Below, in pieces: positions 1 through 64,000 of a stretch of DNA of 64,000 nt. The notes under the pieces were generated by a model. That model ran no database searches. It was not told the DNA's origin and saw only the letters and a list, made by a program, of their open reading frames with translations. A program made the translations under genes and the position numbers. Source of the stretch: Escherichia coli (GTDB lineage Bacteria > Pseudomonadota > Gammaproteobacteria > Enterobacterales > Enterobacteriaceae). Within the stretch, counting starts at the first letter, position 1. Each line of letters opens with the position of its first letter. The stretch lies in the NCBI RefSeq assembly GCF_016903815.1, contig NZ_CP069973.1, one strand, 5' to 3'.

Positions 1-11480: not shown

Positions 11481-12157
11481 TTCAGTATCTGAACGTCTTT
11501 TTTTATGATATCTACCCGTACATTTGTGCGACAGTGTTTTTCCTCGGCAGCTGGCTGCGCTACGACTACGGGCAGTATACCTGGCGCGCCTCCTCGAGTC
11601 AGATGCTCGATAAACGCGGGATGGTGATATGGTCGAATCTGTTCCATATCGGCATTTTAGGGATTTTCTTCGGGCACCTGTTCGGCATGTTAACGCCGCA
11701 CTGGATGTACGCGTGGTTTCTGCCGGTGGCGGTAAAACAGCAGATGGCGATGGTGCTCGGTGGTATTTGCGGTGTATTGACGCTGATTGGCGGCGCAGGA
11801 CTGCTGTGGCGCAGGCTGACAAATCAGCGCGTGCGTGCCACTTCCACTACGCCGGATATTATCATCATGATCATTTTGCTGATTCAGTGTCTGCTGGGGC
11901 TAAGTACCATACCGTTTTCAGCACAGTATCCTGATGGTAGCGAAATGATGAAGCTGGTGGGTTGGGCGCAAAGCATTGTCACTTTCCGTGGTGGATCGTC
12001 AGAAATGCTTAACGGCGTAGCGTTCGTTTTCCGCCTGCATCTGGTGTTGGGAATGACCATCTTCCTGCTCTTCCCGTTCACCCGACTGGTGCATGTGTGG
12101 AGCGCGCCGTTTGAGTACTTTACTCGTCGGTATCAGATTGTGCGCTCGCGGCGATAA
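11477..12157 (+). CDS. narV: Respiratory nitrate reductase 2 gamma subunit (cytochrome b)
   Basis: 226-aa membrane protein; 4-nt overlap with narW. Confidence 0.9.
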
Positions 12158-12235
12158 TTTCACCCTGGCCGGATAGCCCTTCGCTCTCCGGCCACTTGCA
12201 GGCTATGATAGTTCTCCAGTCACAGGAGAACGTTA

Positions 12236-13129
12236 ATGAAACCGCAGGTTTACCACGTCGATGCTTTTACCTCTCAACCATTTCGCGGCAATTCTGCCGG
12301 TGTTGTTTTCCCCGCCGATAATCTCAGCGAAGCGCAAATGCAGCTTATCGCCCGCGAATTAGGTCATTCCGAAACTGCTTTTCTGCTGCACAGCGACGAC
12401 AGCGATGTGCGCATCCGCTACTTTACGCCAACGGTTGAAGTGCCGATTTGTGGTCACGCGACAGTAGCTGCGCACTATGTACGTTCGAAGGTATTAGGTT
12501 TGGGAAATTGCACGGTCTGGCAAACATCTCTGGCAGGACGGCATCGCGTGACTGTTGAAAAGCAAAACGATGATTATCGTATTTCGCTGGAACAAGGTAC
12601 GCCGGGCTTTGAGCCACCGCTGGAAGGCGAAACACGTGCGGCGATTATCAACGCGCTTCATCTCACTGAAGACGATATTTTGCCAGGCTTGCCAATCCAG
12701 GTGGCAACCACAGGACACTCAAAAGTGATGATTCCGCTGAAACCAGAAGTGGATATCGACGCCCTTTCGCCTGACCTTGCTGCGCTGACCGCTATCAGTA
12801 AACAGATTGGCTGCAATGGTTTCTTCCCGTTCCAGATCCGCCCTGGCAAAAATGAAACCGATGGTCGCATGTTCTCGCCTGCGATTGGTATCGTGGAAGA
12901 TCCGGTGACCGGCAATGCCAATGGCCCGATGGGCGCATGGTTAGTACATCACAACGTATTGCCCCACGATGGCAACGTGTTGCGTGTTAAAGGCCATCAG
13001 GGGCGCGCATTGGGTCGTGATGGAGTGATTGATGTAACGGTGACAATTCGCGATAACCAGCCGGAGAAAGTTACCATTTCCGGCACGGCGGTGATTTTGT
13101 TTCATGCCGAATGGGCAATTGAACTCTGA
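12236..13129 (+). CDS. yddE: PhzF-family isomerase-like protein
   Basis: 297 aa; recognised as YddE; synteny. Confidence 0.85.
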   Translation: MKPQVYHVDAFTSQPFRGNSAGVVFPADNLSEAQMQLIARELGHSETAFLLHSDDSDVRIRYFTPTVEVPICGHATVAAHYVRSKVLGLGNCTVWQTSLAGRHRVTVEKQNDDYRISLEQGTPGFEPPLEGETRAAIINALHLTEDDILPGLPIQVATTGHSKVMIPLKPEVDIDALSPDLAALTAISKQIGCNGFFPFQIRPGKNETDGRMFSPAIGIVEDPVTGNANGPMGAWLVHHNVLPHDGNVLRVKGHQGRALGRDGVIDVTVTIRDNQPEKVTISGTAVILFHAEWAIEL

Positions 13130-13134
13130 AACCG

Positions 13135-13245
<111 letters not shown>

Positions 13246-13247
13246 AA

Positions 13248-14093
13248 CTATTTCCCCGCCTCCGGATGCGTATCAAACGCTGCCATCACCAACGCTAAAT
13301 CATCCACTGTAAACCCATGTTTGGCATCATCCACGCCCAGTCCAAACTGCTCCTGCATCACCGCATACAACGACACCACATCCGGTAGATTTAGCTGCTC
13401 CACTGCATGTCCATTTTCATAATGGGTGAAATGAAAATTGGTCAGTGTCAGCTTGCCACCGTCCGGCAAATGGCGGCACATTAACAAATGATGGCGAAAA
13501 TGCGATTGCGGCCAGTGCGCCGACCAGAAATTACCCATCACATAATCGCTTTGTTGCTGCTCGCAGAGATCAAAACGGTACATCGACTGCCAGTGCTGAT
13601 GATGATTAAACTGCAACACCCAATCATCACCCTCCTGCAACAACCGATACTCTCCGTGTGGCGTGGTCTGCACGAGCTCGGGAACTAATCGAATCGGCGC
13701 GGTTAGCGTCTGTCCACCGAAACCGACATCAGCAATCCATTTTTCCCCTTCCACTTCCACCAACAACAAACGATGGGTGCGCGGCGGTAATGCTGGCGGA
13801 TTTGATAACACTACGCGCCCTAACAAGCTGCGAACGTTAAACCCCAGCTCGCGTAACACCCGCTCAAACACGCCATTCTGCTCAAAACAGTAACCACCAC
13901 GACGGGCTGTCACCAGTTTCTCTTCCAGCGATTGATCATCAAGCTGTATTTCCCTCGGCAGCAAAACGTCGAGGTTTTCAAACGGAATGGTGCAATTGTG
14001 TTTCAGGTGCAATGCACGCAGCGTATCTATATTGACCGCAGCAGCTCCCAACCAGTTAATACGGGCAAAATAGTGATTCAGAATGGGCGTCAT
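13248..14093 (-). CDS. nhoA: Arylamine N-acetyltransferase / N-hydroxyarylamine O-acetyltransferase
   Basis: 281 aa; MTPILNHYFARINW...; NAT family. Confidence 0.9.
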   Translation of the reverse strand: MTPILNHYFARINWLGAAAVNIDTLRALHLKHNCTIPFENLDVLLPREIQLDDQSLEEKLVTARRGGYCFEQNGVFERVLRELGFNVRSLLGRVVLSNPPALPPRTHRLLLVEVEGEKWIADVGFGGQTLTAPIRLVPELVQTTPHGEYRLLQEGDDWVLQFNHHQHWQSMYRFDLCEQQQSDYVMGNFWSAHWPQSHFRHHLLMCRHLPDGGKLTLTNFHFTHYENGHAVEQLNLPDVVSLYAVMQEQFGLGVDDAKHGFTVDDLALVMAAFDTHPEAGK

Positions 14094-14267
14094 CAGGCGT
14101 TTCCCTTAGTGGTTTTCTCAACTTATAACCTGGAATAGACGCTGCACCGGCTATTTTGTGCGATCGCGGACATGCATCACGTTCGCAAATCGCCAATCCC
14201 GTTAATTTCGTTACTTATTGCGTTACGAGCTACGCTTTTAAAACACCCTTCATAGCGAGGCGATACC

Positions 14268-14837
14268 GTGAGCCGATTCATCCCTGTCGAATTACACCAT
14301 GCCAGCCGTCTGTTAAATCATGGCCCAACTGTCTTGATCACCAGTTTCGATGAGCAATCCCAGCGGCGTAACATTATGGCAGCCGCCTGGTCAATGCCGG
14401 TGGAGTTTGAACCGCCACGCGTGGCGATTGTGGTAGATAAATCGACATGGACCAGGGAGTTGATTGAACGTAATGGTAAGTTTGGCATCGTTATCCCGGG
14501 TGTTGCAGCAACTAACTGGACGTGGGCGGTGGGAAGTGTGTCGGGGCGTGATGAAGATAAGTTTAATTGCTATGGTATTCCGGTTGTGAAAGGTCCGGTG
14601 CTTGGTTTGCCGCTGGTCGAGGAAAAATGTCTGGCGTGGATGGAGTGTCGCCTGCTACCTGCAACTTCCGCGCAAGAAAAATACGATACGCTATTTGGCG
14701 AAGTGGTATCTGCAGCGGCAGACGCACGAGTATTTGTCGAAGGCCGCTGGCAGTTTGATGATGACAAACTCAATACGTTGCATCATTTAGGTGCTGGCAC
14801 GTTTGTTACCAGCGGCAAGCGTGTTACGGCAGGTTAA
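14268..14837 (+). CDS. yddH: Flavin reductase-like protein
   Basis: 189 aa; recognised as YddH; synteny. Confidence 0.85.
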   Translation: MSRFIPVELHHASRLLNHGPTVLITSFDEQSQRRNIMAAAWSMPVEFEPPRVAIVVDKSTWTRELIERNGKFGIVIPGVAATNWTWAVGSVSGRDEDKFNCYGIPVVKGPVLGLPLVEEKCLAWMECRLLPATSAQEKYDTLFGEVVSAAADARVFVEGRWQFDDDKLNTLHHLGAGTFVTSGKRVTAG

Positions 14838-14840
14838 GCA

Positions 14841-15068
14841 TTACATGCTGTAACCGGGTTTCTTTATCAAAGCCTCCATTTGGGGCGCGATTTCGGCATC
14901 CCAGATAGCTTGCCAAGATTCTGGTTGAATCTGCTGTAGAGAAATGCTTATCGAGCTATCTTTACTGTTCAGATGGCGAATAATAACGTCGGTAATATCT
15001 GCAGCAAGTGCTGCTTTTTGTTGTTCGTCCAGTTCACGCGGAAAACATTTAATGTCTATGTGCGGCAT
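14841..15068 (-). CDS. pptA: Tautomerase PptA (4-oxalocrotonate tautomerase family)
   Basis: Start taken at [13 protein letters not shown] (N-terminal Pro tautomerase hallmark), internal Met of the track ORF 14841..15107. Confidence 0.85.
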
Positions 15069-15373
15069 GATTGTGCTCCTTTTGAAAGATGTCAGTAAAA
15101 TTAACACACGTTGTGAATGTCGTGTGTCCGGTAATGCGTTTTTACGGCAATAATGCCTACTTGAAATTGTACATATTTGTACTACACACTTTTAAATAAA
15201 GCGCCAATGAAAACGTTAACTTGCAGAATATATTCTTCGCCAACATGCCATTAAGAAAACATCAATTTCCCGGCTTGCCAATTTGTTAACGCCCATTATA
15301 GTTATTCTTGCCCTCACTAAAAATTTTCATCCGTAATTACCCCCAATAAAAATCCATTCTGGAGACGCTTAAG

Positions 15374-17350
15374 ATGCAGCTTAATCATATCGTTAAAAGT
15401 CTGCTAATAACGGGATTATTCACCACCAGTTCTTTACCTCTCCTCGCGGCGGAAGCTCCTAAAGACGCCACCGCAGCCACGCAACAAGCAAACAATTTAC
15501 TCTACAACCAGTTGCCGTTTGCCGATAACACTGACTTTACTGATGCCCATAAAGGTTTTATTGCCCCTATCCCTCAAGACGTGATTAAGGGCGAACAAGG
15601 GAATGTTATCTGGGATCCACAACATTACGCTTTTATCAAAGAAGGCGATAAAGCCCCTGATACGGTGAATCCGAGTTTATGGCGTCAGGCGCAACTGATA
15701 AATATCAGCGGGTTATTCGAAGTAACTGAAGGTGTCTATCAGATTCGCAATCTCGATCTATCAAATATGACCATCATTGAAGGCAAAGAGGGTATTACCG
15801 TCGTTGATCCCCTTGTTTCAGCAGAAACAGCCAAAGTGGGTATGGATCTCTATTACAAAAATCGCGGCAAAAAACCGGTAGTGGCGGTTATCTATACACA
15901 CAGTCATGTCGATCACTACGGTGGTGTTCGTGGCGTAATTGATGAAGCTGACGTTAAATCAGGCAAAGTTAAAATCTATGCGCCAGCCGGATTTTTGGAG
16001 GAAGCCGTTTCCGAAAACATCATGGCTGGCAATGTTATGAGCCGACGAGCCAGTTATATGTATGGCAACTTATTGAAACCTGATGTTAAAGGCCAGGTGG
16101 GGGCTGGACTGGGAACGACTACTTCAGCAGGAACAGTCACGTTGATTGCTCCTACTAACTACATCACCAAAACCGGACAAATAGAAACTATTGACGGGTT
16201 GACTTATGATTTCCTGATGGCGCCAGGTTCTGAAGCGCCTTCTGAAATGCTGTGGTTTATTGAAGAAAAGAAACTGATCGAAACCGCTGAAGATGTCACG
16301 CACACCCTTCATAACACCTATTCGCTGCGTGGGGCTAAAATTCGCCAACCGCTGCCGTGGTCAAAATATATTAATGAAGCTCTCAATTTGTGGGGTGATA
16401 AAGCCGAGATTATTCTCGCTCAACATCACTGGCCAACCTGGGGCAACGATAACGTGGTCAAACTGCTTAAAAGCCAGCGTGATTTGTATCGTTACATCAA
16501 TGATCAAACTCTGCGCATGGCTAATCAAGGGATGACCCGTGATGAAATTGCCGCAAACTTTAAACTGCCCTCTTCACTGGCTAACACCTGGGCGAATCGC
16601 GGCTATTACGGTTCGGTAAGTCATGACGTGAAAGCAACTTACGTGCTTTATCTCGGCTGGTTTGATGGTAACCCCGCGACGCTTGATGAACTGCCGCCAG
16701 AAGAAGGCGCAAAAAAATTCGTCGAGTATATGGGCGGTGCTGATGCCATTTTACAGAAAGCCACACAGGATTATGACCAGGGTAATTTCCGCTGGGTTGC
16801 CCAAGTTGTTAGTAAGGTGGTGTTTGCCGATCCAAACAACCAGGCAGCGAGAGATCTGGAAGCTGATGCGCTTGAGCAGTTAGGCTATCAGGCTGAATCT
16901 GGGCCGTGGCGTAATTTCTATCTCACTGGTGCACAGGAATTGCGTAATGGCGTACAAAAATTACCAACACCAAATACTGCCAGCCCAGACACCGTGCGTG
17001 CGATGACGCCGGAGATGTTCTTTGATTATCTTGCCGTCCATATTAATGGTGAGAAAGCGGCAGATGCCAAAACCGTGTTGAATTTCGATTTTGGTGAAGA
17101 TGGCGGCACCTATAAAGTGGAGCTTGAAAATGGTGTTCTCAATCATACCGCTGGTGTAGAGGCTTCGGATGCTGATGCCACTATCACTCTGTCTCGTGAT
17201 GTATTGAACAAAATTGTACTGAAAGAAGAGACGCTGAAAGAAGCCACGGCCAAAGGAGATGTCAAAATTACTGGCAATGAGGAAAAACTCAACGAGCTGT
17301 TAGGTTATATGGATAATTTTGAATTTTGGTTCAATATAGTGACACCATAA
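15374..17350 (+). CDS. Secreted alkyl/aryl-sulfatase, metallo-beta-lactamase fold (SdsA1/YjcS family)
   Basis: 658 aa; signal peptide; THSHVDHYGG zinc motif; GGAGA RBS; not present at this position in K-12 as I recall it. Confidence 0.8.
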   Translation: MQLNHIVKSLLITGLFTTSSLPLLAAEAPKDATAATQQANNLLYNQLPFADNTDFTDAHKGFIAPIPQDVIKGEQGNVIWDPQHYAFIKEGDKAPDTVNPSLWRQAQLINISGLFEVTEGVYQIRNLDLSNMTIIEGKEGITVVDPLVSAETAKVGMDLYYKNRGKKPVVAVIYTHSHVDHYGGVRGVIDEADVKSGKVKIYAPAGFLEEAVSENIMAGNVMSRRASYMYGNLLKPDVKGQVGAGLGTTTSAGTVTLIAPTNYITKTGQIETIDGLTYDFLMAPGSEAPSEMLWFIEEKKLIETAEDVTHTLHNTYSLRGAKIRQPLPWSKYINEALNLWGDKAEIILAQHHWPTWGNDNVVKLLKSQRDLYRYINDQTLRMANQGMTRDEIAANFKLPSSLANTWANRGYYGSVSHDVKATYVLYLGWFDGNPATLDELPPEEGAKKFVEYMGGADAILQKATQDYDQGNFRWVAQVVSKVVFADPNNQAARDLEADALEQLGYQAESGPWRNFYLTGAQELRNGVQKLPTPNTASPDTVRAMTPEMFFDYLAVHINGEKAADAKTVLNFDFGEDGGTYKVELENGVLNHTAGVEASDADATITLSRDVLNKIVLKEETLKEATAKGDVKITGNEEKLNELLGYMDNFEFWFNIVTP

Positions 17351-17360
17351 ATTTACTGCA

Positions 17361-17390
17361 TACCGGGCAGGTATCCTGCCCTTTTTTGGT
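17361..17390 (+). terminator. Rho-independent terminator after the sulfatase gene
   Basis: gggcagg-tatc-ctgccc followed by tttttt. Confidence 0.6.
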
Positions 17391-17396
17391 TAAAAA

Positions 17397-18494
17397 ATGG
17401 CTGAACGAAGAAAAACTCATCACTCATGGAAAACCCGCCGCGATATGGTTATTCGCGGCATGACGATTAGTTTGCCATGGTTTGCTTTTATCAATGTCAG
17501 TTTTGCATTGATAATTTTGCTGCGCCGTGTTCTGTTTAATGACCTTACTCCACCCTGGTTAAATGAAAAAAGCCTTATACATTCTATTGATATATCTGCA
17601 ACGGGTATTCTGCTGATTTGCAGTGGTTTACTACTCATCCCTCGGCAAAAAACATTACCTATCCAGGTGCTATTAGTTGCCCTGAGCCTGCTATGGTCAT
17701 GGTGTAGTTATCACTTTATTGCGTACTGGACGCTGCAGTTTGCTTATCCACTATGTGTATTATTAATGCTTAGTGGCGTTGTCGCACTTTATTTCCATAC
17801 CCCATCATTGCTCGCATTTGTCATTCCCTTATGGTTCACCACTCCAATAGCGAGTCTTATGCTTAATCAACAGATCAATATTCATTTTGCTGTTGTATGG
17901 TGTATTTTTTCACTGGCGCTATATGGTGGGCGACTCATTTTGTTACGTTGGTTTGAAGAAGCATGGATACAAAACAGTTATAACAACCAGTTAATTAATC
18001 GCCTTGATGCATTAGCACATCGTGATCCTTTAACTGGGATAGCAAACCGACGTGCAATGAACAGTATCTTACACGACGCGATGGATAACGGCGGGTCATT
18101 TGCTCTTATTATGCTGGATGTCGATTTTTTTAAACGTTACAACGACACTTACGGGCATCCTGCTGGGGATCGTTGTCTAATACAAGTTGCCGACGCTCTA
18201 CAGCGTTCAACTCGCCAGTCGGAGGATGTTGTTGTCCGTTATGGTGGCGAAGAGTTTGCCATCATACTTTTTAATGCAACATTGCCGGAAGCAGAGACGG
18301 TAGCAGCCAGAGTGAAGCAAGAACTTAAACTGGCAGCTATCCCACATCAGGCATCTGCTGTTAATGCATTTGTTACGGTTAGTCAGGGGATTACCTGTTC
18401 TGCTCCCGCAAAAACGGCTGAACAAATTATTTCAGATGCCGACGCTGCGTTATACCGGGCGAAAGAAAGTGGGCGAAATCGATGGGCTTTATAA
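17397..18494 (+). CDS. Membrane-anchored diguanylate cyclase (multi-TM N-terminal domain + GGDEF)
   Basis: 365-aa ORF; hydrophobic N-terminal ~200 aa; RYGGEEF active-site motif; start codon uncertain (no clear RBS; internal Met candidates at 17445 and 17460); AT-rich. Confidence 0.8.
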   Translation: MAERRKTHHSWKTRRDMVIRGMTISLPWFAFINVSFALIILLRRVLFNDLTPPWLNEKSLIHSIDISATGILLICSGLLLIPRQKTLPIQVLLVALSLLWSWCSYHFIAYWTLQFAYPLCVLLMLSGVVALYFHTPSLLAFVIPLWFTTPIASLMLNQQINIHFAVVWCIFSLALYGGRLILLRWFEEAWIQNSYNNQLINRLDALAHRDPLTGIANRRAMNSILHDAMDNGGSFALIMLDVDFFKRYNDTYGHPAGDRCLIQVADALQRSTRQSEDVVVRYGGEEFAIILFNATLPEAETVAARVKQELKLAAIPHQASAVNAFVTVSQGITCSAPAKTAEQIISDADAALYRAKESGRNRWAL

Positions 18495-18567
18495 GCATTA
18501 GGGGACTGGACAGATTACGTCTCTCCTCGCTTAACAAGGGCTGACGGAGGGTAATAATTGTCTATAG

Positions 18568-19119
18568 CTATCTTCTTAGCGATGTCTTTCTGGTATCACA
18601 TTGGATCGGTGCAATTATTTTTCCTTTAATACCCATTATGTTAAGAAATTCAGAAACAGCTGTAATCTCATTGTTTTTTTCATTCGTCTTGATCTTCCAA
18701 GGAATCTGACTGTGCATTATTGAGAACACACTAATAACGTGAATCGCTCCCTTGCGACGACTCTTGTCATAAGAGTACCGGAGCGTTTTTCCATCAATTG
18801 CAATGACGTCTTTATCATCTGAAGAATGGCAGTCAAGCATCCAGTTAATAAAGCACTCATGAAATTTTTCAGGACTGATACAGGATACAACTCTGGCAAT
18901 GGTATCGTGAACAGGAATACCATTATCAAAATCACCATATTGCTTCAAAAAATCGAGATGTGTTTCCCCAAAATCCTCTATATCTTCCCAGCCTTCTGCA
19001 CCCGAAATAACGGCACAAATAGTCAACAGTAGAATATCCGATAATTTATGCTCCACTTTCCAGGCTTGTCTGTAATCGGGGATAATAGAAATATGTTCCA
19101 TCAATTTTTTAAGTTCCAT
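18568..19119 (-). mobile_element. H-repeat-associated (ISAs1-family) transposase, N-terminal fragment only
   Basis: 183 aa, [50 protein letters not shown]... recognised as H-rpt/YdcC-like; full-length proteins are about twice this size. Confidence 0.75.
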
Positions 19120-19254
19120 TTTGTTCTCCTTAATTATGTAAAGAGTATTTGATCATGTATAAGCAATAAAAAACAGCTTTAGGTAATGAGGAATATCTCA
19201 ATTTTTAAACATAAAATGCGAATTATTTAGTACAAAAAAGCAGCGTTACGTGAT

Positions 19255-19390
19255 CTTTCCCTGCCCTATCGGGTCTGTGTGATATATCGTCCCTGTCCCG
19301 GATTGTAGTACCGGTGCCAGTTGTAGTGCAGTTCGGATTCGTCGTCATACTGCTAGCCCGGATGGCGGAGCAGTTGCTCTAGTCACTCAG
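19255..19390 (-). pseudogene. Vestigial rhs core 3'-end fragment (nonsense + frameshift)
   Basis: Minus-strand translation [34 protein letters not shown] aligns with the main Rhs ...[35 protein letters not shown]; clear nucleotide similarity to 20331..20460. Confidence 0.6.
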
Positions 19391-19424
19391 AATATTGTAA
19401 TAGTAATATAGTGCAGTGCCGGTT

Positions 19425-19823
19425 TCAATATCCTAACGCTGGTCTTTTGCCTGTATTAACTGATTTAGCTGGTTTGCTACATATTAATGCCTTCAGATTT
19501 TCCCTTTCCTTGTCTGTGATACTGTCGCAAACCCTACTAGCCCATTCTACTTCACTCTTCTCCAGGCATTCAATTTTCTTATTGCTCATTGTTCTAATGT
19601 TTGGTGTTGCATCTCCATTTAATAACATCCATGTTTCATTTTTCTTCATAAAACATCTTCCATTATGTTCAAAGATATTAGGTGTGAATATATTATCAGA
19701 ATCCCATGTTACGACTTGCTCGAGGGCTATATTATCTTGATAGTCCATGCCAGAATTATAATAATCACAAGATATAATTATCATGGAAATAATTATCACT
19801 AATATCTTCCCAAGCATTTCCAT
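19425..19823 (-). CDS. Putative Rhs-toxin immunity lipoprotein
   Basis: 132 aa, immediately downstream of and abutting the rhs stop; lipobox IIS-C with Asp at +2; AT-rich; assignment is by position. Confidence 0.55.
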   Translation of the reverse strand: MEMLGKILVIIISMIIISCDYYNSGMDYQDNIALEQVVTWDSDNIFTPNIFEHNGRCFMKKNETWMLLNGDATPNIRTMSNKKIECLEKSEVEWASRVCDSITDKERENLKALICSKPAKSVNTGKRPALGY

Positions 19824-22800
19824 TTACTTTACCTCTTGAAATTTAAATGGGAATCCAGTGAAAGGACCTTTAGGCATAATATATCTTTGATATCCATAAA
19901 ACTCACCGAGCACTTGTAGGCTTATAGGCGCATTTGTATTCATAGAGGGGTTGTTAAACCCGCACGCCTCAAAAATCATGTTCGTTCGGCTAAAACAATT
20001 ATTTGCAACAGGAAGAGGCCCGAGGTTAATAGTTTTTAGTTTTTTATTAAGGTCTATTGCCTTATTCATCATACATTGTTCTTCTTCATCTGTTGTATCT
20101 ATTATCCAAATCCAGGTATCTCTGCGGGGTTGCATCTTTTTAAAATAATCAGAGACAGAGGCGCCCATCTCATCCCCAGTTCCCGAACTCATTAATCCAT
20201 ATCGATTTGCCGCCGCAGCATGCCCAAAAGGATTATCAGGAACGGGGCCATTACCTATTATCATAGTACTAAGGCCTAATGGATCAACGTGTTGCACTGG
20301 ATTCAGCGGATATTGGTACAGATTCCATCCCCCATCCCCCCCTATCGGGTCCTGGATGATATACCGCCCCTGCAACGGATCGTAGTACCGGTGACGGTTA
20401 TAATACAGCCCCGACTCCTCATCGTGTTGCTGCCCTGGCAGACGGTACGGCTGGTGCAGGTGATGCGGGTTTTCCTCATTCAGCAGGTTTCCCCACTCAT
20501 CATACTCCCCGCTCCACGCCGTATTGCCGTCTTCGCTGATGAGCGCCAGCGGCAGGCCCCGGTGGTCGCAGTGGTAAAGATGAACTTTTCGCGCCGGTGT
20601 GTATTCCGGCTCCACCTGTCTGGCCAGTTGCTCTACCGTCAGCCCGCACTGCGCAAGCCACGCCCGGCTTTCACTGCTCACGCGGTCTGCCCGGATTTCT
20701 TCCTCCAGTCTGTCCAGCAGCCGTACCAGTTCAGCCGGGAACACCACGCCGTGCCCGTCCTCGCTCCCTTCCTGCTGCAGCTTCTCCGCCAGGCTGTGGC
20801 GCTGCGTTTTCTCCCGCTCGCCGTTGTCTGTTTCGATGCGGATGAGTGGTGTGAAGCTTCCCGGCTCGTATACCGTCTGGATCCGGCTCTGTTGTGTCTG
20901 TATCGTCGTCAGCCTGTCACCGTCCCAGCCGTACCACGTTACCTCCGGTTTACGCGACAGCGACATCCACCCCGTCAGGTCACGTACCCGCCGCCACACC
21001 CGTTTACCCGTCCGGCGGCCCAGCGGGTCGTAGAGGTAGCGGCTCTCCACCTGCGGCTCGCCATGCTGTATCCGCGTGTAGAACTCTAGGCGGTGCTGGC
21101 TGTCGTAGTGGTAGTGGTGGGTCCGCTCGTCGTCCGTCCGTATCACACCCGCCGGGATGCGGTCCGTCTTCTCCGTCAGCCTGCCGTATTCATCGTGGCG
21201 GTAGACATAGTGCGCATCCTCCGCGATGCGGTTATCCAGCCACACTGTGAGTGTACTGTCCGGGTGCAGCTCCGGGTCCGGCAGCCGGTTGCCCGCCGGG
21301 TCCGTGGCATACGGGATGCGGATGTCCAGGTCCGGTGCGAGGGTGCGCACACTCGCCAGCCTGCCCGTGGCGCTGTAGCCGTATTCCCGCGTCTGTCGCG
21401 GGCCGCTGATGCGCACCAGGTCGCCGTTGTCATTCCACCCGTAGTCACGGTCATACACCAGGCTGTTCAGGTGCTGGCTCTGTAACTGGCCTGCGGGGGT
21501 GTATGTGCTGGTCAGTTCGTATGCGGCATTACTGCCTGCCATGCTGCCGAAGCTGCGCACCGTCTCCCGGTGCAGCCTGTCCCGCGTATACTCGACCCGC
21601 GGCGTCCCGCCCAGCTTCATGCCCGCCAGATAGCCGCTACCATAGGTCAGCCACTCCACCGGCGGCAGGCTGTCCGGCGTGACGCGGTTTGCCAGCCCCT
21701 GCTCGTTGTATGCGTGTTTCGTCTCATGCTGCCACAGCAGTTCCCCCGTCTCCGGGTTCTCCACCGTCTGGCGTTCGCCGGTCAGGCGGCCTTTATCGTC
21801 ATAGCCATAGTGGACGGCAACACGGTGGCCTTCACTGGTATGGCTGAGGGTGGTTAACCACCCGTGCTCATCATACTGCCACTGCTCTGCCGGGTCGCCG
21901 TTCACCGTCCGGTGCGTGATGCGGTCTGCTTCATCGTAGTACCACTGCGTGACCTGCCCCTCATCCTCGCTGCGGATGAGCTGCCCTGTGGCGCTGTACC
22001 GGTAACGCTGTGTCCTGCCATCAAAGCCGCGCTGCTCCGTCAGGCGGTCCAGCACATCGTAGGTAAATTCACTCCGGCTGCCGTTCTCGTTGGTCAGCGT
22101 GGTGACACGTCCTGCCGCGTCATACTCCATACTGCGCGTCAGCCCGCCCTGCGTGGTGCTGACCGCTTTTCCCCACGCATCGTACTGTGTCTCGCTCCGG
22201 TTGCCGTCCGGGGTGATAACGGCAGTCAGGTCGCCTGCGGCGTTGTACTCATACTGCGTTTCACGGCCCTGTGCGTCTTTCACCGAGGTTAACCGGCCAC
22301 GGTTGTCATAGCGGCGGTAACGGCTGATACCTTCCTCGCGGTGGACCGCCGTCATCTGACCAAAGCGGTCGTATTCATAGCGGGTCTGGTAGCCCGAGCA
22401 GTCGGTGAACGCCAGCAACTGCCCGTAGCGGCTCCAGGTCATCTGCCGGGTGCTGCCCGTCGCATCCGTTGTCGTCGCCGGTAACTCACTGTACGCGTCA
22501 TCGTAGCGGTAGCGTACTGTCTCCCCGCTGCGCGATGTCTCCGTTACCAGCCTGCCCGGTTCATCATATGCCCGGCGGCTCTCCAGCCCGTCCGGGGACA
22601 CCACTGCCGTCACCTGGTTCCCGTCGTTATAGTAAAATTTCGTCTCCCGCCCGTCCGGTGTGGTGATGTCCGTGATATCGCCTGACACCACATTCAGACC
22701 GTACTCTGTCCGCCGTCCCGCCGCGTCCGTCTGCGCCGTAAGCCTTCCTGCCGCGTCATACCCACTGTGCGTGGCGCTGCCGTCCGCCAGTTCTTTTTTC

Positions 22801-24029
22801 ACCACCCGCCTCAGCCCGGCCCCGCCTTCTGTATGCAGCACCTCACGCCGGTTCAGGCTGTCCGTGACGGTGATGCGGTCCTGCTCATACTGGTAGCGGT
22901 AACTCAGGCCTGCCGGGTTCAGCTGCTCCACCACCCGCCCCGCATCGTCGTAGCGGTAGCGCATCTCCGGCCTTCCCGCGTAACGGTGCGCCACCATCCG
23001 GCCCGGGTGCTGCGCGTCATACGTGAAAGCGCGCACCTGCGTATTGCTGCGGTCATATACCGCCAGCAGTTCACCGGCTTCCGTATACGTGTACCGCACC
23101 AGTGGCGCACCGGGCAGGCTCTCCGGGTATGCCGGGTCGTGCATCAGCCACACCGCCGAAAGACGGATGCCCCTGTCGGGGCCGTATTCGGTACCGGGCA
23201 GTGTGTCGGGGAACGCTGAGGCTGAAAGAGGGCGGGGGGTGTCAGGGGAAAATAAGGAAGCGGTGTGCTGTTTACGGGCCTCTTCCGCCCGCTGCGCCTG
23301 CGTGGTCAGCACCAGACGGAACTCCCGCCCGGCACCGTCCGTCACGCCGGTGATTTCCCCGGCCAGGTCACCGGCGGCCTCACGCCGGTACGTCAGCCCG
23401 GTAAGCACCCGGTACGGCGGCAGCGGCGCTGGCAGTACGTCCTCAGTGCCCGGCACCCGCTCTGACCACCCCAGTATCCACCACGGTCCCTGTGCGCTGT
23501 TGGTCGCCAGGTAAAGATGCGGGCTTAACCGGATATCCGGCGGCAGCGACGCCCACAGCCGTGCCAGCGTGTGGCCGTCCGGCTGCGCTGCCTTACCACC
23601 GCGAACCAGCCACATTGACTCGCTGCGGCTGTACACCGCCCCCCCCGGCAGCAGCGGCTCAAAGTGAATGCTCCGTCCGCCGTTGTCGTTGAGTACCAGT
23701 GCATCATCGCGTATCTGTAAGCGGATATCAGAAGGCGCTTTCCAGCCGGGGCCAAAAATTCCCACCGGCGCAGGCGTCTTCGTCCGGTAGCTGCTGTAGG
23801 TGCGGGAGAGAATGAACGGCAGCGGGCCGGGCAGCGCAAGGTCCGTCTCGCCGGGCAGCACCTTCGCCCCCAGCAGCGGATTTACCGGGTTGCCCGAAGT
23901 CATCCTGCCCGGACACACCGAGCACGCCACGCCGGTGGGCGCGCCAATTCTTACACCTGCCGAACCCTGGACAATGGGACCGCCATACTGAGTCATATCT
24001 CCCTGACGCGCCGCTGGTTTTCCGCTCAT
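19824..24029 (-). CDS. rhsE: Rhs-family polymorphic toxin with N-terminal PAAR-like domain, YD-repeat core and variable C-terminal toxin domain
   Basis: 1401 aa; N-terminus [11 protein letters not shown]; many YD repeats; core ends at ...[27 protein letters not shown], followed by a 148-aa AT-rich tail (19827..20270); gene symbol by synteny only. Confidence 0.9.
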
Positions 24030-24095
24030 GATTCAATTCCTTCTTCTGTTTATTTTTAATGCTTGTTTGTTACTGAATACCGAACAGGTACGGGA

Positions 24096-26204
24096 TCAGT
24101 ACTCTCTCATATCCGGCGTATCCTGCTTTTCATCAGGGGTCTTCGGTGGGGATTTCGAGGCTGCACAGTTCCAGTTAATCAACAGTGAGTCACCATTAAC
24201 CTGCTCCTTACCCTGCAAATGAATTTTTGTGCCGTTGAGAAAAATTTGTCCGTCCTTAGTCAGCACCAGCCTTGCCTTACCACAGCAGAGTTCCAGATGC
24301 TCACCGGCGGAGTAAATCGCGGTCTGCCCGGTATCATCCTTTTTCGTTTTACCAACGGTGAAGGTAACGTTATTTCCGACTTTGACGTCATAACCCAGCC
24401 CGACCATCAACGATTTATGCAAACCGATCTGCGAGGACTGCATCAGGGCCACCGAAGTGTTCATAATGCCACCTACCGTCGTCTGATACGCCACGCCCAC
24501 AGTCAGCGCACGAACAAGTCCAATCGTTTCCACCTGAACAGAGCCCACTTTAATGATCTGGTTACTGCCCACCGTCTCTATCTGGTTAACGCCCACCGTC
24601 TGTATCTGATTGTTGGTAACCGCAATCATCTGATTGTTGCCAATGGTCTCAGCATGGTTGTTTATCACATCCGTGGTGCGGTTATTCAGCACCTCGGTGT
24701 TCATGTTCTTCTGCGCGTGGATGTAGACCTGTTCTTTCCCTGTCGCATCGTCAAACTTCAGTTCATTAAACCCGCTGCCCTTATAGGTTTTCGAACGAAT
24801 GGTCATCTGCGTCTTTGTTCCCGGCAGGCTGCCGGGGGTGCGGTTTTCCTGGTGGTAGGTACGCCCCATAATAATCGGCTGGTCCGGATCGCCGTTGAGG
24901 AAGTCCACAATGACTTCCTGACCCACACGCGGTATCGCCAGGTTGCCAAAGCCGGTGCCTGCCCACGCCTGTGCCACACGGATCCAGCATGAACTGTCCT
25001 GGTTTGACGGGTTATAGCGGTCCCAGTTAAATTTCACCCGCACGCGGCCATGTTCATCACAGAAGATTTCTTCTCCTGCCGGTCCCGTCACGACGGCGCT
25101 CTGCGGGCCGTCCACCAGCGGTTTCAGCAACGGCTGTGGCCGCCATGTTCTGTCTGCCGGTATTACCGCAAAGTGGTTATTCAGCGTGGTACCTGAACCC
25201 CTGCGTCCCGGCACCGCCTGCGGCTGCTCGCCGTGCAGTTCACTTGCCACCACCTGCCATTCCCGGTTCAGGTTCGCCTGCGGATGCCCCGTCAGCGCAA
25301 TTCGCCGTCCCGGCCATATCTCCGGCGAACGGCTTGTTCCGCGCGCCACTTCTGCGTTGTTTCGCCAGCCATCCATCTGCCAGCAGGCAAAGTTCTGCCC
25401 GTGGGCACCCTTGAAACGTCCGGGGTAGTCATACACTTCATACTGTGTGCGCTGGTAATCCTGGTGCTGGCCTTCCTGATCAAAACGCCCTGCCCAGCCG
25501 GGTCGTTTAAAGGTGTAGTCTTTGGTCACCACGGAAGATGGGCGGATTTGTGCGCTGTAGAGGAACTGGCTGATGCATAGGGTGCTCACCTCGGTACGGG
25601 TGTTCGGATTCCAGGGGATCTCAAAGGACTCCGGCAGATAACGCACGGTGTCGCACAGGACCAGGCTCTGGTCGGTACTTTTTTGCGCGTGCTCCTCATA
25701 AAAGAAGATGCCTTCCTCCGCCGCCATCCGGCACAGGAAATCGTAATCGGTTTCGCCGTACTGGACACAAAACTCACGGGAAGGATGCGGCTCGCTGAAC
25801 AGCGGACTCCACTCGGTCACCCCGTTTTCTTTCAGGATCGTCGCGAGTATGCTTTCGATGTCCTCATTCTGGAAGATACGGAAGTTCTGGCGCAGCCCTG
25901 TGCGCCACAGTGGTGGGCACACCTTCATGCTGTACAGCATCTGGTTTTTGTCGTTCTCCCCCAGTTCAAACCAGGTCACCACACCTTTCACCCGGCGCTG
26001 TACGTCATCGCCCTGCCATACCGTCAGGTAGGCCATTTTGTCCAGCACCTGCGCAAATTCAAGGGAGAGAAACTGCTGGCTGACCAGAGAGAGATCGAGG
26101 GAAAAGAGCGAAGAGAATGACTGGTTCAGATGAAAGGAGACCACCGCAAACGCGTCCGGTGGCAGGCCGTCCACTTCCAGCGTGAAACGTAATCCGGCTG
26201 ACAT
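24096..26204 (-). CDS. vgrG: Type VI secretion spike protein VgrG
   Basis: 702 aa from MSAGLRFTLEVDGLPPDAFAVVSF (internal Met of the track ORF, GGAGG RBS 7 nt upstream); 66 nt upstream of rhs. Confidence 0.88.
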   Translation of the reverse strand: MSAGLRFTLEVDGLPPDAFAVVSFHLNQSFSSLFSLDLSLVSQQFLSLEFAQVLDKMAYLTVWQGDDVQRRVKGVVTWFELGENDKNQMLYSMKVCPPLWRTGLRQNFRIFQNEDIESILATILKENGVTEWSPLFSEPHPSREFCVQYGETDYDFLCRMAAEEGIFFYEEHAQKSTDQSLVLCDTVRYLPESFEIPWNPNTRTEVSTLCISQFLYSAQIRPSSVVTKDYTFKRPGWAGRFDQEGQHQDYQRTQYEVYDYPGRFKGAHGQNFACWQMDGWRNNAEVARGTSRSPEIWPGRRIALTGHPQANLNREWQVVASELHGEQPQAVPGRRGSGTTLNNHFAVIPADRTWRPQPLLKPLVDGPQSAVVTGPAGEEIFCDEHGRVRVKFNWDRYNPSNQDSSCWIRVAQAWAGTGFGNLAIPRVGQEVIVDFLNGDPDQPIIMGRTYHQENRTPGSLPGTKTQMTIRSKTYKGSGFNELKFDDATGKEQVYIHAQKNMNTEVLNNRTTDVINNHAETIGNNQMIAVTNNQIQTVGVNQIETVGSNQIIKVGSVQVETIGLVRALTVGVAYQTTVGGIMNTSVALMQSSQIGLHKSLMVGLGYDVKVGNNVTFTVGKTKKDDTGQTAIYSAGEHLELCCGKARLVLTKDGQIFLNGTKIHLQGKEQVNGDSLLINWNCAASKSPPKTPDEKQDTPDMREY

Positions 26205-27300
26205 AGCAACCTCCGTGAAAATGAATAATAATCCGCACATATTGCATGTACAACATGTCGGGCGGATGAGATAAGCGAGTCGACATCTGGCGTTACCGGG
26301 GAATATCAAAAAAATGTCATGGTTATGTGATGATTTAGTCTGGGATTTTACTTCAGAGAAACGGGTGTCTGTTTAGTCAACAAAATAATCACAAACGCAA
26401 CGGATGGGTTCTCGACGTTATTCACGACAGGCTCGCGAGTAATAAAAACCTGATATGCAAAGTCAAACCAATATTCATAATGTCTTTTTATTCACAACAA
26501 TAAATAATTCAATAACAATCATTGAAATGAATGATGGTTTGTATAAGGAATATACGCTACCGCCCCACCCTGAAAACATGAACTGCACATTGCCATCTTA
26601 ACGTCGTTAAACACTGGCTTAATAGTGGGTATTTAAAATTAGGAATTTATTAAATTCACCTGATGAATATCATAAGCAAATAGCATAGAAAATAATGACA
26701 ACTCCCCCGAGGGGACCATTTCCAAAGCACTGCACCACCACCTGGTGCCCGGATGATCTTGCTTCATTGGTAAGAGTACCTGATTCATTGTTTCCAAAAT
26801 GGTGTTTTCCCCGGCCCCTCCAATAATGTGCAGCTCTCACGTGATAATCTATTGATTAGGTTATATTAAGAATCAATATTTGAAATACATCCATTTTCTT
26901 GAATAAATCAACATGTTTATTTATCAATTGCTGTTTTAGCTCTGACTCATCAAGCTCTCCATATTTGTCCTACAGATAATCGCGAATAAATACAGAGAAC
27001 GCCATTTATCCTTTTAGCATACCTGCCGGATATTTTTATTTGTATTAATATTAATTGCATCTCCAACTCCGAGCATATCCATCATTAAAAACATTTTGAG
27101 ATTATAGAATGCCTGTGATAACAACTGAAACATCTGCACAATGTGAATAGTTAGTTTCTTTTCAGAGGAAATGAAATAGACAAGCTGAATGAAAGGGAGA
27201 GTAATATAAATTAAAAAAATAACATGAATCTAATTAATTACGTCCATCATTGTGGATAAAGTTACTGAATAATAAATAACATAATCTTCTGGCATCCCAC

Positions 27301-27918
27301 TCAAATAATTTCATTCCTTTTTAATACTTCTTGTAATTTCGGTAACTGACATACAGCTTCAGCAATCGCACTGATATTCTGCGCATTATCGTGAAACCAT
27401 TCATGCCCCGGCCCCCATGTGCGCATGGTGCAGAGATAACAGTCCACCAGCGTTAGTTGCTCGCCAAAGGCATAAGGTTCAGCGGTCAATTGTGAATTCA
27501 GCCAGATATAAAGCGATTTACGATATTCAATAACATTATTCTTTAACTGTTCGGGTGCGTCAGGAGCCCAACGCTCAGGGTAATCGGCGAAAGTGAATGT
27601 TGGATAGACATTAGCAACCAGCCAGACCAATAGCCGTTGAAACTGCTGACGTTCGGCGCGCCCAACCGGTGGCGCAAGGTCCGGGCGACGATCGAGAACC
27701 ATCAATGCAATCGCCGCTGTCTCCGTCATAATCTCGTCATTTTCCAGCGCCAGTGTCGTAATCTGACACAACGGGTTCAGGGTTTTCAATAACTCGCGTG
27801 AGGTTCCCTCGTGGTCAAAACCACTGACATCAACGAACTGATAAGGAATATCAGCCAGTGTTAGCATCAGCTCACTGATTGTAGAGCCCCATCCGGGTAC
27901 GCCATACACCTTAATCAT
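27301..27918 (-). CDS. yncG: Glutathione S-transferase homologue
   Basis: 205 aa; MIKVYGVPGWGSTISE...; synteny next to ansP. Confidence 0.85.
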   Translation of the reverse strand: MIKVYGVPGWGSTISELMLTLADIPYQFVDVSGFDHEGTSRELLKTLNPLCQITTLALENDEIMTETAAIALMVLDRRPDLAPPVGRAERQQFQRLLVWLVANVYPTFTFADYPERWAPDAPEQLKNNVIEYRKSLYIWLNSQLTAEPYAFGEQLTLVDCYLCTMRTWGPGHEWFHDNAQNISAIAEAVCQLPKLQEVLKRNEII

Positions 27919-28184
27919 ATGCCCCTCACAATCTTTTAAAGATTAAGTGTAGGACAGTACACAGGTTAACCAGCAAAAGGATTTGTCATTTTTTCGTCAG
28001 TTGTATTATTCCCCTTCAGGATTGTAAGGGGATGTTTTGCATCGTTTATCGATAACGGGTAGGATGCTGCGCCGATAGTTTTATACCCATAAAGAATAAT
28101 GGTGATAACTATCATCGCCAGGATGAATAAACATTGTTCATGGCAACTTATATGACTTTTTCATTAAAGCAATCAGGGAGAGCA

Positions 28185-29684
28185 ATGAGTAAACACGACA
28201 CCGACACTTCAGATCAACACGCCGCGAAACGCCGCTGGCTTAATGCCCACGAAGAGGGGTATCACAAAGCGATGGGCAATCGCCAGGTACAGATGATCGC
28301 CATTGGCGGCGCGATTGGTACGGGTTTGTTTTTAGGCGCGGGAGCCCGACTGCAAATGGCGGGTCCAGCACTGGCACTGGTCTATTTAATTTGTGGCTTG
28401 TTTTCGTTTTTTATTCTGCGTGCATTGGGTGAGCTGGTGTTACACCGCCCTTCCAGTGGCAGTTTTGTCTCTTATGCCCGTGAGTTTTTAGGAGAGAAAG
28501 CCGCTTACGTTGCAGGCTGGATGTACTTCATCAACTGGGCGATGACGGGGATTGTCGATATTACCGCCGTTGCACTGTATATGCATTACTGGGGCGCATT
28601 TGGTGGTGTACCGCAGTGGGTCTTTGCGCTCGCTGCACTTACCATCGTTGGCACCATGAATATGATCGGTGTGAAATGGTTTGCGGAGATGGAGTTCTGG
28701 TTTGCGCTTATTAAAGTGCTCGCCATTGTGACCTTTTTGGTCGTGGGTACAGTGTTCCTCGGTAGTGGTCAGCCGCTGGATGGCAACACCACTGGCTTTC
28801 ATTTAATCACCGATAATGGCGGCTTCTTCCCCCACGGTTTGCTGCCTGCGCTGGTGTTGATTCAGGGCGTAGTGTTTGCTTTTGCCTCCATTGAAATGGT
28901 GGGTACAGCTGCCGGAGAATGTAAAGATCCGCAGACCATGGTGCCTAAAGCGATTAACAGTGTGATTTGGCGTATTGGCCTGTTTTACGTCGGCTCCGTG
29001 GTGTTGCTGGTTATGTTATTGCCGTGGAGCGCGTATCAGGCGGGGCAAAGTCCGTTCGTGACGTTTTTCTCTAAACTGGGTGTGCCATATATCGGCAGCA
29101 TTATGAACATTGTGGTGCTGACCGCTGCCCTCTCCAGCCTGAATTCAGGTCTGTACTGCACCGGACGTATTCTGCGCTCAATGGCGATGGGCGGTTCCGC
29201 ACCGAGTTTTATGGCGAAAATGAGTCGTCAGCATGTGCCGTATGCCGGGATTCTGGCGACACTGGTTGTGTATGTCGTCGGCGTATTCCTCAACTATCTG
29301 GTGCCGTCGCGCGTATTTGAGATTGTGTTGAACTTCGCGTCGCTGGGAATCATCGCTTCATGGGCGTTTATCATCGTGTGCCAGATGCGCCTGCGTAAAG
29401 CGATTAAAGAAGGCAAAGCCGCGGATGTCAGTTTTAAACTGCCTGGCGCGCCCTTCACTTCCTGGCTGACATTACTGTTTTTGCTGAGCGTCCTGGTGCT
29501 GATGGCGTTCGATTACCCGAACGGGACTTATACCATCGCGGCGCTGCCGATTATCGGTATTCTGCTGGTTATAGGCTGGTTTGGTGTGCGCAAACGCGTT
29601 GCTGAAATTCACAGCACTGCGCCAGTCGTCGAGGAAGATGAAGAACAACAGGAAATTGTGTTTAAGCCTGAAACGGCGAGTTAA
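28185..29684 (+). CDS. ansP: L-asparagine permease (APC family)
   Basis: Start taken at MSKHDTDTSDQHAAKRRW, internal Met of the track ORF; 499 aa. Confidence 0.9.
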   Translation: MSKHDTDTSDQHAAKRRWLNAHEEGYHKAMGNRQVQMIAIGGAIGTGLFLGAGARLQMAGPALALVYLICGLFSFFILRALGELVLHRPSSGSFVSYAREFLGEKAAYVAGWMYFINWAMTGIVDITAVALYMHYWGAFGGVPQWVFALAALTIVGTMNMIGVKWFAEMEFWFALIKVLAIVTFLVVGTVFLGSGQPLDGNTTGFHLITDNGGFFPHGLLPALVLIQGVVFAFASIEMVGTAAGECKDPQTMVPKAINSVIWRIGLFYVGSVVLLVMLLPWSAYQAGQSPFVTFFSKLGVPYIGSIMNIVVLTAALSSLNSGLYCTGRILRSMAMGGSAPSFMAKMSRQHVPYAGILATLVVYVVGVFLNYLVPSRVFEIVLNFASLGIIASWAFIIVCQMRLRKAIKEGKAADVSFKLPGAPFTSWLTLLFLLSVLVLMAFDYPNGTYTIAALPIIGILLVIGWFGVRKRVAEIHSTAPVVEEDEEQQEIVFKPETAS

Positions 29685-29796
29685 TTGCAAAATTGCCCGG
29701 CTACGTGCCGGGCAAATTCAAATTACTGACGAAGGTGCCGGATACGGCGTGATAAAAGTCAGGCAAGTCTCTCCGTTTTCACCCTCGCCATATCTA

Positions 29797-30858
29797 TTAC
29801 AGCGCAATACGAATCACATCGTCCGGCTGGGTAGCTTCCTGCTGTTTAGTGGATTTTTGTTTCACACTGACATACAGCGTTTTGCCATCGGCAGACAGCG
29901 CCAGGCTGTTCGGATGAGTCGGCGTATCGAACGTTTTCACCACTTTATAGCTTTTCGCGTCAATCACACTGACTTTACCTGCCTGACGATGCGTTACGTA
30001 GGCTTCATTACGCGCCGGGTTAAACAGCACAGCCAGTGATTCCGGTGCCGCAACCTTCGACAGAATATTGCCATTACGGGTATCGACCACTAACACTTCT
30101 GCGGCTTTAGAATCGGTGATAAATGCACGCTGCCTGGCGGTATCAAGGCTAATGTTGATAAAGAAGTGCTCTTTGCCGTCATCCAGCAGCTTTTTACGGC
30201 TGAGGATTTTATTGTCGGCGGTGTCGATGGTAATCAATTCGCCGTCAGCGTTAGTGGTGTAAAGACGTTTGCCTTTGCTATCCAGCGCCAGACCGGTACT
30301 CATTTTACCGGTGTTCTGGATGGCGGTTTTCAGTTTGATATTCTCGCCATCAACGACCCAAATCACGCTCTCTTTACCAATACCACTGATGTAAACGGTG
30401 TTCGTGGCATCATCAGCTACCAGCTCACGCGGTTGCAGCGGGCGCACCTCTTCCGTGCGCTTACGATCATCCAGCACCAGACGGCCTTTCACTTCGCCCG
30501 TTTTGGCATCTATCGCCGTGACCGCGCTGTTTACAGTGTTACCAAACCACAACGTCTGAGTCGTGTTATTGATGGTAGCACCAAACGGCTTGAGATCGTT
30601 ATGGATCGCCTGCGTCACTTCCAGAGTAACCGGATCAAGACGATAAACCACGCCGCCTTTATCCAGTTTGCGGCTTTGCGAAGTGGCGAGCCACAGCGCG
30701 TTTTCTTGCTGGCTATAAGCCATTTCGTAGGCACCTTTACCTACCGCTTTACGCAGCATTTCTTCTGCGGCCTGCGTACTGAATGATGAAGCAACAAGCA
30801 ATGAACCTAACAGTAATGAACCACGCAGGCGCGATGAAAACAGATGACGTAAATGCAT
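29797..30858 (-). CDS. yncE: Periplasmic beta-propeller protein YncE
   Basis: 353 aa; signal peptide; recognised as YncE. Confidence 0.88.
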   Translation of the reverse strand: MHLRHLFSSRLRGSLLLGSLLVASSFSTQAAEEMLRKAVGKGAYEMAYSQQENALWLATSQSRKLDKGGVVYRLDPVTLEVTQAIHNDLKPFGATINNTTQTLWFGNTVNSAVTAIDAKTGEVKGRLVLDDRKRTEEVRPLQPRELVADDATNTVYISGIGKESVIWVVDGENIKLKTAIQNTGKMSTGLALDSKGKRLYTTNADGELITIDTADNKILSRKKLLDDGKEHFFINISLDTARQRAFITDSKAAEVLVVDTRNGNILSKVAAPESLAVLFNPARNEAYVTHRQAGKVSVIDAKSYKVVKTFDTPTHPNSLALSADGKTLYVSVKQKSTKQQEATQPDDVIRIAL

Positions 30859-30942
30859 GACGACTCCCTTTGATGAACCGATATTTTTGCTGCTTCACAA
30901 TGCTTCGCTAAGCGTAATCATCGTTACGCTCTTGTTATAAAT

Positions 30943-30961
30943 GGGAATGGTAATCATTATT
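30943..30961. promoter_or_regulatory. Candidate Fur box in the yncE–yncD divergent region
   Basis: GGGAATGGTAATCATTATT matches the 19-bp Fur consensus GATAATGATAATCATTATC at 15 of 19 positions. Confidence 0.4.
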
Positions 30962-31099
30962 TTCTCAAATGTGGAGCATTTCTTGCCGTTACGACTACAA
31001 TTTTCTCAATTACTTAACGTATCGTGCCGTTTCGTTTTCCATAAATTTACAATTTTATTACCATAGCGGCGTTTTCCCATTCTTAACCTGGCTTTTTTC

Positions 31100-33202
31100 A
31101 TGAAGATTTTTTCCGTCCGACAGACCGTTTTGCCCGCACTGCTTGTCCTTTCCCCTGTTGTTTTTGCCGCTGATGAACAGACCATGATTGTCAGTGCCAC
31201 GCCGCAGGTGGTTTCAGAACTGGATACCCCAGCAGCCGTGAGCGTGGTGAATGGCGAGGAGATGCGTCTGGCAACACCGCGCATTAACTTGTCTGAATCA
31301 CTGACCGGCGTGCCTGGTTTGCAGGTACAAAACCGGCAGAACTATGCGCAAGATTTACAGCTGTCGATTCGCGGATTTGGCTCCCGCTCCACTTACGGAA
31401 TTCGTGGTATTCGCCTGTATGTGGACGGTATTCCCGCCACCATGCCCGACGGACAAGGGCAAACATCCAACATCGATTTAAGCAGTGTACAAAATGTGGA
31501 AGTGCTGCGCGGCCCCTTCTCTGCTCTGTATGGCAACGCGTCTGGCGGTGTAATGAATGTCATCACCCAGACCGGACAACAGCCACCAACCATTGAAGCC
31601 AGTAGTTACTACGGCAGTTTTGGCAGCTGGCGCTATGGGCTGAAAGCAACAGGCGCAATGGGCGACGGCACTCAGCCTGGCGATGTCGATTACACCGTCT
31701 CAACAACGCGCTTTACGACCCACGGCTATCGTGATCATAGTGGCGCACAGAAAAATTTAGCCAATGCCAAACTGGGCGTACGCATTGATGACGCCAGCAA
31801 ATTAAGCCTGATTTTCAATAGTGTGGATATCAAAGCAGATGACCCAGGTGGGCTAACCGAAGCAGAATGGAAGGCGAATCCGCAACAAGCGCCACGCGCT
31901 GAACAGTACGACACGCGAAAAACCATCAAGCAAACTCAGGCTGGGTTGCGCTATGAACGTAGCCTGAGCGCACAAGATGATATGAGTGTGATGATGTATG
32001 CCGGGGAGCGAGAAACGACCCAGTACCAGTCAATCCCGATGGCACCACAACTTAACCCGTCGCATGCGGGCGGCGTGATTACTCTGCAACGCCATTATCA
32101 GGGGATAGACAGCCGCTGGACACACCGTGGCGAGCTGGGCGTTCCGCTCACGTTCACTACCGGCCTGAACTACGAAAACATGAGTGAAAATCGCAAAGGC
32201 TACAATAACTTCCGCCTGAATAGCGGCGTGCCGGAATACGGGCAAAAAGGTGAGTTGCGCCGCGACGAACGCAATCTGATGTGGAACGTCGATCCCTATT
32301 TACAGACGCAGTGGCAGCTGAGCGAAAAACTGTCGCTGGATGCTGGCGTGCGCTACAGCTCCGTGTGGTTTGATTCCAACGACCATTACGTTACTCCGGG
32401 TAACGGCGATGACAGCGGTGATGCCAGTTATCACAAATGGCTACCTGCCGGATCGTTAAAATATGCAATGACCGACGCCTGGAATATCTATCTGGCAGCC
32501 GGGCGTGGTTTTGAAACGCCGACGATTAATGAGCTCTCTTATCGCGCTGATGGGCAAAGCGGTATGAACTTTGGTTTAAAACCATCCACCAACGATACAA
32601 TTGAAATCGGCAGTAAAACGCGTATTGGTGATGGGCTGCTTAGTCTCGCATTGTTTCAGACCGACACTGATGATGAAATTGTTGTCGATAGCAGTAGCGG
32701 TGGGCGTACGACCTACAAAAATGCCGGAAAGACCCGTCGTCAAGGAGCTGAAATGGCATGGGATCAACGTTTCGCGGGAGATTTTCGCGTAAAAGCGTCC
32801 TGGACCTGGCTTGATGCGACCTATCGCAGCAATGTGTGCAATGAACAGGATTGTAACGGTAACCGGATGCCAGGGATCGCCCGTAATATGGGCTTTGCGT
32901 CGATAGGTTATGTACCGGAAGATGGCTGGTATGCAGGCACGGAAGCGCGTTATATGGGTGATATTATGGCAGATGATGAAAATACGGCCAAAGCGCCGTC
33001 TTATACTCTCGTCGGCTTATTCACCGGGTATAAATACAATTACCACAATTTAACTGTGGATTTATTTGGTCGTGTCGATAATTTATTCGATAAAGAATAC
33101 GTTGGTTCTGTCATTGTCAATGAGTCAAACGGGCGATATTACGAACCTGCACCCGGGCGAAATTATGGTGTCGGCATGAATATTGCGTGGCGATTTGAGT
33201 AA
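31100..33202 (+). CDS. yncD: TonB-dependent outer membrane receptor
   Basis: 700 aa; signal peptide; C-terminal ...AWRFE; recognised as YncD. Confidence 0.9.
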   Translation: MKIFSVRQTVLPALLVLSPVVFAADEQTMIVSATPQVVSELDTPAAVSVVNGEEMRLATPRINLSESLTGVPGLQVQNRQNYAQDLQLSIRGFGSRSTYGIRGIRLYVDGIPATMPDGQGQTSNIDLSSVQNVEVLRGPFSALYGNASGGVMNVITQTGQQPPTIEASSYYGSFGSWRYGLKATGAMGDGTQPGDVDYTVSTTRFTTHGYRDHSGAQKNLANAKLGVRIDDASKLSLIFNSVDIKADDPGGLTEAEWKANPQQAPRAEQYDTRKTIKQTQAGLRYERSLSAQDDMSVMMYAGERETTQYQSIPMAPQLNPSHAGGVITLQRHYQGIDSRWTHRGELGVPLTFTTGLNYENMSENRKGYNNFRLNSGVPEYGQKGELRRDERNLMWNVDPYLQTQWQLSEKLSLDAGVRYSSVWFDSNDHYVTPGNGDDSGDASYHKWLPAGSLKYAMTDAWNIYLAAGRGFETPTINELSYRADGQSGMNFGLKPSTNDTIEIGSKTRIGDGLLSLALFQTDTDDEIVVDSSSGGRTTYKNAGKTRRQGAEMAWDQRFAGDFRVKASWTWLDATYRSNVCNEQDCNGNRMPGIARNMGFASIGYVPEDGWYAGTEARYMGDIMADDENTAKAPSYTLVGLFTGYKYNYHNLTVDLFGRVDNLFDKEYVGSVIVNESNGRYYEPAPGRNYGVGMNIAWRFE

Positions 33203-33210
33203 TTACCTTG

Positions 33211-33238
33211 ATGCCCGGTATTTGCCGGGCATTTAATT
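33211..33238 (+). terminator. Rho-independent terminator after yncD
   Basis: atgcccgg-tatttg-ccgggcat followed by an A/T-rich tail. Confidence 0.55.
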
Positions 33239-33903
33239 TAACGATTGTATTGCTGGTATAAAATAGCAATATTTTGTTGCATAATTTCAGCAAGACAATG
33301 CCTGCATCCCTCTTTGTCTTTTGCTTTTAACGCGGCGAGTAATAGACGATAGTTTTCTATACGCTCCCGTAATTCCGCTGGATTAATCGCTTCATAGAGA
33401 TAATGTAAACCAGGTCCCATCCTGACCCACAGTTGCTCAATCATCTCACACAGGATGGGCATATTTGAACGATGATAAATCGCTAAGCGAAATAGCCTGT
33501 TCGCATTAACGATTTGTTCCATGTCGCCCTTTTCTTGCGCCTGCTGTAATTTCTCGAGCAATTCCTCGAGTTCCGCCAGGTCTTGCGGGGTGAGGTTTTC
33601 AACAGCCAGAGTAACTGCCATTAATTCCAGCTCGTAGCGGATCCGATTGATTTCGTCTAATTGACGTTTCCCCACTTCCGGAACTGTAAATGCTTGCGCT
33701 GGTGCGACAGAAAGCGCATTCACCGAAACCAGACGTAATAATGCTTCACGCACGGGTGTAATACTCATACCTAATTGCTCCGCCAGATTTTTAGTAATCA
33801 GGCGTACGCCAGGTTTTAGTGCGCCAATACTAAGCTGATGTTTCAGGTCGTTCTCAACCTTCATAGTTAAACTGATATGCGGTATTTTTTCCGTTCCAGG
33901 CAT
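33238..33903 (-). CDS. mcbR: GntR-family transcriptional regulator McbR/YncC
   Basis: 221 aa; HTH N-terminus with FCD domain; synteny. Confidence 0.85.
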   Translation of the reverse strand: MPGTEKIPHISLTMKVENDLKHQLSIGALKPGVRLITKNLAEQLGMSITPVREALLRLVSVNALSVAPAQAFTVPEVGKRQLDEINRIRYELELMAVTLAVENLTPQDLAELEELLEKLQQAQEKGDMEQIVNANRLFRLAIYHRSNMPILCEMIEQLWVRMGPGLHYLYEAINPAELRERIENYRLLLAALKAKDKEGCRHCLAEIMQQNIAILYQQYNR

Positions 33904-34101
33904 GTTATTTCCTTTAGGCGTTTTCGTTCCAACTCTGCCAGCATAGCAGAAGTCGTTTACCTGGCGTATGAAGCTGAATAATCATTATCCACTCACCTTT
34001 ATTGTTATTAGCTACAGAACAGAGAAGTGATAAGTTAATTAAAGCTGGAAATAAGATTTTTGCCTGGATTTTTATGGCGGCTTTACGCCGCCGTCGTATC
34101 T

Positions 34102-35139
34102 TTAATCATCACCCGCCACGCGGATCACCACTTTGCCGAAGTTTTTACCCTTCAGCAGGCCGATAAATGTCTGTGGCGCATTCTCTAAACCGTCAGTAAT
34201 TTCTTCGCGGTAGTGGATTTTATCCTCTTTCACCCATTGCCCCATCTCCTTCTGAAACTCATGGATGCGGTGACCATAATCCTGAGCGATAATAAATCCT
34301 TGCAAGCGAATACGTTTTTTCAGCACCGTAGCCATCAGCAGAGGTAAACGATCCGGACCGGGTGGTAGCTCTGTAGCGTTATAGCTGCTCACTAAGCCGA
34401 AGACGGGAATGCGCGCAGATGTATTAAGTAACGGTAGCACCGCATCAAATACCTTACCGCCCACGTTTTCATAATAGATATCAATACCTTTTGGGCACGC
34501 TTTCGTCAGTTGTTCGGCAAAATCATCCGCATGGTGATCAAGGCAAACATCAAAACCTAACACCTCGGTAGCATGGCGGCATTTTTCCGCGCCACCGGCC
34601 ACCCCCACCACCCTGCAACCTTTAAGTTTGCCGATTTGACCCACCGTCGCCCCCACAGGACCTGTCGCCGCAGCAACAACCAATGTTTCGCCCTCTTTGG
34701 GCTGACCGATATCCAGCAGCCCCATATAAGCGGTAAAGCCTGGCATCCCCAGCACACCCAGCGACCACGATGGATTTTGCGGATGATCGCCAAGTTTCAC
34801 CAGTTCATCACCACTGGATATGTCATAGTCCTGCCATCCACTGTAGCCCAGCACCCAGTCGCCAGGCTGATAATCAGGATGATTCGACTCCACGACACGG
34901 CTCACCGTACCGCCGACCATCACGCCGCCAATATCAACAGGCGGTGAATAAGATGGCTCATCGCTCATACGTCCACGCATATACGGGTCCAGGGACAAAT
35001 AAACTGTGCGCAGTAACACCTGTCCTTCACTCGGTGTGGCGACATCATCTTCTTCAAGACGAAAGTTCTCCGGAACCGGCGCGCCATGCGGACGCGAGGC
35101 CAGAACCCAACGTCGATTACGCTGCTTTTGTTGCCCCAT
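34102..35139 (-). CDS. curA: NADPH-dependent curcumin/enone reductase (MDR family)
   Basis: Start taken at MGQQKQRNRRWVLASRPHG, internal Met of the track ORF; 345 aa. Confidence 0.85.
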   Translation of the reverse strand: MGQQKQRNRRWVLASRPHGAPVPENFRLEEDDVATPSEGQVLLRTVYLSLDPYMRGRMSDEPSYSPPVDIGGVMVGGTVSRVVESNHPDYQPGDWVLGYSGWQDYDISSGDELVKLGDHPQNPSWSLGVLGMPGFTAYMGLLDIGQPKEGETLVVAAATGPVGATVGQIGKLKGCRVVGVAGGAEKCRHATEVLGFDVCLDHHADDFAEQLTKACPKGIDIYYENVGGKVFDAVLPLLNTSARIPVFGLVSSYNATELPPGPDRLPLLMATVLKKRIRLQGFIIAQDYGHRIHEFQKEMGQWVKEDKIHYREEITDGLENAPQTFIGLLKGKNFGKVVIRVAGDD

Positions 35140-35319
35140 AATGCTCTCCTGTGCTTTTGGCATGAATCCATCAATAGTAGCAGGCTCGCAGGAATGGTTT
35201 TGTTTGCAGCCGTCACATCCCCTCTGCAACACGCAATAATTTCATCGAGGAATCCGTTGCTTCGGGCTGTTTTCGATAGTATTGATAACGTCATCATCAT
35301 TATTTAATCGAGGCCAAAC

Positions 35320-35838
35320 ATGTCCATCCGTTTTGCCCGCAAAGCCGACTGTGCTGCCATTGCGGAAATTTATAACCACGCCGTGTTGTATACGGCGGCT
35401 ATCTGGAATGACCAAACGGTGGATGCAGATAACCGCATTGCCTGGTTCGAAGCGCGGACTTTAGCAGGTTATCCAGTGCTGGTGAGCGAGGAAAACGGCG
35501 TAGTGACGGGATATGCCTCGTTTGGCGACTGGCGTAGTTTTGATGGTTTTCGCCATACCGTGGAACATTCGGTTTATGTCCATCCCGATCATCAGGGGAA
35601 AGGTCTGGGGCGTAAATTGTTAAGCCGATTGATTGATGAAGCGCGGGATTGCGGGAAGCATGTCATGGTCGCCGGGATCGAATCGCAAAATCAGGCCTCG
35701 CTGCATCTGCACCAGTCGCTGGGATTTGTCGTCACCGCACAAATGCCGCAGGTAGGCACTAAATTTGGTCGTTGGCTGGATCTGACATTTATGCAGTTGC
35801 AACTCGACGAGCGCACTGAACCGGACGCGATTGGATGA
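35320..35838 (+). CDS. mnaT: GNAT N-acyltransferase (L-amino acid N-acyltransferase MnaT)
   Basis: 172 aa; recognised as YncA/MnaT. Confidence 0.85.
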   Translation: MSIRFARKADCAAIAEIYNHAVLYTAAIWNDQTVDADNRIAWFEARTLAGYPVLVSEENGVVTGYASFGDWRSFDGFRHTVEHSVYVHPDHQGKGLGRKLLSRLIDEARDCGKHVMVAGIESQNQASLHLHQSLGFVVTAQMPQVGTKFGRWLDLTFMQLQLDERTEPDAIG

Positions 35839-36284
35839 ATCAGTCGCTTACCCTTGCTTTTTTGATTGCCGCCGGAATTGGTCTGGTGGTGCAAAACACG
35901 CTGATGGTGCGCATCACCCAGAGCTCCTCTACCATTCTCATCGCCATGTTGCTGAACTCTTTGGTAGGAATTGTGCTGTTCGTTTCTATTTTGTGGTTTA
36001 AACAAGGTATGGAGGGGTTTGGTGAACTGGTGTCCAGCGTGCGCTGGTGGACACTTATACCTGGCTTGCTGGGATCGTTTTTTGTCTTCGCCAGTATCAG
36101 CGGATATCAGAATGTGGGAGCGGCGACAACTATTGCGGTACTGGTCGCCAGCCAGCTGATTGGCGGTCTGGTGCTGGATATCTTCCGCAGCCATGGCGTA
36201 CCACTACGAGCGTTGATCGGCCCAATTTGTGGCGCAATTTTACTTGTGGTTGGCGCCTGGCTGGTGGCCAGACGCTCATTTTAA
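35835..36284 (+). CDS. ydcZ: DMT-superfamily inner membrane protein
   Basis: 149 aa hydrophobic; 4-nt overlap with mnaT. Confidence 0.8.
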   Translation: MNQSLTLAFLIAAGIGLVVQNTLMVRITQSSSTILIAMLLNSLVGIVLFVSILWFKQGMEGFGELVSSVRWWTLIPGLLGSFFVFASISGYQNVGAATTIAVLVASQLIGGLVLDIFRSHGVPLRALIGPICGAILLVVGAWLVARRSF

Positions 36285-36518
36285 TCAGAGGATGGTGCCG
36301 CCTTTGGTTAACTGTTCATGGCGCGCTTCCATATCTTCTTTATGTTTGCGACCGTGATGGGCGATCGCTGTGCGCAGACGCTGCTGCTGGGTATAGCGTT
36401 CTTCCCGACTTAACTCCGCATCATCGCTCAGGGCGATTAATAATTCGTTCATATGGGCAATGACGCTCTCTTCAATCGCGGCATCCACGCGCGCGATGAC
36501 TTCATCCAGATGCGACAT
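36285..36518 (-). CDS. ydcY: Small uncharacterised protein YdcY
   Basis: 77-aa ORF; synteny. Confidence 0.65.
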   Translation of the reverse strand: MSHLDEVIARVDAAIEESVIAHMNELLIALSDDAELSREERYTQQQRLRTAIAHHGRKHKEDMEARHEQLTKGGTIL

Positions 36519-36603
36519 ACTTTCTCCTTAGCCACTTGTGAAATTTATCGATTCATCCAAATGATATAAGTCTGCGTGGTGCCGTCAAGCCAGTGAGTAA
36601 GAT

Positions 36604-36777
36604 TTAAAACAGTGAAAACAACAGCGCCACCGGGAAACTCATCGGCCATGTTGCCCCCACCAGAAAGGCGCTTAAGAAACGGATGCGTTTCTTATCGTGA
36701 GAAAGAAACCAGGTGATAAGAAATGAGATTGCTGCCATAACCGCATAAAAAACAAGCATATGTTGATAGAGAGACAT
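36604..36777 (-). CDS. ortT: Orphan membrane toxin OrtT (YdcX)
   Basis: 57 aa from MSLYQHMLVFYAVMAAISFLITWFLSHDKKRIRFLSAF..., internal Met of the track ORF. Confidence 0.7.
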   Translation of the reverse strand: MSLYQHMLVFYAVMAAISFLITWFLSHDKKRIRFLSAFLVGATWPMSFPVALLFSLF

Positions 36778-37163
36778 GTACGGGCGTCCAGCCAGATGAA
36801 TAAAACGCGCGCAAATATGCGTCATTTTTTGACGTACATCAAGTTTTTTAACCGGTTTGAGAAAAAAACATCAAACAGCAACTTGCCCTTATCCATCTTC
36901 AGAATGAGTATTATTGCGGATTTTCTTAACCCGTACTATACACATAGGGGCAATGATAAAAGGTGGCAAAAATGAATGTTTCCAGTAGAACTGTAGTACT
37001 GATAAATGTCTTTGCTGCTGTTAGTTTGTTTACTCTTATCTCTATGAGATTTGGCTGGTTTATTTGATGTAGTGATTTTGCACGCAGCACGTACTGTCAG
37101 AGAAATCAGTGCTCTGACAGTACGCAAGATCTTCTCATACTCTTACGATCTGCAATATTATCC

Positions 37164-38588
37164 TTAATGTTTAACCATGACGTGGCGGACGACGGTGTAA
37201 TCCTCCAGCCCATAAAGTGACATATCCTTGCCGTAACCAGAAAGTTTCTGCCCACCGTGCGGCATTTCACTTACCAGCATGAAATGGGTATTGACCCAGG
37301 TACAACCATATTGCAGCCGCGCGCTGACGCGATGCGCCCTGCCCACATCTTTCGTCCATACCGAGGATGCAAGTCCATACTGGCTGTCATTTGCCCAGTT
37401 TACCACCTGTTCTTCATTGTCGAAGAGCGTAACACTCACTACTGGACCAAATACCTCTTTTTGCACGATGGCATCGTCCTGTAATGCGCCAGCCAGTAGC
37501 GTCGGCGCATAGTAATAGCCATTACCCTTGCGCTTTTCACCGCCAGTGATCACTTTGATGTGCCCTGTCGCTTTCGCCTCTTCTACCGCCTTGCTGACGC
37601 GTTCGAGATGCGCCAGCGAACTTAAAGGTCCAAGCTCCGTAGAGTCGTCATCCGGCGCACCCGATTTTAACGTTGCCACTGCAGCACCAAGTTTTTCCAC
37701 CAGCGTATCGTAAATGCCTTTTTGCGCATAGATCCGACAAGCCGCTGTACAATCCTGTCCGGCATTGTAATAGCCAAAAGTACGTACACCTTCGACCACC
37801 GCTTCAATATCCGCATCATCAAAAACTATCACTGGCGCTTTGCCACCAAGTTCCATATGAGTACGCTTTATGGACGGCGCGGTATGGCTGATGATGTGCT
37901 CGCCGGTGGCGATAGAGCCCGTCAGCGACACCATCCGCACTTTGGGATGACCGGTCAGCGGATCGCCCACCGTTTTGCCTCTGCCAAACAGTACGTTAAT
38001 CACGCCTGCCGGGAAGATATCTTTCGCCAGCTCTGCCAACTTCAACGCGGTCAGCGGGGTAATTTCTGATGGTTTAAGCACTACACAGTTCCCTGCCGCC
38101 AGCGCCGGAGCCAGTTTCCACGCGGCCATCATCAGCGGATAATTCCACGGTGCGATCGAAGCCACGACCCCCAACGGATCGCGACGGATCATCGAAGTAT
38201 GACCTTCAAGATATTCACCTGCCGCCAGACCATTCAGACAGCGCGCCGCACCAGCGAAAAAGCGAAAAACATCGACAATCGCCGGGATTTCATCATTGAA
38301 CGCACTATGCAGCGGTTTGCCACAATTACGGGACTCCAGTTCGGCAAAAACCTGACCATTTTCTTCGATAACATCAGCCAGTTTCAGCAGACATTCCGCA
38401 CGCACTTTCGGCGTGGTTTGCCCCCATTCGGCAAATGCTGCATCTGCCGCGCGCACAGCAGCATCGACCTGCTCTGCGGATGCCTCGGCAATCTCCAGTA
38501 AAACGTCCCCCGTTGCCGGATTATAGACAGGCTGTTTTTCCCCTTCGCCGCTAACCAGTTCTCCGTTAATCAGTAACTTATGTTGCAT
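37164..38588 (-). CDS. patD: Gamma-aminobutyraldehyde dehydrogenase
   Basis: 474 aa; aldehyde dehydrogenase family; [27 protein letters not shown]. Confidence 0.9.
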
Positions 38589-38609
38589 AGCATATTCCTG
38601 TATCAGTGG

Positions 38610-39404
38610 TTATTGACCATTGTCGCCTTCGCGGGTTAGCCACCAGGCCCCCAGGATCGGCAAGGTTGTTACCAACATAACCAGCAGTGCCACCACGTTG
38701 GTTACCGGTACATCACGCGGTCGCCCAAGCTGATTGAGCAACCACAACGGTAACGTTCGTTCATGACCTGCCGTAAAGGTCGTCACGATGATTTCATCGA
38801 ACGACAAGGCAAACGCCAGCATTCCTCCTGCCAGTAACGCCGAACTGAGATTCGGCAACACTACGTAGCGGAAGGTTTGCCAGCCATTGGCCCCAAGATC
38901 CATTGACGCCTCAACCAGACTCCACGAGGTGCGGCGAAAACGGGCGATGACATTGTTAAACACCACAACTACACAAAAAGTCGCATGACCGACCACGATG
39001 GTGAAAAATCCCGGCTCCAGATTGATGGTTTTAAAGGCGGTTAACAACGCCAGACCAGTGACAATGCCCGGCAGCGCAATGGGCAGCAGCAGTAACAGCG
39101 AAATGGCGTTTTTGCCGAAAAAGTCTCGTCGCCACAGCGCGGCAGCGGCCAGCGTCCCTAACACCAGCGCCATTAATGTCGCCAGCGCCGCCACTTTAAG
39201 TGACAGTGTCACGGCATCAAGAATATCACTACGCTGTGCTGCCACGCTAAACCAGCGCAGCGTCAGGCCCTGCGGTGGAAAACTAAACGCCGCATCTTCA
39301 GTGTTAAACGCATAGGCGGCGATAATCAGGATGGGAAAATGTAGGAAAACCACGCCGCCCCAGGCCGCCAGTTTGAGGAAAAACGGTGCGCGTTCAGAGT
39401 GCAT
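38610..39404 (-). CDS. ydcV: ABC transporter permease
   Basis: 264-aa membrane protein; in operon with ydcSTU. Confidence 0.85.
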
Positions 39405-40335
39405 CGAACGCTCCCAGACGTTTCACGAACGCCAGGTACAGTGCGATGAGAACAATCGGCACCAGGGTGAATGCCGCCGCCATCGGCATATTGCCAATCG
39501 CTCCCTGCTGGGAATAAACCATATTGCCGATAAAATATCCTGGAGGGCCAACCAGCTGCGGAACAATAAAATCGCCCAGTGTGAGTGAAAAGGTAAAGAT
39601 AGAGCCAGCGGCAATACCAGGGATTGCCAGCGGCAGCACCACATAGCGAAAGGTTTGCCGTGGACGCGCGCCAAGATCAGCCGACGCCTGCAACAATGAC
39701 GGCGGCAAACGCTCAAGCGCCGCCTGCACGGGCAGGATCATGAACGGCAGCCAGATATAGAGAAACACCAGAAAGCGCCCCAGCCCGGAAGTTGACAGCG
39801 TATTGCCGCCCACCGCAGGTAATGTAAGGAACGCAGTCAGCAGTGGTTCCAGCCCAAGATGTTGTAAAAACCACTGAGCCACGCCATCTTTTGCCAGCAA
39901 TAACGTCCAGGCATAGGCTTTAACAATGTAGCTCGCCCACATCGGCAACATTACCGCAATATAAAAAAACGCTTTCATTTTCCCGCTGGTATAGCGCGCC
40001 ATATACCACGCCATTGGAAAAGCCAGAATGGCGCTGGCGATAGTGACTGCCACAGCCATAGTCAGCGTGCGGAGAATGATGTCGTAATTCGCCGGATTAA
40101 ACAGCGCACGGATATTCGCCAGCGTCAGTTCCGGCGTTACCGACATGGTGAAATCGTCAAAGGTATAAAATCCCTGCCATAACAGTGTCAGCAGCGAGCC
40201 GAAATAGACAATGCCAAACCACATTAGCGGGCCAAGCAGCAGTAAAAACAGCCCCAGCCCCGGATTACGCCAGAAGAAACCGGACACCTTACCCAGACCT
40301 GGACGTGAAGGTGATTGCAATACATTCATCGCCAT
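39394..40335 (-). CDS. ydcU: ABC transporter permease
   Basis: 313-aa membrane protein. Confidence 0.85.
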
Positions 40336-41349
40336 TCACCTCTCCTCAACCAGCGGCACCATCACATCACGCGACCAGGAAACCATCACCTGTTGTCCGG
40401 GCGTGAGCGTGGCAGGCAGTTCTTCGCCTGTCATATTGGCCTGACTCACAAGCAGTTTTTCACCGCCGTTCAATTTCAGTTCAAAACGAGTTGCCGCGCC
40501 CTGATATTGCACCGCCTGGATCGTGCCATTGGCCTGCAGTTCACCAGGGGTGTTGAGGCGGATATGTTCCGGTCGCAGGGCGAAGCTTCCCGTCATGCCA
40601 CAAAGTTTCTCTGCCATCAGTCCATCAAAAACATTCGATGTACCAACGAACCCGGCAACAAACGGCGTGCGCGGGCGCATATAGAGATCGCGCGGGGAAT
40701 CGACCTGCTCAATGCGTCCATTATTGAAAACCGCAACACGATCGGACATCGATAACGCTTCGCCCTGATCGTGGGTAACGAAGATAAAAGTGATACCGAG
40801 AGACTGTTGCAGCTTTTTCAGTTCCAGTTGCATCTGCTCACGCAATTTGAGATCCAGTGCGCCGAGCGGTTCATCCAACAGCAATACGCGCGGTTCATTC
40901 ACCAATGCTCTGGCGATAGCAACCCGCTGGCGCTGACCACCAGAAAGTTGTGACGGTTTACGTTGCTGTACAAACCCCAACGCCACTTTCTCCAGCGCCT
41001 CTTGCGCCATTGCGTGCCGCTGCTTTTTATTCACGCCTTTGACCATCAGCCCATAGGCGACATTGTCAAGAATCGACATATGCGGAAATAGCGCGTAGTC
41101 CTGGAAGACAGTATTCACGTCCCGCTCCCACGGTGGCAGATTGCTGGCGGGTTTACCAAAGATAGAGATAGCCCCGCCGGAAAGCTTTTCGAAGCCAGCA
41201 ATCAGGCGCAGGCAGGTGGTTTTGCCGGAGCCGGACGGCCCCAGCATAGAGAAGAACTCACCATCTTTTATCGCAATACTGACGCCATCTACTGCGCGCA
41301 CGTCACCGTACAACCGCGAGACGTTGTCAAACTCCACTGCGTACGTCAT
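40336..41349 (-). CDS. ydcT: ABC transporter ATP-binding protein
   Basis: 337 aa; Walker A GPSGSGKTT; signature LSGGQRQR. Confidence 0.9.
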   Translation of the reverse strand: MTYAVEFDNVSRLYGDVRAVDGVSIAIKDGEFFSMLGPSGSGKTTCLRLIAGFEKLSGGAISIFGKPASNLPPWERDVNTVFQDYALFPHMSILDNVAYGLMVKGVNKKQRHAMAQEALEKVALGFVQQRKPSQLSGGQRQRVAIARALVNEPRVLLLDEPLGALDLKLREQMQLELKKLQQSLGITFIFVTHDQGEALSMSDRVAVFNNGRIEQVDSPRDLYMRPRTPFVAGFVGTSNVFDGLMAEKLCGMTGSFALRPEHIRLNTPGELQANGTIQAVQYQGAATRFELKLNGGEKLLVSQANMTGEELPATLTPGQQVMVSWSRDVMVPLVEER

Positions 41350-41366
41350 AAAACACCCCAGCGAAG

Positions 41367-42512
41367 TTAGCGACCGCCCATAATGGCAATGTAATCCTGC
41401 GTCCAGCGACTGTAGGGAACAAACTTGCCCCCTTCTGCTATAGGTGTTTTCCAGAAGGCGATTTTATCGAAATAGTTAAAACCGTTGGTTTCACAACCTT
41501 TTTTGCCTAATAACGGACTGGCTTTACACCCTTCCGGCACTACCGGTAACGAGCCAAACCAGGCCGCCACATCGCCCTGCACTTTTGGCGTTAATGACCA
41601 GTTCATCCATTTGTAGGCGCAAACCGGATGTTTCGCTTCACTATGTAGCATGGTGGTGTCAGCCCAACCGGTAACGCCCTCTTTCGGGAATACGGTCGCG
41701 ACAGGCTGGCCTTCGGCTTTCAGGGCGTTGGCCTGATAGGGCCATGCACTGGAAGCAACCACACCCTCGTTTTTGAAATCGCTCATTTGTACGGTAGTGT
41801 CATGCCAGTAGCGATGGATCAAACTATGTTGATCGCGCAGCACTTTCAGCACCGCCTGGTACTGTTCTTCGGTGAGTTGATACGGATCGCTGATGCCCAA
41901 CTGAGGCTGAGTGGCTTTAACGAACAACGCAGCGTCCGCAATGTAGATAGGGCCATCATAAGCCTGAACGCGGCCTTTATTGCTCTTGCCGTCCGGCAGA
42001 TTCTGCTCAACAAAAACCACTTGCCAGCTATCCGGCGGCGTCGGGAAGGTTTTAGTGTTGTACATCAACAGGTTCGGACCCCATTGGTAAGGTGTGCCAT
42101 AAACTTTGCCACTAACGTTAAACCAGTCGCCTTTAACCACGCGCGGATCGAGCGTTTTCCAGTTGGGAATCAATGAGGTATTAATCGGCTGCACGCGTTT
42201 GCCCATAATCAGGCGCAGCGAGGCATCGCCGGATGCCGTAACCAGATCGTAACCCCCTTTGGTCATCAGACTGACCATTTCATCGGAAGTCGCGGCGGTT
42301 TTCACATTCACCGCGCAGCCAGTCTCTTTTTCGAATTGCGTTACCCAGTCGTATTGTTTATCAGTTTGTCCGCGTTCGATGTATCCCGGCCAGGCGATAA
42401 TATCCAGTCGCCCTTCCGGTTTATCTAAATTGGTAGGTGGTTCGGCGGCGTGAGCGGTCATTATTGTCATGGTGAGCGCACACAGGCTGCTGCGGGCAAA
42501 TGTCTTGCTCAT
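41367..42512 (-). CDS. ydcS: Periplasmic substrate-binding protein of a polyamine-type ABC transporter
   Basis: 381 aa; signal peptide. Confidence 0.85.
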   Translation of the reverse strand: MSKTFARSSLCALTMTIMTAHAAEPPTNLDKPEGRLDIIAWPGYIERGQTDKQYDWVTQFEKETGCAVNVKTAATSDEMVSLMTKGGYDLVTASGDASLRLIMGKRVQPINTSLIPNWKTLDPRVVKGDWFNVSGKVYGTPYQWGPNLLMYNTKTFPTPPDSWQVVFVEQNLPDGKSNKGRVQAYDGPIYIADAALFVKATQPQLGISDPYQLTEEQYQAVLKVLRDQHSLIHRYWHDTTVQMSDFKNEGVVASSAWPYQANALKAEGQPVATVFPKEGVTGWADTTMLHSEAKHPVCAYKWMNWSLTPKVQGDVAAWFGSLPVVPEGCKASPLLGKKGCETNGFNYFDKIAFWKTPIAEGGKFVPYSRWTQDYIAIMGGR

Positions 42513-42756
42513 AAAGTCTTACTCCTGTCGTAATTAATTGTTCAGCCGCCGTGCCGTAAAAATATCTCCTTGTTTAACCATAGACGGCGGCTTGCAGGCA
42601 CACCTTCGCCCCTGAGAAAATTTAATCAGGTTGTGAGCTACCGCGCATTATGCCGTCTGTAAGGTTATCTTCTGGAGTATAGACAAGGAGTTAGGAAATA
42701 TGACTGCTATTCGAAATTCATATTACCCAACCTGAGAGGAATTTAATTAAACGCTA

Positions 42757-44163
42757 TTACAGCCGTTCTTGAATAAGTTTGCCTAATTGTTTAACCGCCT
42801 GTTCTTCACGTTCTCCCCACTGCCACGCGGTATTAAAACGGAAAAAACGTGACCAGTTTTCACCGGTAGAAAACATTTTACCCGGCGCAATACTGATATG
42901 ATGCGCCAGTGCCGCCAGGCTTAATTCGCCCGCATCTAACGGTTCGGGAAGCTCCAGCCAGAGAAAATAACCGCTGTCATTATGATGAATTTTCACTTCC
43001 GCAGGCAGATAACGCAGCAGTGCTTGCCAGGCACGTTGTTTACGTTCCGCAAGCTGGCGACGCAGGCGACGAAGATGGGCGTCGTATCGGCGCGTGGAAA
43101 GGTAATCCACCAGAGCAAGTTGCATCGGTGAGCTGGTGGAAAGCGTACTCATCAACTGCAAGCGTTGAATTTTACGTGCATGTTTTCCGGCGGCGACCCA
43201 ACCAATACGAAAACCAGGCACCAGACATTTCGAAAACGAAGAGCAATGCAAAACACCATCGTGGTGATCCCACGCTTTCGCAGGCAGCGGTTTTTCCCGT
43301 CCAAAATAAAGTTCGCTGTAAACGTCATCTTCAATCAGCGTTACGTTGTACTGACTGAGCAACGCTACCAGCCGCGCTTTTTTCTGCGGCGTTAAGGTAA
43401 ATCCGAGTGGATTCTGGCTATTAGTCATCAGCCAGCACGCTTTCACCGGATACTCCTGCAACGCCAGTTCCATCGCCTTGAGATCAATCCCTTCTTTAAC
43501 GTCCGTCGCCACCGATAACGCCTTCAGCCGTAACCGCTCCAGCGCCTGCAACGCGCCGTAGAAACAAGGATTCTCTACTATCACCCAATCGCCCGGTTCA
43601 GTGACCGCTTGTAAACTGAGGTTTAATGCCTCTAACGCCCCGGCGGTAATGACAATTTCATCAGGAGAAATAGTGATGCCCTGTAAGGCATAGCGACGAG
43701 CAATAGCCTGACGCAGTTCTGCGTTTCCTGGCGGTAAGTTTTCAATCACGCTCATCGCCGTGGCGGTTTTGCTTACCTGCGCCAGCGAGCGGTTGAGTTG
43801 TTGGAGGGGGAAAAGTCGCGGGTCGGGAAAGGCCGAGGCAAACGGAACTACCGACGGATCGCGACTGGCCTGCAACATATCAAAAATATAGGTGTTGATA
43901 TCGACTGCTTCATCTCGAGTGACTGGAATGACTGGCGCTTTCGGCATTTTTATTGCCTGTGTCGCAACGTAATAACCCGACTGCGGTCGCGCGATAATAT
44001 GTCCCTGACTTTCGAGCAACTGATAGGCATGGCTCACGGTCATAAAGCTCATGCCAGAAAGCGCCACCTGGTCACGCAACGAAGGCAAACGATCTCCGGG
44101 TTGCCAGATACCCGACGCAATCTGCTCGCGTAATTGTTCTGCAAGCTGCTGGTATTTTTTCAT
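42757..44163 (-). CDS. ydcR: MocR-type regulator (GntR HTH fused to aminotransferase domain)
   Basis: 468 aa; synteny. Confidence 0.85.
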   Translation of the reverse strand: MKKYQQLAEQLREQIASGIWQPGDRLPSLRDQVALSGMSFMTVSHAYQLLESQGHIIARPQSGYYVATQAIKMPKAPVIPVTRDEAVDINTYIFDMLQASRDPSVVPFASAFPDPRLFPLQQLNRSLAQVSKTATAMSVIENLPPGNAELRQAIARRYALQGITISPDEIVITAGALEALNLSLQAVTEPGDWVIVENPCFYGALQALERLRLKALSVATDVKEGIDLKAMELALQEYPVKACWLMTNSQNPLGFTLTPQKKARLVALLSQYNVTLIEDDVYSELYFGREKPLPAKAWDHHDGVLHCSSFSKCLVPGFRIGWVAAGKHARKIQRLQLMSTLSTSSPMQLALVDYLSTRRYDAHLRRLRRQLAERKQRAWQALLRYLPAEVKIHHNDSGYFLWLELPEPLDAGELSLAALAHHISIAPGKMFSTGENWSRFFRFNTAWQWGEREEQAVKQLGKLIQERL

Positions 44164-44241
44164 TATCGAATCGTAATTATGTGCAGATGATTCGGCAGTC
44201 TATATCAGTTGTTAAAAATGACAACTTTTCGTTAACTGTAA

Positions 44242-44658
<417 letters not shown>

Positions 44659-44703
44659 AATTTCGACTGTCTCTCGCATGTCATTAACCTTTTTAATTGG
44701 CGA

Positions 44704-44880
44704 TTAACTCAAACCGAGTTGTTTCAGGATTGCTTTACGCAATGGTTCTTTAATCTCATCGCAGGGGTGACGCGGCATGACACTGCGCCTCCCACGAAAC
44801 CTGAGTTTCAAATGGTTGCTGCCATTCGCTACATCGACGCCCTGAGATTCGAGCCAACGTCTGAACTCGCTTTGTTTCAC
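44704..44880 (-). CDS. hicA: HicA mRNA-interferase toxin
   Basis: Hand translation (below the track size cutoff): V/MKQSEFRRWLESQGVDVANGSNHLKLRFRGRRSVMPRHPCDEIKEPLRKAILKQLGLS*; apparent GTG start. Confidence 0.75.
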   Translation of the reverse strand: MKQSEFRRWLESQGVDVANGSNHLKLRFRGRRSVMPRHPCDEIKEPLRKAILKQLGLS

Positions 44881-45101
44881 ATCGCCTCCCTGCCGCTGAG
44901 TATATCAACAAAGTAAACATTAGTGTTTACCTCCGTGTGTAATTTGCTCGAAAATAGCACTAAATCGCCGCAACGGCAGAATGCAATGCAAAATCAGGAA
45001 GGAAGATTCCAGAATTTCTTTGCGCTAATTTGCAAAACTGAATAATAACCTCAAGAAACTATCGGCATCATAGCGGCAAAAGGTGAGAAAAAGGTGGCGG
45101 G

Positions 45102-45332
45102 ATGTTTACGAAGGCGTTATCGGTTGTCTTATTAACGTGTGCGCTGTTCTCAGGACAACTCATGGCAGGGCACAAAGGACATGAATTTATGTGGGTAAAG
45201 AATGTGGATCATCAGCTACGTCATGAAGCGGACAGCGATGAATTGCGTGCCGTGGCGGAAGAGTCGGCGGAAGGTTTGCGCGAGCATTTTTACTGGCAAA
45301 AATCGCGCAAACCAGAAGCGGGACAACGTTGA
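45102..45332 (+). CDS. yncJ: Secreted small protein YncJ
   Basis: 76 aa with signal peptide; synteny. Confidence 0.75.
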   Translation: MFTKALSVVLLTCALFSGQLMAGHKGHEFMWVKNVDHQLRHEADSDELRAVAEESAEGLREHFYWQKSRKPEAGQR

Positions 45333-45340
45333 GTCATTTA

Positions 45341-45375
45341 TTGCCGGATGCGGCGTGACGCCTTACCCGGCCAAC
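45341..45375. repeat. REP-like palindromic unit downstream of yncJ
   Basis: gccggatgcggcgtgacgccttacccggcc. Confidence 0.5.
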
Positions 45376-45423
45376 AATATCATGCAGATTCAATAAGTTG
45401 TGAGTAACCAGAAAACTGGCGTT

Positions 45424-47385
45424 TTACCCTTTTCGCTTCGGCAATGTTTTCAGCAGCTCATCCGGACTTACGGAGGCGACAACACTTCCCGGTAACGGCA
45501 TTTTCAGAATGTGATTTTTAATTTTGCCGATGACGTGCATCTCGCATGGGCGGCAATCAAACTTTAGCGTTAATACTTCATCGCCGTTAACCAGTTGCAT
45601 TGGCGTCGCCTTCCAGCTTTTGATATTGCCTTTCGCCTGTTTCGGGCACAGATTGAAGGCAAAGCGCAAACAATGCTTAGTGATCATCACCGGGACTTCG
45701 CCCTTCTCTTCATGTGCCTCATACGCCGCGTCAATCAGCTGCACACCGTAGCGATGATAAAATTCACGCGCTTTCTGGTTGTATACGTTCGCGAGGAAAC
45801 TCAGATGCGTTTGCGGATAAACCGGCGCAGGATCAGCAACCGGTTTACGGCTGCCCCGCTGGTAACCGGCAAGACGTGCAGCATCCAGCATGTCGGCGGC
45901 TTCACGGCGGAACTGGTTTAACAGACTGTTTGGTACAAACAGCGCACCCGGCAAATTAATTTGCACATCGCGGGCGTAATAGATGGTTTGCCCCAGTTTT
46001 GCCAGACCATCCTTTAGATTGTTCATTGCTTTTTCGGCGTTATTGGCTTCGTCGAACTGCCCATCCAGCGTATGCGTGATGCTGACACCCTCTTCACTGG
46101 TGAGGGTCAGAATCAGTTGTTCCTGCCAGCCGCCCAGTTCAATGTCTACCGCCACCCGACGTTCGCTGGAGGTTTTTGTCAGTGCCTGCTGCCAGTTATG
46201 ATCAAGATTACGGTTTAGTGGGTGATGCGGGCGAATTTTGTGCAACTCTGCTGGCATTTCATTGGGCCAGACGCGGTACTGATTTTCTCCGGTTTTCTCG
46301 ACCGTATTGGCACGAAAGCCGACGACTTCACGTTTAATCATCACGTTCAGGCCATCGCCATTTGCCAGTGGTTCGGAAACGGCAACATCGAGATGATCTT
46401 TCGCCACTTTCAATACTTCACCCACCGGCAGGCCGATAAATTTCGGCGAATCGAACGCGCCAATATCGCCTTTACGGGCATTCACAAAATAATCTGTGCT
46501 ACCACGGTGGAAAGTCTTTTCCGTCGATGGAACAAAGAAATGTTCAGTACGACCTGATGAAGCACGCGTCAGATCGACACGTTCTTCAATAATGGCATCC
46601 AGCATCTGGCGATAATGGGCGGTGATATTCTTCACGTAGCTCATATCTTTGTAACGCCCTTCAATCTTGAAGGAGCGTACGCCAGCATCAATCAGCGCGC
46701 CGAGGTTGGCAGTCTGATCGTTATCTTTCATCGACAGCAGATGTTTTTCATAGGAAACCACCCGCCCCTGATCGTCTTTCAATGTGTATGGCAAACGGCA
46801 CGCCTGCGAGCAATCGCCACGGTTGGCGCTACGCCCTGTTTGCGCATGAGAAATGTAGCACTGACCCGAATAGGCCACGCACAGTGCGCCATGAATAAAG
46901 AATTCAATGGTCGCGTCCGTGGCCTGGTGAATCGCGCGGATCTGCTCAAGATTCAGTTCTCGCGCCAGCACAATCTGCGTGAAGCCAACATCAGAGAGGA
47001 ACTTCGCTTTTTCTACTGTACGAATGTCGCACTGCGTACTGGCGTGCAGTTCAATCGGCGGAATATCAAGTTCCAGAATCCCCATATCCTGAACAATCAG
47101 CGCATCGACGCCGGTCTGGTAGAGGTCAGTAATCAGCCGTTGCGCAGGTTCCAGCTCATCATCATGCAAAATGGTGTTAAGCGTGACGAAAATTTTTGCA
47201 CCATAACGATGGGCAAACGGCACCAGCTCGGCAATATCTTTCAGGCTATTACTGGCATTATGACGGGCACCAAAACCAGGGCCGCCGATATAAACAGCAT
47301 CGGCACCGTGCAAAATAGCTTCGCGGGCAATGGCGGCATCGCGTGCCGGACTTAACAGTTCAAGACGATGAGAAGATACGGTCAC
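45424..47385 (-). CDS. ydcP: Peptidase U32-family protein YdcP
   Basis: Long ORF recognised as YdcP; start placed at GTG (VTVSSHRLELLSPARDAAI) to give 653 aa; the track ORF extends to 47427. Confidence 0.75.
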   Translation of the reverse strand: MTVSSHRLELLSPARDAAIAREAILHGADAVYIGGPGFGARHNASNSLKDIAELVPFAHRYGAKIFVTLNTILHDDELEPAQRLITDLYQTGVDALIVQDMGILELDIPPIELHASTQCDIRTVEKAKFLSDVGFTQIVLARELNLEQIRAIHQATDATIEFFIHGALCVAYSGQCYISHAQTGRSANRGDCSQACRLPYTLKDDQGRVVSYEKHLLSMKDNDQTANLGALIDAGVRSFKIEGRYKDMSYVKNITAHYRQMLDAIIEERVDLTRASSGRTEHFFVPSTEKTFHRGSTDYFVNARKGDIGAFDSPKFIGLPVGEVLKVAKDHLDVAVSEPLANGDGLNVMIKREVVGFRANTVEKTGENQYRVWPNEMPAELHKIRPHHPLNRNLDHNWQQALTKTSSERRVAVDIELGGWQEQLILTLTSEEGVSITHTLDGQFDEANNAEKAMNNLKDGLAKLGQTIYYARDVQINLPGALFVPNSLLNQFRREAADMLDAARLAGYQRGSRKPVADPAPVYPQTHLSFLANVYNQKAREFYHRYGVQLIDAAYEAHEEKGEVPVMITKHCLRFAFNLCPKQAKGNIKSWKATPMQLVNGDEVLTLKFDCRPCEMHVIGKIKNHILKMPLPGSVVASVSPDELLKTLPKRKG

Positions 47386-47457
47386 TTTCTTATCCAGTAG
47401 CTGAAAAATGGCGGCTATTTTAGCCACAAGCGCGACGTTGCGAAATAGTTTTCCCGC

Positions 47458-47994
47458 TTAACTGCGCGGGTAATGGATGAGGGAATGAAAATGTACGGTT
47501 TGCTCCCCTCCATTACGATAGACATGCGTGACGTCTGCAGCAAATCGAGCGCCTTCCCCACAATTAAGGCTCTGCCATTCACCATCAACGCACAGATCAA
47601 GTTGTCCATCAATGACGACAACATGTTCGATTCCCCCCTTCTCATGGGGCGTCGATTCGCTTATTGCACCAGGTGCCATCTGAATCGAGAAGTGTTCAAA
47701 GCAGAGTTGTGGATCATAAGGAAACAGTGAAGTGATCACCATCGCCTGCTGTTGTGGATCATAAACTGAAGGCGTAGCGGACTGCGGCGGAGAAATAAAT
47801 GTTGAAAATGGCACGTTCAACCCGGTGGCAATTTTCCATAATGTCGCGACCGTCGGGCTGGATTCATTACGCTCAATCTGCCCTAACATCGCTTTAGAAA
47901 CGCCCGTCGCTTCTGCCAGTCGCGAAAGACTCCAGCCGCGATGCTGACGTAGTTGTTTAAGTGTGGTGGATAAAAAGCGAGCGAGATTCTCCAT
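47458..47994 (-). CDS. ydcN: XRE-family HTH regulator with cupin domain
   Basis: 178 aa; N-terminal HTH (LSRLAEATGVSKAMLGQIERNES). Confidence 0.85.
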   Translation of the reverse strand: MENLARFLSTTLKQLRQHRGWSLSRLAEATGVSKAMLGQIERNESSPTVATLWKIATGLNVPFSTFISPPQSATPSVYDPQQQAMVITSLFPYDPQLCFEHFSIQMAPGAISESTPHEKGGIEHVVVIDGQLDLCVDGEWQSLNCGEGARFAADVTHVYRNGGEQTVHFHSLIHYPRS

Positions 47995-48027
47995 GCGACT
48001 CCTCCGGCAAAACGGAAGTTTATCACT

Positions 48028-48078
48028 TGTGCGTTATAACGGACAAATGCTACGGTACCTGTACGTTATAACGCACGA
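48028..48078. promoter_or_regulatory. Paired palindromes in the ydcN–ydcO divergent region (candidate operator)
   Basis: CGTTATAACG at 48032..48041 and 48064..48073, embedded in GTGCGTTATAACG ... CGTTATAACGCAC. Confidence 0.45.
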
Positions 48079-48085
48079 GGTGACT

Positions 48086-49258
48086 ATGCGTCTGTTTTCT
48101 ATTCCTCCACCCACGCTACTGGCGGGGTTTCTGGCGGTATTAATTGGCTACGCCAGTTCAGCGGCAATAATCTGGCAAGCAGCGATTGTCGCCGGAGCCA
48201 CCACTGCACAAATCTCTGGCTGGATGACGGCGCTGGGGCTGGCAATGGGCGTCAGTACGCTGACTCTGACATTATGGTATCGCGTACCTGTTCTCACCGC
48301 ATGGTCAACGCCTGGCGCGGCTTTGTTGGTCACCGGATTACAGGGACTAACACTTAACGAAGCCATCGGCGTTTTTATTGTCACCAACGCGTTAATAGTC
48401 CTCTGCGGCATAACGGGACTCTTTGCTCGTCTGATGCGCATTATTCCGCACTCGCTTGCGGCGGCAATGCTTGCCGGGATTTTATTACGCTTTGGTTTAC
48501 AGGCGTTTGCCAGTCTGGATGATCAATTTACGTTGTGTGGCAGTATGTTGCTGGTATGGCTGGCAACCAAGGCCGTTGCGCCGCGCTATGCGGTAATTGC
48601 CGCGATGATTATTGGGATCGTCATCGTTATCGCGCAAGGTGACGTTGTCACAAATGATGTTGTCTTTAAACCCGTTCTCCCCACTTATATTACCCCTGAT
48701 TTTGCGTTTGCTCACAGCCTGAGCGTTGCACTCCCCCTTTTTCTGGTGACGATGGCATCGCAAAACGCACCGGGTATCGCAGCAATGAAAGCCGCCGGAT
48801 ATTCAGCTCCTGTTTCGCCATTAATTGTATTTACTGGATTGCTGGCACTGGTTTTTTCCCCTTTCGGCGTTTATTCCGTCGGTATTGCGGCAATCACCGC
48901 GGCTATTTGTCAAAGCCCGGAAGCGCATCCGGATAAAGATCAACGTTGGCTGGCAGCTGCCGTTGCAGGCATTTTTTATTTGCTCGCAGGTCTTTTTGGT
49001 AGTGCTATTACCGGGATGATGGCTGCCCTGCCCGTAAGTTGGATCCAGATGCTGGCAGGTCTGGCGCTGTTGAGTACCATTGGCGGCAGTTTGTATCAGG
49101 CGCTGCATAATGAGCGTGAGCGCGACGCGGCGGTGGTGGCATTTCTGGTAACGGCAAGTGGATTGACGCTGGTCGGGATTGGTTCTGCGTTTTGGGGATT
49201 AATTGCCGGAGGCGTTTGTTACGTGGTGTTGAATTTAATCGCTGACAGAAACCGATAA
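48086..49258 (+). CDS. ydcO: BenE-family membrane transporter
   Basis: Start taken at MRLFSIPPPTLLAGFLAVLIGYASSAAI, internal Met of the track ORF. Confidence 0.85.
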   Translation: MRLFSIPPPTLLAGFLAVLIGYASSAAIIWQAAIVAGATTAQISGWMTALGLAMGVSTLTLTLWYRVPVLTAWSTPGAALLVTGLQGLTLNEAIGVFIVTNALIVLCGITGLFARLMRIIPHSLAAAMLAGILLRFGLQAFASLDDQFTLCGSMLLVWLATKAVAPRYAVIAAMIIGIVIVIAQGDVVTNDVVFKPVLPTYITPDFAFAHSLSVALPLFLVTMASQNAPGIAAMKAAGYSAPVSPLIVFTGLLALVFSPFGVYSVGIAAITAAICQSPEAHPDKDQRWLAAAVAGIFYLLAGLFGSAITGMMAALPVSWIQMLAGLALLSTIGGSLYQALHNERERDAAVVAFLVTASGLTLVGIGSAFWGLIAGGVCYVVLNLIADRNR

Positions 49259-49264
49259 TAAATA

Positions 49265-49291
49265 TCCTCCGGCATAGCCGGAGGTTTTTCA
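49265..49291 (+). terminator. Rho-independent terminator of ydcO
   Basis: cctccggc-ata-gccggagg followed by ttttt. Confidence 0.6.
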
Positions 49292-49299
49292 AATGCGCC

Positions 49300-49960
49300 T
49301 ATAAGGCTCTCTTACCAGCCGCGCCCTAACAGGCGCACACGATCTGACATTTGCATCCAACTTCGTTACTTACGGCCCGTAAACGGGCTGCCCGGATAGG
49401 GAATCGATAACTGCTCTCCCATTTTATCCTCTTCAAGCTGGTGCTTTATGTAATCCTGTATCTTCGCCGTGTTCTTACCCACCGTATCGACGTAGTACCC
49501 TCTGCACCAGAACTCCCTGTTCCTGTATTTGAATTTCAAATCACCAAACTGCTCGTAAAGCATCAGACTGCTTTTCCCTTTCAGATATCCCATAAAGCCG
49601 GATACGCTCATTTTGGGCGGGATCTCCACAAGCATATGGATATGATCTGCACAGCATTCAGCTTCCAGAATCCGTACACTTTTCCACTCACACAGCTTTC
49701 TCAAAATACTGCCTATTGCTCTACGCTTCTCTCTGTAGAACACCTGTCTTCGGTATTTTGGCGCAAAAACTATGTGATATTTACAGTTCCATCGGGTGTG
49801 CGCTAAGCTCTTTTCGTTCCCCATTGGGACCCCCTTTTGATTTCTTGTTTGACACTTGCAGTTGCCAGACCGCAAGGTGTTTTAACAAATCAAAAGGGGT
49901 TTTAATAACTGGCTTAAAGCTGAAAGCTTTCCGGAACCCCCAGCCTAGCTGGGGGTTTTC
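49300..49960 (-). mobile_element. IS200-like insertion sequence (boundaries approximate)
   Basis: Contains the tnpA CDS; palindromes cccccagc-cta-gctggggg (~49935..49955) and ccccttttgatt...aatcaaaagggg (~49843..49905) resemble IS200 left-end structures. Confidence 0.55.
49366..49824 (-). CDS. tnpA: IS200/IS605-family Y1 (HuH) transposase TnpA
   Basis: 152 aa from MGNEKSLAHTRWNCKYHIVFAPKYRR...; HuH motif HIHMLVEIPP; catalytic Tyr region YIKHQL. Confidence 0.85.
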   Translation of the reverse strand: MGNEKSLAHTRWNCKYHIVFAPKYRRQVFYREKRRAIGSILRKLCEWKSVRILEAECCADHIHMLVEIPPKMSVSGFMGYLKGKSSLMLYEQFGDLKFKYRNREFWCRGYYVDTVGKNTAKIQDYIKHQLEEDKMGEQLSIPYPGSPFTGRK

Positions 49961-49967
49961 TGTGCAC

Positions 49968-49998
49968 AAAAAAGCGCCATCTAACGATGGCGCGTCTG
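49968..49998 (-). terminator. Rho-independent terminator of ydcL
   Basis: gcgccatc-gtta-gatggcgc followed by tttttt on the minus strand, just after the ydcL stop. Confidence 0.6.
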
Positions 49999-50001
49999 GA
50001 A

Positions 50002-50670
50002 CTACTTTTTGTTAACGTCAAACATGGTGGCATCGGTCGCCATGTCATCAATAACTTGTTTAATATTTTCGAAAGCCATTGGCGTACTTTCGTTATTCAG
50101 GTCTTTACCTTCGCCCTGACGAACGACTTTGATAACCGGTTTATTAGTCGCTGCATCAATCAGCTCACCTTCAAAATAGAGGCGAGTATCCATGGTACGG
50201 TGGCCTGTAGCCATTTGCGTCCCCGCAACCACTAATGCAACAGGAACCACTTCATAGAATTGCAGCCCTTCTTTGCTGGTATCTACACCGGTAATGGCCC
50301 CACGGAAAATCAGACTATGCGGCCCAGCGGTGGTAACCAGTGGTTTACGCTGCGCTATCGCTTCTTTCATTTCGGTGTTGGTATAGTTCAAAATTTTATC
50401 CAGAACTTTCTGCCCTACCTGGGTAGAAGGTTTCGGTACCGGATAATAAGTGATTGGGTTCCAGACGATGCTGTCATATTTGCTTTGATCAAAACTTGGG
50501 TCTACCCAACGTAAAACAGGTTTACCTGTTGCCGAGGTTGTTTCTTTTAAATCAGAGTAATTGTTTAAAAAACCAGAATATTTATCTGGCTGGGTGATTT
50601 TAGAGGCACAACCAGACAGAGCCAACAAGCCGCATAAAGCTGCAACTTTCGCAAATGATGTGGTACGCAT
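50002..50670 (-). CDS. ydcL: Lipoprotein YdcL
   Basis: 222 aa; lipobox LSGC. Confidence 0.8.
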   Translation of the reverse strand: MRTTSFAKVAALCGLLALSGCASKITQPDKYSGFLNNYSDLKETTSATGKPVLRWVDPSFDQSKYDSIVWNPITYYPVPKPSTQVGQKVLDKILNYTNTEMKEAIAQRKPLVTTAGPHSLIFRGAITGVDTSKEGLQFYEVVPVALVVAGTQMATGHRTMDTRLYFEGELIDAATNKPVIKVVRQGEGKDLNNESTPMAFENIKQVIDDMATDATMFDVNKK

Positions 50671-50972
50671 GAATAGTTTCCTGAGATGATTATATTACTT
50701 TCTAAGTTATAGCAAAAAGCGCCGCTTCGTGTTGTGGCAAAAAAAGTGTTGGTGAAAATAAATTTTTTAGCCCCTTTTCAGACGACATAGTCAATGCCGA
50801 AAAAGGGGCTAAGTCAATCATCAGTAGTTAAATTTCAGTAAGTTAAGCGGCTAAAAAACTTCGACTACTGTGATTAATTTCACATCCCTTCGATAAAAAA
50901 TATGCTTACCGAAAAGAAGAACAGTAAACCATCTCAGCGTGGGGAATTTTCACGCGCTTTGTTCTTACCGGA

Positions 50973-51566
50973 TCATTTTTTACGTGCCAGCATCGTGGCG
51001 AAACGCAGTTTAATACGATTACCGTTGGCGTCGGTGCGGTGCAGCTCGCCGACGTCTTCATTGTATTTCACCATCTCCCAGCCTTCGTAATATCGACGTA
51101 ATTCCCCCTCTTTGAAGGCAAACGGGAAGCCGACGGTACATGGATAATCAGCGGTATCCATCGCCGCCACAATCAGGTTGTAACCGCCAGGTTTAGTGCA
51201 ACGTTGCATATTGGCAATCAGCCCTGGGATGGTTTTAGCCTCAAGGAACATCAGCACCACAGTCGAAAGAATAAAATCGTACTGTCCATCAAATGTGAGG
51301 TTATTCAGATCAACGACCCGGGTGTGTAAATTATCCAGATTTTCAATGGACTTAATGCGCTCGACGTTGGCGATACTCATGGCATTTTTATCCCATGCGT
51401 CAACATCATAACCATTGGCTGCCAGGTAAAGACTGTTACGACCATTGCCACAGCCCAGATCCAGCGTTTTACCCGGTTTAACCACTTTCACCGCTTCCAG
51501 TACTTCAGAGTGTGTGCGGGTTAATTCATATTTATCAGTAAAATAGTTTTCGTCACGAATGATCAT
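50973..51566 (-). CDS. tehB: Tellurite methyltransferase (SAM-dependent)
   Basis: 197 aa; SAM-binding motif [11 protein letters not shown]. Confidence 0.9.
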
Positions 51567-52555
51567 TCTTTGTCCTCTGCTTTCATTAAAACGGCGCGCT
51601 CGGTTCTGACTAACAATTTTCCCTGCATCAGAAGCGCAAAAGTACGGATGAGCAGTATTGCAATAATAAAATTGGTAAAGATAAACAGCGGCACCGCCAG
51701 CGTATGGAAAAATCCATTATCGCTGCCACTCCCCAGATGCAAACCGGTGGTTGCCAGTGCAGATACGCCGAACGAGAAACTCCAGAATGAAGCATTAAAT
51801 GGCTGGGAGAGATACCATGGCATCAGACGTAGCATAAACAGCAGTTGCAGCAGTCCATAACCGAAAAGCATTTTCGCCAGCGTGTCACCCTCGCCGCCGT
51901 TGACGCTCAGCCAGGCACTACAGGCCACCAGCGCAGGAGCGAGCTGAATGCCGAGTGATGTCCGCAGCGCCGTGGGTAATTCTCCCGAACTGCGCAGACG
52001 CTGCAAGATCACCGGTTCAAGGCTTAGCCATGAGAAAACGCCTGCGCCTAAAAACACCAGACCGGCGTCGGTGTAGCCCAACGCACCACAGGCCATTGCG
52101 CTGATAAAGTTGTTGGCAACTGTCGGCAGATACAGTCCAGGCGTGGTAGCTTCTTCAGGGTGAGATCCGCGCCATAATCCCGCAGTTTGCCATGCGGCAT
52201 AAGCCAGTTGCACCACGACACCAAAACTGAACAGGCACACCGCCAGTGGGCGAAACCACGGAACAAAACCAATCGCCACCAGCATCGTCGTTGCCGGAAA
52301 CAAACTCACAAAACTGCTCAGCACTGGATGGCGCACTTCCGCCAGCACGCTATGCGGAAAGCGGATGAGTCGGGTAATAAATGCGCTAGTTAATAATCCC
52401 CAGATGATCATCGCCAGAATCACCAGCCCATCCCCTAACCAGTGGCTGACCTGCCAAACCTGGCTGGCATAGCGCCAGGCAAATCCCATCCCTATCGTCC
52501 CCAACACAATACCAAAGTAGCCTGCCGGCAAATTGAGCACTTTATCGCTCTGCAT
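51563..52555 (-). CDS. tehA: Tellurite resistance / C4-dicarboxylate-type membrane protein
   Basis: 330 aa from [19 protein letters not shown]; 4-nt overlap with tehB. Confidence 0.85.
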
Positions 52556-52678
52556 CTTCTTACTCATTTTGTTTAATTTATAAAGTATATTTGAAATGCA
52601 TTTTATGGAATTTTCTCGAGCATAGCCAGAGCCGCAGAATTTGCTACGGTTATAGTAAGTCACCTGTGGGAAAACGCT

Positions 52679-53659
52679 ATGCGCAAATATCGTCTAAGTG
52701 AAGAACAGCGAGCCTTTAGTTATCAGGAAGATGGCACTAAAAAAAGTGTGTTATTACGGCAGATTATCGCCATTAGCGATTTTAACGATGTGATAGCAGG
52801 AACCGCTGGCGGCTGGATCGATCGCGAAACGGTGTTAGCACAGGAAGGAAATTGCTGGATTTACGATCAGAATGCTATTGCGTTCGGCGGAACGGTGATT
52901 TCCGGTAATACGCGTATCACCGGCACCAGCGTTCTTTGGGGAGAGGTTTACGCAACGGATAACGTCTGGATCGATAATAGTGAAATCAGCCAGGATGCAT
53001 ATATAAGTGACAGCGTCACCATTCGTGACTCATTAGTTTGTGGTCAATGTAGAATATTTGGTCACGCCTTAATTGATCAACATTCTATGATCGTCGCCGC
53101 ACAAGGCTTAACGCCCGACCATCAACTCCTGCTACAAATTTATGATCGCGCAAGGGTTAGCGCCTCGCGTATTGTTCACCAGGCACAAATTTATGGCGAT
53201 GCCGTCGTCCGGTATGCTTTTATTGAACATCGCGCCGAAGTTTTTGATTTTGCCAGCGTTGAAGGTAATGAAGAGAACAACGTCTGGCTATGCGATTGCG
53301 CTAAAGTCTACGGTCACGCGCAGGTGAAAGCTGGCATAGAAGAAGATGCCATTCCGACGATTCATTACAGTTCGCAGGTGGCGGAATATGCCATTGTGGA
53401 AGGTAATTGTGTGTTAAAACATCATGTCTTGATTGGCGGAAATGCCGTGGTACGTGGCGGACCGATTCTGCTCGACGAGCACGTTGTAATACAAGGTGAG
53501 AGCCGTATTACAGGTGCGGTGATAATTGAAAAACATGTGGAGTTAACCGACCACGCCGTCGTTGAAGCCTTTGATGGCGACACGGTTCATGTCCGTGGTC
53601 CAAAAGTCATTAACGGCGAGGAGCGCATTACGCGAACGCCGCTGGCAGGGTTATTGTGA
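52679..53659 (+). CDS. ydcK: Uncharacterised repeat protein YdcK
   Basis: 326 aa; synteny. Confidence 0.8.
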
Positions 53660-54190
53660 ATCGATAATACGCGCGTATAAGTTCACATCATCATAGGCAT
53701 CATTCAGGAACTCAGCCTGTTTCAGACAACCTTCAAGGATAAAACCATTGCGCAAGGCGACCTGGTTGCTTTGCACATTGTCCACCCGACATTTGATCAC
53801 GAAGCGTCTAAGTTCACCAGACTGGGCGTAATGATGAATCAATGCCTGCAGCGCCTGAGAAATGATCCCCTGCCCCTGATGAGATTCGTCCAGCCAGTAG
53901 CCGATTTCAGCGGTTTTATTCAGTGGTTCAATACGATTAAACGAGATAACGCCGATAAGTTCATCTTCTTTGAAAATCATGAACATTTTGGCATATCCGC
54001 GTTGATGCAACATTACATTGCCCTGCACCGTTTTTCGCGTGTCCTCTTCACTTTGAACAAACTGCGGCCAGTTTAGCGACTGCTGTAACCAGGTTTTATT
54101 TTTACAGATTAACTGATAAAGAGGTGTGACGTGATTTTCTGCAACAGCATGTAATTCAAGTGATTCGCTTACTTTTATCGTTTCGGTCAT
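53651..54190 (-). CDS. rimL: Ribosomal protein L7/L12 serine N-acetyltransferase (GNAT)
   Basis: 179 aa from [16 protein letters not shown]; 3' end overlaps ydcK convergently. Confidence 0.85.
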
Positions 54191-54252
54191 CTTATCTCCA
54201 GTCAATCCATGCAGTTGTTAAAAAAGCCGCCTGGCTGGCGGCTTAGGAAAGT

Positions 54253-64000: not shown

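Follow-up and report, generated by a model that had tools for sequence, protein, structure and literature searches.

Elements of the IS200/IS605 family move by 'peel and paste', inserting 3' of a short target without duplication. The Y1 HUH transposase of the family binds subterminal hairpins; next to each hairpin, immediately on its 5' side, a 4-nt 'guide' base-pairs with the cleavage tetranucleotide. A single strand is cut out as a circle, which enters single-stranded DNA (ssDNA) 3' of the target, mainly the lagging-strand template (PMC6006769, PMC5027513). IS608 and ISDra2 share with IS200C, the element described below, the Y1 HUH transposase, the subterminal hairpins, the insertion 3' of a short left-flank sequence, the lack of duplication and the preference for the lagging-strand template (PMC6006769, PMC5027513). 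They differ in using a bare tetra- or pentanucleotide target (TTAC, TTGAT) and in carrying tnpB, which IS200C lacks.

Salmonella enterica IS200 resembles IS200C in its single 152-aa Y1 transposase, the absence of inverted terminal repeats and the STnc490/art200 region (PMC4513863), as well as in a perfect left-end hairpin/terminator at approximately nt 11-34 and a Shine-Dalgarno stem-loop (PMC4513863, PMC5435999). In Salmonella, the left-end hairpin acts as a bidirectional terminator against read-in transcription (PMC4513863, PMC5435999). The role of the 5'UTR stem-loop in sequestering the Shine-Dalgarno sequence is taken from the same work (PMC4513863). Salmonella IS200 is quoted as 707 bp, compared to 711 bp for E. 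coli IS200C by the ends defined here, and is described as nearly dormant (PMC4513863).

Yersinia IS1541A and IS1541C have the same ends as IS200C (GTGCCCAG...TTTATT), but are 710 bp long, carry C instead of A at left-end nt 5 and reside in another host. IS609 (insQ/yncK) is of the same family as IS200C and occupies the same intergenic site in the same orientation, 1 nt apart. In contrast to IS200C, it is 1748 bp long, has a TnpB-type insQ and a decayed tnpA (pseudogene yncK), and its right end reads ...GTCAA. Class C (IIC) group II introns also choose positions right behind the stem-loops of Rho-independent terminators, which they recognise by structure together with a short sequence in single-stranded nucleic acid (PMC7923331); they are retroelements with an RNA-based mechanism and unrelated sequence, so that their likeness to IS200C is an analogy of niche only. 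A preprint reported that terminators are statistically enriched upstream of IS200/IS605 elements and read this as limiting transposase expression and favouring IS persistence (10.1101/2025.07.22.666184).

Here, we analysed a 64,000-nt stretch of Escherichia coli DNA (the window; contig NZ_CP069973.1), in which an earlier note made from the sequence had placed an IS200-like element between ydcO and ydcL.

The window carries a complete IS200C copy

Taken as a whole, positions 49257-49967 of the window (minus strand) are very probably best explained as IS200C, one of the minimal elements of the IS200/IS605 family, in an intact copy that follows immediately 3' of the T-rich ydcL terminator tail. 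The copy is 711 bp long and its minus strand reads GTGCACAG...GGAGGATATTTATT. Its tnpA gene (49366-49824, minus strand) is intact and encodes a Y1 (HUH) transposase of 152 aa. The product matched Pfam PF01797 Y1_Tnp ('Transposase IS200 like') over profile positions 2-121 of 121 (E=3.8e-38), and the motifs read from the translation comprised HIH at residues 61-63 and C-terminal tyrosines at 110, 111 and 125. No second ORF with family support, tnpB included, was found within 49257-49967. TnpA was identical to RefSeq WP_000526135.1, 'IS200C family transposase', and the isoform name IS200C used here rests on this RefSeq/PGAP naming of the identical protein. A 1301-base segment of the window was 100% identical in 91 complete E. 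coli genomes, where the gene likewise lies between ydcO and ydcL, and identical DNA is labelled 'IS200/IS605-like element IS200C family transposase' in RefSeq. IS200C at ydcO-ydcL is an ordinary, already catalogued insertion sequence, with annotation at this locus in ~100 RefSeq genomes.

Terminal inverted repeats are absent, the two termini being GTGCAC... and ...TTTATT, and a subterminal hairpin was found at either end (left, 49935-49957; right, 49266-49284). Every testable defining feature of the IS200 group was found in the window element. Neither the IS609 ends (CCGGTGCG...GGATGTCAA) nor tnpB/insQ was present; the window element is IS200C, not IS609. The Pfam, Rfam and RefSeq matches and the folded hairpins bear out the earlier description of a single-gene IS200-type element with a HuH transposase and the expected stem-loops.

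The ends of the element were fixed by the points at which similarity stopped across 6 plasmid and ~28 chromosomal copies in a multi-copy alignment. Further evidence came from a head-to-tail junction in YDC107 and from pairs of filled and empty sites. In all copies similarity began at GTGCAC(A/C)AG and ceased after GGAGGATATTTATT, so that E. coli copies are 711 bp long and Y. pestis copies 710 bp. Both ends of the window element aligned with those of every other copy, including Yersinia IS1541A, and its full-length identity to Y. pestis IS1541A was 87.6%. The boundaries of 49300-49960 proposed earlier were wrong, since alignment with other copies and empty sites revealed that they are short by ~43 bp on the right and by 7 bp on the left. 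Two other delimitations were rejected. Comparison of the window with the O157 empty site suggested a net insert of 709 bp with four ambiguous A; no placement of this insert fits the 711-bp tandem unit of YDC107, and both the multi-copy alignment and VCSW5 gave 711 bp. The T-run was rejected as part of the IS, since the tract varies by site (TTTCTT, ATTATT, TTAATT, TTTGTT), occurs in empty sites and is absent from the tandem junction. The copy at the kdsA-ldrA site (CP086618.1, L020 1057-1767) has TTTTTT as its terminus, with an A>T change at IS nt 709 relative to TTTATT, which is still within the TTT(T/A)TT pattern.

Alternatively, the IS200C copy could be a fossil that no longer moves and persists solely for its RNAs (5'tnpA/art200), as proposed for Salmonella IS200. 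IS200 has been described as essentially dormant with regulatory sRNAs (PMC4513863, PMC5435999, PMC12594629), which favours this reading. In contrast to the nearly dormant Salmonella IS200, IS200C is multicopy and polymorphic in the lineage of the window, with 17-30 places per genome in carrier strains. The window copy differed from other E. coli copies at 0-7 nt of 711, and copies in other contexts were at least 99% identical. Together with the intact tnpA ORF, the polymorphism of the insertion (~2% of genomes) and the existence of tandem and variant alleles, these observations make a fossil improbable.

Structures in the left end and 5'UTR

Rfam STnc490 (RF01405, IS200 tnpA 5'UTR) matched positions 49834-49957 of the minus strand over its full length (1-124), with 146 bits against a gathering score of 56 (E=2.7e-31). 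Inside this match lies the perfect left-end hairpin AACCCCCAGCtagGCTGGGGGTT (49935-49957, minus strand; IS nt 11-33), whose 10-bp inverted repeat is 100% complementary (ssDNA fold z=-5.1). By family analogy, it is also the predicted transposase-binding hairpin. A second stem-loop in the 5'UTR (49831-49899, minus strand) covers the tnpA Shine-Dalgarno sequence; its arms, 49831-49846 and 49884-49899, are 94% complementary, and its RNA fold was -40.9 kcal/mol (z=-5.0). The z-scores compare the hairpins with shuffled sequences, and both the left-end hairpin and the Shine-Dalgarno stem folded far better than these. Placed by homology, the antisense sRNA art200 would lie opposite this stem-loop on the plus strand, at roughly 49816-49905.

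In loci L059-L138, out of the 120 genome-contig loci L059-L178, a 17-nt IS200 left-end hairpin, CCCCAGCTAGGCTGGGG, was kept in elements of Bacillota, Desulfovibrionaceae, Oxalobacter, Sutterella, Vibrio and Elusimicrobia MAGs, while the first 8 nt of the left end varied by subfamily. Many left-end hairpin matches were located at contig ends, i.e. the IS breaks assemblies.

The hairpin next to ydcO is the right end of the IS

The empty allele in the O157 strain FORC_044 reads ...aaccgataataaaaagcgccatctaacgatggcgc..., the site being aaccgataataaaaagcgccatc. Its ydcO-ydcL gap is 34 nt long and holds a single hairpin, GCGCCATC/GATGGCGC, which is the ydcL terminator. In the window, this native intrinsic-terminator hairpin, GCGCCATCgttaGATGGCGC, is located at 49974-49993 on the minus strand; it is terminator-like (ssDNA fold z=-5.2) and is the target structure of the insertion. 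The left end of IS200C faces ydcL.

The earlier note had described the element as inserted between two intrinsic terminators, one of them a ydcO terminator. According to this layout, ydcO and ydcL would each have a native terminator with IS200 (49300-49960) between them. On the plus strand, CCTCCGGCatagCCGGAGG followed by TTTTT does lie 8 nt past the ydcO stop and scores as a terminator. However, CCTCCGGCatagCCGGAGG at 49266-49284 is the right-end hairpin of IS200, CCTCCGGCtatGCCGGAGG, which is terminator-like on both strands. This hairpin was found in every IS200C and IS1541 copy fetched, in unrelated contexts that comprise 6 plasmid copies and ~28 chromosomal contexts, and it is repeated in the YDC107 tandem. 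This CCTCCGGC...CCGGAGG hairpin was absent from all E. coli empty alleles of the ydcO-ydcL site, whose 34-nt gap holds the ydcL hairpin only. The two-terminator layout has a negligible chance of being right and is already refuted by the empty-site comparison.

Beyond the right-end hairpin, the element closes with the terminal tract ATATTTATT (49257-49265, minus strand), which ends in TTTATT and matches the preferred target TTT(T/A)TT in form. All copies share the tract and diverge immediately beyond it. The ydcO stop codon TAA occupies 49256-49258, and its last two A (49257-49258) are derived from the IS. IS200C keeps the ydcO C-terminus as ...DRNR* (window 49247-49258), while IS609 changes the end of the frame to ...DRNRY* (K-12, L002 5903-5912). 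A plus-strand Rfam match to Ysr202 (49218-49289) reached 28.6 bits, below the gathering score of 315, and was rejected as a chance match; most of it is the right-end hairpin. The Yersinia sRNA Ysr202 may itself end in an IS1541 right end. Analyses of 3' ends and terminators in strains with this insertion should allow for the IS origin of both the apparent ydcO terminator and the final two stop-codon bases.

IS200C inserts without duplication or loss

At five other chromosomal sites, downstream of guaA, galU, fabF, yccU and kdsA, the filled sequence minus 711 bp was exactly the K-12 empty site, with no duplication and no loss. The same was true at ydcL in VCSW5, where the junction GCGC-TTTTTATT/IS/ATCGG equals the empty allele plus 711 bp exactly. 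The left-end flank is the T-tract of the ydcL terminator, which is T6 in the window (49968-49973, minus strand), TTTTTATT in empty alleles and VCSW5, and T7 in Nord122. In the window and ~90 other genomes the junction is GCGC-TTTTTT/IS/ATCGG, which is 2 nt ('AT') shorter than every empty allele predicts; in this respect the window allele is not a clean insertion product. A T6 empty allele, as precise excision would leave, was found in none of the 5426 genomes searched with 400-nt and 75-nt queries. We take the 2-nt loss in the window as either a later micro-deletion or slippage in the T-tract, or the mark of an imprecise independent event.

Different family members occupy the ydcL terminator tail

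The earlier note had named IS609 near this position in K-12 and suggested a recurrent insertion site. K-12 does carry IS609 between ydcL and ydcO (NC_000913.3, 1503161-1504908), which is textbook annotation, and comparison of the ydcO-ydcL interval across 5426 complete genomes revealed IS609, empty and IS200C alleles. The IS609 junction was found in 3268 of these genomes (60%), the empty site in ~2044 and IS200C in 91-102 (~2%). The K-12 junction reads aaccgata/IS609/ataaaaagc, with the left end of IS609 facing ydcL, as in IS200C. IS609 is cut after GCGCTTTTTAT, at TTTAT in the same tail, one nucleotide before (upstream of) the IS200C point. The exact K-12 InsQ protein was found only at the ydcL locus. 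Hence, at least two different family members entered the same terminator tail.

The left-end flank of IS609 was TTTAT in 3/3 contexts, and IS609 appears to need only this pentanucleotide. Two other IS609-like left ends were located (O145 RM9154-C1, L057; Nord58, L058), one directly behind the gltX terminator hairpin and one inside a TetR-family pseudogene. An apparent small insert in HH45 (NZ_CP116411.1, L025 250-295) was rejected as a further allele; it is an IS609 stub of ~20 nt from the ydcO-side end followed by ~24 C, probably an assembly artefact or an internal deletion.

The suggestion of a recurrent site is thus upheld by IS609 plus IS200C, and IS200C itself occurs there in at least two junction/background variants and once as a tandem. 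In YDC107 (NZ_CP025707.1, L004 456-1877), two IS200C copies lie head to tail at the ydcL site, the right-end TTTATT of one abutting the left-end GTGCAC of the other with no spacer. IS200C may nevertheless have entered ydcL only once, with the T6, T7, TTTTTATT and flank variants arising by later mutation or recombination, so that true recurrence would be limited to IS609 and one IS200C event. We consider the chance of this as substantial but somewhat short of even. In favour of a single entry, the IS cores match at 705/705 positions, the length of the T-tract can mutate and is easily misread in sequencing, and E. coli recombines often. However, VCSW5 combines an unmodified junction with another ydcL/ydcO haplotype (8 differences in 688 nt, different protein accessions), the YDC107 tandem needs a second integration or a duplication, and the ydcL target is an ideal consensus site.

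IS200-group insertion sites mostly combine a hairpin and a T-tract

We aligned the left flanks of 34 unique IS200C/IS1541A sites. All 34 had T at positions -1, -2 and -5. At the other positions, T was present at -4 in 31 sites, at -6 in 28 and at -3 in 23 (A in 8), giving the consensus TTT(T/A)TT. A G+C-rich hairpin with a perfect stem was located upstream in 30 of the 34 sites (88%), compared to 60 of 370 control TTT[TA]TT sites (16%; Fisher p=8e-18) drawn from the window and four K-12 segments, intergenic ones included. By eye, three of the remaining four sites also showed a hairpin, albeit imperfect or with a long loop. Insertion points lay 6-9 nt from the outermost G:C pair. In Yersinia, 9/9 chromosomal IS1541 copies with a located left end, as well as the pMT copy, sit after a hairpin plus T-tract, like IS200C. 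The upstream hairpin was rejected as an IS-borne structure, since no two sites share its sequence and K-12 empty sites have it as well. According to the gene tables, the gene upstream is co-directional in almost every case, and its end lies ~40-120 nt ahead of the left end. The upstream hairpin is the intrinsic terminator of that gene.

A left-end hairpin scan with one genome per species yielded IS200-type left ends from many taxa, namely Vibrio, Brenneria, Edwardsiella, Dickeya, Oxalobacter, Sutterella, Mailhella/Desulfovibrio, Peptococcaceae and other Bacillota, and Elusimicrobia. An upstream hairpin of the same kind was found at 80 of 90 unique left ends, and 86 of the 90 flanks ended in TT (or in TG where the start of the left end was ambiguous).

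The ydcL terminator, with its hairpin followed by TTTTTATT (8 nt), is a consensus target. The site is reused on account of its sequence and structure; the ydcL terminator itself is the target, a reason for the recurrence that had gone unnoticed in the earlier note. A terminator-target rule at the nucleotide level was not found for IS200 in searchable full text. The classical IS200/IS1541 papers and family reviews were beyond our reach and an earlier description is possible; this nucleotide-level rule is the only part of the present findings that may be new.

Target choice by structure or survival of harmless copies

The IS200C target adds a hairpin 6-9 nt upstream of the cut, which lies outside the IS608/ISDra2 paradigm. 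By analogy with the family mechanism, TnpA of IS200C would excise a single strand as a circle and paste it into ssDNA behind the ydcL terminator tail. The GC skew of the window plus strand was -0.03; the IS top strand is the G-rich strand, i.e. the lagging-strand template. With the template strand assigned by the known K-12 replichore map, the IS top strand lay on the lagging-strand template at 6/6 K-12-mapped sites, a count that is confounded with co-orientation to the upstream genes. The A-rich tracts 5' of the left-end (AGAAAA) and right-end (GAAAAA) hairpins may serve as guides for the T(T/A)TT cleavage sites, by analogy with IS608 (PMC6006769). Guide-target covariation is uninformative on this point, since all subfamilies have A-rich guides and T-rich targets.

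The target hairpin could be read by TnpA as a mimic of the element's own right end, which consists of a hairpin and ATATTTATT (9 nt), and TnpA would then treat the terminator as a pseudo-right-end. The likeness in form between the right end and the targets would explain the head-to-tail tandem in YDC107. We tentatively propose that IS200-group transposases may choose targets by structure plus sequence, with the ssDNA form of a terminator (a G+C hairpin and TTT(T/A)TT 6-9 nt later) acting as a right-end mimic, although we regard this as a possibility rather than the expected outcome. Sequence conservation is lacking among the target hairpins, whereas the TnpA of IS608 recognises its own hairpins by specific features.

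Alternatively, IS200 could enter any T-rich sequence, and the association with terminators would reflect survivorship only, with harmful insertions purged. All of the data come from fixed copies, post-terminator positions are plausibly the least harmful, and the preprint reads upstream terminators as aiding IS persistence (10.1101/2025.07.22.666184). Survivorship on its own is nonetheless unlikely. The spacing of the G:C stem is restricted to 6-9 nt and positions -1 and -2 are invariant, the hairpin is far more frequent at insertion sites than at control TTT[TA]TT sites, the same rule is seen on plasmids and in distant phyla, and the right end of the element, itself a hairpin plus tract, is the point at which the tandem copy sits. 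We infer hairpin recognition by TnpA from the positions of surviving copies, to which selection for harmless post-terminator sites would contribute too.

The ydcL locus illustrates how IS200/IS605 elements build up at some intergenic sites, with a terminator tail providing a hairpin as well as the T-rich motif for cleavage. Should TnpA truly require the hairpin, this would extend the 'guide tetranucleotide' model and explain low-cost persistence in the host. If target choice does work in this way, terminators would form a 'safe-harbour' niche, comparable to that of group IIC introns, for the IS200 group as a whole, which ranges from Enterobacteria to Bacillota and Desulfovibrionaceae.
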